64,000 nt of DNA from Candidatus Hydrogenedentota bacterium (lineage in GTDB: Bacteria > Hydrogenedentota > Hydrogenedentia > Hydrogenedentales > SLHB01). A program made the position numbers and the translations under genes. Below are positions 1 to 64,000 of the stretch, piece by piece. The stretch is taken from contig BTVY01000002.1 in NCBI GenBank assembly GCA_045863335.1, forward strand, positions 160,562 through 224,561. The letters are read 5' to 3'. Position 1 is the first letter of the stretch. Each line of letters begins with the position of its first letter. The notes beneath the pieces are model-generated. The model did no database searches. It was given only the letters and a program-made list of their open reading frames with translations, and had not been told where the DNA came from.

Positions 1-76
1 ATGACGGTTTTGCTGGACACCCGCTTGCGCGAGTATGACGGTTTTGGTGGATACCCGCGTTCGCGAGTATGACGGT
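1..76. repeat. Tandem 34-bp REP-like palindromic repeat (TGGA[C/T]ACCCGC..GCGAGTATGACGG), probably truncated by the window start
   Basis: ATGACGG recurs at 1, 35 and 69 (period 34). Each unit has an imperfect hairpin resembling the GTCATNCCCGCGAANGCGGGNATCCA repeat class on the minus strand. Confidence 0.8.
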
Positions 77-333
77 GAGAGAGCGGCTTTGGTGTGTCGG
101 AGGGGCAACGGCTTCGGCAGGCCGGTCAAGGGACGGCGACGTACCCGCCGGTGAAGCCCTCAGGGTATGGGCTTGGGGAGCGGGTGTTGTTGGAGGCAGT
201 GCCGGAAGTGGGTTGGCGGTTCGTGTATTGGCGGAACCCGCTTGTGCGACGCCGTTTGGGTCTCCGCGTGTGCTATGGTTTGTTCTCGTACTTCCGACGC
301 TTGGTATTGGTTGCCAACGAGAGGGACAGGAAC

Positions 334-1167
334 TTGACCGCAACCGCGCAGTCACAACGCTCCCCGTCCGTTTCCGATGGCATCGCGTCGCATCGGGGGT
401 TGCGGGTTGCCGTGGTTCAGTTGGATGTGGCGGATGGCGGCCTGGCCGAAAACATGAAGCGCGCGGAGAGCGGGATTCGGGAAGCGGCGGAACGGAAAGC
501 GGACTTGGTGTGTTTGCCCGAGGCGGCGGATTGGGGTTGGTTGCATCAGCAGTCGAGGCAAAACGCGCTCCCCATTCCCGGTGCGTATACCGATTGCCTT
601 TCCGCTCTAGCGTCGGAACTCGGGATCTGGATCTGCGGCGGCTGTCTTGAGAAGGACGGCGATAAGACCTTCAATTCGGCAGTCCTCGTCGACCGCACTG
701 GCGCCATCGCGCTCAAGCATCGGAAGATCACCACGCTTCCGGAACTTACCGCCCACCTCTACGATGCGGGAAGTCCGAAGGACATCAAGGCGGTGGACAC
801 GGAGTTTGGCCGGGTAGGTGTCACGATATGCGCGGACAACTTCGACATTGCTGTTCCGCAGAAGGTCGCGGACCAAGGCGCGTGGCTGCTCATCGCGCCG
901 CATGGTTTTGCGGCTAAGCAAGAGGACCTTTTCGACAACGCCGTCGCCTTCATCAATCACGTCAAGCAGGTGGCTGAAAAGACCGCGCTCTGGGTCGTGG
1001 CCGCGAACACCGCGCGATCCGAAGTCGCCGGTGGCGGCTGGAAAGGCTACCGGCATAGCGGGGCGTCCACCATCGCCGATCCGTCCGGCAACGCCAAGGC
1101 GATCGGCAGGCTCCTCGAACCGGATCTCGTCATCTACGATATCCCGGCAACCACCGGTCCCGGGTAA
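334..1167 (+). CDS. Carbon-nitrogen hydrolase (nitrilase superfamily)
   Basis: RVAVVQ, LPE, HRK and TICAD give the E-K-C triad. TTG at 334 after GAGGGACAGG chosen as start; the ORF is open from 94. Confidence 0.85.
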   Translation: MTATAQSQRSPSVSDGIASHRGLRVAVVQLDVADGGLAENMKRAESGIREAAERKADLVCLPEAADWGWLHQQSRQNALPIPGAYTDCLSALASELGIWICGGCLEKDGDKTFNSAVLVDRTGAIALKHRKITTLPELTAHLYDAGSPKDIKAVDTEFGRVGVTICADNFDIAVPQKVADQGAWLLIAPHGFAAKQEDLFDNAVAFINHVKQVAEKTALWVVAANTARSEVAGGGWKGYRHSGASTIADPSGNAKAIGRLLEPDLVIYDIPATTGPG

Positions 1168-1343
1168 GGCTGGTTGGTAAAGCGCATGGCTGTCGTATGC
1201 GATGAAGACTACGCCCGCCGCGAAAAGGGAACCGCTACTGTTTGCCATTCTTCGGGACGGCAACCGCAATGGCCGCGTCAGTGCGCCCTGCGCACGCGAA
1301 TTATTGGTAGTCGACGCAGATGCACATCCCCAAGAAGACGTCC

Positions 1344-2690
1344 TTACCTCCGCGTCAGGATCATGGGCATGCCGCCGCGGGGACGAAGGTTTACGAGGGG
1401 GTTCAGGCCCACGGTGTGTCCCGGGGCAATGCGCGCCTTCCAGCGTTGGCCCAGGACGGCGAGGACGAGCATGGCTTCGGTCCAGGCGAATGACTCGCCG
1501 AGACAGGCGTGGGATCCGCCGCCGAAGCCGCAGTAGGCGTAGCGCGGCAGTTGCTCTTTCATTTCCGGCGTCCAGCGATGGGGGTCGAAGCGCTCGGGAT
1601 CGGGGTAAAAACGAGGGTCGTGATGAACGTTGTAGACGCTGACGAAAATGATCGTGCCGGGCCGCACATCGTACCCGCCCAGTGTGCAAGGTTCGGCAGC
1701 GCTTCGGAGCACCAGGTAGAAAGCCGGATAGTAGCGGATGGTTTCGGCGACGACTTTGCGCGTAAAGGTGAACCGTTTCAAATCGTCGGGCACGGGCAAG
1801 CGATCCCCTAGCACGTCTTCCAATTCCTTATGGAACTCGGCTTCAATTTCCGGATGCTGCGCCAGAACGTACCAGGCCCAGGTGAGGGTGATGGCGGTGG
1901 TTTCGTGGCCGGCCAACATGAGGGCGAGGACCTCATTTCGCACCATGCTGTCGTGCATGGAGGCGCCCCCCGCGTCTTGCGCGGCAAGGAGCATGGAAAG
2001 CAGGTCGTCGTGTTCATCGGCAGATTCTCGCCGCTGGGAAATGATGCGGTAGATCGCATCGTCGATCGTTTTCATGGACTCCTTGACACGCCGGTTCAAA
2101 GGCAGGATGGGCACGTAATTGAGCAAGGTGCCGAAGGGCGATTTTGCCCGATTGAAGACTTCCGTCAATTGGGTAATGGCGGTGCCGATCTTGCCGGTTT
2201 CGGCGGCAAGATCGGCGCCGAAGAGCGTATCGGCCACAACGGGTAACGTTATGCTCCGCATGACGGCGTCCATATCCACAACGGTTTCATTTGGGAGATC
2301 GCGTGCGATATCGTCCGCCATCCGAATCATTGTCTGAGCGTATGCATGGACGCGCTCGTGGTGGAGTGCGGGTCGAATGAGTTTGCGTTGATGTCTGTGG
2401 AAATCTCCGCTGCTTGTGAGCATGCCTTCACCAAGGGCGTCTTTGGCGTTTCCGAATATCCATGACTTCTGCAGACTCTCGTTTCGAGTCACCAGGGTTT
2501 CGTGCACGAGTTCCGGGTGGCTCACGATATAAATCAGAAGATGACCGATACGGACGCAGGAGAGGTCGCCGTAGTTGTTCGCCATGTGCTTGAGAAAACC
2601 AACGACGTCTCGCCGAAGGATGCGTATCTCACGGATGGGCACGGGGCCACGGGGGCCCGGAGGCAGAGCGGCAGTCGCCGGCATGGACAT
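1344..2690 (-). CDS. Cytochrome P450
   Basis: AGHETT I-helix, ETIR (ExxR), PERF, FGGGSHACLG heme-Cys motif; RBS AGGAGAG. Confidence 0.95.
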   Translation of the reverse strand: MSMPATAALPPGPRGPVPIREIRILRRDVVGFLKHMANNYGDLSCVRIGHLLIYIVSHPELVHETLVTRNESLQKSWIFGNAKDALGEGMLTSSGDFHRHQRKLIRPALHHERVHAYAQTMIRMADDIARDLPNETVVDMDAVMRSITLPVVADTLFGADLAAETGKIGTAITQLTEVFNRAKSPFGTLLNYVPILPLNRRVKESMKTIDDAIYRIISQRRESADEHDDLLSMLLAAQDAGGASMHDSMVRNEVLALMLAGHETTAITLTWAWYVLAQHPEIEAEFHKELEDVLGDRLPVPDDLKRFTFTRKVVAETIRYYPAFYLVLRSAAEPCTLGGYDVRPGTIIFVSVYNVHHDPRFYPDPERFDPHRWTPEMKEQLPRYAYCGFGGGSHACLGESFAWTEAMLVLAVLGQRWKARIAPGHTVGLNPLVNLRPRGGMPMILTRR

Positions 2691-2696
2691 TCTCTC

Positions 2697-4046
2697 CTAT
2701 CTCGCGCTTTGCCGGCGCGTTAAGGTCATGGGCACGGGGGCACGGGGCCGAAGGAACACGATGGGATTGCCGGTGACTGTGTGCCCGGGCACAACGCGCG
2801 CTTTCCAGCGCTGAATAAGGACCGCCATGGCCAGCGTGCTTTCAACCCAGGCGAAATGCTCGCCCGGACAGGTATGCGGCCCCGCACCGAAGGGACGATA
2901 GACGTGACGGTGCAGTTGTTTTTTCATCTCGGGAGTCCAGCGGTAGGGCACGAACCGGTCGGGCTCATCCCAGTAGCGCGGGTCCCGGTGCATACTGTAG
3001 ATGCCCGCGAGGATAAGCGATCCGGGCCGGAGTGTAAACGGCCCCAATTGGCAGGCGTCGAGTACCTCTCGGGGTATCACGTATGAAAGTGGATAGAGGC
3101 GGAGGGCTTCGTAAATCGCCTTTCGCAGGAAGGGCAGCCGCTCAACGTCCGCCATTTCCGGCAAACGGCCGCCGAGTACGGAATCCAGTTCGTCGTGCAG
3201 TTCGGCTTCGGCCTCTGGATGCTGGGAGAGAAGGCACCAAAGCCACGCGAGGAGGTTCGTCGTGGTCTCGTGACCCGCCAGGAACATCGCAATGGCTTCG
3301 TCGCGCAGTTGTCGATCGGTCATGGCGCGGCCCTCTTCATCCCGTGCCGCCAGAAGCACGCCGAGGACGTCATCCCGCTCCTCGCCGGATCGGCGTCGCC
3401 GGTCGATGAGGTCGTAGATGGTTGTGTCCAGGAGTTCCTTGGCCCGGTCGAAGCGGCGCCGGGCGGGCAGGAAACGCACACGCTCGAAGATCTCGCCGAA
3501 CGGGGATCGGGCACGGGCGTAGACGTCGAATATCTCCGTGATCGCGCTACCGACCTCATCGGCCCGTTCGCCGATGTCGGCGCCAAAGAGCGTTTCGGTC
3601 CCGATGGCCATCGTCAAGCGGACCATCTCCTGGACCATATCAACCGTCGCGCCATCTTGCCACGTGCGGGCGGTGCGTTCCGCAACACGGACCATGGTCT
3701 CGGCGTACTCCGGGATCCGCGGCTTGACCAGGGCGGGCATAACCAGCTCGCGCTTGCGCCGGTTGGATTCACCTCGGCTGTTGATCATGCCGTTGCCGAG
3801 GGCTTCCGATACCGTCTGAAGCATCCAGGTCTTGCCAAAACTGCGGTGGTGAGTCACCAGAACGTCGTGGATGAGATCTGGGTGGCTCACGAAATAAACG
3901 AGCTTGGGTCCCATTCGGAAACACGAGAAGTCGCCGTAGGTCTGCTTCAGGTGCTCGAGGAACCCAAGGACGTCCCGCCGGATGGCGCGGATCTCGCGTA
4001 ACGGCAGCAGGCTTCGAGGGCCGGGCGGAAGGCTGGGTTGGGCCAT
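2697..4046 (-). CDS. Cytochrome P450 (paralog of the adjacent P450)
   Basis: AGHETT, EALR, FGAGPHTCPG; start MAQPS after AAGGAG. Confidence 0.95.
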   Translation of the reverse strand: MAQPSLPPGPRSLLPLREIRAIRRDVLGFLEHLKQTYGDFSCFRMGPKLVYFVSHPDLIHDVLVTHHRSFGKTWMLQTVSEALGNGMINSRGESNRRKRELVMPALVKPRIPEYAETMVRVAERTARTWQDGATVDMVQEMVRLTMAIGTETLFGADIGERADEVGSAITEIFDVYARARSPFGEIFERVRFLPARRRFDRAKELLDTTIYDLIDRRRRSGEERDDVLGVLLAARDEEGRAMTDRQLRDEAIAMFLAGHETTTNLLAWLWCLLSQHPEAEAELHDELDSVLGGRLPEMADVERLPFLRKAIYEALRLYPLSYVIPREVLDACQLGPFTLRPGSLILAGIYSMHRDPRYWDEPDRFVPYRWTPEMKKQLHRHVYRPFGAGPHTCPGEHFAWVESTLAMAVLIQRWKARVVPGHTVTGNPIVFLRPRAPVPMTLTRRQSAR

Positions 4047-4142
4047 AGGGGCTCCTTGGTCTGCGGTATGCACCCACTCAATTTCGTCGCTCACACAAGT
4101 GGCGCGTCGATATCATCATGACACCGGGGATTCGCGCCCTTG

Positions 4143-5402
4143 TTATTCGCGAGTGTATGATCTCTCGTTGCCATTCCCATTGCCCGAGCCCGCACGCTGA
4201 TTCGCTTCACGCCCGTTGAATAGTCCAAGCGAATCCGCGCCGTCACGAATGACCGTCGCACAGTAGTCGAGTTGCTCTTTCCGGAGGTTCGCGTCGGTGC
4301 AGGCTCTCAAGCGCGCACTGCCTTTGGGGACCACGGGATGGGGAATTGCCTGCACGTAGACACCACGGCCGTGGCAGTAATGGGCCAACCGATACGCGCT
4401 CCAGTCGTCACCACACATGATGGGAAAGATCGCAGTTGGGCTGTTGCGGAAGTCGACACCAAATTCGGTTAATCGCGCGGCGAAATGGGCCATGTTATCG
4501 TGCAAACGGCGGACCCGTTCCGGTTCTGCTTCGATGATGTCCAGGGCGGCACACGCGGCGGCAGCAGACGCGGGCGCGAGGGAGGCCGAGTAGATGTATC
4601 CGCGGCCGTTGAGGCGAATGGCATCCGCAATGCCTTCGCGCGTCGCCACGTAGCCCCCGTTGCTTGGAATCGCCTTGCTGAACGTACCCATTTTGATATC
4701 GACGGAATCCGGCGGGAGGCCGAAGTGCTCTTCGATCCCGTGGCCCGTTTCGCCCAAGACGCCGATGGAATGCGCTTCGTCCACCATCAAGAGGGCGCCG
4801 TATTTCCGGCACAAGCGGGACACTTCGGGAAGGTTAATAATGTCGCCGTCCATGCTGAATACGGCATCGACGACCACCAGCTTGAGTTTCCGATCCTGGT
4901 ATTGCTCGAGCCGCCGTTCCAGGTGAAGCATGTCGTTATGACGAAACCGAACCACGTCGGCGCCGCACAGCCGGCACCCGTCCACGATGCTGGCGTGGTC
5001 GAGCTTATCGCAGATCACGACGTCGCTGCGGCCTACAATCGCGCAGATCGTGGATATGTTGGCAAGAAAGCCGCTCGAGGAGACCACAGCAGTCTCGGCG
5101 CCTTTAAACCGGGCGATGCGCTCTTCCAGTCGCCGATGGAGGTCTAGAGTTCCCGCGAGCAGGCGCACGCCGAGCGTGCCGGTACCGTACTTGGCTATGG
5201 CCTCTTGAGCAGCCTGATTTATCCGCTCATCGCCGTTGAGCCCGAGATAGGAATAGCTGCCGAGCATGATCATGTCGCCGTGGCCGGCGACGCGCACGTG
5301 GCTGTTCGGAAGATAAGCCTCCGTGGCCTCGCCGTAGAAGAATACGCCCTCTTCGCGGCCTTCCTTGGCGGGCCAATATATGGTGATCCCTTCGTCGTTC
5401 AT
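4143..5402 (-). CDS. PLP-dependent alpha-oxoamine synthase, serine palmitoyltransferase-like
   Basis: GSYSYLGL, DHAS, VFSMDGD, DEAHS, GTFSKA (PLP Lys), YIYSAS. ATG overlaps the upstream stop (ATGA at 5399-5402). Confidence 0.9.
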   Translation of the reverse strand: MNDEGITIYWPAKEGREEGVFFYGEATEAYLPNSHVRVAGHGDMIMLGSYSYLGLNGDERINQAAQEAIAKYGTGTLGVRLLAGTLDLHRRLEERIARFKGAETAVVSSSGFLANISTICAIVGRSDVVICDKLDHASIVDGCRLCGADVVRFRHNDMLHLERRLEQYQDRKLKLVVVDAVFSMDGDIINLPEVSRLCRKYGALLMVDEAHSIGVLGETGHGIEEHFGLPPDSVDIKMGTFSKAIPSNGGYVATREGIADAIRLNGRGYIYSASLAPASAAAACAALDIIEAEPERVRRLHDNMAHFAARLTEFGVDFRNSPTAIFPIMCGDDWSAYRLAHYCHGRGVYVQAIPHPVVPKGSARLRACTDANLRKEQLDYCATVIRDGADSLGLFNGREANQRAGSGNGNGNERSYTRE

Positions 5403-6076
5403 GGCGTCACCCCGCCTTCGGCCGCCGCCCTCAGTTCGGCTCGTGGCGCACTCGACAACCGGTCCGCCCAAAGTTGGCTCCCTAACCAGGCTGCCCAGAG
5501 CGAACCGAGGATAGGATCCAAAACCAGAAGACCCGCGGAACTCCATTCCACGATCTCTATGGAACCGGAAAGAATGATGACGATGCACAGTGGCGTAGGG
5601 AGCCGCCTGGAATTCAAAGCGAGAGAACCAAACGTAACCAATGCGAATCCGCTGGCCATGGTACCGCCGAGAAGCAAGCCGGCACTGACACCCTCAACGA
5701 TCCGTAGCGCGGCGTCATCGCCGGCCTCGGCCAGGGGAGGGGCCGCGATCAAGGGTACGACGCCGGAGGCGATATACATGGCGGCGGCTGCGGTGATACT
5801 GGCGACGGCGAAGTCCGTGCTCAACGGATAGTCCGAAAACTGACGGCGCAGAACGACTGCCAGCGTCAGGGCCGAAACGCCAAATGAGCAGTTATAGAGA
5901 TTCATTGTGGCGAAGGCGAAGGGTTCGTCAACCCGTTCGCGGTAGTAGGCTCCCATGGCGTCGACAAGTCCGGATAGTCCCTCCGGCGGCCAGGAAACGA
6001 CAATCCACACAAGCGTCAACAGAAACTGTACGGCGAGTATGAATGATGCGATGGCACCGACTTTCGCTGGTTGCAT
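5399..6076 (-). CDS. Multi-pass membrane protein (DUF4386-like, ~6 TM)
   Basis: Six hydrophobic segments from MQPAKVG; translationally coupled to the downstream synthase. Confidence 0.7.
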   Translation of the reverse strand: MQPAKVGAIASFILAVQFLLTLVWIVVSWPPEGLSGLVDAMGAYYRERVDEPFAFATMNLYNCSFGVSALTLAVVLRRQFSDYPLSTDFAVASITAAAAMYIASGVVPLIAAPPLAEAGDDAALRIVEGVSAGLLLGGTMASGFALVTFGSLALNSRRLPTPLCIVIILSGSIEIVEWSSAGLLVLDPILGSLWAAWLGSQLWADRLSSAPRAELRAAAEGGVTP

Positions 6077-6864
6077 AATGCACCCTTTCGCAGGTTGCGA
6101 TCCTTGTCTGCTCGTCATGGGGCAGGCGCGAGAATTAGTCTCAGGATAATGAAGAACGGCAGCACCACGGTGGACTGGAATGGGGGGAAGCTCTTCCGCG
6201 GGATGCGAACACGATGGAGGCCGCAAAATCGACCAAGAGCGCGCTCTTCGATTCCACAATGGGGAGAGGATTCGTTCGCGGGTACGGTGGTCCAGCATGG
6301 GAGTTTCCCCTCAACCACGCGCGGCAAAAGGTCGGTGTTGCGGCGGGATCGAAGGACATACAGCAAGTCCGCATAGGGGTCCCCTACGTCTGATTACTCT
6401 TCATCGGCGCAAATTTGCCCAGTGCGTAAGCACAGTGCGACGCACTCGATACCGATGAAACACAACCGCGAGAATCAGCAACGACTACTGCAAGGAAACC
6501 AGGAAACGGAAAGGACAGACGAATGGCGCAAACTCGAAACTACCTTGATTGCACCTACCATTGGGATCGGTGCGATTTACTACGGACTACAAACGCCGAA
6601 ACGGGGTACTGCTCAGCCATACCCGCCGGTGAATGAGCCAGCCTTGCGAACGCAACTCTACCCGACAACATCCTAAACACGCAAGCATTAATACAACTCG
6701 CGTCGATTTCCGTCACGGAGTCGGTCGGCAGTGACAACCCAAAGTTCCGGCAAGAACTTTGCTTTCAAAAGCAATGGAATCGTCGATTACCGGGGTTCCG
6801 CCAGACTACAGAAACATCGGTCTTCGCAATTCGCATCTGATTCAGGTTCCGATATTTGGGAAGT

Positions 6865-7476
6865 CTAAACCCGTATCGATCCCCGGAAACCTCGGGCGGC
6901 GTAGTAGGACTGGGCGCCGTTGTGGTAGAGGAAGACGTGGTCGTAGCGGCGGTCACAGAAGAGGGCTCCGCCGAGTTCTCGGATGTCGTCGGGGGTCTGC
7001 ACCCAGCTCGAAGTCTTGACGTCGAACTCCCCCAGTTTCTGGAGGGCGCGGTATTCGTCTTCCGCTAGAAGCTCGATGCCCATGGCCGCCGCCATGTCCA
7101 TGGCGCTGTCCTTGGGCTTGTGTTCCTTTCTCGCGTTTAGCGCTTCGCGGTCGAAACAGAGGCTTCGGCGGCCTGTCGGGCTTTCCGCGGAACAGTCATA
7201 GAAAGTGAATTCGCCCGACTTGCTGTCGTGGCCGACCACGTCGGGTTCGCCGCCGGTCCGCTCCATTTCGTGGAGCGACCAGAGCTTTGCCGGGTTCTTT
7301 TCCAGCCGGGCCTGCACCTTTGCCCATTCGAGACTCGTGTGGCGGTTCATGTGCTTCTCGAAGCGGGATTTCAGTACCGCGAGCAAGTCCTCGCGCTGCT
7401 TGGGCGACACTTCGCGTTTGCTGCTGGTGGCTGCTTTTGTCGTGCCGCGTTTCGCGGTGGTTTCTTTCTTTGCCAT
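6865..7476 (-). CDS. DUF4256 domain protein
   Basis: MERTGGEPDVV, RRSLCFD, KTSSW and YHNGAQSYYAARGFRG are characteristic of the family. Confidence 0.85.
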   Translation of the reverse strand: MAKKETTAKRGTTKAATSSKREVSPKQREDLLAVLKSRFEKHMNRHTSLEWAKVQARLEKNPAKLWSLHEMERTGGEPDVVGHDSKSGEFTFYDCSAESPTGRRSLCFDREALNARKEHKPKDSAMDMAAAMGIELLAEDEYRALQKLGEFDVKTSSWVQTPDDIRELGGALFCDRRYDHVFLYHNGAQSYYAARGFRGSIRV

Positions 7477-7492
7477 TGCGATCTCCAATCGG

Positions 7493-7861
7493 TTAGAGCT
7501 GTTTCAACACAAACCTGCCGTACGCGATGAACCCGCATAGAACCGCCACGACTAGCCAATAGATTATGGGTTCGAAATCCCGGGCGCCAGAGTACAAGTG
7601 CATCGCGGTAAAGAGCAGCATCTCCGCGGCGATCGCGAGTGCTGCGATGGGGGCTAACATGGCCAGGGGCTTGTAGAAAGCTGGGACAATCAGGGCCGCG
7701 GCGCACAGGAGTTCGACGGCGCTCATCGACAACCAAACTCCTTGCGGAATCGCCTTGAGGGACGGCATGGTTTGCTCCGCGGAATGGGAGAATTTCCAGA
7801 CCGCGCCCATGGCGGTGTGCAAGGCCAGGAGGATCTGAAGTACCCAGAGAAAAACGTTCAT
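7493..7861 (-). CDS. DoxX-family membrane protein
   Basis: LWVLQILLA...K, four TM segments, ends FIAYGR. Confidence 0.8.
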   Translation of the reverse strand: MNVFLWVLQILLALHTAMGAVWKFSHSAEQTMPSLKAIPQGVWLSMSAVELLCAAALIVPAFYKPLAMLAPIAALAIAAEMLLFTAMHLYSGARDFEPIIYWLVVAVLCGFIAYGRFVLKQL

Positions 7862-7930
7862 GTCTTGCTCCTCTTGACAAGGGTTGGACTTTTCGGGTGT
7901 GCCGCACCGGTACGATTCGCGCCACGCGGT

Positions 7931-8371
7931 TCAGGAAGTCCTCGCGAGCAGGTCGACGAGGCGCTCTCCCATCATCCTCCAACCGTAGCGCGCGCCACCG
8001 AAGTTCTGCTTCTGGTCCGGCTTGAAACCGGACTGCACGAGGGACAGGCGCGTGCCCGACGCAGTGGGCGTGAGCGTAAAGGTCACGATGGTATCAATAT
8101 CGCCGACGACCCAACGCCAGCTCAGTTTCCGTTGCGCTTCGATCTCGAGGAATCGGCAATTGACGGTGCCGTCCCATCCGGGTTGTGGCGGCGCCTGGAA
8201 TCTGAACTGCGCATCCGGTTCAAGCTGGTGATCGTATACAGGCAGCAGCCATTCGGTAAGCAGATCGGGATTGGTCAGCGCGCGCCACACCTTTTCCGGC
8301 GAATGGGCCAAATCGAACTCAAACGAAATGGACTCGGTTTGCCCTTTGGCAGTCTTGTCGACGGGGTTCAT
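7931..8371 (-). CDS. SRPBCC/AHSA1 (START-like) domain protein
   Basis: HSPEKVWRALTNPDLLTEW, TRLSLVQSGF, GW. Confidence 0.9.
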   Translation of the reverse strand: MNPVDKTAKGQTESISFEFDLAHSPEKVWRALTNPDLLTEWLLPVYDHQLEPDAQFRFQAPPQPGWDGTVNCRFLEIEAQRKLSWRWVVGDIDTIVTFTLTPTASGTRLSLVQSGFKPDQKQNFGGARYGWRMMGERLVDLLARTS

Positions 8372-8697
8372 TCGTCCATGTTCTCCAGCACCTGTTGCAG
8401 GCGGTCAATGCGTTCCGGCCAGAAGGCGCGGTAATGGGCGATCCAGTCGATGAGCGGCTTCATCCCGCGCGGTTCCACGCGGTAGTACACGCAGCGTCCC
8501 TCGCGCCGGTTGTTTACCAGGCCCGCACCCTTCAACGCGGCGAGATGCTGCGAAATCGCGGGCTGCGATATATCGAAACGCGCGGTGAGATCCTTGACCG
8601 CCGCTTCGCCCCGGGTGAGCGACTCGAAGATCGCCCGGCGGCTGGGATCCGCCAGCGCGTGAAAGATCCGGTCCTCAACGGCGGCTGCGCCTTGCAT
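8368..8697 (-). CDS. ArsR/SmtB-family transcriptional regulator
   Basis: FHALADPSRRAI, ISQPAISQHLAALKGAGLV, REGR..YY. Start at 8697 inferred from promoter geometry. Confidence 0.9.
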   Translation of the reverse strand: MQGAAAVEDRIFHALADPSRRAIFESLTRGEAAVKDLTARFDISQPAISQHLAALKGAGLVNNRREGRCVYYRVEPRGMKPLIDWIAHYRAFWPERIDRLQQVLENMDE

Positions 8698-8703
8698 GGT
8701 TAA

Positions 8704-8732
8704 AGCATAAGCGCTCACTTATGAATTGTCAA
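8704..8732 (-). promoter_or_regulatory. sigma70 promoter TTGACA-17-TATGCT with overlapping CATAAG-N6-CTTATG operator
   Basis: -35 at 8727-8732, -10 at 8704-8709, inverted repeat at 8706-8723. Confidence 0.8.
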
Positions 8733-8822
8733 GTACCTCGTCCGGATGGGAATTGGTGATTCCCCGCGCGAAACGGAGTGGTTGTGTGCGGAGGATTGGC
8801 TGTACTGCGTTGGCTTACTGGA

Positions 8823-11342
8823 TCATGGCGTACCGACGGTGGCGTTCCAGGTTCCGTGCTGTTCGGGAGGGTTGAAGCGATCCCAGACCCAGGTAACGGT
8901 GCCGCTGATACCGCCGGGCGCGATGACGCCTTCATAGCGCGCGGTCAAGCCTTTTGCCGTACCCTCGGTGTCGTTGCGGGTGAGGACAATGCGCTTTCCG
9001 TCGTAAGACTCCACATAGAGTTTGGCGGCGGCGCCGGTCATCCACTTCGCGTCGTAGCCCGAACCGTTCCAGGTCCAGGTACCGGCGAAGGTGCCGAGAC
9101 TCGAAGTTTCTTTCATGTTCAGTAGGGCGGGCAGCGACGTGCCGGTGTCCTTCGCGGCAACGCGGGATTGGTTCTGGGACTGCGATTGGCTATTCGCGCC
9201 CGACCGGCCGCCTTGGTTTGACTTCATGTTGGGATCGTCGCCGAGGGGAATCGGGAGATCGCCGTGCCCCTCCGTCACCCGGGTGACGGGTTGCCGGTTT
9301 ACCGCAACCGCATTGAAGCCATCCAGCGGATCGCCTGCGTCCGCATTTCCCATGGTAGGCTTCCGCACGACGCTACTAAGATAACCGGGGTCTTGGAGGC
9401 TGGCGATACCCGTGGGATTGCGCTCGATTAGCGTGAGGAGATCGGCGGGTTCCGCGCCGGGCTGCAGTTCAATCAGCCCTTTCATCAAGGCATCCAGCCA
9501 GGCGGCCTGCTTCTGCCGCACCGATAACTCCTGCTGCGCATCGAGGGTCAATTCGCCGGCAAGGAAGCTGCTGAGATCGTCGAGTCCCTCCATACCCGAA
9601 GTCATTTCGTCCTGTACCCAATGGTCAACGGGTTTCAGGAAGTCACTCTCCAACACCATACGGCCGGCCCCGTAGGCGCCGATGGCCGTGTAGTACGCGC
9701 CAGCTGCGCCAGGGAACACCAGCATTGCGCCAGCAGCCTTGCCGGCATCGAGCGCTTGTTGTACCGCTTCCGCTTCCAGTTTCTCGGCGTCGGCGACGAG
9801 CACGCGCGCTACCTCTTCGTCGGTTGTTAGCGCCGCCTCCTCCAGGAGTTGCATGGCCTTGGAAAGCTTGTAGCCGATGGATCCGGTTTCGTACGCAACA
9901 CCGGCAACCGCGACGGCTCCAAGCGCCCTCCCTCCGGCGGTATTCACTGACTGCCGTGCGGCCGACGCTTCGGCTCCCAATTCACTTAGCCCGATGGCTT
10001 CCTGGAGATAGGTATCCGCGATGGCGATGCGCCGCATGGCCAGTTCGATCTTTGATTGGCGCACCGCTTCCGGGGTGATTTCTTCCGGGGCGATTTCAAT
10101 GTTTCTGCCTTCGGCAGCAGCGCGTTCCATGCGCTTGAGTTCGAGGCGGTCCTTCACGTTGTCCACAAACACGTCTTGCGGCGATTCTCCCGCTCTCGCG
10201 CGGCGAATGATCTCGGCGGGCGTATCGCCCAGCACTTGGGCGGCCTCGATCTGGCTGGCGCCTTTACGGATGATCGTCTCCGGCGTTTCGCCCATGGCAC
10301 GCAATTGCTCGCGCGCAGTTTCCATCGAGATCTTTCCCTCGGCCACTTTGCGCAGGATGTTGGTGCCCTCGACGACCTGGTTGTGAACTTCGCCCCCGCG
10401 GGCTTCCACGCGCGGCAGCACCTGGCGATCGAATTGTTTGGTGTACTGACGCGCCTGTTCTAGCTCCCATGCCTGCGCGTCGGCCTTCGCAATCTGGCGA
10501 AAACGCTCGGCCACCTCCCCCTTTAGGCCCTGTTCGCTGATGAACCGTTCCGCTGCATCTTTGATGTCGAGGGCCCGGTTCTTGCCGAGGTCACTCTTGT
10601 GTTCCATCACCTGCGACAGTTGTTGCGGGTCGCGGAGCGGAGCGCCTTTGTCGCCGACAATGATCTCCCCGCCTTCCGTTATGATTTCGTACTTCCCCGA
10701 GGCGGGATTGTAGACGGCTTTCTTCCCGCCGCCGCCGTAAGCCTCTGGATGGGACCGGTTCGTGACTTCGACGGATTGACTCTCCGCGAAGTGTTTCGCC
10801 ACATCGCGGGACGGCGCCGGCTCACCGTTGGCGGCCTCGTAATACGCCTCATGGGCGACCTGCTGAGAGATTTTCAGGGGGACGTCTTTCCCCTTCACCT
10901 GGGCGGTCACGTCCCAATCCTGGCCGACCTTGACCACGTCGGAGGGGTTCGTCGCCTCGAAGAACGTTACCTCGCTCTCGGGAACGTTGTAGTGCTGCGC
11001 CAGTCTTTGCTTGATGATTGACTTCGTCTGCGCTTGAACGGCGGTGAGATCTTGGTTCAGACGGATCTTGAATGCGTCGCTTTTCAAAGCGTTCACCTGC
11101 CGGATGGCGAGCGGGTCCTTCTGCACCTCCAACGCGGCCTGCCGAATCGCGGCGGAATTACCGCTCTCGAGCGCGGCTTCGTACAGAGCGATCCGTTGAT
11201 TGGCGCGGAAGACGGACTGTTCGAAGCTATTCAATGCGGAGGGATCAAGTCCAATTGAGTCCTGACCAGAAGCAGGGAAGAACGTGCATGAGATCAGAAT
11301 GGCAGAAATTGCAGAGAACCGCGGGAGATGTTGGCACAGCAT
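8823..11342 (-). CDS. Large secreted hypothetical protein
   Basis: Long ORF, RBS GAGGAGG, N-terminal signal-like segment, Trp/Gly-rich C-terminal beta domain. Confidence 0.8.
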   Translation of the reverse strand: MLCQHLPRFSAISAILISCTFFPASGQDSIGLDPSALNSFEQSVFRANQRIALYEAALESGNSAAIRQAALEVQKDPLAIRQVNALKSDAFKIRLNQDLTAVQAQTKSIIKQRLAQHYNVPESEVTFFEATNPSDVVKVGQDWDVTAQVKGKDVPLKISQQVAHEAYYEAANGEPAPSRDVAKHFAESQSVEVTNRSHPEAYGGGGKKAVYNPASGKYEIITEGGEIIVGDKGAPLRDPQQLSQVMEHKSDLGKNRALDIKDAAERFISEQGLKGEVAERFRQIAKADAQAWELEQARQYTKQFDRQVLPRVEARGGEVHNQVVEGTNILRKVAEGKISMETAREQLRAMGETPETIIRKGASQIEAAQVLGDTPAEIIRRARAGESPQDVFVDNVKDRLELKRMERAAAEGRNIEIAPEEITPEAVRQSKIELAMRRIAIADTYLQEAIGLSELGAEASAARQSVNTAGGRALGAVAVAGVAYETGSIGYKLSKAMQLLEEAALTTDEEVARVLVADAEKLEAEAVQQALDAGKAAGAMLVFPGAAGAYYTAIGAYGAGRMVLESDFLKPVDHWVQDEMTSGMEGLDDLSSFLAGELTLDAQQELSVRQKQAAWLDALMKGLIELQPGAEPADLLTLIERNPTGIASLQDPGYLSSVVRKPTMGNADAGDPLDGFNAVAVNRQPVTRVTEGHGDLPIPLGDDPNMKSNQGGRSGANSQSQSQNQSRVAAKDTGTSLPALLNMKETSSLGTFAGTWTWNGSGYDAKWMTGAAAKLYVESYDGKRIVLTRNDTEGTAKGLTARYEGVIAPGGISGTVTWVWDRFNPPEQHGTWNATVGTP

Positions 11343-11836
11343 GTCGCCTCCTCGGTGCACGAACTGGCCCGAACGGCCGGCGAAGACGCAATTGCCGAGA
11401 CGAGGCAATGAAAGCAGCCTGCATCACCCTCGTGCACGCCATCTGTCCATATTGAGTGCGTTGGCACCTTGCAGCAATGTGACTCTACTCTAGACCCGAT
11501 GCTCCAATGAGTCAACACATTTCTCGTTCAGTATTCGCCGCTTGCGCAACGCAAGGGATGTACTTCACTTGCCCCATGTTAACTATTGACGCATTGCATC
11601 CATGGGTACCATGGAGAAGCGGCGAAGAGGACCAAGCACGGAATTGGATAGGTGCATATGCACCGCCGATTCTGTTGTCGCTGTCAATGTGACGAGCATT
11701 CGATTTCCCGGGCAGTAAGCTCGTATGCTCATTGGCGTATCCAGGGTGTTCGGCGGCACACGCGGCCACAATCGGTTCACGCGGGAGGGAGAGAATGGTT
11801 ACTCCACACGGCAACTCAATACCGTGTCGTAAACGC

Positions 11837-14203
11837 ATGTTCAATCGGCGGACGTATCGTATCGGGATGCTATGGGCACTGACCGGCACCCTGGCGGTCC
11901 ATTTACTGTGCTTCTCGGAACCCGGAGTGGGCGCGGTCACCACGGAGGAGTTTGCGCGAGAGGTGGAACGGGTTCTGCCCATCGAGGAGCCGCTCGATTA
12001 CCACAAGCGGCTGGCGGAGGGGCCTGTACACGTCCCGCGGCGGAATCCCGACGCGTCTCCGCGGGCCGAAGAGATGGAGGTTCCGAACCAAGGCTGGAGG
12101 CTGGTGTGGAAACCGCGCGAGTCGGTGGTGATCCAAGGAGCGATTCTCGATTTTCAGGACTACTTGCGCACGTCGATGGACGCGGAAGTTACGGTTGAGG
12201 GCAGGGAGTCGCTCGACGACTGGCAAGAACTCAAGCATTGCATCGTCGCGGGAACGCGCGACGAGCTGCCCGGTTGCGGGAACACGCTGCAAGGGCCGAA
12301 GGACTACGAGATCGTGGTGACACCGGAGCGGGTGACGGTGTGCGGGTTCGATGATCGCGGCGTGATGTTTGGGCTATACAACCTCGAAGCCCGGATGAAC
12401 CTGCGCGAGGCCCCTATCCTGCCCGCGGACCTGCACACAATACGGCACAGCAAATACGATGCGCGCATGGTGCAGTCGTGGATGGGTTGGATGGAATACC
12501 CCGACGCAGTGCTGGCCCATATGGCGCATGACGGCTTTGACGCGATCTACGCGTCGGTGTACACGAATCCCAATGGCGACCGCACAACGGCGGAGCATTC
12601 GACGGACTTCTACGCGCGTCTGATGCATCGCATCCGGCGCCAAGATCCGGCACGCGTCCACGATCTGATCGAACGGGCGGCCCGGTTCGGAATCAAGGTC
12701 TACACGCCGATCATCTATCAGTACGTCGGCACACCCGAAAGCGAAGCAGACCTGCGCAGGCTCATGCGGGAGATCCTCGCGGAGTTTCCTGATATCCACG
12801 GTTACGTCTTGCTCACCGAGGGTTTCTGGTACAAGACCTGGGGCGGCGGCCATGGTGCGAGCGAGGAATACATGCGGGATTGGGCCGAAAACTGGTGCCA
12901 TGCGGTAGGTGTCGTGGCGAAAGAATGCCATCGGGTGAATCCAGACATCGAGATTCTGCCCTGGGAGTACAACATCGATTTCCGTCCGCAGAACGTGGCG
13001 ATGAAGCGTTACTTCATCCAGCAACTTCCGGAGGGAACAACGCCGTTGCTGACCTGGGAGAACGGAAAGAGTTTCGAGATCGATGGCTTGCAGGGATACC
13101 TGCGCGACTACGCGATCAGCCAGGTCGGTCCGGCAGAAGTGACGGCCGCGCAATTCGAGGAGGCGCGGCAACGGGGCATGAAGGTGTATTCCAATGCGCA
13201 GACTTTCGTGTGCGGCGCGCAGTTGCAGACGCTCCCCTATCACCCGTTCCCGTACCAATGGCACGAGCGGTACATGGCGATGGACGCGCTGGGCGTGAAC
13301 GGGACGCTCGAAAGCTGGTCCACAGGGTACACGCCAAACATCATGACGGAGTTGCGCGCGTGGTACTGCTGGAGCGACGCGCCGCCGCTGGACGATCTGC
13401 TCGGCGCGATCGCGACGCGCGAGTTTGGCCCGGAGGGAAGAGATCTGGCGCTGGAAGCATGGCGACACTTCAGCGAGGCGATTCGCACCTTGCCGGACAC
13501 GGGTCCCTACATGGGTACGGGCAACGCCACGGGGAATCCCCTCTTTTTTCAGCAGCCGCCCGCGCGGACAGTGACCTTTCAATATTCGTGGATGGATCAG
13601 AATGCCTGGATGGGCTATCTGGGCGCGGAGATCAATCCATACTGGCCGTTCACGGTGTCGCGCATGGTGTTTATCCCTGATTTCACCAATGGGTCGAACC
13701 GGGCCGAGTCCTACGCGCGAAGCGTCTCGGGCATTGAGGCGCCGCCGGAGGTACAGGTGCTTCCTGTGTTTCTGAAGTATCTGCGGCAAACTACCGATCG
13801 ATTCGGCGAAGGCTTGAATGCGTACCGCGCCGCGGCGTTGCGGTGTCCGGAGGCAAAACGGGCGAGCGCATTGCACGAGGTCGTTGTCGCGGAGCAGATT
13901 CAGCGGATGCTTCTCAGCAATTACGCGATCCTGGAGTTCGAAGACCTGCGCCTGAAACTGGCCGCCGAGCAAGATCGCGACAAGGCAAATGCGATCCTCG
14001 ATCGCTTGGAAGCAATCGTGCGGGACGAGATCGCGCGCACCGAGTTGTCGCTGCTGGCGGTCACCCGGGATTCGCGTCTTGGATTTCAGTTCGAAACGGA
14101 TTATGTTTTCACACCATACTCGTTGCGGGAGAAGCTTGAGGTGCTTCGCGAAACACGCGACGTGCAACTGCCCGAGCGAAGGGCGGCAATCAACAAGAGT
14201 TAA
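11837..14203 (+). CDS. Secreted glycoside-hydrolase-like protein (GH20/GH67-type N-terminal domain plus putative barrel)
   Basis: Signal peptide. YEIVVTPERVTVCGFDDRGVMFGLYNL resembles hexosaminidase domain 2. Family not assignable by eye. Confidence 0.6.
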   Translation: MFNRRTYRIGMLWALTGTLAVHLLCFSEPGVGAVTTEEFAREVERVLPIEEPLDYHKRLAEGPVHVPRRNPDASPRAEEMEVPNQGWRLVWKPRESVVIQGAILDFQDYLRTSMDAEVTVEGRESLDDWQELKHCIVAGTRDELPGCGNTLQGPKDYEIVVTPERVTVCGFDDRGVMFGLYNLEARMNLREAPILPADLHTIRHSKYDARMVQSWMGWMEYPDAVLAHMAHDGFDAIYASVYTNPNGDRTTAEHSTDFYARLMHRIRRQDPARVHDLIERAARFGIKVYTPIIYQYVGTPESEADLRRLMREILAEFPDIHGYVLLTEGFWYKTWGGGHGASEEYMRDWAENWCHAVGVVAKECHRVNPDIEILPWEYNIDFRPQNVAMKRYFIQQLPEGTTPLLTWENGKSFEIDGLQGYLRDYAISQVGPAEVTAAQFEEARQRGMKVYSNAQTFVCGAQLQTLPYHPFPYQWHERYMAMDALGVNGTLESWSTGYTPNIMTELRAWYCWSDAPPLDDLLGAIATREFGPEGRDLALEAWRHFSEAIRTLPDTGPYMGTGNATGNPLFFQQPPARTVTFQYSWMDQNAWMGYLGAEINPYWPFTVSRMVFIPDFTNGSNRAESYARSVSGIEAPPEVQVLPVFLKYLRQTTDRFGEGLNAYRAAALRCPEAKRASALHEVVVAEQIQRMLLSNYAILEFEDLRLKLAAEQDRDKANAILDRLEAIVRDEIARTELSLLAVTRDSRLGFQFETDYVFTPYSLREKLEVLRETRDVQLPERRAAINKS

Positions 14204-14246
14204 AAGCGCCTGAATACGCGCTATCACCTTATAAAGGATTCTGAGA

Positions 14247-15767
14247 ATGGACCGACGCCACTTCTTGCGACTGGGTGCGACGACGACCGCGGCGGGGTCG
14301 CTTTGGTCGGCCGTGAGCGCAGGCGCGTTCGCGGATGAGCAGAACCTGGCAGCCGGGTTAGCCACCGATCCCGACCCCTCGCTGATCCGCGACTACTCGG
14401 AGGAGGACCACCGCAGGCGATTGCAGAACATTGGACACTGCACGCGAGCGATCCGGTCCTGCATGCGCAAGCATCTGGTAACGGACTACCTGCCGGCCCA
14501 GTGTTGCTACAGCCTGGGCGAGTATCCGGGCCGCGCGCCGTATGACCCGGATGAAACCGACGAGGAAGAGCTGGACCGGCTCCGTGCGCACGGCGTGCAG
14601 GTGCTCCAGGTTTTCGACGATTGGAACGATTCGCTCGGACTCTTTGGCGGCGACAAGTACACGGCCTGCAACCCGGAGGGGTATCAACGTTTCATCGACA
14701 TGGCCCACCGGCGGGGCATGAAGGTGCTCACGTACACCTCGCCCTGCTTCATTGAACGCGCCCACCCGGAATTCCAACAGGCGTGGAGCCGCGAAGGCGA
14801 TTTCCTCGTGGTGGGATATTGGGACATGGCGCGCTGCTCGCCCGCGAGTCCCGGCTGGCGCGCCTTCGTGTTGCCGCGCATCGCCCGCATCCTTGATGAG
14901 TACGGATCGGATGGCATTTACATGGACGGCGGGTATCTTTCCAATCAGCACGCGGCCAAACGCGCCATGCCGTTTGCAGAGGACGAGGTCGAAGCCTTTG
15001 AGGAAACTCCGGATCACGATGGCGCGTTTGCCGATCTCCTCGCGCTGGTGTACGCAGAAGTAAAACGTCGCGGGGGTATCCTGAAGCTGCACGTTAACGC
15101 GGCGGAGCAACCGCAGTGCGACGGGCTGAAGGTATACGACTACCTCTGGGTGGGTGAAGGCGTCGCAGGGGCGGATGGCTTGCGCGAAACCGTGAAGAAC
15201 TATCCCCCCTATCTCGTGCCGTGCATCGACCTGGGTTTCGCCTCGGTTGAAACCGAGGACGAGCCCTTTCTCCACTCTATCCCGTACCTGCAGTTTCCCG
15301 TGCTCATGGGTGGACGCAAATTCACGGGCGAGCGCGGCATGATTCCCGGGGTGAAGTACAACGACGATTTCTGGATGCAGCGCTGTCGCGACGCCTGGAC
15401 GCAGTACCAGGCGGACCCCGACAAGCTCTTCTGCTACAGCGCCTGGGACGCGGTGCCGGGAAGCGCGGAGACCCGGCCGACCCACGCGCGCTGGTTGAAG
15501 CGATACCTGCCGCTTGTGGAAGAAGGAACCTGGGCCTGGTTGGAGATTGGAGACTCCGCGCTGTTCGAGGCTCCCCTGCCGGAAGGCGTCGTCGCTTCTG
15601 CGTTCGCCAATCGAGACCTGCACCTGGCGCTCGCGAATTACGGGCACTCGCCGGTTGAAGTTCAAACGGCGGCGACATACACGGACGTTGACGACGCTAG
15701 CGCAACCGGTTCGACCACCTGGAAGTTAGGGCCGCGCAAACTTCGTATCCTGCGGTTGACTGCATAG
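14247..15767 (+). CDS. Tat-exported glycoside-hydrolase-like TIM-barrel protein
   Basis: MDRRHFL Tat motif; FIDMAHRRGMKVLTY and DGIYMDG barrel motifs. Confidence 0.65.
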   Translation: MDRRHFLRLGATTTAAGSLWSAVSAGAFADEQNLAAGLATDPDPSLIRDYSEEDHRRRLQNIGHCTRAIRSCMRKHLVTDYLPAQCCYSLGEYPGRAPYDPDETDEEELDRLRAHGVQVLQVFDDWNDSLGLFGGDKYTACNPEGYQRFIDMAHRRGMKVLTYTSPCFIERAHPEFQQAWSREGDFLVVGYWDMARCSPASPGWRAFVLPRIARILDEYGSDGIYMDGGYLSNQHAAKRAMPFAEDEVEAFEETPDHDGAFADLLALVYAEVKRRGGILKLHVNAAEQPQCDGLKVYDYLWVGEGVAGADGLRETVKNYPPYLVPCIDLGFASVETEDEPFLHSIPYLQFPVLMGGRKFTGERGMIPGVKYNDDFWMQRCRDAWTQYQADPDKLFCYSAWDAVPGSAETRPTHARWLKRYLPLVEEGTWAWLEIGDSALFEAPLPEGVVASAFANRDLHLALANYGHSPVEVQTAATYTDVDDASATGSTTWKLGPRKLRILRLTA

Positions 15768-15785
15768 GGAGCCGGATACTGAACC

Positions 15786-16307
15786 CTAGGTCGTGATGTC
15801 GAGGATTCCGTTCACGCAGGCGTTGATAAAGCGGCCGACCAGGGGAATCCGGCTCACGGTGACGTCGTCGTTGCGGTCGACGTGGACGGCCACGTCGCGC
15901 AATTGAGCGCCGTACCGGGCCAAATCGCCGGTCAACATGTCGTCCCACCCTTCGACCAGGCGCTGCACCTTCTCCAGTTCGCCCGCATCGAGCCAGAGGC
16001 CGCCGCAGCCGGTGCACCGGTCGAGAATGATGCCGGTGTTACCGCCAAAGTTGATTGGGTCGGTTGGGGAGCCATCTTTGGGACATACGAGATCGCGGTC
16101 GATGTTCTCCAGTTTCACGCCGTGAATGGTGGTCGATTCCGCGATGGCTTTCCGGGCTTGTTCGTCAAACTTTTGTTCGCGGATTTCCGTGATGTGTTTT
16201 AGTTCATCGCCGTCGAGCCATTCCCCGCCACAACCTGGACAGGATTCGAGGGCGATACCTTCATAGGTGATGGGTTCCAGCGTGCGACCACATCCTGGAC
16301 AGTTCAT
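15786..16307 (-). CDS. Tandem zf-TFIIB zinc-ribbon protein
   Basis: CPGC...CPGCGGEWLDGDEL and CPKD...CTGCGGLWLDAGEL. Confidence 0.85.
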   Translation of the reverse strand: MNCPGCGRTLEPITYEGIALESCPGCGGEWLDGDELKHITEIREQKFDEQARKAIAESTTIHGVKLENIDRDLVCPKDGSPTDPINFGGNTGIILDRCTGCGGLWLDAGELEKVQRLVEGWDDMLTGDLARYGAQLRDVAVHVDRNDDVTVSRIPLVGRFINACVNGILDITT

Positions 16308-16498
16308 GATGCGCTCCTTTCCCGCGAGTCAGGCTACTTCTCCTTGCGGGGATGAGCGTAGCAAGTTGAACGGCTCGCGGCAAGGCCTTGACCAGGAGAT
16401 GAACGCGCACGCAAATACGCGGTACTATTGCCCGGAGTGTGCCGAAATGCATCCGGAGAAACCACAACACGGGGTATGGGTACGTGAAAACCGCAATC

Positions 16499-19400
16499 AT
16501 GTTTCTACGAATTGTGTCGCTTAGCCTGGCCATTTCCTTGCTGCCACATGCCGTGGCCCAAGATACGCTGCAACGAGATTTCCTTACGCCGCCGGACGCG
16601 ACTAAGCCGCGGTGTTATTGGTATTGGATGGACGGGCACATCACCAAAGAGGGGATCACCAAGGACCTGGAAGCGATGAAACGTTTCGGTATCGGCGAGG
16701 GGTACATCGGCATCATCAGCGGCCAGAGTGGCATGCCCGCGGAGCCGGACGCGCCGGAAGCGCTCTCGGATGAATGGTGGAGCTTCGTGGAACATGCGGT
16801 CCGCGAGGGCGGGCGGCTCGGGGTAAACGTCGGATTCTTCAACTCGCCAGGGTGGAGTCAGTCCGGCGGTCCCTGGGTGCAGCCGGATCAGGCGATGCGC
16901 TACGTAACCTTACCGGAGATTCGCATCACCGGACCGCAACAGTTTGCGGGGGCACTGCCGAAACCGGAAGGGCCGTTTCAAGATATCGCGGTCTTGGCGT
17001 TTCCGGCGCCGGAGGGTGAAGGCGAGTTTGCATCTGAAACGGCGCGGACCGCGAAGTCCGTCGACTTCGCCATGGATGCGGCGTTCACAGCGCGCAGTCT
17101 TACGGTACATCCCGTAAATAAGGTGAATGTTACTGGGGAACTTCAGGTATCCGACGACGGCAACACGTATCGCACGATCAAAACGTTCGCGATTGACCGG
17201 CACAATCTCGAGATCAATGTGGGTCCCGTGCCGCTGGCGCCGATTGTGATTGCATTTCCAGCGACGACGGCGCGCTACTTCCGGCTCGTCTTCTCCGAGG
17301 ACTGCGAACTGGGCGAGATTCACCTCTCCCCCGCCGCTCGCGTGGAAAGCATCGCGGAGAAGTCGATGACCAAGATGTTCCAGGACCCGCTGCCGCCTTT
17401 CGATTTCTATACCTGGCCGCAACAAGCGGAACCGGAACCGGAATTTGCCATCGATGCGGGTGCGGTCGTCGATCTCACGGATCGGTTGGACTCGGACGAT
17501 ACGCTTCGCTGGGACGTGCCGGAGGGCAATTGGATCGTCGTGCGCACAGCGATGACGCCGACGGGAACGAAGAACAGTCCCTCTCCCCCGAAGGCCACGG
17601 GGTTGGAAGTGGACAAGATGAACCGGGAACACCTCAAGGTTCATTTTGACTCCTACGTCGGCAATTTGCTGAACCGGATACCGGCGGACGAGCGGACGGC
17701 CTGGAAACACGTGGTGGCCGACAGCTACGAGATGGGACCGCAGAATTGGACGGACGGGTTCGCCGAAGATTTTCAAAATCGCTACGGCTACGACCCAATG
17801 CCCTGGATGCCGGTCCTCACGGGCCGCATCGTGGGTAGCGCCGATCAGTCGAACCGGTTTCTCTGGGACCTGCGCCGCATCGTGGCGGACCGCGTCGCGC
17901 GGGATTACGTGGGCAGCCTGCGCGATCTCTGCAACGAACATGGGCTGAAGATGTGGCTCGAAAACTACGGCCACTGGGGATTCCCCGGAGAGTTCTTGAA
18001 CTACGGCGGGTTCTGTGACGAGATTAGCGGCGAATTCTGGGTGACCGGCACGCTTGGCAGCATCGAACTGCGCGACGCAGCATCGGCCGCGCATATCTAC
18101 GATAAACCCATCGTGTGGGCGGAAGCCTTCACGGGCGGTCCGGCCTTCGTCAACACGCCGCGCGATTTCAAGGCCCGTTGCGACTGGGCCTTCTCCGAGG
18201 GCATCAATCAATACGTCCTGCACGTGATGATTCATCAGCCCTGGGAGGACCGGAAGCCGGGCATCAACGCGCCCTGGGGCACGGAGTTCAATCGTCACAA
18301 CACGTGGTTCGACTATGCGCAGTCCTGGGTCGAGTATTTGCGGCGGTGCAGTGTGTTGTTGCAGGCGGGCACGCCCGTGGCCGACATCGCCTACTTCATC
18401 GGAGAAGACGCGCCTAAGATGGCCGGCATCTGCGACCCGCCGTTGCCCGCGGGCTACGATTTCGACTACATCAACGCCGACGTCATCGAGAACACGCTGA
18501 AGGTGAAAGACGGCCGATTCGTGCTGCCGAACGGGGTGAGCTATGCGTTACTGGTTCTGCCTCAGTCGGAAACGATGCGGCCGGAACTATTGAAGCGGAT
18601 CCAGAAACTCGTCGGGGACGGCGGCGCTGTACTCGGTCCCAAACCGAGCCGGTCGCCGAGCATGGAGGGTTATCCAAAGTGCGACGACACGGTGCGGAAA
18701 CTCGCCGATTCGCTCTGGGATTCGGGTCGTGTTCAAACCGGTACGGATCTCTCCTCGGTGCTAACGGGTCTCGACGTGACGCCCGATGTGGTGTGCCCTG
18801 AAGACGTACTGTGGAAACATCGTAGCGACGGCAACTCGGATATCTACTTCGTATCGAATCAACGCTACGAGCCGCGCACGGTGGATGTGTCGTTTCGCGC
18901 GACAGGCACGCCGGAGTTATGGCGAGCAGATTCTGGCCGGATCGAATCGGTTCCCTTCGAGGAGCGCGACGGCCGCACCAGCTTGAGGCTCGACTTCGAG
19001 CCTGCGGGATCAGTGTTCGTGGTCTTCGGACGGAACACGCAAGGCATCCAGAACCCGCAGCCAGAGTATCCGGTGGTTGCAACGCTCAACGGGCCATGGC
19101 AAGTGGAGTTCCCGTCCCAGACCGCAACGTTCGACACATTGAGTTCCTGGACCGAAAACGCGGACCCCGAAATCAAATACTACTCCGGCACGGCGACGTA
19201 CCGAACGACGTTCACGTTGTCCGAAGACCCGTCATCCGCGACGCTCGATCTCGGCGTTGTCGACGAGATGGCGCGCGTGCGCGTTAACGGCATTGAGGTG
19301 GGGACCCTCTGGAAGCCTCCGTACACCGTCGACGTCAGCGAAGCCATCAAGCCCGGCGAAAACACGCTGGAACTCGACGTAGTCAACGTGTGGCTAAACC

Positions 19401-19531
19401 GCCTCATCGGCGACGCCCAGCCTGGCGTGGAAAATCCACAGACCTTCACAACGACCAAGTCATGGAAGGTCGACACGCCGCTGCAGTCGTCGGGGCTATT
19501 GGGCCCAGTCGTGATCTATGGTACGCGCTAA
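16499..19531 (+). CDS. Glycoside hydrolase family 106 (alpha-L-rhamnosidase-like)
   Basis: PRCYWYWMDGHITKEGITKDLEAM, GWSQSGGPW, DSYE, GEFW, AEAFT, C-terminal NRLIGD...SGLLGPV. Confidence 0.9.
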   Translation: MFLRIVSLSLAISLLPHAVAQDTLQRDFLTPPDATKPRCYWYWMDGHITKEGITKDLEAMKRFGIGEGYIGIISGQSGMPAEPDAPEALSDEWWSFVEHAVREGGRLGVNVGFFNSPGWSQSGGPWVQPDQAMRYVTLPEIRITGPQQFAGALPKPEGPFQDIAVLAFPAPEGEGEFASETARTAKSVDFAMDAAFTARSLTVHPVNKVNVTGELQVSDDGNTYRTIKTFAIDRHNLEINVGPVPLAPIVIAFPATTARYFRLVFSEDCELGEIHLSPAARVESIAEKSMTKMFQDPLPPFDFYTWPQQAEPEPEFAIDAGAVVDLTDRLDSDDTLRWDVPEGNWIVVRTAMTPTGTKNSPSPPKATGLEVDKMNREHLKVHFDSYVGNLLNRIPADERTAWKHVVADSYEMGPQNWTDGFAEDFQNRYGYDPMPWMPVLTGRIVGSADQSNRFLWDLRRIVADRVARDYVGSLRDLCNEHGLKMWLENYGHWGFPGEFLNYGGFCDEISGEFWVTGTLGSIELRDAASAAHIYDKPIVWAEAFTGGPAFVNTPRDFKARCDWAFSEGINQYVLHVMIHQPWEDRKPGINAPWGTEFNRHNTWFDYAQSWVEYLRRCSVLLQAGTPVADIAYFIGEDAPKMAGICDPPLPAGYDFDYINADVIENTLKVKDGRFVLPNGVSYALLVLPQSETMRPELLKRIQKLVGDGGAVLGPKPSRSPSMEGYPKCDDTVRKLADSLWDSGRVQTGTDLSSVLTGLDVTPDVVCPEDVLWKHRSDGNSDIYFVSNQRYEPRTVDVSFRATGTPELWRADSGRIESVPFEERDGRTSLRLDFEPAGSVFVVFGRNTQGIQNPQPEYPVVATLNGPWQVEFPSQTATFDTLSSWTENADPEIKYYSGTATYRTTFTLSEDPSSATLDLGVVDEMARVRVNGIEVGTLWKPPYTVDVSEAIKPGENTLELDVVNVWLNRLIGDAQPGVENPQTFTTTKSWKVDTPLQSSGLLGPVVIYGTR

Positions 19532-19561
19532 GGGCAAGGCTTCCTTCCGATGCCGGGACGC

Positions 19562-20911
19562 TCAGACCGTTTCCGGGATGATCCAGGGGTCGCGGTAGTT
19601 GGCGCGGAGGAGTTTGTTGGCGTCGTCGTTGCCGATGAAGACCTCTTTCTCGCCGTCCCATTGCAGTTTTTGATTGCCAACTCGGTTGGAGATGTTGGCG
19701 AGATGGCATAGGTTCATGGAGTAATGGCCGTCGGCGACGTCGGCGTTGGGTGTCTTGCGGTCGCGCACGCAGCTGAAGAAGTCGTCGAAGTGCAGGTCGA
19801 TGATGCTCCCCCATTTGTACTCGGAGAGTTCCGACGCCACGGGACTGGACGTGCGCGTGCTCGGGTCGCCTTCGTAGACTTCCCAGCCGCCGCCGTGCCG
19901 GCCGAAGTACATGATGCCCTGCGTGCCGCAGATTTCGATCTTGGTGGCGCTGAACTGCCAGTCCGGGAACTTGCTCTTGTCGGGCAAGTGCACGATGCGG
20001 TGGTTGTACGGACACCAGAACGCGCCCTCCATCATCATCGTTACTTCACCGAATTCGAAGGTGGAGAACTGGGTGTCGGGTTGTTCGCGCCCGTCGTCGA
20101 AGCGATAGACGCCTCCGGCGCTGTACACGGCGTTCGGCGCCTTCTTGCCGATGAGCAGGCGGGCCAGGTCGACCTGATGGATCAGGTCCCCGGTCAGCGC
20201 GCCGTTATAGAAATCCCAATACATCTGGAACCAGAGCCCCGGCCGATAGGGCATCATGGGTGACGGTCCGCACCAGAGGTCGTAGTCCAGTCCTTCGGGC
20301 ACGGGCTGCTCGGGCGGCACATCGTAGGGGCCGCCGTCCTGCATCAGGTAAACGCGGGCGAGCATGACATCGCCGAGTTTGCCGCTCTGAATGTAGTCCA
20401 TGGCGGAGGCGACATAGGGGGCGCTGCGGGTCTGCATGCCCACCTGCACGATGCGCTCGTACTTGCGCGAAGCGGCGATCATCTGCTGGCCGTCCCAGAC
20501 GCTCATGGATTGAGGCTTTTCGACGTAGACGTCTTTCCCGGCCTGACAGGCCATGATCGTGGCTAGGGCGTGCCACCGATCGGAGGTCGCGCAGATTATG
20601 GCGTCCACTTCAGGATCGTCGAGCATGGTCCGAAAGTCCTGGACGAATTCGGGCTTGTAGTCATGGCCTTCCATGACAATCTCGGTGCCGGCTCCGGCGC
20701 AACGCGTGTCGCAATCGCAGATATACTTGATGTGACAGTCGGACCGCTTGACCAGGCTCGCCAGCAACGCGCGACCGCGTCCGCCGATACCCATGACGCC
20801 AATCACCACGCGGTCTGCAGCCGCCGCGCCTTTTCCGGACTGAAGCGTCGCCAGTGTCGCCGCGGCACCCAGGGACCCCATCAGAAAGCTTCGCCGTTTC
20901 ATGTCGCTCAT
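19562..20911 (-). CDS. Tat-exported Gfo/Idh/MocA oxidoreductase
   Basis: KRRSFL, GIGGRG, DRWHA, KDVYVEKP, QVGMQTRS. Confidence 0.92.
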   Translation of the reverse strand: MSDMKRRSFLMGSLGAAATLATLQSGKGAAAADRVVIGVMGIGGRGRALLASLVKRSDCHIKYICDCDTRCAGAGTEIVMEGHDYKPEFVQDFRTMLDDPEVDAIICATSDRWHALATIMACQAGKDVYVEKPQSMSVWDGQQMIAASRKYERIVQVGMQTRSAPYVASAMDYIQSGKLGDVMLARVYLMQDGGPYDVPPEQPVPEGLDYDLWCGPSPMMPYRPGLWFQMYWDFYNGALTGDLIHQVDLARLLIGKKAPNAVYSAGGVYRFDDGREQPDTQFSTFEFGEVTMMMEGAFWCPYNHRIVHLPDKSKFPDWQFSATKIEICGTQGIMYFGRHGGGWEVYEGDPSTRTSSPVASELSEYKWGSIIDLHFDDFFSCVRDRKTPNADVADGHYSMNLCHLANISNRVGNQKLQWDGEKEVFIGNDDANKLLRANYRDPWIIPETV

Positions 20912-20943
20912 CGTGTATCCCCTCGTGGTTCGGTCTTCCCTCG

Positions 20944-22077
20944 TCACCCGTCAATATGGGGCGCCAGCACCCCGCGGAATCCCATAATCGAACTTTCTTT
21001 CAGCGGCAATATGGTCGCTCCGGTGACCCCGTCGACGCCTTCCGGGACATCCAGCCAGGACCCGCCACGCACCACGCGATAGCCGTCGAGTCCGGCGTGA
21101 TGGGATGTGGTGTACCAGTCCAGGGTCCATTCGTTGACGTTGCCGGCCATGTCGTAGACTCCGTAGGGACTGCTGAACGCCGCGAAACTGGCGACGGGCG
21201 CGGTACCGGCGTAGCCATCCGCGTCGGAGTCGTAGTTACAACGGAACGTACCGTCGGCATCGGGTGCCTCGTCGCCCCAGGGGTAACGCCGTTCCGGATT
21301 AGGGTTCGGCACCTGCTTCGACGCGTCGCCGTCCAGGTAGAGTCCTCCACGGTACGCCTTCTCCCACTCGGACTCCGTGGGCAGACGAAGCCCGCACCAA
21401 CGGAGAAAACCGGTCGCGTCATACCAGGACACGTAGGTCACGGGATAATTCTCGCGGCCCGGCGCGATGGTATAGCGGCCGTCTTCTCCGCGGAGAATGC
21501 CGCAGCGCTCGGCGTTCTCCATCTTCGGGTTGTACCCGACCAGGCCGGGAGCGTTCTCGTTCAGGTAGTCGACATACATGGCGACGGTCGTTTCGTGCCG
21601 GGCGATGTAGTAGGTCGGGAGGTTCGACTGCGGTTGGTGCCGTCCGGACTCGTCGCGCCCGATGCCCGGCAGGCTTTTCAGTGTGAACTCGCCCCCAGGT
21701 ACGCGCACCATGGGAATTGCGCGAATGCTGAACTCAACCGTTTCCAGATTCTCGAAATCGTTTTCCTGCGTGCCCCACCAGATCACCTTCTTCGCGCCCG
21801 GATCGGTGACGATGCCCGCGCCGTTGCCGCTCAATTCCGTGGTAGGCAACAGGTACCAAGGGCCGTCCGGGTTCTTGCGGTAACGGATGAAAACGTAGGC
21901 GGGACATTCCTCCGAGATACTGTCGACGGCGAGGCTGAATTCGACAATGACCTTGGAGCCGGCCAGTTCGGTGACCTCGCTCCACGCGTTGACATCGGTA
22001 ATTGGAAGCCAATTCGCAAAGCCGAAAGGAATCAGTGTAAAACCGCAAACAATCAACAACAGCCACTTCCGAATCAT
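20944..22077 (-). CDS. FGE-sulfatase (SUMF1-like) domain protein, lacking FGE catalytic cysteines
   Basis: RLPTESEWEKA, YPWG, YDMAGNVNEW, RGGSW, GFR; signal peptide from MIRKW. Confidence 0.88.
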   Translation of the reverse strand: MIRKWLLLIVCGFTLIPFGFANWLPITDVNAWSEVTELAGSKVIVEFSLAVDSISEECPAYVFIRYRKNPDGPWYLLPTTELSGNGAGIVTDPGAKKVIWWGTQENDFENLETVEFSIRAIPMVRVPGGEFTLKSLPGIGRDESGRHQPQSNLPTYYIARHETTVAMYVDYLNENAPGLVGYNPKMENAERCGILRGEDGRYTIAPGRENYPVTYVSWYDATGFLRWCGLRLPTESEWEKAYRGGLYLDGDASKQVPNPNPERRYPWGDEAPDADGTFRCNYDSDADGYAGTAPVASFAAFSSPYGVYDMAGNVNEWTLDWYTTSHHAGLDGYRVVRGGSWLDVPEGVDGVTGATILPLKESSIMGFRGVLAPHIDG

Positions 22078-22276
22078 CGAGCGTGCTCCACTATTCATTC
22101 GAGGGGATTCGCCTTTGAAACCTGCATTCAATATGATGGAATCGCTGCACCGAACGCAATCCCCGTGTCCCGAGTGCTCGGCCGTTGCCAAATGGGTTCG
22201 TATTCGGTACTGTCGGGTGCGTTCCGGGATCATGGGCCGCGGAACGGACCTGAACGAAATAGAAGGAACTTGACGC

Positions 22277-23797
22277 ATGACCTTACGGTACATTTCGGTC
22301 TGCCTCGCATGGATCGCGAGCATGGTGATTGCAATTGGTCCGGCAAGTGCGGGCACGCTTCAGGCCGGCGTGGCGAAGAGCGACATCTCGACGGACGCGG
22401 AAGGCGTGCGGATCAACGATCCCGTGTACGCGAAGGCGCTGGTGCTGGACGATGGCGCGACGCAGTTGGCAATCGTGGCCATGGACGTGACGGCCATCGG
22501 CGGGATCGGGGAAATCGGAGACGACTTCCTGCCGAAACTGCGGGCACGGATCGAAGGCGAACTCGGCATTCCGGGCGACCACGTGCTCGTCAACGCGTCG
22601 CACAATCATCCGCCCCTCGATTTCATCTGCGAACCCGAAGAGCAGGTGGCGCGCACCTTCGATGCGGTACGGCGGGCGCACGAAAGCATGGTGCCGGTGA
22701 AGGCCGGAGCGGGCGCGGGACATGAAGACCGCATTTCTATGAACCGGACACTTCAACTGAAGGACGGACGAGCTTGGACCATTCGCCATAGCAACCCCTG
22801 TCCTCCCGACGACGAGGTCGTCGGCGTGGGCATCATGGACCCGGAAATTGGCGTGCTGCGTATCGATCGGATGGACGGGACGCCGCTGGCAGTGGTCTAC
22901 AACTTTGCGTGCCATCCCTACATCACCGTGCCGCGCGGCGGCGTGACGGCGGATTTCCCCGGCTTTGCATCGACGGTAATCGAAGAGAACCTTGAAGGGG
23001 CGATGGCGCTGTTCCTGCAAGGCGCGGGCGGCGACATCACGTCGATTCTGTATAAAGACCCGCACCGGCCGCGCGATTCGCAGCCGCTTGGCATGATGCT
23101 CGGGCTGAGCACGCTGAAGGCGGTACGCGGAATCGAAACGAAAGACGCGACGCTCCAAGTCGTCGCGGAAACGCTCGACCTGCCGCGGAAAGCGGATTTC
23201 GACGAACGCATTGCGGAACTGGAAGCGGAGCAGTCGGACCTGCTCCGCGGACTGCGCGGCACGAGCCTGAACTTCCGCATGTTCCTGCCGCTGTACCTTC
23301 AGTACGAACTGAATCCCGAGCATCCCTCCTACTACTCGTACCGCTATCTCCAATCCGAGATGCTCGGCACCGACGAGTTATCCGAATTGGATGCGTGGAA
23401 CCGCGGCCACATCGACAAGTACCTGCGCAACATCGAGTCCATGGAAAAGCTCGCGCGCATCCAGGACAAGATTGCGACGCTGGAACGGCACCAGAAGATC
23501 AACGCCGACTCCGGCGAGCCAACCGTCGCGACGGAGGTCATGGGCGTGAAGATCGGGGACTTCGTGCTGGTCACGTCCCCTGCGGAGGTGCTGGTCGAAG
23601 TCGGGTTGAACGTGAAGAACGCGTCGCCCTTCGAACACACCTACATGGCCGCCTACACCAACGGCTACATCCACTACGGCCCGCCCGCGCATGAGTATCC
23701 CGAAGGCGGCTACGAAGTCACCGAATGTCTCCTCGCCCCGGAGTGGCAGGCGCTCTACGAAACGAAGGCGCAGGAAGTGATTGGCCGGATGGAGTAA
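22277..23797 (+). CDS. Neutral/alkaline ceramidase-like secreted hydrolase
   Basis: DPVYAKALVL, NASHNH, NFACHP, FLQGAGGD, AYTNG...GGYE. Confidence 0.75.
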   Translation: MTLRYISVCLAWIASMVIAIGPASAGTLQAGVAKSDISTDAEGVRINDPVYAKALVLDDGATQLAIVAMDVTAIGGIGEIGDDFLPKLRARIEGELGIPGDHVLVNASHNHPPLDFICEPEEQVARTFDAVRRAHESMVPVKAGAGAGHEDRISMNRTLQLKDGRAWTIRHSNPCPPDDEVVGVGIMDPEIGVLRIDRMDGTPLAVVYNFACHPYITVPRGGVTADFPGFASTVIEENLEGAMALFLQGAGGDITSILYKDPHRPRDSQPLGMMLGLSTLKAVRGIETKDATLQVVAETLDLPRKADFDERIAELEAEQSDLLRGLRGTSLNFRMFLPLYLQYELNPEHPSYYSYRYLQSEMLGTDELSELDAWNRGHIDKYLRNIESMEKLARIQDKIATLERHQKINADSGEPTVATEVMGVKIGDFVLVTSPAEVLVEVGLNVKNASPFEHTYMAAYTNGYIHYGPPAHEYPEGGYEVTECLLAPEWQALYETKAQEVIGRME

Positions 23798-23828
23798 GTC
23801 CCTGCTTGTCCTGAAGCAATTCTCTGGA

Positions 23829-24362
23829 TTACCGCGACTCGTGCGCCTTGACGAAGGCCTCGATCTCCCCGCCGGACTGAAGCGCGATGTTGGCAGGCAC
23901 CTTGAGTTCTGCGAGGTCGATGCCACGGCCCAGGTAGACGTCGACGGTCGCGAGGCAGCGGTGTCCTTCGAACAGATCGGAGTCGGTACGTCCCTCGTAG
24001 TGTTCCGCGATGTGCAACGTCCAATCGGCATTGACGGCGCGCTGGGTGCCGTCGTGGCGATTCATGTCGATGGGCCGTGGTCCCGGGTGGAGCACCACGG
24101 TTAACCGAGTATCAGTAAGTTCGGCATACCGGGCCAGAAATCCGTTTAGAGCATCCGTGTCCCCCGCGTAATGGGCCCAGGTATCGGCAAAACCAACTGT
24201 GCCCGCGAACCGGGCTCCATGGTTGATCAGATCCGCCGTTCTCGAGGGCCAACCGCCGCCCACAGGCATCGGGCCAGCGCCATAGAACTCTTGGAGCGCG
24301 ACTCCGGGAAGGGCGCACAAGGTCAACGCTCCCATTAGGATTACCGGTTTCCGTATTTGCAT
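23829..24362 (-). CDS. Secreted hypothetical protein
   Basis: RBS GGAGGAG, signal peptide MQIRKPVILMGALTLCALPGVA. Confidence 0.65.
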   Translation of the reverse strand: MQIRKPVILMGALTLCALPGVALQEFYGAGPMPVGGGWPSRTADLINHGARFAGTVGFADTWAHYAGDTDALNGFLARYAELTDTRLTVVLHPGPRPIDMNRHDGTQRAVNADWTLHIAEHYEGRTDSDLFEGHRCLATVDVYLGRGIDLAELKVPANIALQSGGEIEAFVKAHESR

Positions 24363-24701
24363 TTTCTCTCCTCCAATGGACTTCTGGCTGAACGGATCGT
24401 GTCCTGACAATGGTAATACGCTCTGCGGTTGTCGAAGTTCATCCCTCGGTTCGGAACTCCGGAGGTTGTCGCTCCCGAATGCAGCAGGCTGGAAGTCTGT
24501 GCCAAATCGGGTAGCAGACCATCCATGATTGCCTTCACAGCCGAACATATGGGGGGGCTGAAACCGTGGTGCTTTGCGCTTATCCGCGGAACCGTTGCGA
24601 TGACCGGTCCCCGTGGTTCAATATGAATCGGGTGCCGGTTCGTTTTGCGGACAGGCGACGCAAGGGCTTTTGAAGGTGGACACGTTAATCTGGAGGTAAT
24701 C

Positions 24702-25022
24702 ATGCCTACGAGCAAATCGCCCATGGCGAAGTATTGGTTTGGCAAGAAGGCGCCGGAGCATGCGGACGCGTGGTTCACGTTCTACAAGTCGGTAAAATCC
24801 GAGGGAACGCTGGACACAAAGACAAAGGAGCTGATATCCGTCGCGGCGGGGCTACTGTTGCGGTGCGAGCATTGCGTCGAGGCGCACACGAAGGACGCTA
24901 TTCGCGCCGGGGCGACCAAGGAAGAGGTCGCGGAAGCGTGCATGGTCGCGTCGCAAATCGCGTCGGCATCGCAGCTGTTCTTCATGTCGGAGAAGATGGA
25001 CGAGTTGCTGGCGGACGAGTAA
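24702..25022 (+). CDS. Carboxymuconolactone decarboxylase/AhpD-like protein
   Basis: LDTKTKELISVA...CEHCVEAH...GATKEEVAEA; RBS GGAGG. Confidence 0.9.
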   Translation: MPTSKSPMAKYWFGKKAPEHADAWFTFYKSVKSEGTLDTKTKELISVAAGLLLRCEHCVEAHTKDAIRAGATKEEVAEACMVASQIASASQLFFMSEKMDELLADE

Positions 25023-25061
25023 GCATCTAAAGCTGCGTTTCTACTGGCCGCACGAAACAGA

Positions 25062-25100
25062 CCAAGGGTCGCGAGGCTATCTGAGCCACGCGACCCTTGG
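25062..25100. terminator. Hairpin between convergent genes
   Basis: CCAAGGGTCGCG...CGCGACCCTTGG inverted repeat. Confidence 0.7.
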
Positions 25101-25129
25101 ATTCTCACGAATTATTCGCAGCTACCGAG

Positions 25130-25444
25130 TTACCAGGAGCGGCCGCCGCGGCCACCGCCGCCGCCGCCATATCCGCCACCGCTACGGCCGCCGCCGCCTT
25201 CCGTCTTCGGGCGGGCTTCGTTCACCTTGATCGAGCGGCCTCCGAGATCCTTGCCGTCCAGGCCGGCGATGGCCGCCTGGGCCTCGGCCTTATCCGGCAT
25301 CTCGACGAAACCAAACCCCTTGGACTGATTCGTGTACTTGTCGACGATGGTCCGCGCGGTGTCGACCTTGCCATAGGCTTCAAAGGCCGCCTTCAGCTCG
25401 TCTTCGGTGGTTTGATACGACAGATTGCCTACATAGATGTTCAT
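25130..25444 (-). CDS. RRM RNA-binding protein with Gly-rich tail (Rbp family), copy 1
   Basis: RNP2 IYVGNL, RNP1 KGFGFVEM, VNEARP, Gly/Arg tail. Confidence 0.95.
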   Translation of the reverse strand: MNIYVGNLSYQTTEDELKAAFEAYGKVDTARTIVDKYTNQSKGFGFVEMPDKAEAQAAIAGLDGKDLGGRSIKVNEARPKTEGGGGRSGGGYGGGGGGRGGRSW

Positions 25445-25645
25445 TCACGTCTTCCTTTTTTGCAGTTGCACTGCACCTACGGGGAAAGCGTTCGAGACCT
25501 CGGGGCGAGCGAATGGGACCAAGTGAAAGGCGAGAAGCGATACAGAAGCGTCTAGCGGAGTCATTGGTAGCAGCGTCATCCAGATGCCAGGAACAGCGGG
25601 TTCGCGCCACGCCACATGCGCGGCAACCCATCTTCCCTTTGTCGA
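25445..25645 (-). ncRNA. Putative structured 5' leader RNA, copy 1
   Basis: Homologous to 26105-26303 with compensatory stem changes. Confidence 0.55.
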
Positions 25646-25651
25646 AGTCCT

Positions 25652-25680
25652 TTTATAGCATAGGTTGAGGCAGATAGCAA
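25652..25680 (-). promoter_or_regulatory. sigma70 promoter TTGCTA-17-TATAAA (extended TGn -10)
   Basis: Hexamers identical in both rbp copies while the spacer has diverged. Confidence 0.8.
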
Positions 25681-25739
25681 GGTCTATTTTGTAGCGGGAT
25701 ACCGCGCGGGGGGCCGCACCCAGAACCGGGGAATGAGAA

Positions 25740-25776
25740 TGGGGCCGTACGACGCGTTTGCATCGTACGGCCCCAA
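25740..25776 (-). terminator. Hairpin downstream of rbp copy 2
   Basis: TGGGGCCGTACGA...TCGTACGGCCCCA. Confidence 0.7.
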
Positions 25777-25807
25777 TGGATCTTCTAGTCAGCGAAGACT
25801 GCGCGGT

Positions 25808-26104
25808 TTACCAGGAGCGACCGCCGCCGCCGTAACCGCCACCGCTACGGCCGCCGCCTTCGGTCTTTGGACGCGCCTCGTTCACCTTCAGGCTGCGACC
25901 GCCCAAGTCCTTGCCGTCCAAGCCGCTAATGGCCGCCTGGGCCTCGGCCTTGTCCGGCATTTCCACGAAACCAAAGCCCTTGGACTGGTTCGTGTACTTG
26001 TCGACGATGGTGCGCGCCGTGTCGACTTTTCCGTAGGCCTCAAACGCTTGTTTGAGGTCGTTTTCGGTGGTTTCGTACGCCAGATTGCCTACATAGATAT
26101 TCAT
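25808..26104 (-). CDS. RRM RNA-binding protein with Gly-rich tail (Rbp family), copy 2
   Basis: RNP2 and RNP1 motifs; near-identical to copy 1. Confidence 0.95.
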   Translation of the reverse strand: MNIYVGNLAYETTENDLKQAFEAYGKVDTARTIVDKYTNQSKGFGFVEMPDKAEAQAAISGLDGKDLGGRSLKVNEARPKTEGGGRSGGGYGGGGRSW

Positions 26105-26303
26105 TCACTGGTTCCTTTTGCAGCACCGCTGCGATTGTAAGGAGATAGTTCGCGACGTCGGGGGAAACGAAAGGACCAAGTGAGGAGCTGGAAGCGGTAC
26201 ATCAAGCATCTAGCGGATTCATTGGCAGCATCGTCATCCAAAAGCCAGGAACACTGGGCGCCAGTCACGCCACATGCGTGACAACCCATCTTCCCCTTCA
26301 GGG
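26105..26303 (-). ncRNA. Putative structured 5' leader RNA, copy 2
   Basis: Homologous to 25445-25645 with compensatory stem changes. Confidence 0.55.
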
Positions 26304-26309
26304 ATCTGA

Positions 26310-26338
26310 TTTATAGCACATGCTCATCACGATAGCAA
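26310..26338 (-). promoter_or_regulatory. sigma70 promoter TTGCTA-17-TATAAA (extended TGn -10)
   Basis: -35 at 26333-26338, -10 at 26310-26315. Confidence 0.8.
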
Positions 26339-26457
26339 GGTAAATTTTTTAGTGGGATATCTCGCGGAAGGCGCTTTCGGTCTTCCTCGTGCCGCGCCCG
26401 CCGAGCGCGGCACTAGGCGCGCAATGAAGCCTTCCTCCCCGGGGGGCGTTGACGACG

Positions 26458-27297
26458 TTAGATTTGACGTTCGCTATGCTTGTTCTTCCGGTACTTTTTG
26501 TCTTCCTCTTTGTGGCGGCGAAACGACCACTTGTCGAAACCCTTTTCATCACGCAGAATCTCGTCGGGGATGTCGGAGGCAGGATCGGGCTGCCTAGCAA
26601 GTTGATTTCCGAGGTACATGGAGATCTCCTGGAAAGCCCCTGCGGGATCCTTCACTTTCTGAAAGTCATCGGCTTTCAAGAACGGATTCAGAGTAAGGCG
26701 AATGCGATCAGACCGGTTCCCCTTGTTGAGGGCGATGTACTCAAGTTTGAACGCCGGAATACCTAGGTCGATGAATAACGGATCGAATCTTCGATTCAAT
26801 ACTTCACTGGATGCGGTTAGCCAAGTACCGTGGGTCAGCGGGTCGGACTGCCAGTACATACCGCGTCTTGCATCCACTTTTCGTTCCAGTGCGGCCTTCA
26901 GGACTTTTTCGTTCGTGCCGCATCGTTTCAAATAGCTGCTCGTAAGTCCTGTTGCTATATCCTCCGTAGAATGAAATGTCTTCCCGGCAATTTCAATGGC
27001 GGGATAGATGAATCCGCAGAAGCCGATGAGCTTCACTGAGAGTGGTATTTGCAGATTCTCGGTTCGCCAACGACCAATGCGAGTTGAGACCGCATGAGGA
27101 AACCGCTTGATCGATTCGACCAATGGAGCAAGCGTCTTGTCCAGACCACGAGGCAAGTGCGACCTGCGTTCGCCCAACATTGAAAAGCGGGTCTCATATT
27201 CGAAGACTTCGGTCTTGCGCACATACGTCAGGGCCGGATCCATGCCGTAACCCTGTGCAGAGTCATAGTAATCTTTGAACTCGGAAATGATTCTCAT
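26458..27297 (-). CDS. Hypothetical protein
   Basis: 279-aa ORF MRIISEFKDYYD...AFQEISMYLGN...KGFDKWSFR; looks lower in GC than its neighbours. Confidence 0.8.
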   Translation of the reverse strand: MRIISEFKDYYDSAQGYGMDPALTYVRKTEVFEYETRFSMLGERRSHLPRGLDKTLAPLVESIKRFPHAVSTRIGRWRTENLQIPLSVKLIGFCGFIYPAIEIAGKTFHSTEDIATGLTSSYLKRCGTNEKVLKAALERKVDARRGMYWQSDPLTHGTWLTASSEVLNRRFDPLFIDLGIPAFKLEYIALNKGNRSDRIRLTLNPFLKADDFQKVKDPAGAFQEISMYLGNQLARQPDPASDIPDEILRDEKGFDKWSFRRHKEEDKKYRKNKHSERQI

Positions 27298-27369
27298 TTG
27301 CTCGTACCGTCGATGGATTCCCTACAGGCGCAGAATATGCGCACTTCAGATAAAGGTCCATCGCCCGAG

Positions 27370-28536
27370 TTACTCGTAGAACTGCTCCACATCGTAGATC
27401 CGCAGCGTAATCTCCGAATCCCGTTTCCATTCGGTGTTGCGGGAGTAGTAGGCGATGAGGGCTTCGTTGCCGAGGAAGGTGCAGGAGGGGTAGGCGGCGT
27501 CGTAGTTTTTGCGGTTGTCGATGTCGTGGTAGTGGGTCCAGGTCCGGCATTCGTCTCTAGAAATCGCGGCAGTCAACGGCGTGCGGGGCCAGTTGGATTT
27601 TGACGCGACATTATTCCAGAGGACGAGGATATCACCGGTGGACGGGATGCGCTTGAGCAGGGCCGGCGATTCGGGGGATGCGAGGGTCGTGGGCGCGGGA
27701 GTCGTCCAATGTTCGCCGCCGTCCTCGGAGATGCTGTAGTACTGGCATTGATTCGTGTTGCGGAGCAGGCAGTAGAGCCGCCCATCGTTCAACTCGACGA
27801 TGGTGGGTTCGTGGCAACCTCTCCCCTTCGCCGTCATGCTGTCGCGGCTGCGCTTCCACGACTTGAACCCATCGTCTGAGTAAAACACGAAGGAATGAAG
27901 ATTTCCGCCTTCGTACGGAGCCCCGCCGATGTACTTCTCCGCGTAAGGACCGTGGGCCGGGAGAATGACGCGGCCCGTGCTGTGCCGGAGGGCGCGGTCT
28001 GCGTTGTTGCAGTACCAGCCGGGTTCGGAGATCTGAAACTGTTCGCCCCAGGTCTCGCCGTTATCGAGGGAGCGGCGCATGTAGACGTTGCGGTTCTCGT
28101 TGGAGCCCCACCCAACATAGGAGAACAGAATCTCCTGGTCCGATAGCCGAACGAGGTTGGGATGTTTGACGTTGTGTTTCCACTCATTCGCCTGCATCAC
28201 GCGATGGCCGCCCCAGGTGCGCCCGCGATCGGTGGATACCATGGACGCAATCTGGCAGGCGACTTCATCTGTCGCGCCGGAGCTGCCGATGGTCGCGTTG
28301 GAATCGGCGTTCTCGTCGTAGTACTCGCACCAGACCAGCAGGAGCCGCTCGTCGTCGAGGGGGAAGATGAGCTGATGGTCGTGCCGCGGATGCGGAGGCG
28401 CCCAGGGGCATGCGATCGCGTCGTGGACCGGTTCGAGTCGCGGACTTCGATCGCTGGCGTTCGCGGCAGAAACGAGCGGCGCCAAACCAGCGACGGCCGC
28501 TGTATCGCGCAGAAAGCGGCGGCGAGATAGATTCAC
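27370..28536 (-). CDS. Tat-exported sialidase-family (BNR/Asp-box) protein
   Basis: SRRRFL; Asp-boxes STDRGRTW, SLDNGETW, SDDGFKSW, SEDGGEHW, SRDECRTW; AAYP. Confidence 0.9.
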   Translation of the reverse strand: MNLSRRRFLRDTAAVAGLAPLVSAANASDRSPRLEPVHDAIACPWAPPHPRHDHQLIFPLDDERLLLVWCEYYDENADSNATIGSSGATDEVACQIASMVSTDRGRTWGGHRVMQANEWKHNVKHPNLVRLSDQEILFSYVGWGSNENRNVYMRRSLDNGETWGEQFQISEPGWYCNNADRALRHSTGRVILPAHGPYAEKYIGGAPYEGGNLHSFVFYSDDGFKSWKRSRDSMTAKGRGCHEPTIVELNDGRLYCLLRNTNQCQYYSISEDGGEHWTTPAPTTLASPESPALLKRIPSTGDILVLWNNVASKSNWPRTPLTAAISRDECRTWTHYHDIDNRKNYDAAYPSCTFLGNEALIAYYSRNTEWKRDSEITLRIYDVEQFYE

Positions 28537-28764
28537 GCGAGGCTCCTCCCCAGTTTCAATGTCCACCCACGGTGAGTCACCGTATCACAGAGGAGCTTGG
28601 ACTCTTCAAGGTATCTCACTCGTGGCCGGGTGGACCATACCTATCGTTAGGTTTACAGAACTTGAATCGCATGAGTAACTTAGAATGAATAAATTGCGAG
28701 CGTCAATTGTCTACTATAAGATAAACGCCGGGTGACGAATCGATATCGGGGCAAGGAGTTTAGA

Positions 28765-28965
28765 ATGAGCCGCTGCTGCAAGGTCTGTCAGAGAAATGAC
28801 TTAAATGCTATCTGGACGGAAGTCACGATTGCGCCGGGAGGGGCCGGAGATCAGGTCCATAGTTACTGCCCCGAGTGCGCGAGCCGGTATCTGGACACCT
28901 TGGATATGTACGGCATGACATTGGATCTCCTGAAGGGGATTCGTACGGAGCATGCCGCCGCCTGA
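28765..28965 (+). CDS. Small putative zinc-binding protein (66 aa)
   Basis: RBS AAGGAG; CKVC...HSYCPEC. Confidence 0.65.
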   Translation: MSRCCKVCQRNDLNAIWTEVTIAPGGAGDQVHSYCPECASRYLDTLDMYGMTLDLLKGIRTEHAAA

Positions 28966-29279
28966 TCCTTTCGTCAGGTAGCGTTAATTCCTCCCCGCCC
29001 TAGGCCCCTCAACCTCGATGCGCATCTTTCCCGCGACTCGGTCAATAATGTAGAACGGCCTAGATAATTAGTTGACACACTACTTACAAAAACCTCACCA
29101 CAAATTGCGCTCTTTATCCCGCACAAACGACTTATCTGGGTTAAATATCAGGAAAAACTCGATTAGTTTATTTGTTGGAACCCAAACATACCAGATACGC
29201 ATTTTAGATTTAAGATACTGTTATACAATAATTTAAACAATAATAGCAGACCAAACCCTGAACATTTAACTCTGATTAA

Positions 29280-29308
29280 TTGACAAATCATGAATTATGT
29301 GGGACGAT
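29280..29308 (+). promoter_or_regulatory. Candidate sigma70 promoter TTGACA-17-GACGAT downstream of an AT-rich tract
   Basis: Perfect -35 at 29280, 17-nt spacer, TG extension. Confidence 0.5.
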
Positions 29309-29503
29309 TACCAATGGCTGTTGAAACTGCGGAAAGGAAAAAGGCCATTCGGAGCCGGTTTGGGGAACAAGGGTGTTACGGTTCGAAAGTATTATCCCAA
29401 CAGATACTCGCGTATGGATGCCTGTCACGACGTCGGTGAAGTCTGACTTCCCAGGTCGGATTTGGGCGGTCGTCCCCAGTGAGCATCGGGGGAGGGGGAT
29501 ATA

Positions 29504-32011
29504 GTGGCAATCGAGTGGTCCAGCCGGCCCGGCACATCCCGGGAGGCAACCGTGAACCCGTGTTTCGGTCAATCCGCGCGGCCATTCCTGGGGCTCCTTC
29601 TGTCCGGAGTTCTACTGGTTGTGCTCTTGCTCGAGATTGCTGCACGGTACGTCAAAGGGGTTTGGCCGGAATACGGCTTGATGTCGGCGATGGTCAGCAA
29701 CGTGGCGGTCATCACGCTCCTGTTCCCCGGGGTCTTTTTGATCTTCCGGCTTCAAGGGACTCGCTTGATCAAGTACATGATCGTACTCAGCATGGCGTTC
29801 CTGTGGCTGTGCCATGCGCTTCAAGTCACCGAGCAGTTGGACACGCTCGGTGCGGTACCGGTGTTGGGCGGCCAGGGGGCGGGTCATGAAGTTGCGCGCT
29901 GGGGATTCCTGGTGCTGGGACTCGTTCTGATGCTCGCCAGCCTGTACTTCGCGCTACTCGAAACGATTCTGGCGAAGTCGGATTTGTTGGCCGATCGAGC
30001 CTTGTTGCTGCGCGAAATCGCGGAGCGGAAGAAAGCGGAAGAAGCGCTCGTCGATCAGGAGAACATCTATCGTGCGGCAATAGCGCAGGCGGGCGCCATC
30101 CCGTATCGAATCGACTGGCGCACCCGGCAGTACACATTCTACGATGAACGGGTATATGAAGTCTCGGGTTATTCGAGGGAAGAATTGACTTTCGACAAGC
30201 TCCAGAGCCTGCCGATTGAGACGCACTTTCTGGGGCCCCTGGCGGGGATGTCCGAGGCGATGGTCAAGCGGCTGCTGGAAGCGCAAGCGCTGCGGAATCT
30301 CCACATGGAATACCGGATCCTGACCAAAGACGGGCGGGAACGATGGATCAGCGATAGCTCCGTGGAAATCGCGGATGAAAGGGGGAAGATTGTCGAGACG
30401 GTGGGATTGTTCCAGGATGTGACGGAGCGCAAGCGGGAAGAGGAGGCCTTGTCGCGCAACGAACGTTATTTCCGCGCCCTGACGGAGAACGCATTGGACC
30501 TGGTGACGGTGCTCAACGCGGATGGGACCATCCGGTACGTGAGTCCGTCCGTGAGTACCGTTCTGGGGTACTCACCGGAAGAACTCATTGGTACCGATAT
30601 CATCAAGTTGATTCACGCCGACGATCGCGAGCAGGTCGCGCAGGCGCTTGTCCAGGGTATCGAACACCCGGAAACGACCCATCGACTGCAATGCAGGGCC
30701 TCCCATCAGGATGGGAGCTGGCGGACGCTCGAGTGCATGGGCCGAAGCCTGTTGGACGATCCGAACATCCGGGGTGCGATCATCAATTCGCGCGATATAT
30801 CCGAGCGGGTGCACCTGGAAGAGCAGTTGAAGCATTCCCAAAAGATGGAAAGCATCGGCTGCCTGGCCGGGGGCGTGGCCCACGATTTCAACAACCTTTT
30901 GACCTGCATTACGGGGTACTGTGAAATGGCGCTCGGCCGCGCAAATGGCGACGAGAAGCTGCAGGGGCAGTTACAGACGATCCGGGAGGCATCGCACCGG
31001 GCATCGGATTTGACGCGTCAGCTCTTGGCATTTGCACGAAAGCAGATCATCGAACCGCGCAATACCAATTTGAATACGTTGACTTTGAATTTGGACAAGT
31101 TGTTGAGCCGCCTAATCGGTGAAGACATTGAACTGGTCACGTTCCCCTCTGAGGATCCCGCGATCGTGCGTATCGATCCGGGCCAGTTCGAGCAGGTTGT
31201 GATCAATCTGGCCATTAACGCCCGGGACGCGATGCCGGCGGGCGGGAAACTTACGATCGAGATCAAACAGTTGGCCATCGATCGGGAATACGCGAAGTTT
31301 CATCCGGAAATGCGGCCGGGCGAATACGTCATGCTCGCGATCAGCGATACGGGGGTCGGCATGACGGATGCCGTTCGCGCACGGATATTTGAACCTTTCT
31401 TTACAACCAAGGAATCGGGCAAGGGCACGGGACTGGGTCTGGCGACCTGCTATGGGATCGTGCGCCAGGCCGGCGGATACGTATGGGTGTACAGCGAGCC
31501 CGGCAAGGGCACCACCTTCAAGATCTACCTGCCCAAGGCCGAGGGTGCATCCCAAACGGCGAGGGTTAGGCCGGAACCAGAACAGTTAGCCCACGGCACT
31601 GAAACCATCCTGGTGGTGGAAGACGAGCCACTGGTGCGGGGAATTACGCTCGAAGCCCTGTTGGACCACGGGTACACCGTAATTGCGGCGCAGGACGGAA
31701 TGAGCGCGCTAGCGTTGGTGGAAAAGCATGAGGGGACGATTGACTTACTTCTGACGGACGTCGTTCTGCCGCAGATTTGCGGGCGCGACCTATCCGAGCA
31801 GGTCCGATCGAAGCATCCGAATATCCGGGTATTGTTTATGTCGGGATACACGGAAGACGCCATCGTGCATCACGGCGTGCTCGAACAAGGAATCGAGTTT
31901 CTGCCCAAACCGTTCACGCCGGAGGCACTTGTACGCAAAGTGCAAGAGGTGTTGATCGCGTCCGCCGATAGGCCTGCAAATACCCGCCGCATGCCCCTGC
32001 CGGTTGGCTGA
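29504..32011 (+). CDS. Membrane-bound PAS-PAS hybrid histidine kinase/receiver (CckA-like architecture)
   Basis: Four TM segments, two PAS domains, AHDFNNLL, NARDAM, FEPFFTTK, GTGLGL, receiver VEDE...TDVVLP...KPF. Confidence 0.95.
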   Translation: MAIEWSSRPGTSREATVNPCFGQSARPFLGLLLSGVLLVVLLLEIAARYVKGVWPEYGLMSAMVSNVAVITLLFPGVFLIFRLQGTRLIKYMIVLSMAFLWLCHALQVTEQLDTLGAVPVLGGQGAGHEVARWGFLVLGLVLMLASLYFALLETILAKSDLLADRALLLREIAERKKAEEALVDQENIYRAAIAQAGAIPYRIDWRTRQYTFYDERVYEVSGYSREELTFDKLQSLPIETHFLGPLAGMSEAMVKRLLEAQALRNLHMEYRILTKDGRERWISDSSVEIADERGKIVETVGLFQDVTERKREEEALSRNERYFRALTENALDLVTVLNADGTIRYVSPSVSTVLGYSPEELIGTDIIKLIHADDREQVAQALVQGIEHPETTHRLQCRASHQDGSWRTLECMGRSLLDDPNIRGAIINSRDISERVHLEEQLKHSQKMESIGCLAGGVAHDFNNLLTCITGYCEMALGRANGDEKLQGQLQTIREASHRASDLTRQLLAFARKQIIEPRNTNLNTLTLNLDKLLSRLIGEDIELVTFPSEDPAIVRIDPGQFEQVVINLAINARDAMPAGGKLTIEIKQLAIDREYAKFHPEMRPGEYVMLAISDTGVGMTDAVRARIFEPFFTTKESGKGTGLGLATCYGIVRQAGGYVWVYSEPGKGTTFKIYLPKAEGASQTARVRPEPEQLAHGTETILVVEDEPLVRGITLEALLDHGYTVIAAQDGMSALALVEKHEGTIDLLLTDVVLPQICGRDLSEQVRSKHPNIRVLFMSGYTEDAIVHHGVLEQGIEFLPKPFTPEALVRKVQEVLIASADRPANTRRMPLPVG

Positions 32012-32029
32012 AGGTCTTACCCCTTTTCG

Positions 32030-33181
32030 CTACGGCACGTAGTGATACGATTCTCCCCACGTCATCACCAGTACCGGGTACTCCGATTCGAGCAACTGCG
32101 GGAGTGTCAGGTGCAGGTATTCGGAGTCGCCCCAATAGGGAACGCGATCCCAGATTTGGTGACCCAACTCGTTCTGGTGACCCAACAACACCAATTTAGG
32201 GTCGAACCCGCGTGTAAAACGCATGTGATCGTTCATCCAGCAATTGGACATGACGACATCCACCTTGTGATGTTCGTGGACGCGGTCGATCCACTTGTAA
32301 TCTTCCTGGTACTCGGGATAGGGATCGTTGATCTGATCGCCGTTGTGCGCGAAGGACATGCCTTCGGGCGTGAAAACCAATACGACGTTGTTTGGAATGC
32401 CGTTGTCCTGGTACTGCTGACCGGGATACACCACGAGGTTCAATTCCTCGGCGCCGTCCTTGATCGTCAGTTGCTGCAGTTCGTGGGCTACGCGCTCCAA
32501 GTGGGTGATGCTTGCGTGGATCGGTTCGTCCTTAAACACTTCCTCCGGGGCGACGACCGGCTTGCCGCGATCGACAAAGGCTTGGGCAAATGGCGGGTCC
32601 GCGTGGTCCCCGTGACGGTGGCTGATAAACAGCACATCACACTGGTCCGCGATGCGGTTTACGACATCTTCGGATACCGGGAAACCCGGGCTGTCCACCG
32701 CGCTCTTTCCCTCCACCGGGTCAACCACCCGAAACCGCTGCACGCCCCGATGAAGGTCGAAACCGAGTGTCACGGACGCAGTGCGGATAATGAACCCATG
32801 GTTGTAGAGTTTCCAGATGATGGCGCCCTCCTCGGGCGTGCGCTGTTCGAGTTCATCGGCGAGCCGTTTCAATCGCGTTTGGTAGAACGACTGTACCGCC
32901 GCCCGGTTCGGAGCGTATACATCGTGCAATACGGCGTCGAGTAGATAGAGCGCGAGCTTCCGCTCATTCGGTTCCGGGACCTGTGGCGGAACGCGCGTCA
33001 AGGTGGCATCCACCTCGTGCAGCAATGCTTCGGCTTGACGGTCCATATAGGCATTATCATTCTCATCAAGATTCGGGTCCGTCAGCACCGCGGGGGACTC
33101 GGTTTCCTGCGCCAATGCAGTGCAGGCGCACAGCAGAAGTACGAGCGTGCAGTACACGTTGCGATTGCCTCGAATAAACAT
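32030..33181 (-). CDS. Secreted MBL-fold metallo-hydrolase
   Basis: FISHRHGDH, HNGD, GHQNELGH; signal peptide. Confidence 0.85.
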   Translation of the reverse strand: MFIRGNRNVYCTLVLLLCACTALAQETESPAVLTDPNLDENDNAYMDRQAEALLHEVDATLTRVPPQVPEPNERKLALYLLDAVLHDVYAPNRAAVQSFYQTRLKRLADELEQRTPEEGAIIWKLYNHGFIIRTASVTLGFDLHRGVQRFRVVDPVEGKSAVDSPGFPVSEDVVNRIADQCDVLFISHRHGDHADPPFAQAFVDRGKPVVAPEEVFKDEPIHASITHLERVAHELQQLTIKDGAEELNLVVYPGQQYQDNGIPNNVVLVFTPEGMSFAHNGDQINDPYPEYQEDYKWIDRVHEHHKVDVVMSNCWMNDHMRFTRGFDPKLVLLGHQNELGHQIWDRVPYWGDSEYLHLTLPQLLESEYPVLVMTWGESYHYVP

Positions 33182-33339
33182 GGTGTCTACCTTTCAAATG
33201 GGACTCTGAAGATCGGGGGCGATCCGCCAATTGGCCCGCAGAAATGCTAGCATAGATGCGGCGAGGTAAACGAGGGTCGCGCCGGAGGATTCGTGAGAGC
33301 TCCAAGCTCCCGGCCACAAGGCCGCTCGCCCGTCGGAAA

Positions 33340-34314
33340 ATGGAGATGCCACAACGTATGTCACCGCCACGCTGGACGGCTTCACCGAAACATGGACTCA
33401 CCCAGTGGTACGGTCACGTGCACCTCTTGCGAGACTTGGTGGTTGGCCAATGGTTTGCGGCGCGACGAACAGATGGGACGCTGTTATGGGAACAACGCCA
33501 CCCTCGCGCGAACACCGTACGCGATATCTCCGAAGCGAACGGCGTCATTCTCGCGACAGAGACGCGGTCGGACGGACCTTGGACGGCGGACTTCGGCTGC
33601 TATGCGATATCGCTCGAAACGGGCGAACTTCTTTGGTGCAACCACGGTCGCGGCGCAGGTGGCGGATTGCTACGCATTCTGGATTTCGTGCCGGGGTTCA
33701 CCAACGAATTCCGGGACACCGCCTGCGCCATTCGTGACGGGCAGTGTCTCTGTGAAAGCGGTCGCCTTCTGGATCTGCACTCGGGCGAACCGTTGGGGCA
33801 ACTTTCCAAAAAAGAGGTCGAGGTGATTCGACAAGAGCGTCTGTTGGCCCGCGCGGAACCGCTCTACCACTCCGGCGAGGTCGATCTGCCGGAATTCGGC
33901 CTCCGGCTGTCCAACCATACGCGTGAGGCGGACGGTGGCGTGCGGCGTCAGCGAGGAACTTTACGGCTTGAAGCGTTCGATGGGAACGGGGCGAGTCGAT
34001 GGAACTTCGATATCGCTACAACGAATTACCACATTGACGGCAACTTCTATTCCTATCGATTGGTTCCCCCTTACATCTATCTTGTAGTTTCGGAATCGGC
34101 GCAGCGGAAGGACCATCCGAAACGGCCGCACACGTCACTGCCGAACCCCTCGCCCTATCACATCTTGGTGCTGGACATCCGCAGTGGCGAACTCGTCCAG
34201 GACACGCGCATCCAGAATGCCCCGTGTGAAACCGCGCGCATCGAAGACGTGGACGATACCGGCTTGTTAATCGGTGTGGACGGCAAAACGCTGTTCTACT
34301 TCGACCTCGTCTGA
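33340..34314 (+). CDS. Hypothetical protein with PQQ-type beta-propeller-like motifs
   Basis: DGTLLWE, AISLETGELLW, LDIRSGEL repeats; start uncertain. Confidence 0.55.
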   Translation: MEMPQRMSPPRWTASPKHGLTQWYGHVHLLRDLVVGQWFAARRTDGTLLWEQRHPRANTVRDISEANGVILATETRSDGPWTADFGCYAISLETGELLWCNHGRGAGGGLLRILDFVPGFTNEFRDTACAIRDGQCLCESGRLLDLHSGEPLGQLSKKEVEVIRQERLLARAEPLYHSGEVDLPEFGLRLSNHTREADGGVRRQRGTLRLEAFDGNGASRWNFDIATTNYHIDGNFYSYRLVPPYIYLVVSESAQRKDHPKRPHTSLPNPSPYHILVLDIRSGELVQDTRIQNAPCETARIEDVDDTGLLIGVDGKTLFYFDLV

Positions 34315-34388
34315 ATTGTTCCACACCCTATCTACGCCGTACCATGCTGCATGACGTAGGAAGAAGATCTTCGAAAGGGGGTTGGGCT

Positions 34389-37300
34389 ATGCGCGTGGGT
34401 GCGTCTGTCGCGGCACTGGTGATCTTCATTGCCTTCTCGGCTACCGCGGAGCAGACTCCGCAGGAACGCTGGGTCGCGCGTTTTGGGCAGCAGGAACCGC
34501 GGGTGGCGAGCGAGGGCGTCTGCGAAGGGGTCGTGGGCGCGCTCCCCGCGTTCACCGTAACGCCGGACCGGCCCGGCACGCGGCTGGTGCGCGTGTCGCT
34601 TCCCTTTCCCCCGGCGAGTCTACCGGTACAGCTTGGCCTTACTGCGCGAACGGGCCAGGAGGAATTCCCGGTTGATCTTCGTATCCTGACACGACATCCG
34701 GGACAGCCCGCGAGCGTGCGGCGGGGTGTCGTGACCTTTCCATATGCCTTCGAGTCGGCGGAACCAGTCGCTTTTTCGTTGGCCCTGCGCGAGGACGTGT
34801 CCCCCACTTCACTTGAGCCAACGCGTGACGGCAACGCCTACCATGTGAAATTCGGTGGCACCGTTATATCCGTCGCGCCGAGCAAAGTGGCGGTCGAAGA
34901 ATCCGACGGTCTATCCTGGAACGCGGAAATAGTCGCACCGTCGATAACGGAACCTAACGAAGGCGCGTTTGAAGTAGTCGAATCGGGCACGCATTACCTC
35001 TGGGTACGTTTGCTGGTTTCCGACCCTGCGTGGCCGCGTATCATTGAGGTGCGGACGGACAGCGAAGGCACGGTGACAATCCAGGCGCATGTGCAGCGCA
35101 TGGCAGAGGGCGATGCGTATGCACCGGAGTTAGGCTGGCGCGTAACGGGTCTGGACGTGCCCCCGTCTGACAAGCATACCTTTGCCGAAGGGAAACCATG
35201 CCGATTGCTGACCCGCGATCAGGCGATGGAAGTGTCGTTTCCGGTTGCCCCGTTGACGCTGAAGGGCGGAGTTTCCGTAGCGAGCGAAGGCGGCGAATCG
35301 CCGATCACTTATCTGCGTTGCAGGGAAGACGACCGAGTACCGTTTCAATGTACCGCGTGGCGTCGAGCCGCTGTTACCGTTGGACCCGCGGGGCACACGC
35401 CGGTAAATGCCTTGCTGGAACCCGATCTGGCTGTGCAGGTCGCGCCGGATGCCTTTGATGCCATTTACGAAATGGGTCTCGCGCCGGACCTGGCGTTGTA
35501 TCCGGTGCTGGACAACGCGCAGGAATTCCATCGCGAAGCGATCGCTTTCAGCGCGTTGCGTGGCGACGATTATGGAAACGTGACGGCGTTCAATCCTGGA
35601 GGCCCGGCGAGTTACTACGGCATGAACCGGCTCAATCATTGTCCCGCCATCTTCGAGGAATCCTACCGTGCATCGAGCGATGCTTTGCGCGAGACGGCCG
35701 TGCTTTGGTGCTCGAACATGTACGACCTGAGCATCTGGTGGGGTGATACGCCGGACTTCGGCGGCACGCGCTACAACGCCGCCGTCGCCGCGGGTGAGAA
35801 GGAGCATGAAGGCGACACGAGTTACCTGTGGCGCACGAACTGGTCGTCCCATTTCTGCACGAAGGGGTACGACGCCTTCTTCTACGCCTACGAAGAAACC
35901 GGCGACCCGCGCATGCTCGCCGCGTTGAACGCGCAGGTGAATTACGCCAACGAGTTCATTCACACCAATACCGGCGAATGCCGGAACATCGGCGACGTGA
36001 CGGATTACATGCGGCTGTTCCGGTTCACCGGCGATTCCATGTACCGCGATGAAGCCTTGCGACTGTTCCGGGAATTGACGGAGAAGTTGTCCACCGGCGA
36101 TCTCTTCGATCAAGGGGGCAAGCCGATTCCCGAGGAACTGCCTTTTATCGATGATGACCAAGCTGGACTCGCCGTTGGCTACGCGAAGCCGTACATCATC
36201 GGCTACGCCCTCGCGGGACTGCCGGATCTACTGCGTGAGTTCCCCGACGAACCGAAGCTGCGCGACGTGGTGCGGGCCGTCGCGGTCTTCATGGCGGAAT
36301 CGCAGGACCCGCTCGGCGGCTGGCGGTACCCGCATCCGCGCAGCAGCGGACTACTGCTCAGTCAGGCGTTGGAGCATGCCACGCAATTGACGCGAGCGGC
36401 TACGGTATTGGAATCTCGCGGCGAGAAGATCGGCAATCTGTTGGACGCCATCGAACGCGTTCTGCAATGCCGTATCGAGGGCTACCGAAGAACGGGAGTC
36501 GTGCTCGGTGGCCTGTCGGGTTGGGAGCGCGCGACGGGCGCTATTCCGGAAGGCAAAACGATTTATGACCTCTATGCGAAGCCGGAGGATCGCGATCTTT
36601 CGCGGGACTACACGGAGGGCAGTATCGGTGTCGGGGGCTCGCCCCCGGAAGGACTCGTGTATTGGGGCGAGGTGTTGCAGTTCTATCTCGCCCACCGGCC
36701 CGCGGAGCGTCTGTTCAATCGAAACGAGCCGCTGCAAACGGTGCTCGCGCGCGTAGACGATCGGCGGTTGCGCCTCACGCCGCAAGACGCGGGCTCGTAT
36801 CTGCGGGTCGAGCATCCTGCGAACCCAGCGGCAGCGTTTACGCTGTGGGCGCCGGAGTGGGCGTCCTTTCCGAATCTCGGATATGGACCGGAGGAACTCG
36901 GCGGCATGCCGCTCGACTGGAAGCGGGATGACCATACGGGCGCGGTGTCCTACACGATCGAGCGTCCGGACGCCACATTCACCGCGCAGTTCACGCCGCA
37001 CATCGATTATCTGGAGTGCGCGTATACGGTCTGGCCGAAGCCGGAAGCAGAGGCTCCGGGGGCCTACGCGGTGGGGCCGTGCCTGCAATTGAAAGGCGGC
37101 GCCTTTGAAGGCGAAGAGGCGGATCTCATGAGCCGCATGTGGTTTCTGTCAGACGACGCTTGGACGTCGCTTGGCTTGTGTGCGAATGGCAATCCGCGAA
37201 ACGTCCAATACGTGAAGGGAAACGACTCGCCAGAGATGTACGGCGCCATGGCGGAGAGTGGATGGAAAACGATTCAAGATCCGCGGCCGGATGTGCCGCT

Positions 37301-38657
37301 CTTGGCCTGCGTAAGCACCGATGGGAAATGGGTAGCCGCGACGGCGACGGAACACGCGAACACCGTCTGCAACAACGCGGGGGCGTCGCATCGGTGCATG
37401 CATTCGCAAGGCCCGATGCCCCTGAATCCAGAGGGGCCGACGACGCAACGGGCAGTCGTGTACCTCTTCCAGGGAACGCTGGCGGATGTCAAAGCGCGGT
37501 ATGCGCGTGATGTTGCGCGTTGGGAGCGAGCGGCGCCATCGACCCCGCAACACGTGGAGCGCACCGCGGACTACGGGGTGCGCGACCTATTGCCTACCTT
37601 CAATGCGCCGCGCGTGCGCCGCATGGACTATTCCCTCGCGTGGGCGAACACGGAAATTCCTTTCACCAGCTGGCGCGAGCAGGCACGCGCCGCGTACCTG
37701 GCAACGCTGCAAACGCCCCCGCCCCGCGCGCCTTTCGCGGCCGAAGTCATTGGCGAGGAGGATCGCGGGTCATACGTGTCCAGAAAACTCGCGATGGACA
37801 TCTCTGCCGACGAACGGGTTAAGGCCTACCTTCTCATTCCGAAAGGCGACGGCCCCTTCCCCGCTATCGTCGCATTGCACGATCACGGAGCACACTTCTC
37901 CATCGGAAAGGAGAAGGTGATTCGGCCCTTCGACGAGCCGGCGGAACGGATCGCCGACGCCGAAGATTGGGTCAAACAATGTTACGGCGGAAACTATATC
38001 GGCGATGAGATGGCAAAGCGCGGGTATGTGGTGTTTGCGACGGACGCCTTGTTCTGGGGCGACCGCGGTCGCTACGGCGGCGTAGAGTACGAAGACCAGC
38101 AAGGGCTCGGCGCGAACATGCTGCAACTCGGCCAATCCTGGGCGGGCACCATCGTGTGGGACGATATCCGCAGCGCGGAGTTTGTGCAGAGCCTGCCGGA
38201 GGTCGACCCCGGCCGCATCGGATGCATGGGCTTGTCCATGGGATCCCACCGCACGTGGAGTCTCGCCGCGGCGACGGACATCGTCAAGGCGGGCGCGGCC
38301 ATCTGCTGGATGGGCGACACGCCCACGTTGACGAGTCCGGGCAATAATCAAACCAAAGGCTACTCGAGCTTCAGCATGATCCATCCCGGCATCAGGGAGA
38401 TCTTGGATTACCCGGACGTAGCATCGATCGCGTGTCCGAAGCCCATGCTGTTCTTCAACGGCACAGAGGATGGACTCTTCCCCGTGCCGGGCGTGGAAGC
38501 GGCGTACATGAAGATGCGGGGCGTGTGGGAATCGCAGAACGCCGGCGATCGGTTGGTCACGAAACTATGGCCCGTGCCGCACGAGTTCAACGCGGAAATG
38601 CAGGCGGAAGCGTTTGATTGGTTGGATCGATGGTTGACGGTGAAACTTACTGATTAA
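34389..38657 (+). CDS. Large secreted multidomain protein: lyase/GH-like helical barrel plus C-terminal alpha/beta hydrolase
   Basis: Signal peptide; YEETGDPR and FRFTGDSMY helical repeats; C-terminal ALHDHG, GLSMG, GTEDGLFP, PHEF triad. Confidence 0.8.
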   Translation: MRVGASVAALVIFIAFSATAEQTPQERWVARFGQQEPRVASEGVCEGVVGALPAFTVTPDRPGTRLVRVSLPFPPASLPVQLGLTARTGQEEFPVDLRILTRHPGQPASVRRGVVTFPYAFESAEPVAFSLALREDVSPTSLEPTRDGNAYHVKFGGTVISVAPSKVAVEESDGLSWNAEIVAPSITEPNEGAFEVVESGTHYLWVRLLVSDPAWPRIIEVRTDSEGTVTIQAHVQRMAEGDAYAPELGWRVTGLDVPPSDKHTFAEGKPCRLLTRDQAMEVSFPVAPLTLKGGVSVASEGGESPITYLRCREDDRVPFQCTAWRRAAVTVGPAGHTPVNALLEPDLAVQVAPDAFDAIYEMGLAPDLALYPVLDNAQEFHREAIAFSALRGDDYGNVTAFNPGGPASYYGMNRLNHCPAIFEESYRASSDALRETAVLWCSNMYDLSIWWGDTPDFGGTRYNAAVAAGEKEHEGDTSYLWRTNWSSHFCTKGYDAFFYAYEETGDPRMLAALNAQVNYANEFIHTNTGECRNIGDVTDYMRLFRFTGDSMYRDEALRLFRELTEKLSTGDLFDQGGKPIPEELPFIDDDQAGLAVGYAKPYIIGYALAGLPDLLREFPDEPKLRDVVRAVAVFMAESQDPLGGWRYPHPRSSGLLLSQALEHATQLTRAATVLESRGEKIGNLLDAIERVLQCRIEGYRRTGVVLGGLSGWERATGAIPEGKTIYDLYAKPEDRDLSRDYTEGSIGVGGSPPEGLVYWGEVLQFYLAHRPAERLFNRNEPLQTVLARVDDRRLRLTPQDAGSYLRVEHPANPAAAFTLWAPEWASFPNLGYGPEELGGMPLDWKRDDHTGAVSYTIERPDATFTAQFTPHIDYLECAYTVWPKPEAEAPGAYAVGPCLQLKGGAFEGEEADLMSRMWFLSDDAWTSLGLCANGNPRNVQYVKGNDSPEMYGAMAESGWKTIQDPRPDVPLLACVSTDGKWVAATATEHANTVCNNAGASHRCMHSQGPMPLNPEGPTTQRAVVYLFQGTLADVKARYARDVARWERAAPSTPQHVERTADYGVRDLLPTFNAPRVRRMDYSLAWANTEIPFTSWREQARAAYLATLQTPPPRAPFAAEVIGEEDRGSYVSRKLAMDISADERVKAYLLIPKGDGPFPAIVALHDHGAHFSIGKEKVIRPFDEPAERIADAEDWVKQCYGGNYIGDEMAKRGYVVFATDALFWGDRGRYGGVEYEDQQGLGANMLQLGQSWAGTIVWDDIRSAEFVQSLPEVDPGRIGCMGLSMGSHRTWSLAAATDIVKAGAAICWMGDTPTLTSPGNNQTKGYSSFSMIHPGIREILDYPDVASIACPKPMLFFNGTEDGLFPVPGVEAAYMKMRGVWESQNAGDRLVTKLWPVPHEFNAEMQAEAFDWLDRWLTVKLTD

Positions 38658-38681
38658 TCGTCGACGTCGACCGTTGTGTCC

Positions 38682-38898
38682 AAGATGGGTCCCCGCGTTC
38701 GCGAGGATGACGGTGTGGGGCGATGTGCGGGTTGAGGTTTAATCTTACGTGGTCTCAAGAGCAAGAATACATCGTGAAGGGCGGGTAGGACGCCGCGATG
38801 TCGAAAGCACACACGAAATGGGTCGGAACTTCATAAGAACCAGAGCCGTCATCCTCTGTCACCCTCGCGAAGGCGGGGGGAACGCGGGGACCCATCTT
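38682..38898. repeat. Inverted pair of REP-like elements (same family as 1-76)
   Basis: AAGATGGGTCCCCGCGTTCGCGAGGATGACGG (38682-38713) and its interrupted reverse complement (38846-38898). Confidence 0.8.
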
Positions 38899-38947
38899 CG
38901 GCCTACAATCGAGCGTTGACCCGTTTGTGCAAACAGGGAGCTATGCC

Positions 38948-41900
38948 ATGTCGTCACATGTTCGACTCACGATTCATATACTCGCCATCCTTGCGGCCTC
39001 CGCGAGCGTGCAGGCTGCGGACGATCCGGCACTGTATGAGCGGCCCTCGGACAACATCGCCCGAGGCAAGCTCTACACCCTCTCCCCCACCCCGGGCTAC
39101 CGTTACTGCACCGATGACGGTGACGCGACGCAACTGACCGACGGCGACTACACGGAGGATTACTTCTGGGCGCAGACGTCGACGGTAGGTTGGCAGCATG
39201 CGAAGCCCGTGGTAATTACAGTGGATTTGGGATCGGACCAGCCGATTCGCGGGGTCTCGTTGCGCACGGCGGCAGGAACCGCGGGCGTGTTCTGGCCGGT
39301 GGGGATCTACATCTTCGTTGCGGGCGAAGATCAAGAGTTCCACTGGATCGGCGATCTGGTGTCCATGAGCGCCGCGCACTCGTCACCGCCGAGTGACGCA
39401 TACGCGACGCATCGGTATTGGACCGATGCTATGCAGACGCATGGACGCTACGTGGCGTTTGCCGTGCTGTCGGAGCCGTATTCCTTCGTGGACGAAGTCG
39501 AGATTTACGCGGGCGATACCGCCTGGACCGAGTCTCCCCTGCCCGGCGAGAGCGTTGGCGACATTCCGGCGTACATGAAGCGGCTGAGCGTTCGGACCTC
39601 CGTAGTACGGCGCATATCCGAAGGTGTGGCGCGAATGCGGGAGGCCGTCGCAGCCTCGACGATTCAGGATTCGGGGAAAAGCGAGCTTAACACGGCGCTA
39701 AGTGAAATTGCTGCCGGGATTGAGGGCATCCCTGCGGATTTGGGTCCTGATTTCCGCGCTGTGCTGCCCTTGAACGATCTGCATGCACGGGTGTTCGCCG
39801 TGCAGGCGCGGTTGTGGGAATCGGCAGGTCACGATGGGTTGACCCTGTGGCAATCGCCCACGTGGGACGCGTTGCCGCATCTCGGTCCCTTGCCTGAATC
39901 AACAGGCGCAAAGATCGATGTCTGGATGATGAACGATGAGTACCGCGCAGGCGCGTTCAATTTGAGCAACGCAACGACGGAGCCCATTCGCGCAACGCTT
40001 GGCTTCGACGGCTTACCGGGCGGGGCGATGCCGTCGTACGTAACGGTCCACAAAGTGGTGTGGACCGACACGAAAACGCTGAACCCGGTAGCCGCGGCCT
40101 TGCCGGAGGCCGAGCGCGGTGCAGAAGGTTACGAGCTGACGATCAAACCCGGATTGACGCAGCAAGTCTGGTTAACCTTCCATCCGGCCGATCTGGAGCC
40201 GGGCGTGCACGAGGGCACGATCGTTGTCGAGGCGAACGGCGTTTCTCCTCTGCGCGTACCAGTGACCTTAGAGATGTTTCCCTTCCGCTTTCCGGACCAG
40301 CCGCGCCTCAACGTAGGCGGATGGGATTACACCGATCAGCCGAGCATGTACATGGTGACGCCCGAGAACCGGGAACCACTCATCGCGCATCTTCGTGAAC
40401 GGTTCGTGGACTCCCCGTGGGCGACGCGGGCCGCACTTCCCTACGGCACGTTCGATCCCTCGGGCGCGATGACGGCGCCGCCGGATACCGCGCATTTCGA
40501 TGCGTGGATCGACCGTTGGCCGGGCGCGGCGCAGTATTGCGTGTTTGCGGCGGTCAGCGAGCATCTCCACTCGATCCCCATGGGCACGCCCGAGTTCAAT
40601 CGCGCGGTGAAGGAGTGGATTGCGTTTTGGGAGGCACACATCAAAGAACGGGGCTTACAACCGGAACAATTCGCCATGCTGCTCTTCGATGAACCGCACG
40701 CGCCGGAACACGATGCCATCATTATCGCGTGGGCGAATGCCTTGCGCGAAGCGAATACGTCTATCCGAATCTGGGAAGATCCAACCTACCGCGAGATCAC
40801 GGAAGCCAACCCAGAGATGCTGGCACTGTGCGACGTGCTGTGTCCGAACCGGCCGATCTTCCTCCGGTGCAGCGATGCGTCGCGGCAACTCTACATCGAC
40901 CAGCGCGATGCCGGGCGCACGCTCGAGTTTTATTCCTGCAGCGGGCCGATGCGCCTGCTTGACCCCTACCTGTACTGCCGCTTGCAGGCGTGGACCTGTT
41001 GGCAGTACGGAGCGACGGCCTCGTACTTCTGGGCATTCGGCGATGACGGACAAGGCTCGTCGTGGAACGAATACGGGGCGGAACGCACCGCCTACACGCC
41101 GGTGTTTCTCGATGGCACGTCGGTCACGGCGGGCAAGCACATGGAAGCGATCCGCGAAAGCGTCGAGGACTACGAGTACCTGGCGATGCTGGGAGAGGCT
41201 ATCGAGAGCGCGACCGATCGAGGGATCGATGCGGCGATCGTCAACGGCGCACGGAAACTTCTGGATGAGGCACCGGAGCGCGTGTGCGCCGCGTACGAGG
41301 CCGACCCGGGATTCTGGTGGAAAGCCGAGTGCGACCGGACGGTGGCGGATATGGTGCGCAGGGAGATTCTGGAAGTCCTGGTGGCGTTGGAATTCTCATC
41401 TCCGCGAAACACCTCCGGCGAAGGCGAGGAACAGACGGATTCCAGCCGCGCTGAGGGGTTACCGCCATTTGGCGCGCACGTGCGGGTGGAACTGGATACG
41501 TACCAGATCCTGGATTCGAGAGAGCTTCTCCGTGGAACCATGGTTCCTTCCTCACCATCTGCATTGACCCAACTCGCCGATGGCCATCCAGATGCAACGG
41601 TGGATCTGTACGTGAGTGCCCTCGGGCCAACAAGACCAGACTGGGCCACAGAGAATATACCCATCAACGAAGTTGGATCCGGCTCCGCTGCAATCACGAT
41701 TCCGGTCCACTCGTTCAACGGCGGTTACTATCGTATGTGGGGACAAATCATGTCTTCGGACAATCTGCTGTCAAAAGGAGACGTGCTCGACAAAAACGGT
41801 AGTGCCGTGACGTTTTGTGTGCCGGAGTTTCGGTCATCTCCGGAAGAAACGCCCGTTGCGAATCCCATTGAGTTCGTTGCCCGGACCGTCAACTCGCTGA

Positions 41901-43369
41901 GGGGTTTTCAATCGGCCAGAATCGATGGTAATCCTTACGGTACACCGTTCCTGACGGTCACGCGTCCGGTCTACGCAAGTTACCGTTCCATTGGGTACAA
42001 GCGGGGAGACACGTTCGAGAACTACTGGTTCCCCGAGAGACCGATGGATCTCGCGCCATTCTTGTGCGATTTTGAGTTGTGGCCGATTCTGGATAAGTTG
42101 TCGGAGTTGACTGGCGATGGAACTTACAGTGCCATCGTTTCGTCTATGGCGGCCGCTTTCACCGAACACGGTTTCCATCCCACTTCAGGCCTGGGATATC
42201 TCGGCGAGGAAGCAGGATTTGACGTGTGGAACCGGGCCGTTGCATCAACCAAGACGGGAACCGCGCCCCCTGCATTCAAACCGAAGAATACCGGAACAAT
42301 CCCCGAACTACCGCTGGATCGATTGTGGAGCGTCGCTCCCGACAAGATGCACCGTATGGGTCGTTCGATGTTCCTGGGATTGGTGACCAATCCCGAGAAC
42401 ATGGACTTCAATCGCTACTGCGCGTACGACTGGGATGATTCGAACCAAGCGCACGTCATGACGCAAAACACCGCGCACTGCGCGTTCGACTCGGTGGCGG
42501 GGCGCATGATCCATTGGTGGGCGTCCTGTTACGCTCGGACCGGCGACGAGGACTGCCTGCTATGGGCAGAGAAAATGACCGATAAGTGGGCTGCTGTCCA
42601 ACATCCTGAGTCGGGTCTGGTACCGAACTTCTTCGGTGCGGTGGCGCCGCAGGAGCACGTGCCCATGCCACCCGGGGAATGGGCCGAACCTCGCGCGACG
42701 ATCCTCATGGCGGTGGCGCTTACGGACGCAGCGAATGAACTCCACCAGCGTGACGGTGGCAGCGCGTTGGCGGACCGACTCATCGATATGGCGCGTCGCA
42801 TTGCCTTGGGTGTCGCACGGTATGACTACGATCGCGAGCGCCGCGTATTTCGCGAGTATCTCCACCTGGATGGTCGGCCCTACGAGGGGACCGCGCGATA
42901 CACCTTTCCGACGCAAGAACAGAAAGATGCCGCGGTCAAGTCGGATCCCCAATTGGCGCAAGTGAAAGTTTACGACGGCGCGGGATTCTACACGCCGGGA
43001 ACCTATTGGGAACTTTGCGCGGGCAGCACGATACCGCTGGACCTGGCACAAGTTGCGACGCGCGTAAATGATCCCGAGTTACTCGACTTAATACACGGGA
43101 TCTGCGAAGACATGGTCGACGAAGCGCGCAGGCAGACGGGGCCAGTGACGGACGAAGGGACGTGGACATTTCGCGCAAGTGGCGAGTATATCCAGGCGCT
43201 GGTGTTGCTGTATCGGTCGTCAGACAAGACACAGTATTTGGAATGGGCGCGAGAGGTTGCGGACCGGGAAATGCGACACCTGGATCAGGTCGTTTATCCG
43301 CAATGGTGGCGTATGCCGGAGCGCGCGGCTTTGTTGAACGGATTGCTGGAGTTGGCCGCGGCAACGTAG
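38948..43369 (+). CDS. Large secreted fusion: sugar-binding domain, DUF4091/GH123-like module and PL2-like helical domain
   Basis: QLTDG..VDLG..FVDEVEIY; FDEP; EAIRESVEDYEYL; LSELTGD...SGLGY...DFNRY. Confidence 0.7.
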   Translation: MSSHVRLTIHILAILAASASVQAADDPALYERPSDNIARGKLYTLSPTPGYRYCTDDGDATQLTDGDYTEDYFWAQTSTVGWQHAKPVVITVDLGSDQPIRGVSLRTAAGTAGVFWPVGIYIFVAGEDQEFHWIGDLVSMSAAHSSPPSDAYATHRYWTDAMQTHGRYVAFAVLSEPYSFVDEVEIYAGDTAWTESPLPGESVGDIPAYMKRLSVRTSVVRRISEGVARMREAVAASTIQDSGKSELNTALSEIAAGIEGIPADLGPDFRAVLPLNDLHARVFAVQARLWESAGHDGLTLWQSPTWDALPHLGPLPESTGAKIDVWMMNDEYRAGAFNLSNATTEPIRATLGFDGLPGGAMPSYVTVHKVVWTDTKTLNPVAAALPEAERGAEGYELTIKPGLTQQVWLTFHPADLEPGVHEGTIVVEANGVSPLRVPVTLEMFPFRFPDQPRLNVGGWDYTDQPSMYMVTPENREPLIAHLRERFVDSPWATRAALPYGTFDPSGAMTAPPDTAHFDAWIDRWPGAAQYCVFAAVSEHLHSIPMGTPEFNRAVKEWIAFWEAHIKERGLQPEQFAMLLFDEPHAPEHDAIIIAWANALREANTSIRIWEDPTYREITEANPEMLALCDVLCPNRPIFLRCSDASRQLYIDQRDAGRTLEFYSCSGPMRLLDPYLYCRLQAWTCWQYGATASYFWAFGDDGQGSSWNEYGAERTAYTPVFLDGTSVTAGKHMEAIRESVEDYEYLAMLGEAIESATDRGIDAAIVNGARKLLDEAPERVCAAYEADPGFWWKAECDRTVADMVRREILEVLVALEFSSPRNTSGEGEEQTDSSRAEGLPPFGAHVRVELDTYQILDSRELLRGTMVPSSPSALTQLADGHPDATVDLYVSALGPTRPDWATENIPINEVGSGSAAITIPVHSFNGGYYRMWGQIMSSDNLLSKGDVLDKNGSAVTFCVPEFRSSPEETPVANPIEFVARTVNSLRGFQSARIDGNPYGTPFLTVTRPVYASYRSIGYKRGDTFENYWFPERPMDLAPFLCDFELWPILDKLSELTGDGTYSAIVSSMAAAFTEHGFHPTSGLGYLGEEAGFDVWNRAVASTKTGTAPPAFKPKNTGTIPELPLDRLWSVAPDKMHRMGRSMFLGLVTNPENMDFNRYCAYDWDDSNQAHVMTQNTAHCAFDSVAGRMIHWWASCYARTGDEDCLLWAEKMTDKWAAVQHPESGLVPNFFGAVAPQEHVPMPPGEWAEPRATILMAVALTDAANELHQRDGGSALADRLIDMARRIALGVARYDYDRERRVFREYLHLDGRPYEGTARYTFPTQEQKDAAVKSDPQLAQVKVYDGAGFYTPGTYWELCAGSTIPLDLAQVATRVNDPELLDLIHGICEDMVDEARRQTGPVTDEGTWTFRASGEYIQALVLLYRSSDKTQYLEWAREVADREMRHLDQVVYPQWWRMPERAALLNGLLELAAAT

Positions 43370-43413
43370 AACGCGGAGCTTTGGGGCGGCCGAACGAGGG
43401 ATCTGCAGAAACA

Positions 43414-43451
43414 ATCGGACCGACCCGACTGATCGGACCGATCCGTCCGAT
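43414..43451. repeat. 9-mer tandem repeat/hairpin (ATCGGACCG-like) between convergent genes
   Basis: atcggaccg acccgactg atcggaccg atccgtccg at. Confidence 0.65.
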
Positions 43452-43462
43452 GAATTGATCAC

Positions 43463-45553
43463 CTACGGCATCGGCGCGACTTGCGTGAATTCCACACCAG
43501 CGCCATTGGGTTGGGCGACGCGCAAATTGAAATTCCAGCCGCCGCCGCCCTGGCTGATCTTGACGAGGATACGATTGACGCCCTTTACCAAATGGACGTC
43601 GGCGATGTCCTGGTCGAGGGCCGCGCCTCGGTCGATCCGGTTCTCCCAGACGACCTCGCCGTTCAGCCAGACCTTGTTACCGTCGTCGGAACCGAGCCGC
43701 AACTGGGCGTCCGTTTCCGCGGGCACCTCGATTTCGGCGTAGGCATAGGCGAACTTGCGATCGAACTGGCCCACCTCGCCAATGAGGTTGACCATGCCGA
43801 GGGGATCGGGCGTGTTCACCGTCTTCCACTGCAGCGATTGGTCGCCGGCGGAAACCGCGGTGGTCGCGTCCACCTTGGGCTCGTTCACGAAGGCGCGATC
43901 CCAATCGGCCTCGTCCTTCCAGTCGAAGGGGCCAATTACGTACCAGCTCCGCACGAAGCCCAGCAGGTTCGCGAAATCCGCGGGAACGCCCGCGCCTTGG
44001 AGACGCTGCGCCAACTGGACCAGCACCTCGGGGGACGCATTGGAACTGCGTACCACATCGATCGCTTCTTTCGCCCGATCCTTGTCTTCCGCGGCAAGCG
44101 CGCCCGCCACGGACACAATGGCATTGCCGGCGGCGTCTTTGAGCGCAGGCTGCTCCATGGCCGCTTTCACGAGGTCGTAGGCCTGCGCCACCGGATATCG
44201 TGCGAGCCCTTGGAGACAGGTGTTGCGCAAGGCGTCGTCTTCGGCAAGATCATATAGTTGCATGAAAGCCAGCCCAGCGGCCTGGGCGTTACCGGCGTTG
44301 CCGAGAGACCCGGCCATCTTCTTCACCGAAGCCAGCGCGAACTCCTTCTCCTCAGCCGAACCGTTGCGCGCCACTTCCACCAGCGGCGCGAATGCCTGCA
44401 TGCTCTCCATGGACGCGAGCGCTTTCAGCGACGCGTCGCGCAACGCGGGAACGCCGCTGTTCAATTCTTCCTTCATGAGATCCAGCGCAGCCATGTCCTT
44501 GCGCTGGCCCCACACATTGATCAACGCCACGCGCATCGGCTCGGCCAGACTCGGATAGGCATCAAGCACCGCCAACTTCGCTTCGTGCCCTTGCAGGCTG
44601 GTTAATGCCTGCACGCAGGTATCCGCCATGTGCGGGTCGCCAGACATCGCGGTCGCGACGATGGCGTCCACGACCGTCGCATCGCCGTACCGCGCGAGCC
44701 CCATCACCGCACCCGCCTGGATGATGCCCGAGGGCGCTGCGTCGAGGACCGATTTGTAGACCGACATGGCAAGGTTCCAGTTGCCGCCGTTGATCGCGAT
44801 ATTGTCGGCCAACCGCAGCAAGGCGTCGTACGCGACGAATTGCGTTTCCGGCGTCGATTTCGCTGCGACATCCTGCAACACCGGAGCCAACTCAGGGTCG
44901 CCGGTCCAGCTCAGTGCCATGGCTGACGCGGCGCGGACCGCCGGGTTGCTGTGGGAAGCGAGCACGCGTAACGAATCAACCGATTCCGGCTCTTCCAGCT
45001 TGCCGATGGCGTTCAGCAAGGCAACCTTGAAGTCATCGTCGGCGTCTGGAACCGCTGTCAACATGGCCACGCAGGCATTCCGCGTGCCGGTTTCCTGCAG
45101 ACACTCCCGGGCTTTCTCTTTCCACTCGTCATTGGCGAGCAACGCGGCCACAGGCCCCACGTCGAACCCTTCGGGCACGACAATCGGTACCAGCCGGAGA
45201 ACTTGCCGGATCTGCTCGTGCTGCGCATCAGAACCTAACTCGTCCAGCAAGAGCCGGGAAGCGACCAATTGATCGGCCTCGTGTCCGGGCGCGGCTGCCG
45301 CATTCAGAATGTCCGCGATTACGTTACGCGCGGTGTAGCGGATGCCCTGATCCTCGTGGGACAACATGGGCAACAGCATCGGCAATGCTTCGACGCCTTC
45401 TCGCGGAAGCAGCTGCCGTGCGCGAATGCGCTTCGTCATATCCGGCCCGGATATATCGGCCACAAGCTGGCGCATGTCTTCGGCGGCGGACGTGGACGCA
45501 AGTATCAACGCAAAAGCCATGAATGACCAATGGCGTTTCAAGGCCAGTAACAT
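43463..45553 (-). CDS. Secreted HEAT-repeat protein with C-terminal PA14-like beta domain
   Basis: Multiple HEAT-like helical repeats; WYVIGPF, GSDDGNKVWLNG, GVNRILVK. Confidence 0.85.
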   Translation of the reverse strand: MLLALKRHWSFMAFALILASTSAAEDMRQLVADISGPDMTKRIRARQLLPREGVEALPMLLPMLSHEDQGIRYTARNVIADILNAAAAPGHEADQLVASRLLLDELGSDAQHEQIRQVLRLVPIVVPEGFDVGPVAALLANDEWKEKARECLQETGTRNACVAMLTAVPDADDDFKVALLNAIGKLEEPESVDSLRVLASHSNPAVRAASAMALSWTGDPELAPVLQDVAAKSTPETQFVAYDALLRLADNIAINGGNWNLAMSVYKSVLDAAPSGIIQAGAVMGLARYGDATVVDAIVATAMSGDPHMADTCVQALTSLQGHEAKLAVLDAYPSLAEPMRVALINVWGQRKDMAALDLMKEELNSGVPALRDASLKALASMESMQAFAPLVEVARNGSAEEKEFALASVKKMAGSLGNAGNAQAAGLAFMQLYDLAEDDALRNTCLQGLARYPVAQAYDLVKAAMEQPALKDAAGNAIVSVAGALAAEDKDRAKEAIDVVRSSNASPEVLVQLAQRLQGAGVPADFANLLGFVRSWYVIGPFDWKDEADWDRAFVNEPKVDATTAVSAGDQSLQWKTVNTPDPLGMVNLIGEVGQFDRKFAYAYAEIEVPAETDAQLRLGSDDGNKVWLNGEVVWENRIDRGAALDQDIADVHLVKGVNRILVKISQGGGGWNFNLRVAQPNGAGVEFTQVAPMP

Positions 45554-45591
45554 TAGCTATTCTCCTTATGGACGCTGGTCCCCAAGAATTC

Positions 45592-45759
45592 ACATCCCCC
45601 TAGACCCTTCGGGTCTGCCCCCTTCAAAGGGGGAATTTGTGCGCACGCTTCGCGGCGCATTGCGGGGGCGAGATCCGTACATTTTGCAGAAGCTCTATAG
45701 CAACAACCAAGACTAGGCTTCGCGCCACTCCCCCTTTGAAGGGGGATCAAGGGGGATGT
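45592..45759. repeat. Inverted pair of CCCCCTTCAAAGGGGG-type REP-like elements
   Basis: ACATCCCCCT...CCCCCTTCAAAGGGGGA and TCCCCCTTTGAAGGGGGATCAAGGGGGATGT. Confidence 0.8.
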
Positions 45760-45850
45760 TTCTTCGGCAATTCCGTGGACGCTTCCGATATCCGGCCGGC
45801 CACGTAATGCCCCAAAGGTATGTCGTGCAAACGTCCACATGAGCGTTGTC

Positions 45851-47131
45851 CTAGAAGCGCCACGGGGAGCGGTAGGCGCGGGTCAGGTAGCGGTTGCCTT
45901 CTTCGTCGTCGATGAACTGTTCGGCGTCGCCGTCCCAGATCATCTTCCGGCCGGTCTTCAGCGCGATACCGCCGAGCAGGACCGCCGTAGTGGATCGCAC
46001 GCCCTGTTCGATTTCAGCGACGGGCCGCTTACGCGTCTTCACGCATTCGAAGAAGTTGTTGTGGTGATCGTCATTTGCCCAACTCAGCTCCGGCGCGCCG
46101 ATTTTTTCGCCGTAACCGAGATCGGCCGGCTCGACGAGGTACCGGTTGCGATCGACGTATAGGATGCCTTTATCGCCCTGGAAGCGGATGCCGTAACTCG
46201 CGCCCGCGCGGATGTCGGCAGGGCGCTGTTCCCAGGTCACGTTACAGCCTTCGTATTCGAGGATGCATTCGATGACGTCATAATTGTCACCCCCGGGAGA
46301 ACCGCGGTACGTACCGCCGACCGATTGCACGTTAAGCGGCTTGTCCTGTCCGATGCCCCAATGGACAATATCCATGAGGTGAACGCCCCAGTTGGTGAAT
46401 TGGCCGCCGCGGGCGTAGTCGTGGCAGCCCATGAATCCGGAAAAGCGCTGCGGACTGAAGGGTTCATACGGCGCGGGGCCCAACCAGAGGTCCCAATCGA
46501 GACCTTCGGGCACGTCGCGCGTTTCGTAGCCTTCCCCCCATCCATTGACGCCAACCCAGGCGCCGGCGGAGGTGACCTGGCCGAGGGCGCCGCTTTTCAC
46601 GATCTCGATGGCTTCCTGAAAGATGGGCATGGAACGCTGCTGCGTACCAAGCTGAACGACCCGGCCGTAGCGGCGGGCGGCGTTGACCATGGCCCGGCCT
46701 TCGGCGACGGTCGGGCATGCCGGTTTCTCGACATATACGTCTTTCCACGCCTCGCAACCGTGAATCGTGATCAGGGGATGCCAGTGGTCTGGCGTGGGCA
46801 CGAAGATAGCGTCCACGTCTTCACGGTCCAGCACGTGGCGATAATCCTGATATCCGTCCGGCGTGACGCCGGTGGTCTCCCCGACCGCCTTGCACGCGTT
46901 CATATAGCGCGGCTTGTATACATCGCACAAGGCGACCATCGTACAGTTTGGGTTCTTCGCCAGCGCGGCAATATGCCGGCTGCCCATCCCCCCGCAGCCG
47001 ATGACCCCAAGCCGAACTTTTTCATTAGGCCCCACGGTGGCCCGGGCCACGCGGGACCCCATTACGCCCGTCGCGAGACCCGCCGCGCTCCGGGCAATAA
47101 ACTGTCGTCGACTCAATCCATCTCGTCGCAT
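45851..47131 (-). CDS. Tat-exported Gfo/Idh/MocA oxidoreductase
   Basis: SRRQF, GCGGMG, TPDHWH, KDVYVEKP, QLGTQQRS, NWGVH. Confidence 0.92.
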   Translation of the reverse strand: MRRDGLSRRQFIARSAAGLATGVMGSRVARATVGPNEKVRLGVIGCGGMGSRHIAALAKNPNCTMVALCDVYKPRYMNACKAVGETTGVTPDGYQDYRHVLDREDVDAIFVPTPDHWHPLITIHGCEAWKDVYVEKPACPTVAEGRAMVNAARRYGRVVQLGTQQRSMPIFQEAIEIVKSGALGQVTSAGAWVGVNGWGEGYETRDVPEGLDWDLWLGPAPYEPFSPQRFSGFMGCHDYARGGQFTNWGVHLMDIVHWGIGQDKPLNVQSVGGTYRGSPGGDNYDVIECILEYEGCNVTWEQRPADIRAGASYGIRFQGDKGILYVDRNRYLVEPADLGYGEKIGAPELSWANDDHHNNFFECVKTRKRPVAEIEQGVRSTTAVLLGGIALKTGRKMIWDGDAEQFIDDEEGNRYLTRAYRSPWRF

Positions 47132-47325
47132 TGCGACTCCCTCCAGAGAACCTGATTGCCAAGGTCAGGAGCGTAACACGTGCGAGAGACGGAATGCATC
47201 TGGCCGGATTACTGGAGGACGACGGGGGAATTGTAAGCGGCACGAAATGAGCAACATGCAACCCCCAGTCGAAGACGGGGATCGACAGGTATAGCCCGTT
47301 CCCCGCACCGGATGCAAAAAGTCTA

Positions 47326-47354
47326 TTGCCTTACATCCGGAAGTGAGGTAGAAT
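47326..47354 (+). promoter_or_regulatory. sigma70 promoter TTGCCT-17-TAGAAT
   Basis: Near-consensus hexamers ~120 nt upstream of the kinase gene. Confidence 0.6.
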
Positions 47355-47472
47355 GAAGCTAACGGTGGGGTCAAGTAGCTAATCTCTTGGTTGTGGTTCC
47401 TTCCGAACTGTCGGGGTCGTAGTTCGCTACTCTAGGTCTGTGACGCGCGAGCGTTATTGCGAGCGAGGGTGT

Positions 47473-50400
47473 ATGAACAACGATCGAAATCTCCTCTTTG
47501 GAATTTTTGCGGTACAACTGCGCAAAGTCACGCCCGCGCAACTCGTCGAAACAGCGGCAGCGTGGACGATGGATCCCTCCAAGGACTTGTCACAACGCCT
47601 CATTGAGGCGCAGATAATCAACGAGTCCGACCGCGATCGCATCAACATGTATGTCAATGACGCGGTCGCTGCGCACGAAGGCGATCCTGTGGCAGCGCTG
47701 AGCAGCCTCGATGCAGCGCATCGCGCGCATGACACGATTGAATCCATGAAGAAATCCCTGAAGTCGGTTTCGCCGCTGGATCAAACCAAGCTTTCTCCGC
47801 AACGTTGGCTGGAACTGGGACCCGTCGAGGACGTGCCGGCGGTGGACGAAACCCCGGGGCGCTACACGCGCTCGAGCGAATACGCTCGCGGCGGCATTGG
47901 GCGTGTCTTGCTCGTCCACGATCAGTATCTGGGACGAGAGATTGCGTTGAAGGAACTGCTCCCAATCGTGAGCACGGATGACGCCACGCTGGACGTAAAT
48001 GAACCGACGCCGGTACAGGCGAGCACGTCCCTGGTATTTCGATTCTTGCAAGAGGCCCGCATCACCGGGCAGTTGGAACATCCATCGATCGTGCCGGTAT
48101 ACGAATTGGGCCGCCGCAAAGACGGCACGATCTACTACACGATGAAGCTGGTGCGTGGGCGAACCTTTGCGCAAGCACTTCGGGAAACCGGGTCGCTCCA
48201 GGAGCGGCTGAAACTACTGCCGCACCTAATCGATCTCTGCCAGGCAATCGGTTACGCGCACAGCCGTAATGTCATCCACCGGGATATCAAACCGAACAAC
48301 GTGATGATTGGGGAGTTCGGAGAGACCGTTGTACTGGACTGGGGGCTGGCCAAGGTACGGGGCCAGCAGGATTATCAGGCCAGCCAGATCGAGCACACGC
48401 TCAAGACGCTGCGTGTTTCCGATGAGGCGGAAGCTGAGGCAACGGTCGAAGGACAGATCCTCGGAACGCCGACATTCATGCCGCCCGAGCAGGCGCAAGG
48501 GGATCTCAAGAATATCTCGGAACGTTCCGACGTGTACTCCCTCGGTGCGGTCTTGTATTCGTTACTGACGGGGCAGTATCCGTTTGGGGGCAGAAACGCC
48601 AAGGAGATTCTCGAACAGGTTTTGCACCAAGAACCCGAACCTGTCGAGGCGATCGTGCCAGATGCCCCGCCCGAACTTATCGCCATTTGCCGGCGCGCGA
48701 TGCAGCGCGATCCCAGAAAGCGGTACGCCAACGGCAGGGAACTGGTGGACGAACTGGCGCGATTTCAGGCGGGCGCGCTTGTCAGCGCCTACAGTTACAG
48801 TTTCCGCGAACACTTGTGGCGCTTCGCGAATCGGCACCGGGCTGTCCTGTCCACGGCGGCCGCGTCTCTGATTATTTTGCTTGGCACCGCCGTGTTTTCT
48901 TACGTCCAGGTGTCTCGCGATCGCAATGCGGCCATCGCGGCAAAAGAGCGCGAATCCGAACAACGGTTGCTGGCGACACAAGCCCGCGACGCCGAGCGGG
49001 TGCAGCGCGAACGGGCGGAAAAGCAACTCTACCTTTCAAACATCCTCCTCGCACAGAGCCGAATCGACGAACGACGATTTGATGTGGCTGAACGCGTGCT
49101 GGACGCCGCGCCTGCGTCGCTCCGCAATTGGGAGTGGAATCACCTGAAACGCCTGTGCCACCAGGAAGAGTGGACCTTCGCAGGGAGCGGGGTACCCGTC
49201 GAAGACGTCGCGGTATCTCCGGATGGTTCGTTAGTACTCACGGCGTCGGACGACGGAATTGTGCACGTTGTGGACGCGGCGACCGGACAACAAACGCAGA
49301 CGCTGGGACCTGTCGAAAGTAAGATTCAGCGAGTTTGGGTTAATGCCGACGGCTCGCGCGCGCTGACCACTGTGCTTGAAGGGGCGCCGCGCCTGTGGAA
49401 TGTGGCGACTACGGAGCTTGTCGCGATTCTGGAGGCGCATCCCATTCCCGCTAGCAGCGCCGGCTTCAGTCCGGATGGCAAGCAGGCCGTCACTGGATCT
49501 TCAGACGGCACCATCAAGGTGTGGGACGCAACAACCGGCTCGGAAACCACGACGATCGCGGGCGATCCTCACCTCGTAGAAGTCCTGTTTAACGCTGACG
49601 GGTCGCAGGTGGCGGAGCGTTGCACGACTGGACCGGTTATCCTCTTCGACACGGTTTCGGGTGACCGGGTGGCAACCTTGGAATCACCGGAAGGTTCCGT
49701 GCAGCAAGTGGAATTCAGTGCAGACGGCCGATTGATCGCCCTCGCAGCCGGGAACTCGACAACGCTCTGGAACGGGATTGACTTCAGCCGCGCCTTCACG
49801 CTTTCCGGTCACGAGGCTGAGGTATCGGCCATCGCGTTCAATCCGGACGCCAGCCAATTGGTGTCGGGATCGGAAGACGCAACCCTTCGACTGTGGGATA
49901 CGGCAACCGGATCAAGTCTGCTCGTTAGCGACGGCCATGGCGACACAATCACCGACGTGGCGTTCGTCGACATGCCGAATCGGTTCATTTCGGCTTCACT
50001 AGACCATACGGTCCGCGTGTGGGATGGGGTGAACGGTGCGGAAGTTCGCCGGCTCGAAGGCCACAGCGGCCCGGTGCGTCGTCTCCTCGCGGATGCCGAC
50101 GGGCGGAGTGTGGTGACGTGTTCCGATGATCGCACGGTGAAGCGATGGTCGATTCCCGTGCCACCCGGTTCGCCGCAATTGGTGTTGCGGGGGCATTCGG
50201 ATGCAATTCGATCCATTCAGTTCAATCCAATCGGGGAGACGCTCTTGAGCGTTTCGTACGACGGAACGGCGCGGGTGTGGGACGGCAATACCGGCGGAAT
50301 TACTCAAACGATCGCGCTGGAAAGCGGCAAAATCTTCTGCGCGGATTGGAGCCCTGACGGACGGGTAATCGCGACAGGCTCCAACGACAGGATTGCGCGC

Positions 50401-51168
50401 ACCTGGGACGCCATAACCGGCGACGCCGGCTTGGAACTGGAAGGCCACGATGGCCCGGTGAGCGGCGTCTATTTCTCGCCTGATGGATCGAGCCTGCTCA
50501 CAATATCCTGGGACCAGAACGGTATTCTCTGGGATTTGCGGACCGGCAGTGCTGTCCACCACATCGAACACGCGGACGGACGCCGGGGACTGGCGGCCTT
50601 CAGCCCGGACGGCTCGCTCGCCGCAACCGTGACCGGGGATCACAGTGTGACCCTGTGGAACGCGGACACGGGGACGGCGTCGGCCGTGCTCCAAGGGCAT
50701 ACCAATCGAATCAGCGCGATTCGTTTTAGTCAAGACGCATCACGTGTGTTAACGACGTCTTTGGATGGAACCGCCCGGGTTTGGAACGGCAAGACCGGAG
50801 AACCCGTGACCGTGTTGGATGGACAGCACGAGAGCATCCAGGACGGCGCACTCAGTCCAGACGGATCGCGTGTGGCTACCGCCTCAGACGACGGGACCAT
50901 CCAGCTATGGGACGCATCGACGGGTGACCGACTTGGCGATCTGCTTGGGCATCGGGATTCCGTGACGACGGCCTTGTACCTGGATGACGGAGCGCGAATC
51001 CTGAGTGGTTCGGTCGATGGGACCGTACGACTATGGGATGCCGACACGGGCACCACCGTGCTGACCCTGACCGGGGCCGAGTTCGGAACCGGAGAAGTCG
51101 TTACGGCCGGCAGAACACAGCTCGCCGGCGCGATGCCTGACGGGCCCATTGTACTTTGGTCAAACTAA
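47473..51168 (+). CDS. Ser/Thr protein kinase with TM helix and C-terminal WD40 repeats
   Basis: RGGIGRV, ALK, HRDIKPNN, DWG, GTPTFMPPE, SDVYSLG; about 14 GH...WD-type repeats. Confidence 0.95.
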   Translation: MNNDRNLLFGIFAVQLRKVTPAQLVETAAAWTMDPSKDLSQRLIEAQIINESDRDRINMYVNDAVAAHEGDPVAALSSLDAAHRAHDTIESMKKSLKSVSPLDQTKLSPQRWLELGPVEDVPAVDETPGRYTRSSEYARGGIGRVLLVHDQYLGREIALKELLPIVSTDDATLDVNEPTPVQASTSLVFRFLQEARITGQLEHPSIVPVYELGRRKDGTIYYTMKLVRGRTFAQALRETGSLQERLKLLPHLIDLCQAIGYAHSRNVIHRDIKPNNVMIGEFGETVVLDWGLAKVRGQQDYQASQIEHTLKTLRVSDEAEAEATVEGQILGTPTFMPPEQAQGDLKNISERSDVYSLGAVLYSLLTGQYPFGGRNAKEILEQVLHQEPEPVEAIVPDAPPELIAICRRAMQRDPRKRYANGRELVDELARFQAGALVSAYSYSFREHLWRFANRHRAVLSTAAASLIILLGTAVFSYVQVSRDRNAAIAAKERESEQRLLATQARDAERVQRERAEKQLYLSNILLAQSRIDERRFDVAERVLDAAPASLRNWEWNHLKRLCHQEEWTFAGSGVPVEDVAVSPDGSLVLTASDDGIVHVVDAATGQQTQTLGPVESKIQRVWVNADGSRALTTVLEGAPRLWNVATTELVAILEAHPIPASSAGFSPDGKQAVTGSSDGTIKVWDATTGSETTTIAGDPHLVEVLFNADGSQVAERCTTGPVILFDTVSGDRVATLESPEGSVQQVEFSADGRLIALAAGNSTTLWNGIDFSRAFTLSGHEAEVSAIAFNPDASQLVSGSEDATLRLWDTATGSSLLVSDGHGDTITDVAFVDMPNRFISASLDHTVRVWDGVNGAEVRRLEGHSGPVRRLLADADGRSVVTCSDDRTVKRWSIPVPPGSPQLVLRGHSDAIRSIQFNPIGETLLSVSYDGTARVWDGNTGGITQTIALESGKIFCADWSPDGRVIATGSNDRIARTWDAITGDAGLELEGHDGPVSGVYFSPDGSSLLTISWDQNGILWDLRTGSAVHHIEHADGRRGLAAFSPDGSLAATVTGDHSVTLWNADTGTASAVLQGHTNRISAIRFSQDASRVLTTSLDGTARVWNGKTGEPVTVLDGQHESIQDGALSPDGSRVATASDDGTIQLWDASTGDRLGDLLGHRDSVTTALYLDDGARILSGSVDGTVRLWDADTGTTVLTLTGAEFGTGEVVTAGRTQLAGAMPDGPIVLWSN

Positions 51169-51351
51169 TCGGAGGAGTGATTTCACCAGTGCACGCCAAC
51201 TTTCTCTACTGCGCCAGTGCGTACCATGACAAGGGCTCGGCCAGGTTCGGGGTGTTGCGTTCCAAGTGCGAGACGGCGCCCCTATCACGCAAATCTAAAC
51301 TACGACAGATGACAAGTAGTGCATTTCAAAACAACCAGGAGAGGAGCACAC

Positions 51352-51702
51352 ATGTCGAAACCGGACAAGAAGAAAACAGCCAAAGAAATCGCGGAACCGG
51401 CAACCAAACCAGATAACAAATTCGTGGTTGATTTGATTGTACATGTCAAAGACGCGGATGGCGATTACATCACTGATCAACTCGCCAACGTGGCGGTCGA
51501 TACCCGGTCCAGCGGTGACGAGGATCCTCCCGACAAGCCATCCGATGCCACTGGGAAGGCGGAATTCCTGAACCTCGACACGACCGGGTCCGTGACCTAT
51601 GAAGTGTACGTTGATCATCCCAACTACTACCCGGAACTCATCTCGCAGTATTACGGCACGGGAGGGACGAAGAACATCTACTTTTACCTTGAGCCTGCGT
51701 GA
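51352..51702 (+). CDS. Small protein, carboxypeptidase-regulatory/transthyretin-like fold
   Basis: RBS GGAGAGGAG; VHVKDADG...ANVAV...SDATGKAEF.NL...YEVYVDHPNY. Confidence 0.65.
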   Translation: MSKPDKKKTAKEIAEPATKPDNKFVVDLIVHVKDADGDYITDQLANVAVDTRSSGDEDPPDKPSDATGKAEFLNLDTTGSVTYEVYVDHPNYYPELISQYYGTGGTKNIYFYLEPA

Positions 51703-51769
51703 GTTGCTCCGAAGTGCCTGAACAATCGAACGAAGCGACCTAACCTATCGAATAGATTGGAGCCAATCG

Positions 51770-52147
51770 ATGCAGAAACCAGGAAAAGGAAAATGTAAGA
51801 AGTTTGAAAAGGCGGTGCGTCCATACCGAATTCGGCTGACCGTTTCCGTCCGATACGTTGAAGATCCGACGGAGACCCCGCCGACCCTCACGAATGCGGT
51901 AGGAGCAATAGTGCATCTATCGAACGATGGTCTCTTCGGCGAGTCCCACATTCGGCTGACGAATGCCAGTGGAGATGCACATTTCGACATTGAGTCCATT
52001 AGCCCTAGCACCTCATGGAGTATTCACGTTACAGGCGTACACGGAACCCCCCCAAAACTGTACGATCGCACCCGGTTCATCGAACTGGACCAGACGGGAA
52101 ATCAAAAGTCGGTCCGTTTCGTCATTGCGCCCACCGATCTGTCGTGA
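51770..52147 (+). CDS. Small protein, putative transthyretin-like/Ig fold
   Basis: RBS GGAG; LTVSV...GAIVHL...TNASGDAHF...WSIHV. Confidence 0.55.
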   Translation: MQKPGKGKCKKFEKAVRPYRIRLTVSVRYVEDPTETPPTLTNAVGAIVHLSNDGLFGESHIRLTNASGDAHFDIESISPSTSWSIHVTGVHGTPPKLYDRTRFIELDQTGNQKSVRFVIAPTDLS

Positions 52148-52543
52148 ACTTCCGCAAACGAGGGCCGGGAATCCACGGCCATTCACGAAGGTGAACCAAA
52201 TGGATCGGCCATGCCATCGCCGGGACTTGAGCAACATTCCAGTTGCCCGGCTGGGGAAAACGCGGCCCGGAACGTGTCGCACGGAACTTCGCTGAAGAGG
52301 AATCGGCGAACGCCCTGAAACCCAGTCGGGCATTTGAGGCGGGTCGGCTGCCCATCCGACCGCAGTCGATGACGCAGTGGCGCAACTCGTCTCCCGGTCT
52401 AATTGTCATCGACGACACGCTTCTCGTCGTGTCGCCGCTTCGTCCAGAGAACCCGATGCCCACCTCTGGCATTGTCTTGCGATGTGCGGTGGGCTGAATG
52501 CATCTGCTAGGCTGCCCTCCGTCATTAATGGAGGGCCACGGTT

Positions 52544-54007
52544 TTGAAAGTGCTTTACATCGCCACGGAATGCAAGCCGTTTTCGAAGGCCGGAGGAATC
52601 GGGGACGTCGCGGGAGAATTGCCGCCCGCCCTGAAGAAGCGCGGCGTCGACATTGAAATCGTCACGCCCTGGTACGGATCAATGAACGTGATTGATCGAG
52701 GAATTCCGTGTCACGGAAAGGACGACATCCCGGTAGGCGTTGTCCCCTCCCACCTCCACGGCGTGCCTCTCAACTTTATCAAAGCTCCCCAGTATTTCGA
52801 GGGTAAGTACGGCAGCGTCTACGTGGACAGCAAGCACGTCCCCTTCTACGATGACACCCTGCGTTTTTCCTTCTTCTCCAAGGCCTGCCTGGAACTGATT
52901 CGGCAGAAGAAACCGGATATCGTTCACGTAAACGATTGGGGACTTTCCTATATCTTCGCCTTCATGGAACTGGCCGGGCTCACGGCGGGTAAAGTTATTA
53001 CGATTCACAATATTGGCTATCAAGGCAATATGGCCCGCTCGCGCGTTCCGGGAACGGAGATGGAGCGGATACTCGACTCATCAACACTCGAACGCCTCTA
53101 CCACGATCCGCGGCCGGAGTGGCATAGCGTCAACGCGTTGCGCTTGGGACTGGAACTGTGCGACTGCGCCCATACCGTTAGCCCGCAATATGCGAAGGAG
53201 ATGCTCGAGCCGGAGGACAGGAAGCGCTACTTCGAGGGCGGCAAGGGATTGGAAGAAGTGGCGAATCGACTTCATCAGCAAGGCCGGCTGGCCGGAATTC
53301 TCAACGGCTTCAACTACCGGTTCAAACCGACCGCTGAGGAATTCGAACGCTGCCTGAAAGATAAGGCCCGGTGTCGCAAACAAATCGCCTCCGATTTCGA
53401 TAATCCCCAATCGTTCCTTATCGGGTTCGTTGGGCGTGCGGTAGAGCAGAAGTTTAAGTTGCTGACGGAGAAGCTCGACGGGCGGCCCGTACTGGAACAC
53501 CTCCTCGAATTGGACGGCGTGAACGTTTGCGTCTTGGCGACGGGACTGCCGAAGTATGAGCGGTTCATCAAGCGCTACAACCGCAGGAGAAACTACTCCG
53601 CGACGGTGGATTTTCTCCCGGACAAGGCGCGGGCGATCAGCCTGGGCAGCGATCTCTTCCTCATGCCGAGCCTGTACGAGCCCTGCGGGATCACGCAGAT
53701 GGAGGCCCTCAGTAACGCGACGCCCCCGCTGGTACGCGCCACTGGCGGTCTCGTGGACACGGTCATCCCCCACACGGCGCGTAACGGTACGGGGTTCATG
53801 TTTGACGGAACCACCAAGAAGCGGGTGCTTCGGAATCTCGTTGAAACCGTCCGCGAGGCCCGTGACCTGTATTTCAATGAACCGGACCAGTATCGCGCGT
53901 TGCAACAGCGTGGATTCAAACAGCGCTTTACTTGGGCCAAGGCCGCCAAACAATACATCTCAGAGATCTATGAACCCGTGATGCGCGGAAAGCTTTCCAG
54001 GGGTTGA
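52544..54007 (+). CDS. glgA: Glycogen/starch synthase (GT5)
   Basis: ECKPFSKAGGIGDV, HVNDW, TIHNIGYQG, TVSPQYAKE, GILNG, MPSLYEPCGITQM, TGGLVDTV. Confidence 0.85.
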   Translation: MKVLYIATECKPFSKAGGIGDVAGELPPALKKRGVDIEIVTPWYGSMNVIDRGIPCHGKDDIPVGVVPSHLHGVPLNFIKAPQYFEGKYGSVYVDSKHVPFYDDTLRFSFFSKACLELIRQKKPDIVHVNDWGLSYIFAFMELAGLTAGKVITIHNIGYQGNMARSRVPGTEMERILDSSTLERLYHDPRPEWHSVNALRLGLELCDCAHTVSPQYAKEMLEPEDRKRYFEGGKGLEEVANRLHQQGRLAGILNGFNYRFKPTAEEFERCLKDKARCRKQIASDFDNPQSFLIGFVGRAVEQKFKLLTEKLDGRPVLEHLLELDGVNVCVLATGLPKYERFIKRYNRRRNYSATVDFLPDKARAISLGSDLFLMPSLYEPCGITQMEALSNATPPLVRATGGLVDTVIPHTARNGTGFMFDGTTKKRVLRNLVETVREARDLYFNEPDQYRALQQRGFKQRFTWAKAAKQYISEIYEPVMRGKLSRG

Positions 54008-54166
54008 TTCGCCGTGCGCGCCTGTAGACTGCTCGTACGCGATGCGGACGCGAACCTCAGTGCACAATCCCAGACGTAACCCTCCCGCCGGGATCGGTGT
54101 CTTTCCATGTGAATGGCGACGTGCACCGGCTACCACGCAGCCGCGAAACCCTCGGGAGGTGCAGTG

Positions 54167-55339
54167 ATGACCGATTTCATCAATCGACGGCGATTTATGC
54201 AAGGCGTCGCGGCAATGGGTTTGGCCACCGCACTACCGGACGCTAACGCGGCACCTGACGCGCGCGAATACGGCGGGCCAAACGTTGTCGTCGTACGCTT
54301 CGGCGGCGGGGTGCGGCGGCGGGAGACCATCGACCCGCAACATACGTACAGTCCATACTTTCTCCACAGTCTGGCGAAGCGCGGCACACTGTTCACGAAC
54401 ATGGAGATCGAGCAACTCGCGGGCGTTGAGACCAGCCACGGCCAGGGCACGCTCTACACAATGACCGGCCGCTATGAGCGCTATCAGGATGTAGGCGGCA
54501 AGTTTCTGGGACAGCGCTTTGAATCAAAGTTTCCGACCATGTTCGAGTATCTGCGCCGGGAATACAACGTGCCGCCGCACCAGGCCTTGATCGTTAACGG
54601 CGAGGATCGCACCGACGAGGAATTCTATTCCTTTAGCAACCATCATCTTTTCGGCGTTGAGTATCGTTCCAATGTGTTGAGCCTTTATCGATTCAAAACC
54701 TATCTCTTACGCAGACAGATTGAAGAGGGCGCATTCAAGGACAGTGAACGCACCGAGAATACGAAGGAACTCGCGAAACTGGAAGCCCTGGACTATCGCG
54801 CGGGCAGTGAAAACCGGCAGTCGCGGGAGATCGAAGCGTTCTGGGAACGATGGCGGCAATTCTACGGGGAAACCGGCTTCGTCAATCCGCGAGGAGATCG
54901 GCTGCTAACCGAACTGAGCCTCCGCGCCATGCGCGAATTGCAGCCACGGCTGTTGATGATCAATTACAACGACCCCGACTATGTCCACTGGGGCGATCCG
55001 ACGTTCTACACGCGAGGCATTGCGGTCATCGATGAGGGACTGCAACGGCTCACAGCGGCTGTCGAGGCGGATCCCTTCTACCGCGACAACACGGTGTTCG
55101 TCGTCGTGCCGGACTGCGGGCGCGACAACAATCGCCTCATGCCCGTGCCCTTTCAACACCATTTCAATTCGAAGTCGTCGCACGAGATCTTCGCACTGCT
55201 CCTTGGACCCGGCATTGCGCGGAGCGTCACGGTCGACCGGCTCGTCCAGCAGGTCGACGTGCTGCCCACAATCGGCCACATCATGAATTTTGAAACGCCT
55301 TACGCGGAGGGCCGTGTGCTCGAGGAGGCCATTGCATGA
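54167..55339 (+). CDS. Tat-exported alkaline-phosphatase-superfamily protein
   Basis: NRRRF; PNVVVV, PTMFEYLR, DPDYVH, DNTVFVVVPDCG, QVDVLPTI. Confidence 0.75.
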   Translation: MTDFINRRRFMQGVAAMGLATALPDANAAPDAREYGGPNVVVVRFGGGVRRRETIDPQHTYSPYFLHSLAKRGTLFTNMEIEQLAGVETSHGQGTLYTMTGRYERYQDVGGKFLGQRFESKFPTMFEYLRREYNVPPHQALIVNGEDRTDEEFYSFSNHHLFGVEYRSNVLSLYRFKTYLLRRQIEEGAFKDSERTENTKELAKLEALDYRAGSENRQSREIEAFWERWRQFYGETGFVNPRGDRLLTELSLRAMRELQPRLLMINYNDPDYVHWGDPTFYTRGIAVIDEGLQRLTAAVEADPFYRDNTVFVVVPDCGRDNNRLMPVPFQHHFNSKSSHEIFALLLGPGIARSVTVDRLVQQVDVLPTIGHIMNFETPYAEGRVLEEAIA

Positions 55340-56520
55340 GCGCCGACACCCGGTCGATAGCATCGCTTTGGGAAGCACGCGTCCGCCGCGTGGGTGGAAT
55401 TGCAGCACGTTTCTTAGCCGGCGTCATCTTCTGTCAGCGCGCAATACTTTCGCTTGCCGTCGTCGGCTGGACGTACCGGTTCATGCAGGGAAGCGCAGCG
55501 CGGTACTGGTATCGCGCGACTGGCGGGCCGTTGAAGTGCGGCTCGTTTTCCGAATTCGCGCAGAGCGATAGCGCAACAAAGTGTCTCGCGACGACGCCTC
55601 GCTTTGTCTTCGCTGAAAATGGTGATGAACTGCCCGCGAGCTTCGGGAGAGTTCGACGCGCCGCCCGGACGCTGACAGGCTCTCTTGTAAAGAACCTCAA
55701 GATCGGTCTGCTCGGTTTTGCTAACACCTCGGTGCTGGTTGCGCCTGCGGAAGTGCTGTGGTACTTCGGCTGGTTCGCGGGATGGCACATCTCCTTCAAC
55801 AAGGTCTACGAGCAACACGCAATTGGTCTAACCATCTCGTGGATCGGCATCGCGTGGTTCATCGCGGCCATGTTCTACGTGCCCCTGGCGCAGGCCCGGC
55901 AGGCGGTGACCGGAGACTGGAAACGCTTCTACGACTTTCGTTTGATTCGGACTCTGGTCGCGCGCCACCGACTTGCCTGCTTGATGCTCGCCGCGTTCTA
56001 CGCTGTGGGTTCGCTGCCGCTCCTCATATTCAAATTCGCACCCTACTCCCTTGGCGGCATGAGCGCGGCCATGGAGACGATGCCGAATGCCGCGCTCCTT
56101 GCGCGACTCAACCAATACTTTTTCCTGACCACCTTTGTCGCCTTCCCCATCTACGTGGGCATGCGTTTGCTGGCGACACGTATCTACGCGCGCGCCCTGC
56201 TACAGGCCGTCGCGGACGGCGCGGTTGAAATTGATTCGCTCGAAACCTTCGAGCGCGACGTACTAAGACGTTTGGGCGTCACGCAACCTGCCGCTCGAGC
56301 GATGCCAGAACCGATCGTGCGCCGGGTACCGCGCAAGGCGTGGCGCGCGGGACTCGTCACGGCGACGATCGTGCTGTGGTTCGCCGTGGTGGCGCAGGTC
56401 TACGTGAGCGAGTTCTTCGTCTATCGCGGCGCGCGCGGCTGGTTGAATCAGCCCCTGGTGCAATTGCCCTGGTTCCGCTATGTACCGGCGCACCTGGAGA
56501 ATCCGGACGGTGCGCTGTAG
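55336..56520 (+). CDS. Multi-pass membrane protein
   Basis: About 6 TM segments; ATGA overlap with the upstream gene. Confidence 0.75.
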   Translation: MSADTRSIASLWEARVRRVGGIAARFLAGVIFCQRAILSLAVVGWTYRFMQGSAARYWYRATGGPLKCGSFSEFAQSDSATKCLATTPRFVFAENGDELPASFGRVRRAARTLTGSLVKNLKIGLLGFANTSVLVAPAEVLWYFGWFAGWHISFNKVYEQHAIGLTISWIGIAWFIAAMFYVPLAQARQAVTGDWKRFYDFRLIRTLVARHRLACLMLAAFYAVGSLPLLIFKFAPYSLGGMSAAMETMPNAALLARLNQYFFLTTFVAFPIYVGMRLLATRIYARALLQAVADGAVEIDSLETFERDVLRRLGVTQPAARAMPEPIVRRVPRKAWRAGLVTATIVLWFAVVAQVYVSEFFVYRGARGWLNQPLVQLPWFRYVPAHLENPDGAL

Positions 56521-56613
56521 GACGGGAATGATTCCCGTCCTACTGGAACCGAATATGGATATCGATGCGCGCGCACAGATATACTCCGCGAACGCAAGGC
56601 GGAGTTTGTCCCT

Positions 56614-57657
56614 ATGCCAATTTCGCGACGACAGTTCATGGCTGGAATGGCGGCGGCCGCGTCCGGTTTAGTTTCTCTGGCCGCTTCTGACGTAGCAGCT
56701 CCGCGGTTCGCGACGCGTGGTGCGATCCTCGGCGTTCGCGACATGGAGACCTACGATTGGCCCGCGCTCGCCGCGTCGGCGGGATTGACAACGCTCGCTA
56801 CGCACGTGACCCCTTCCGAAGTGGCGGCATTTATGAATACGGAAAAGGGGCAACAGTTCCGTGAAAACTGCACCAAGTATGGCATCGAAACCGAACACGA
56901 ACTGCATGCGCTCGGCGATCTTCTCCCCCGCTCCCTCTTTGACAAGAATCCTGCGATGTTCCGCATGGACGATGCCGGCAATCGCGTGCGTGACTACAAT
57001 CTGTGCGTCCACTCGTCGCAAGCGCTGGAAGTAGCGGCGGAGAATGCGGCGCGGTACACGCGACTCCTGCCTTCCTCGACCGGCCGCTACTTCTACTGGA
57101 TCGACGACGCCGTGCCCATGTGCCGGTGCCCGGAGTGCCGGGCGTATTCCGACAGCGACCAAGCGCTGATTCTCGAAAACCATCTTTTACGCGCGATTCG
57201 CTCCGTGGACGCGCGCGCGACGCTTGCGCACCTGGCATACGTCAATACGCTCGACCCTCCGACCACGGTCAAGCCTGAGGCTGGCGTGTTTCTGGAGTTT
57301 GCTCCGATCGAGCGGAGCTACGATTCACCACTGAGCGCGCGCAATACTGCCGGTGCGATGCACGATGTAACTCACGGCCGCCTGCTGGATGCGCTCGACG
57401 CGAATCTGGAGTGGTTTGGCGCGGAGAGCGCGCAGATTCTGGAGTACTGGTTGGATGTTTCCCGGTTCTCCGGATGGAAACGCGAGAATGTATCGGCCAT
57501 ACCGTGGAGTGATGAAGTCTTTCGCGATGACGTAAAGACGTACGCAGACCGCGGCATTCGGCATGTCACGACTTTCGCGGTATGGATTGATGAGGATTAC
57601 GTGGAACAATACGGCGTCGAGTCCGTCATGGCTTACGGCAGCGGCCTGAACGCATAA
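56614..57657 (+). CDS. Tat-exported DUF4838-like protein
   Basis: SRRQF; LFDKNPAMF, NLC, WIDD...CRCPEC, LAYVNTLDPP. Confidence 0.75.
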   Translation: MPISRRQFMAGMAAAASGLVSLAASDVAAPRFATRGAILGVRDMETYDWPALAASAGLTTLATHVTPSEVAAFMNTEKGQQFRENCTKYGIETEHELHALGDLLPRSLFDKNPAMFRMDDAGNRVRDYNLCVHSSQALEVAAENAARYTRLLPSSTGRYFYWIDDAVPMCRCPECRAYSDSDQALILENHLLRAIRSVDARATLAHLAYVNTLDPPTTVKPEAGVFLEFAPIERSYDSPLSARNTAGAMHDVTHGRLLDALDANLEWFGAESAQILEYWLDVSRFSGWKRENVSAIPWSDEVFRDDVKTYADRGIRHVTTFAVWIDEDYVEQYGVESVMAYGSGLNA

Positions 57658-57672
57658 CCGATGAGGAAACGT

Positions 57673-58449
57673 ATGAGCGAGTCCATTGCAGTCACTCACG
57701 AAGACATGGTGTCGACCGTGACGTACACGAATCCGCCGTTCAATTTGCTTGATATCGAAATCATGGATGCGCTGGTCACCGCGCACCAGGAGGCGGACGC
57801 GCACCCGGACACGCGGGTTATCGTGACGCGCTCGGGCTTGGATGGCATGTTCTGCAATGGGTTGAATCCCATGACGGTGCTGGAAGCGGACCTCGACGGC
57901 CGCTCGGCAATCTTCGCCGGTGTCGGACGGATGATTCACGGACTCTACTCGCTCAGGAAACCGCACATCGCCGTGTTGAATGGCCCCGCCATGGCCGGCG
58001 GCGCGGTCTTTGCAATCACGGCGGACTTCCGATACTTGGACCAGGATCGCGGCGCCCTCTGTTTTGCGGAAGCCAAGGTGGGCGTACCCGTGCCGGAGGA
58101 GCTTGCGGCCATCATCGCTGGAGTGTGCTCGCCCGCGATGTTGCGCGAAGTCGTCATGCTCGGCAAGAACCTGAAACCCGAACAGGCCCTCGCCGCGGGA
58201 TTGGTCGATGGGATTGCGCCCGCAGACGGCCTGGAGGAACTCGTGTCCACGCAGGTGGCGCGCTTGTCGCGATTGAGTTGCGACGTTGTGAAGGCCTGCA
58301 AAGCCAGTATTCGCGCGCCTATCTTGCATAAGACCGCGGCTTCGCTCGATGTGGAGAACGCGGCGTTCACGCGTTTCCTCTCGGACGAATATCTGGGCGA
58401 AGGCTTGAAGGCGTTTCTTGAAGGACGTCAACCGGTTTTCACGAAGTAA
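57673..58449 (+). CDS. Enoyl-CoA hydratase/isomerase family
   Basis: NPPFN, FCNGLN, NGPAMAGG, AEAKVG, AFLEGRQPVF. Confidence 0.9.
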   Translation: MSESIAVTHEDMVSTVTYTNPPFNLLDIEIMDALVTAHQEADAHPDTRVIVTRSGLDGMFCNGLNPMTVLEADLDGRSAIFAGVGRMIHGLYSLRKPHIAVLNGPAMAGGAVFAITADFRYLDQDRGALCFAEAKVGVPVPEELAAIIAGVCSPAMLREVVMLGKNLKPEQALAAGLVDGIAPADGLEELVSTQVARLSRLSCDVVKACKASIRAPILHKTAASLDVENAAFTRFLSDEYLGEGLKAFLEGRQPVFTK

Positions 58450-58551
58450 TCGGGCCTATAATCACGCGACCCGGGAGTATTGCATCCCCCCTATTTGAAT
58501 TTCGAGCGACGAGGGCGCAAGTTCCGAATGAGAGACGCTCGTCGGCGCGAA

Positions 58552-58597
58552 ACGGTGAGGCCCGGAGGAGAATCGACTGCTCCGGGCCTTTACCGTC
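58552..58597. terminator. Hairpin between convergent genes
   Basis: AGGCCCGGAG...CTCCGGGCCT inverted repeat. Confidence 0.6.
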
Positions 58598-58629
58598 GTC
58601 TAGCCATGGCGACGGACACGCGACCTTGT

Positions 58630-59418
58630 TTAGGCCGCTGTCAAAGTCGTTAGCCATTCCTGTTCGCACAGTTCCGCGATTGACGGCACGATTACATCCG
58701 GCCGGTACGCGAACCGGCTCAGGTCCGCTTCGCTGGTACCACCGGACAAGACCAGCACGGTGCGATACCCCATCTGGACGCCGCCGAGGATATCGGTCTC
58801 CATGGTATCGCCGATCATGACCGTTTCCTCGGCGGAAAGCCCCAGCTCTTTTCGCGCGGCGCGCATCATCACCGGGCTCGGTTTGCCGACGCTGAACGCT
58901 TCGATCCCCGTGGCGCGTTCGAGCATGGCAACGATCGCGCCGCAACCGGGGCGCAACCCTTCCGAAGTGGGGCAGTTGGGATCGGGATTCGTCGCAACGA
59001 GTTTCGCGCCGCCTACGATCATGCGAACGGCTTTCTCAATATGCTCGAAGGTAAACGTGCGTCCTTCGCCCACGACAACGTAGTCGGGATCGCTGTCCAC
59101 GATCGAATAGCCGTTGTGGTGCAAGGCCTGCGTGAGCCCGCCTTCGCCGATGATGAAGGCAGTCCCATGCGGTTTCTGATGGGCAAGAAACCGCGCAGTC
59201 GCCATGGCACACGTGAAGATGTGCCGCTCCTCGACGGGTATCCCCATGCGGCGCAGCCTCGTGGCCACGTCGCGTCCGGTACGCTGACTGTTGTTGGTCA
59301 GAAACAGAAATGGGATCTCCCGTTCCAGCAACTTACGGACGAACGTATCCGCTCCGGGGATCATTTCGTGTCCCCGGTAGATAACACCGTCCATGTCAAT
59401 AAGGAACCCTTGCCTCAT
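58630..59418 (-). CDS. nagD: HAD-IIA hydrolase, NagD-like
   Basis: DMDGV, LTNNS, ATNPD, GKPSP, IGDTMETDI. Confidence 0.9.
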   Translation of the reverse strand: MRQGFLIDMDGVIYRGHEMIPGADTFVRKLLEREIPFLFLTNNSQRTGRDVATRLRRMGIPVEERHIFTCAMATARFLAHQKPHGTAFIIGEGGLTQALHHNGYSIVDSDPDYVVVGEGRTFTFEHIEKAVRMIVGGAKLVATNPDPNCPTSEGLRPGCGAIVAMLERATGIEAFSVGKPSPVMMRAARKELGLSAEETVMIGDTMETDILGGVQMGYRTVLVLSGGTSEADLSRFAYRPDVIVPSIAELCEQEWLTTLTAA

Positions 59419-59898
59419 TCGCTTCAATCCTTTCCGGCACGGGGTGCAACCGTACCTTCATTTCGGTGTTGGTTTGGTTTTGCGTCAACAGCACGCGGTC
59501 AGACTGTACCGCGCGAAAGTTTGAATCGGGTTATCGATCGATGAGTTTCCCGCGTAGCCCGGATCAGCGGTGGGATTGGCCTCGAAAGCGGCTCCTCCAG
59601 TCGCATGGAATTGCGCAAAGTTCTGTACTCGCTTGCCGTATCTTTTCGGTCTCCCCGATCAGGATCCGCACGCGCGATCCGGCGTACAGGCTTCATTGCG
59701 GCACCTTCCTGAGCACTGAGCCGCGCGCGTCCAAAGCAACATCAGGAGTGAAGGACACTGACTCGACTGCCGCATCACCTGAAGGAGTAGTCCGGCAAAT
59801 ACGTATGCGTGGTGAATGGCGAGATCGCTGTGCATAATGACGTACCCTTTATCTCCGTGGACCGTGACTTGTGAAATCCGGATACACATGAGCGTATG

Positions 59899-59914
59899 GC
59901 AATCGCCATGCCAA
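59899..59914 (-). promoter_or_regulatory. sigma54 (-24/-12) promoter TTGGCATGGCGATTGC
   Basis: Matches TGGCACG-N4-TTGC with one mismatch and exact GG-N10-GC spacing. Confidence 0.65.
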
Positions 59915-60227
59915 CCCACAGGATCAGGAAATAGCCACGCAATCCATTACGATCAGATGCGTTACAGCAATGGTCAGCAAAGCAACAAACCCGCCAAAGC
60001 GACATTCCTGTAATTGCGAACACAAACAACGACGTATTCGTATCTTTTCAGCATGAAGTGTGGTGGAATCGCTCGAACACCACCGGCACGCGGAAAGGGC
60101 AAGTCGCATTGAGTCGTGTCAATCATTACAATGGGCAACTTCTTGCGGGTTGTTTGCCGGGTTCGCGTTCTACGTGGCCGACGGCGCTGGGGACGAATCC
60201 ACGATCAATATCATTGAAGGAGGCACG

Positions 60228-61031
60228 ATGGCGGAAGGGTTGTTAAAGGGAAAACGCGGGGTCATCCTCGGCGTTGCGAACGAGAAGTCTATCGCATGGG
60301 GATGCGCGCAGGCCTGCGCTGCGGCCGGCGCCACGTTGGCCTTTAATTATCTCGGCGAATCCTTGGAGCGCCGCGTACGCAAGCTCGTGGACGAAAGTTT
60401 GCCGGGGTCGCCCGTGTTTCAGTGCAACGTGCAGAACGATGACGAGATCGCCGCCTACTTCGAGTCAATCAAGAAGGAATGGGGCACCATCGATTTCGTA
60501 ATCCATTCCATCGCTTTCGCGAACAAGGAAGACCTCACCAATCAATTCATCTCCACGAGCCGCGAGAACTTCGCGCTGGCCCTGGACATCTCGGCCTACT
60601 CGCTGGTCGCTGTTGCGCGCGAGGCCGCGCCGATCATGAATGAAGGCGGCAGCATCGTCGCCATGTCGTACTACGGCGCTGAGAAAGTTGTGCCGCGCTA
60701 CAACGTCATGGGCGTGGCCAAGGCCGCCCTCGAGAGTTGCTCAAAATACCTCGCCTGGGATCTCGGCGAGAAAGGCATTCGCGTAAACTGCATCAGCGCG
60801 GGGCCCATTCGCACCCTTTCGGCAAGCGCCATCGCGGGCGTACGCTTGATGCTGCGCACGACCGAGAAGTTTGCGCCGCTGCGCCGCAACGTGACGCAGG
60901 ACGAGGTGGGCCAGTCCGCCGTGTATTTGCTTTCCGATCTGTCGTCGGGCGTCACGGGCGAAGTGTTGCATGTGGACAGTGGATACAACATCATGGGCAT
61001 GTACGGCGTGGACGAGGGCGGTCAGGATTAG
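60228..61031 (+). CDS. fabI: Enoyl-ACP reductase
   Basis: GVANEKSIAWG, HSIAFA, SAYS, YNVMGVAKAALE, SAGPIRTL; RBS GGAGG. Confidence 0.95.
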   Translation: MAEGLLKGKRGVILGVANEKSIAWGCAQACAAAGATLAFNYLGESLERRVRKLVDESLPGSPVFQCNVQNDDEIAAYFESIKKEWGTIDFVIHSIAFANKEDLTNQFISTSRENFALALDISAYSLVAVAREAAPIMNEGGSIVAMSYYGAEKVVPRYNVMGVAKAALESCSKYLAWDLGEKGIRVNCISAGPIRTLSASAIAGVRLMLRTTEKFAPLRRNVTQDEVGQSAVYLLSDLSSGVTGEVLHVDSGYNIMGMYGVDEGGQD

Positions 61032-61081
61032 CTGAGGAGCCCAGCCTCGCCAAGTCAAGCGTCGAACTCGGGGGAGTCGAT

Positions 61082-62404
61082 ATGATTTTGCGGTCCGTGG
61101 TAATCCGCTCGTTTTTCATCCTGAGCCTGCTTGCATTCAGTTGCGGCGCGTTGGCCGACGATGCGCCGCCCCACAATCTGCCGGATCGCGAGGAATGGTT
61201 CAGCGATCTCGGTTTGGGGCTGTTCATCCATTGGAGCGTGGATTCCCAACTGGGATCGGTGATCAGCCACTCGCTGGTGGGGTCGTCCGAGGAGTATGCC
61301 GACCGGTTCTTCTCGGAGTTGCCGACGACCTTTGAGCCAAAGCAATTCAATCCGGAGGACTGGGCGCGGCTCGCGCGCGTCGCCGGAATTCGTTACGTCA
61401 TGTTCACGGCGAAGCATCACAGCGGTTTCTGCATGTTCGATACGAAGTCCACGGACTTCTCGATCATGCACACACCCCTCAAGCGCGACATCACGGGCGA
61501 GGTGATGGACGCGTTTCGCGCGGAAGAAATCGCAACGGGCATCTACTTCTCCCCCGAAGACGCGTGGATCATGCATAAGCAAGGGCATGTCGTGGCGCGG
61601 AGGCGTCCCTACGCGCTCCCGTCAAACAATCCGGAGATGCTCGAGCACAATCGCCGGCAATTGACAGAGTTATTCACAAACTACGGCGCCATCGATCTGG
61701 CCTTCCTGGACAGTCCCGACGCGGCCGATGCGGTCAAGACAATCTGGGACATTAACCGGAACGTCGTCATTACGCGCGGCGTCATGGAAACCCCGGAGCA
61801 GACGACGCCCGATGCCCCACTCCCGCCGCCGTGGGAGGCCTGCTACACGCTGGGATCCCAATGGCAGTTCAAGCCGACCAACGAAGACTACAAGTCCGGC
61901 ACCGAATTGATAGAGATGCTCATCGAGATCCGGGCCAAGGGCGGCAATCTGTTAATCAACGTTGGCCCGGAGCCCTCGGGGGTCATCCCGTTCGAGCAGG
62001 AGCGTATCCTGCGCGAACTGGCGCTGTGGATGTTCGTCAACGGCGAGGCGATATACGAGGTGCGGCCTTGGCACGTCATCCGGGAAGGCGACATCTGGTT
62101 CACCAAGGCGAAGGATGACGATACGGTTTACGCCTTCCTGACAAAGCAGCATCCCTGGAAACGGGGCGAACGGCGCGAGTTCGTATTGAAGACAGTGCGG
62201 GCCACAACGGCGACTACCATCGACGTGCTTGGACACAGCGGAACCTTAATCGAATACCAACCCGATGCCGACGCCAAGCCGCGCGCGGAGCAGCGAGATG
62301 ACGGCCTCCATATCAGCGTCGTGCGCGGCCAACGGTTGTATAACAATCACGAGTGGCCTAATCCGGTGGTGGTGCGAATGAGGAAGGTGGAGGAGAGTCT
62401 TTAG
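61082..62404 (+). CDS. Alpha-L-fucosidase (GH29)
   Basis: GLFIHW, FNPEDW, TAKHHSGF, WEAC, GGNLLINVGP, NGEAIY. Confidence 0.9.
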   Translation: MILRSVVIRSFFILSLLAFSCGALADDAPPHNLPDREEWFSDLGLGLFIHWSVDSQLGSVISHSLVGSSEEYADRFFSELPTTFEPKQFNPEDWARLARVAGIRYVMFTAKHHSGFCMFDTKSTDFSIMHTPLKRDITGEVMDAFRAEEIATGIYFSPEDAWIMHKQGHVVARRRPYALPSNNPEMLEHNRRQLTELFTNYGAIDLAFLDSPDAADAVKTIWDINRNVVITRGVMETPEQTTPDAPLPPPWEACYTLGSQWQFKPTNEDYKSGTELIEMLIEIRAKGGNLLINVGPEPSGVIPFEQERILRELALWMFVNGEAIYEVRPWHVIREGDIWFTKAKDDDTVYAFLTKQHPWKRGERREFVLKTVRATTATTIDVLGHSGTLIEYQPDADAKPRAEQRDDGLHISVVRGQRLYNNHEWPNPVVVRMRKVEESL

Positions 62405-62473
62405 TCTGGAGTCTTGAAGTCGGGAAACCAGCCGGTTGGTCAGCCGCCCGTGATAAGGGTCAGAGCCGGCAAT

Positions 62474-62563
62474 CTGTAGCGTCCCGGCTTCCACGCCGGG
62501 CGATACTCGCAGCCGAAGTTCTATGAGGGGAATCACGCCCGGCGTGGAAGCCGGGCGCTACAG
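62474..62563. repeat. GTAG-type REP inverted doublet (REPIN-like)
   Basis: CTGTAGCGTCCCGGCTTCCACGCCGGGCG and CGCCCGGCGTGGAAGCCGGGCGCTACAG. Confidence 0.85.
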
Positions 62564-62651
62564 GAACGTTTTCTACTATTGGCCGACGGTTAGGAAGGAC
62601 AACCGACATTTCGATCGCGTTCGACACGCCGGAGAAGCCCTCCCTATTTTA

Positions 62652-62693
62652 CCTCCAGCCTCCAGCCTCCAGTCTCCAGTCTCCAGTCGCCAG
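62652..62693. repeat. Heptamer tandem repeat ([C/T]CTCCAG x6)
   Basis: cctccag cctccag cctccag tctccag tctccag tcgccag. Confidence 0.85.
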
Positions 62694-62694
62694 C

Positions 62695-63480
62695 CTACAA
62701 TCCCAGATCGTCCATCGCCTGTTCTTGACGCTGGGTCTGCTGCGATCCGATATCCCGGGCGCCGCCGCGCGCGCGGCTGCCCGCGGCGCTCGAACCCGCA
62801 CTGCTCATGCTATTGAGTTCATTCTGAATGCCGATGCCGGTCATGGTTTCACCCATGAGTCCCCCGCCTCCAACACCCGGCTGTCGCGTGCCGGTTTGCG
62901 CGGTCTGCCCGCCGTAAGGCGCAACCTGATTGGGCGACTGACCCTGGGGTTCGTAGAGCGCGCCGGTCTGCGGGTCGTAAATAAACGGCATCCCGTTGTT
63001 CGCCTTCGGAACTTCTTTCAAATAAGTTGGTGCCAGTTGGTCCAGCGAAGTCGGATAGTATCCCGTCGCCATTCCATACTGATTGATGGCGCCACGGATT
63101 CGCGCCATCTTGTCGGTGTTGGATTCCTGTGAACGTGCCGGCTGCGGCGCAACAGGTCCGTCGAGCAGCACTTTACCAGTGGATGGATCATACCCGTAGG
63201 GGCGACCATCGGGCTGCGTCGGCACCTGGGTGAAGTACTCGGGTACAAGTGCCTGCAATGACGCGGGGTACTCGCCATGTTCCGCGGCGTAGGCCTGGAT
63301 TGCGTGATTGATTTCGATGTCCGAGGTCGTTTGCTGGGCGTTTTCCAACTGCCGCTGCAGGGTACCGAGCTGTTCGGCTTGCAGTTCGCTCTGAATCGCC
63401 GTCGACATCAGCATGTCGAGCATACAACCGGTCGTCATGAGCGGAACGAGGCTCAATACGATGAGTTTGAAGTGTCGCAT
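62695..63480 (-). CDS. Lipoprotein with two GspG/pseudopilin-like globular domains
   Basis: Lipobox MTTGC; two repeats of AI..Y....G.YP.SL..L.P.Y...VP....G.P..YDP.TG. Confidence 0.75.
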   Translation of the reverse strand: MRHFKLIVLSLVPLMTTGCMLDMLMSTAIQSELQAEQLGTLQRQLENAQQTTSDIEINHAIQAYAAEHGEYPASLQALVPEYFTQVPTQPDGRPYGYDPSTGKVLLDGPVAPQPARSQESNTDKMARIRGAINQYGMATGYYPTSLDQLAPTYLKEVPKANNGMPFIYDPQTGALYEPQGQSPNQVAPYGGQTAQTGTRQPGVGGGGLMGETMTGIGIQNELNSMSSAGSSAAGSRARGGARDIGSQQTQRQEQAMDDLGL

Positions 63481-63582
63481 GACACATCCCTCCTGTCCTT
63501 CATTCAGTATATCATAGGTGGCGCTGAGCCGTTCGAACGAGTCAGGGCATGCAATCCCCGAACTTGGGAGCCAGAAATGGAC

Positions 63583-63615
63583 GCGGCGCGGAATCCCGTT
63601 TGGGTTCCGCGCCGC
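63583..63615 (-). terminator. Hairpin downstream of amtB
   Basis: GCGGCGCGGAATCC...GGGTTCCGCGCCGC. Confidence 0.65.
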
Positions 63616-63648
63616 TTTCCTGCCTTGCAGCTTGAATTTACGTTGAAG

Positions 63649-64000
63649 TTACAGGTTGTAACCCGCTTCTTCGTGCAGACTGATATCGAGACCCTGGGTC
63701 TCCTGCTGTTCACTCACGCGAAGCCCAACCACGACATCCACTATCTTGAGCAGGATGAAGCTGAGCACGCCACAGTAGACGATGGTCACCAGCGCGCCCT
63801 TGACCTGCTGGATGAACTGCGCACCGATGCTGATCTCTTCCCAGCCGCCGAGACTGGTCGAGGCGAAGACACCGGTCAACAGCGCGCCCACAAGGCCGCC
63901 GATACCGTGCACGCCGAATGCGTCCAGGGAGTCGTCATAGCCCAGCGCGCGCTTCAGGGACGTGGCACCGAGGAAACAGATGCCGCCGGACGCGAGCCCG
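63649..64000 (-). CDS. amtB: Ammonium transporter, 3' part (truncated by the window end)
   Basis: YDDSLDAFGVHGIGG..GALLTGVF, GLRVSEQQETQGLDISLHEEAGY. Confidence 0.95.
   Translation of the reverse strand, partial: GLASGGICFLGATSLKRALGYDDSLDAFGVHGIGGLVGALLTGVFASTSLGGWEEISIGAQFIQQVKGALVTIVYCGVLSFILLKIVDVVVGLRVSEQQETQGLDISLHEEAGYNL

Follow-up and report, generated by a model that had tools for sequence, protein, structure and literature searches.

A conserved folded 5' leader of RRM protein genes in Hydrogenedentota and its possible part in feedback control

Results and discussion

Two tandem RRM genes and their transcription units

The window, by which we mean the whole stretch of 64,000 nucleotides of a Candidatus Hydrogenedentota genome that was analysed, carries two tandem paralogues, rbpA and rbpB, which encode small glycine-rich proteins with a single RRM (Table 1). 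Their products score 83.1 and 85.0 bits, respectively, for the Pfam family RRM_1 (PF00076), compared to a gathering cutoff of 20.7, and over their first 240 nt the coding regions share 83% identity. The leaders that precede them, leader A and leader B, can be aligned over 208 columns, of which 149 are identical and 4 are gapped. The neighbours of this gene pair, a CMD-family gene on the forward strand (24645-25022) and an ORF without Pfam family (26458-27297), appear to be unrelated to it. The genome to which the window belongs has four RRM genes, and the sequencing runs that contain DNA of the window carry the labels sludge, bioreactor or wastewater, mostly as given in the run listings.

As described in the initial annotation, both rbp genes are preceded by the same hexamers, TTGCTA and TATAAA with a spacer of 17, and both have a leader, the -10 hexamer lying about 200 nt from the ATG, as well as a separate hairpin downstream. 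These hexamers agree with those of the sigma-70 type at 9 of the 12 positions, and a TTGnnn-17/18-TAnnnn arrangement is retained in position upstream of homologues. A promoter scan of the rbp upstream regions called 0 sites, because its rule demands a T at position 6 of the -10 hexamer, which TATAAA fails. At the other end of the genes, the hairpin of rbpB was called by the terminator scan, and contigs from RNA libraries stop at the hairpin 3' of rbpA (at 25096-25104).

Contigs from two metatranscriptome studies contain each rbp gene together with its leader as a separate piece, namely 25104-25615 (record 8, rbpA) and 25806-26295 (record 15, rbpB, which ends there) in X17, and 25096-25539 and 25801-26145 in X14. 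These are assembled contigs, which cannot reveal starts, strand or level; they extend 171 and 191 nt beyond the ATGs of rbpA and rbpB, which argues against a transcription start close to the ATG and is in line with the long leaders of the initial annotation. Their farthest 5' reach, 26295, falls 8 nt before the start that the -10 hexamer predicts is reached, and this contig end gives a weak hint of the start site. One contig from a third RNA library (X2 record 22) runs across both rbp units and could be DNA or read-through. Together, these observations are best explained by each rbp gene forming its own transcription unit, in which a promoter is followed by the leader of about 200 nt, then by the RRM gene and finally by a terminator.

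Table 1 Features of the rbp locus, with positions counted from the first nucleotide of the window
Feature	Position	Strand	Description
rbpA	25130-25444	-	104-aa glycine-rich single-RRM protein; ORF and Pfam RRM_1 (E 1.3e-23)
rbpB	25808-26104	-	98-aa glycine-rich single-RRM protein; ORF and Pfam RRM_1 (E 3.2e-24)
rbpA putative promoter	25652-25680	-	-35 TTGCTA 25680-25675, -10 TATAAA 25657-25652, spacer 17; predicted start ~25645
rbpB putative promoter	26310-26338	-	-35 TTGCTA 26338-26333, -10 TATAAA 26315-26310, spacer 17; predicted start ~26303
rbpA likely terminator	25062-25100	-	Hairpin CCAAGGGUCGCG...CGCGACCCUUGG followed by UCUGUUU; no call by the terminator scan
rbpB terminator-like hairpin	25740-25775	-	16-bp stem followed by UUCUCAUU; called by the terminator scan
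Type I leader element of rbpA	25481-25637	-	R2 match 25481-25634 (88.7 bits, E 1.2e-17); P0 5' strand GGGAAG reaches 25637
Type I leader element of rbpB	26139-26293	-	R2 match 26139-26291 (102.3 bits, E 1.1e-20)
Leader A, P0		-	3' strand CUUUCCC 25488-25482 pairs with GGGAAG 25637-25632
Leader A, P1	25598-25629	-	Base GGG/CCC, 25629-25627 with 25600-25598; inner hairpin 25624-25606, loop AUGUG
Leader A, P2 5' strand	25580-25594	-	GUUCCUGGCAUCUGG; partner 25505-25490
Leader A, P2 3' strand	25490-25505	-	CCCCGAGGUCUCGAAC
Leader A, P3 arm	25519-25567	-	CCAAUGA 25567-25561 pairs with UCACUUGG 25526-25519 (RNAalifold)
Leader A, P3b apical hairpin		-	GCUAGA 25556-25551 with UCUCGC 25535-25530
Leader A, spacer	25445-25480	-	Purine-rich; lineage-specific hairpin 25474-25462; SD AGGAAG 25456-25451
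Leader B, P1 inner hairpin	26282-26264	-	
Leader B, P2		-	26252-26238 with 26163-26148
Leader B, P3		-	26225-26219 with 26183-26176
Leader B, P0 3' strand	26147-26141	-	

Fold of the type I leader

The 5' part of the mRNA of both rbp genes is a conserved folded element, which we call the type I RRM leader of Hydrogenedentota. The element begins within about 10 to 15 nt of the predicted 5' end of the mRNA, and its structured part of about 140 to 155 nt is followed by a purine-rich spacer of 30 to 37 nt, the SD and the AUG. P0, the short stem that closes the element, is GAUG/CAUC in most relatives; copy A has GGGAAG/CUUUCC instead, and in genome G035 the strands are swapped (GCCAU/AUGGC). P1 is a 5' hairpin of variable stem and length with a G/U-rich loop (AUGUG, AUGUU, GUGUU or GUGG). 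It is followed by P2, a long helix in which GUUCnUGRC-UCUUGG pairs with CCnnAGA-n-GUCnnGAAC, by P3a, in which CCAAnGA pairs with UCnUUGG, and by the apical hairpin P3b, with a GCUUGA/UCUUGC base and a pyrimidine-rich tip. P2, P3a and P3b together make up one long, irregular arm.

The two corresponding hairpins named in the initial annotation, GCCGCGC-AUGUG-GCGUGGC in leader A and GUCACGC-AUGUG-GCGUGAC in leader B, with their C-G to U-A and G-U to A-U changes, were confirmed and form the inner part of P1, of which all 7 pairs change on both sides in the wider alignment. The four sequence blocks that had been named as invariant are likewise identical in copies A and B. The outer GGAA/UUCC stem on which this hairpin was said to sit can be drawn but is lineage-specific, and the comparison lends it no support: in an alignment of 18 sequences, letters are present in only 27 of 72 possible cells, none of the pairs shows a change of both partners, and sliding the partners by one column lowers the pairing only from 81% to 71%. 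The UUCC of this stem is instead the start of P2, a helix that all copies have, and GGAAG belongs to the 5' strand of P0. The hairpins described next to the SD do exist in both leaders (25474-25462 and 26132-26120), but only in the A/B-type copies of the window's genus.

The structure was derived from 18 sequences, from which the covariance model R2 was made. In the R2 alignment (34 matches, 31 of them distinct) 87.2% of the cells pair, compared to 32.6-47.8% when the partners are slid by 1 to 3 columns, and among the 31 distinct sequences both sides change in 16 of the 35 pairs (P0 3/4, P1 7/7, P2 4/14, P3a 1/7, P3b 1/3). The fraction of paired cells amounts to 81.9% for P2, 93% for P3a and 94% for P3b. 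There is little co-variation in P3a and in much of P2 because these helices are so conserved, and the support for them consists mainly of conserved complementary sequence. None of 500 shuffles attained any of five measures, a count that overstates the significance, since the alignments are fitted to the models, 18 of the 31 rows had also been used for deriving the structure and the sequences are kin. In nine sequences that had no part in defining the structure, 260 of 287 cells pair. The folding energy of the two leaders taken as single sequences is ordinary (z 0.15 and -0.73), and a scan of the unpaired columns for extra helices or pseudoknots yielded scattered single columns and no stacked pairs. 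Overall, we consider it very probable that the type I leader is a functional, structured cis-element.

Distribution and gene context

By blastn, a third copy of the leader was found in the window's genome, upstream of a third RRM gene; across the family, a blastn search with the leader returned the same genus only, plus one chance match. R1, a sequence-only model of the 107-nt leader core, detected the element in 13 of the 54 genomes and 4 of the 31 genera of the family, and all matches inspected precede RRM genes. From the order-level search with R1, four of the five weakest matches were rejected as false, an RRM gene being absent nearby. Of the 133 genomes of the order, 16 have a match to R2, which covers a core of about 140 nt; a search of the phylum's 135 genomes gave 16 as well, and these belong to a single family and to 5 of 66 genera. 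Among the 33 matches, 28 are located 30 to 45 nt upstream of an RRM gene and 5 run up against contig ends; no match has any other position. The window's genome accounts for three of them and no more, each before an RRM gene. When R2 was run unfiltered on RRM upstream regions, genome G004 (E 1e-3 and 8e-6) brought the number of genera to six, and G035 proved to have a third copy.

As a control, 80 RRM loci were fetched as representatives of other lineages: R2 matched 0 of 79, and the remaining locus, L077, which does match, turned out to be the relative G016. A loose sequence-pattern scan of metagenomes, which gave at least 120 stretches, was abandoned as a source of further copies, with R2 matching in 0 of 80 fetched loci and no new sequences gained. 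The type I element is thus found exclusively at RRM genes. The core reading of the initial annotation, a real conserved structured 5' leader at RRM genes, is borne out by the co-variation in the wider alignment and by the presence of the same element in other genera; as a whole that annotation is partly supported, its fold having needed correction.

These data also bear on the question whether the leader has a function of its own. Given that copies A and B are paralogues in tandem and that P0 contains an AUG in many copies, a remnant similarity of a recent tandem duplication or a leader peptide might be invoked, but we hold this to be highly improbable: the element has been retained over five to six genera with compensatory changes. 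A leader peptide was rejected as well, given that the upstream ORFs range from 4 to 90 codons, shift in frame and are absent in at least 5 of 22 leaders, with no conserved ORF among them. We attach just as little probability to a small-molecule riboswitch, which the multi-helix fold and the conserved internal-loop nucleotides could bring to mind, but against which the gene context speaks, the element preceding RRM genes only and never metabolic or transport genes; moreover, its junction strands lack strong conservation across genera, and no terminator or conserved expression platform was found in the leader.

Type II and type III leaders

Upstream of the family's other RRM genes we found a second leader, type II. 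It starts with a nearly invariant hairpin, GUGCAAUGG(G/U)UGCAC, and continues with UGGAGUUCGUGAGC, closing on CAC-CUCCA; its interior consists of an inner helix and then an apical hairpin on GCGUGA/UCAUGC. This layout was predicted by RNAalifold without manual input. Matches to the corresponding model, R3, are present in 23 of the phylum's 135 genomes, which represent 14 genera and four families, and 25 of its 27 matches sit 21 to 36 nt before an RRM gene, the other 2 being at contig ends. In type II, 87.7% of the cells pair, compared to 29-51% for slid partners, and both sides change in 19 of 36 pairs, a degree of co-variation similar to that of type I.

Types I and II have their layout in common (a 5' hairpin, a long closing helix and an apical hairpin), as well as GAGUUCGUGA and the base of P3b, in which two U-U mismatches of type I are pairs in type II. 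Locus L326 bridges the types, since it scores 19.2 bits with R2 and is also part of the R3 seed. Apart from this locus, R2 and R3 do not detect each other's sequences, and the argument for common descent therefore rests on the shared motifs, layout and gene context, which suggest a common ancestor of types I and II. The fourth RRM gene of the window's genome has a different conserved leader, type III.

Relation to known RNA families

A permissive cmscan of positions 24000-27500 against 4227 models of Rfam 15 gave three chance-level matches (E 7-8) to unrelated families, and no match to RF01697, the Chlorobi-RRM family, at E up to 10. The type II and type III loci had no Rfam match at E up to 1 either, RF01697 included. 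As a positive control, the Chlorobiaceae RRM locus L137 scored 82.5 bits for RF01697 at 599-671, directly upstream of the gene (gathering threshold 45 bits), and cmscan would therefore have detected a Chlorobi-RRM RNA if one were in the window. Full-text literature searches found no description of the type I RNA. The expectation of the initial annotation that the leader belongs to no Rfam family was thus confirmed, while its description as an undescribed RNA holds for the family but not for the kind, for which Chlorobi-RRM, a presumed autoregulatory RNA, is a precedent. The type I leader is a new RNA family of a kind previously described only in green sulfur bacteria.

Like Chlorobi-RRM, the type I leader is structured and lies directly upstream of genes for single-RRM proteins; unlike Chlorobi-RRM, whose 73 nt form two hairpins, it folds over about 140 nt into a closing stem, one hairpin and a long arm of three parts. 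In the list of motifs of Weinberg et al. (2010, PMC2864571), Chlorobi-RRM is entered as cis-regulatory and not as a switch, and in the seed sequences of RF01697 given in supplementary file 4 of that work the tip of the first hairpin reads CCARYGGUUGG; in the RF01697 consensus this tip is CAAUGGUUG. At the tip of the first hairpin (P1), 9 of the 27 type II loci carry the motif CARYGGUUG, as does, in the same place, the Chlorobiaceae leader that scores with RF01697. Among the 80 RRM genes of other lineages, no further one has CARYGGTTG directly upstream. The exact Chlorobi-RRM tip is missing from the three copies in the window's genome (loci L001-L004), the loops of type I being merely similar.

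Chlorobi and Hydrogenedentota are both placed within the FCB group by NCBI. We tentatively raise the possibility, which we consider less probable than its negation, that types I and II, possibly type III, and Chlorobi-RRM are branches of one ancient family of RRM-protein feedback leaders of the FCB group, in which the recognition unit would be a hairpin presenting (A/G)UGG/UUG, together with a second UGGU site.

Proposed function

In autoregulatory leaders such as the L20 leader and the rne 5' UTR, the message of an RNA-binding protein carries a site or a structured mimic that the protein recognises, and is thereby repressed. By analogy, the most likely function of the type I leader would be that of a sensor through which the encoded RRM proteins exert feedback on their own genes, possibly with a link to temperature; we give this proposal an even chance. 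Its ligand would be the RRM protein itself, an assignment based on gene context and analogy and in our estimate at best evenly balanced. The glycine-rich RRM proteins would contact the leader at the exposed, G/U-rich P1 loop, at the UUGGU region or at both. Once abundant, they would reduce either the initiation of translation or the stability of the mRNA, and temperature may affect how the leader folds or how the RRM protein binds. The logic would be the same as in leaders of the ribosomal-protein and rne type, whereas proteins and folds differ, and no Rfam leader family was matched.

As a simpler mechanism, pairing of the SD was examined. Its mean pairing probability is 0.70, compared to 0.61 with a shuffled element, and 14 of 22 leaders exceed their own control. 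A constant partner of the SD was sought across these 22 leaders and the partner differed between them. These values lend no support to a single conserved partner that sequesters the SD, the pairing being barely above the shuffled control and the partners varying. In the window's genus alone, alternative pairings are predicted, of GUUCCU with the SD AGGAAC (RNAalifold) and of GGAA with UUCC, and in copy A the UUCC of the P0 3' strand is the predicted partner of the SD. Such genus-specific alternative pairings could form a switch.

They also speak for a temperature sensor that acts independently of protein, in which the leader would refold with temperature, in the style of the cspA mRNA or an RNA thermometer, and thereby alter translation or decay of a cold-induced rbp mRNA. 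The cspA mRNA has a long structured 5' leader and encodes a small nucleic-acid-binding stress protein. For cyanobacterial rbp genes, long 5' leaders and cold induction have been reported, which speaks for such a sensor. A study by Ehira, Ohmori & Sato (2005, cited in PMC4152365) implicates the 5'-UTR of rbpA1 of Anabaena variabilis in transcript accumulation at low temperature. The cyanobacterial rbpA1 leader is likewise a long 5' leader of a glycine-rich RRM gene, although the phylum differs and the two are likened by description only. The comparison to cspA and to thermometers is limited by the gene family, which is RRM and not cold-shock domain, and by the lack of support for a conserved SD-sequestering helix in type I. 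Furthermore, the alternative pairings, those of the SD and of GGAA/UUCC included, are confined to one genus, most relatives having GUUCG and no GGAA; pairing of the SD barely exceeds the shuffled control with an inconstant partner; no cspA or thermometer family of Rfam was matched; and the runs that contain DNA of the window are, mostly according to listings, labelled sludge or bioreactor. As the alternative pairings are lineage-specific, we rank a pure thermosensor second, behind feedback by the RRM protein, and regard it as rather unlikely.

Somewhat less likely still is that the leader serves as a platform for another trans-acting factor or as a stability element, for instance as protection against 5'-end-dependent decay or as a target of an RNase, of an sRNA or of some other RNA-binding protein. 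The position of the element, about 10 to 15 nt from the predicted 5' end, and the stable 5' hairpin P1 in every copy would suit such a role, but a simple protective hairpin needs no 140 nt with conserved internal sequence, and the exclusive association with RRM genes across three leader classes points to a factor tied to these genes.

Conclusions

Outside cyanobacteria, the control and the targets of bacterial glycine-rich single-RRM proteins are largely an open matter. The type I leader, a defined RNA of about 140 nt whose fold has co-variation behind it, is tied solely to RRM genes and thus makes a concrete candidate ligand for these proteins; a genome has up to three copies of it, and there are two sister classes within the phylum. 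Type I and the related leaders are well-supported candidates for one or more new Rfam families in a phylum for which metagenomes are the only source. The hairpin tip that type II relatives share with Chlorobi-RRM suggests a recognition rule that is possibly valid across the FCB group. If the leaders of Hydrogenedentota and Chlorobi did belong to one family, they would constitute the first natural specific RNA ligand of bacterial glycine-rich RRM proteins and a riboregulator that couples the level of the RRM protein, and perhaps temperature, to its own translation.

Leaders of other RRM genes in Hydrogenedentota

Besides the type I leader, the approximately 140-nt RNA element of both window copies, RRM genes in the phylum were found to be preceded by other conserved leaders, of which the type II leader is present in 23 of the 135 Hydrogenedentota genomes, spread over four families. 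This element combines a closing helix UGGAGUUCGUGAGC...CUCCA with a first hairpin GUGCAAUGGKUGCAC and an apical hairpin GCGUGA/UCAUGC, shows good co-variation and was without a match in Rfam. By eye, a type IIb variant (GGAGUUCGUGGAUAGUAGACC ... AUCCGGAC) was read in genus g30, in which a GUUCG/CGGAC pairing, likewise recognized by eye, resembles P2 in the arm of the type I leader.

The upstream region of the fourth RRM gene of the window's own genome (G000), which is 56% identical to rbpA, is conserved in relatives and unlike the other leaders (type III). It contains a promoter-like sequence CTATTGCAAGA...TGTGCTATAC and a G/U-rich stretch (GUGAGAGA or GUUGUGUGA), the remainder aligning poorly among L297 and its relatives. 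A GC-rich hairpin is located upstream of the fourth-type gene in g14 genomes.

Features of the window and of related RRM loci (L, RRM locus)
Feature	Location	Strand	Remark
Type II leader	L318:165-307, L319:169-307 and 25 more loci		outside the window, upstream of RRM genes
Type IIb leader variant	L294, L308-L314 (genus g30)		upstream of second RRM paralogue; read by eye
Fourth RRM gene of G000	contig C11, 135713-136063		L297; relatives L298, L331-L334, L336
279-aa ORF	26458-27297	minus	directly upstream of rbpB promoter
Copy B (rbpB leader)	26105-26291	minus	upstream ORF from AUG in P0 to UGA
Copy A (rbpA leader)	25445-25634	minus	
Copy A SD, predicted pairing	25451-25456		
Copy A P0 3' strand CUUUCC	25482-25488		
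Glycine-rich tail region	25140-25180		

The window copies, their surroundings and their duplication

In copy B, the upstream ORF ends on a UGA overlapping the rbpB start (AUGA); relatives do not conserve this ORF, and the frame in copy A is not that of copy B. Free folding of copy A predicted the closing-stem strand CUUUCC as partner of the Shine-Dalgarno site, and this pairing, together with an alternative GGAA/UUCC pairing, could constitute a lineage-specific switch, for which comparative support was absent.

The 279-aa ORF had no family in a Pfam search. For runs that carry a sludge, bioreactor or wastewater metagenome label and come from about 11 studies, contigs are recorded with DNA nearly identical to window positions 24900-26500, counting shares of 0.47 or higher and excluding the possible source. 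Four runs were aligned to the window. In several RNA-library contigs the glycine-rich tail region is joined to different sequences, a pattern that a low-complexity repeat would be expected to give.

Two leader-RRM units in tandem are also present in another species of the window's genus (G016 contig C34, L048/L077) and in genus g14 (G025 contig C24, L062), and therefore the duplication either is older than the split or has recurred.
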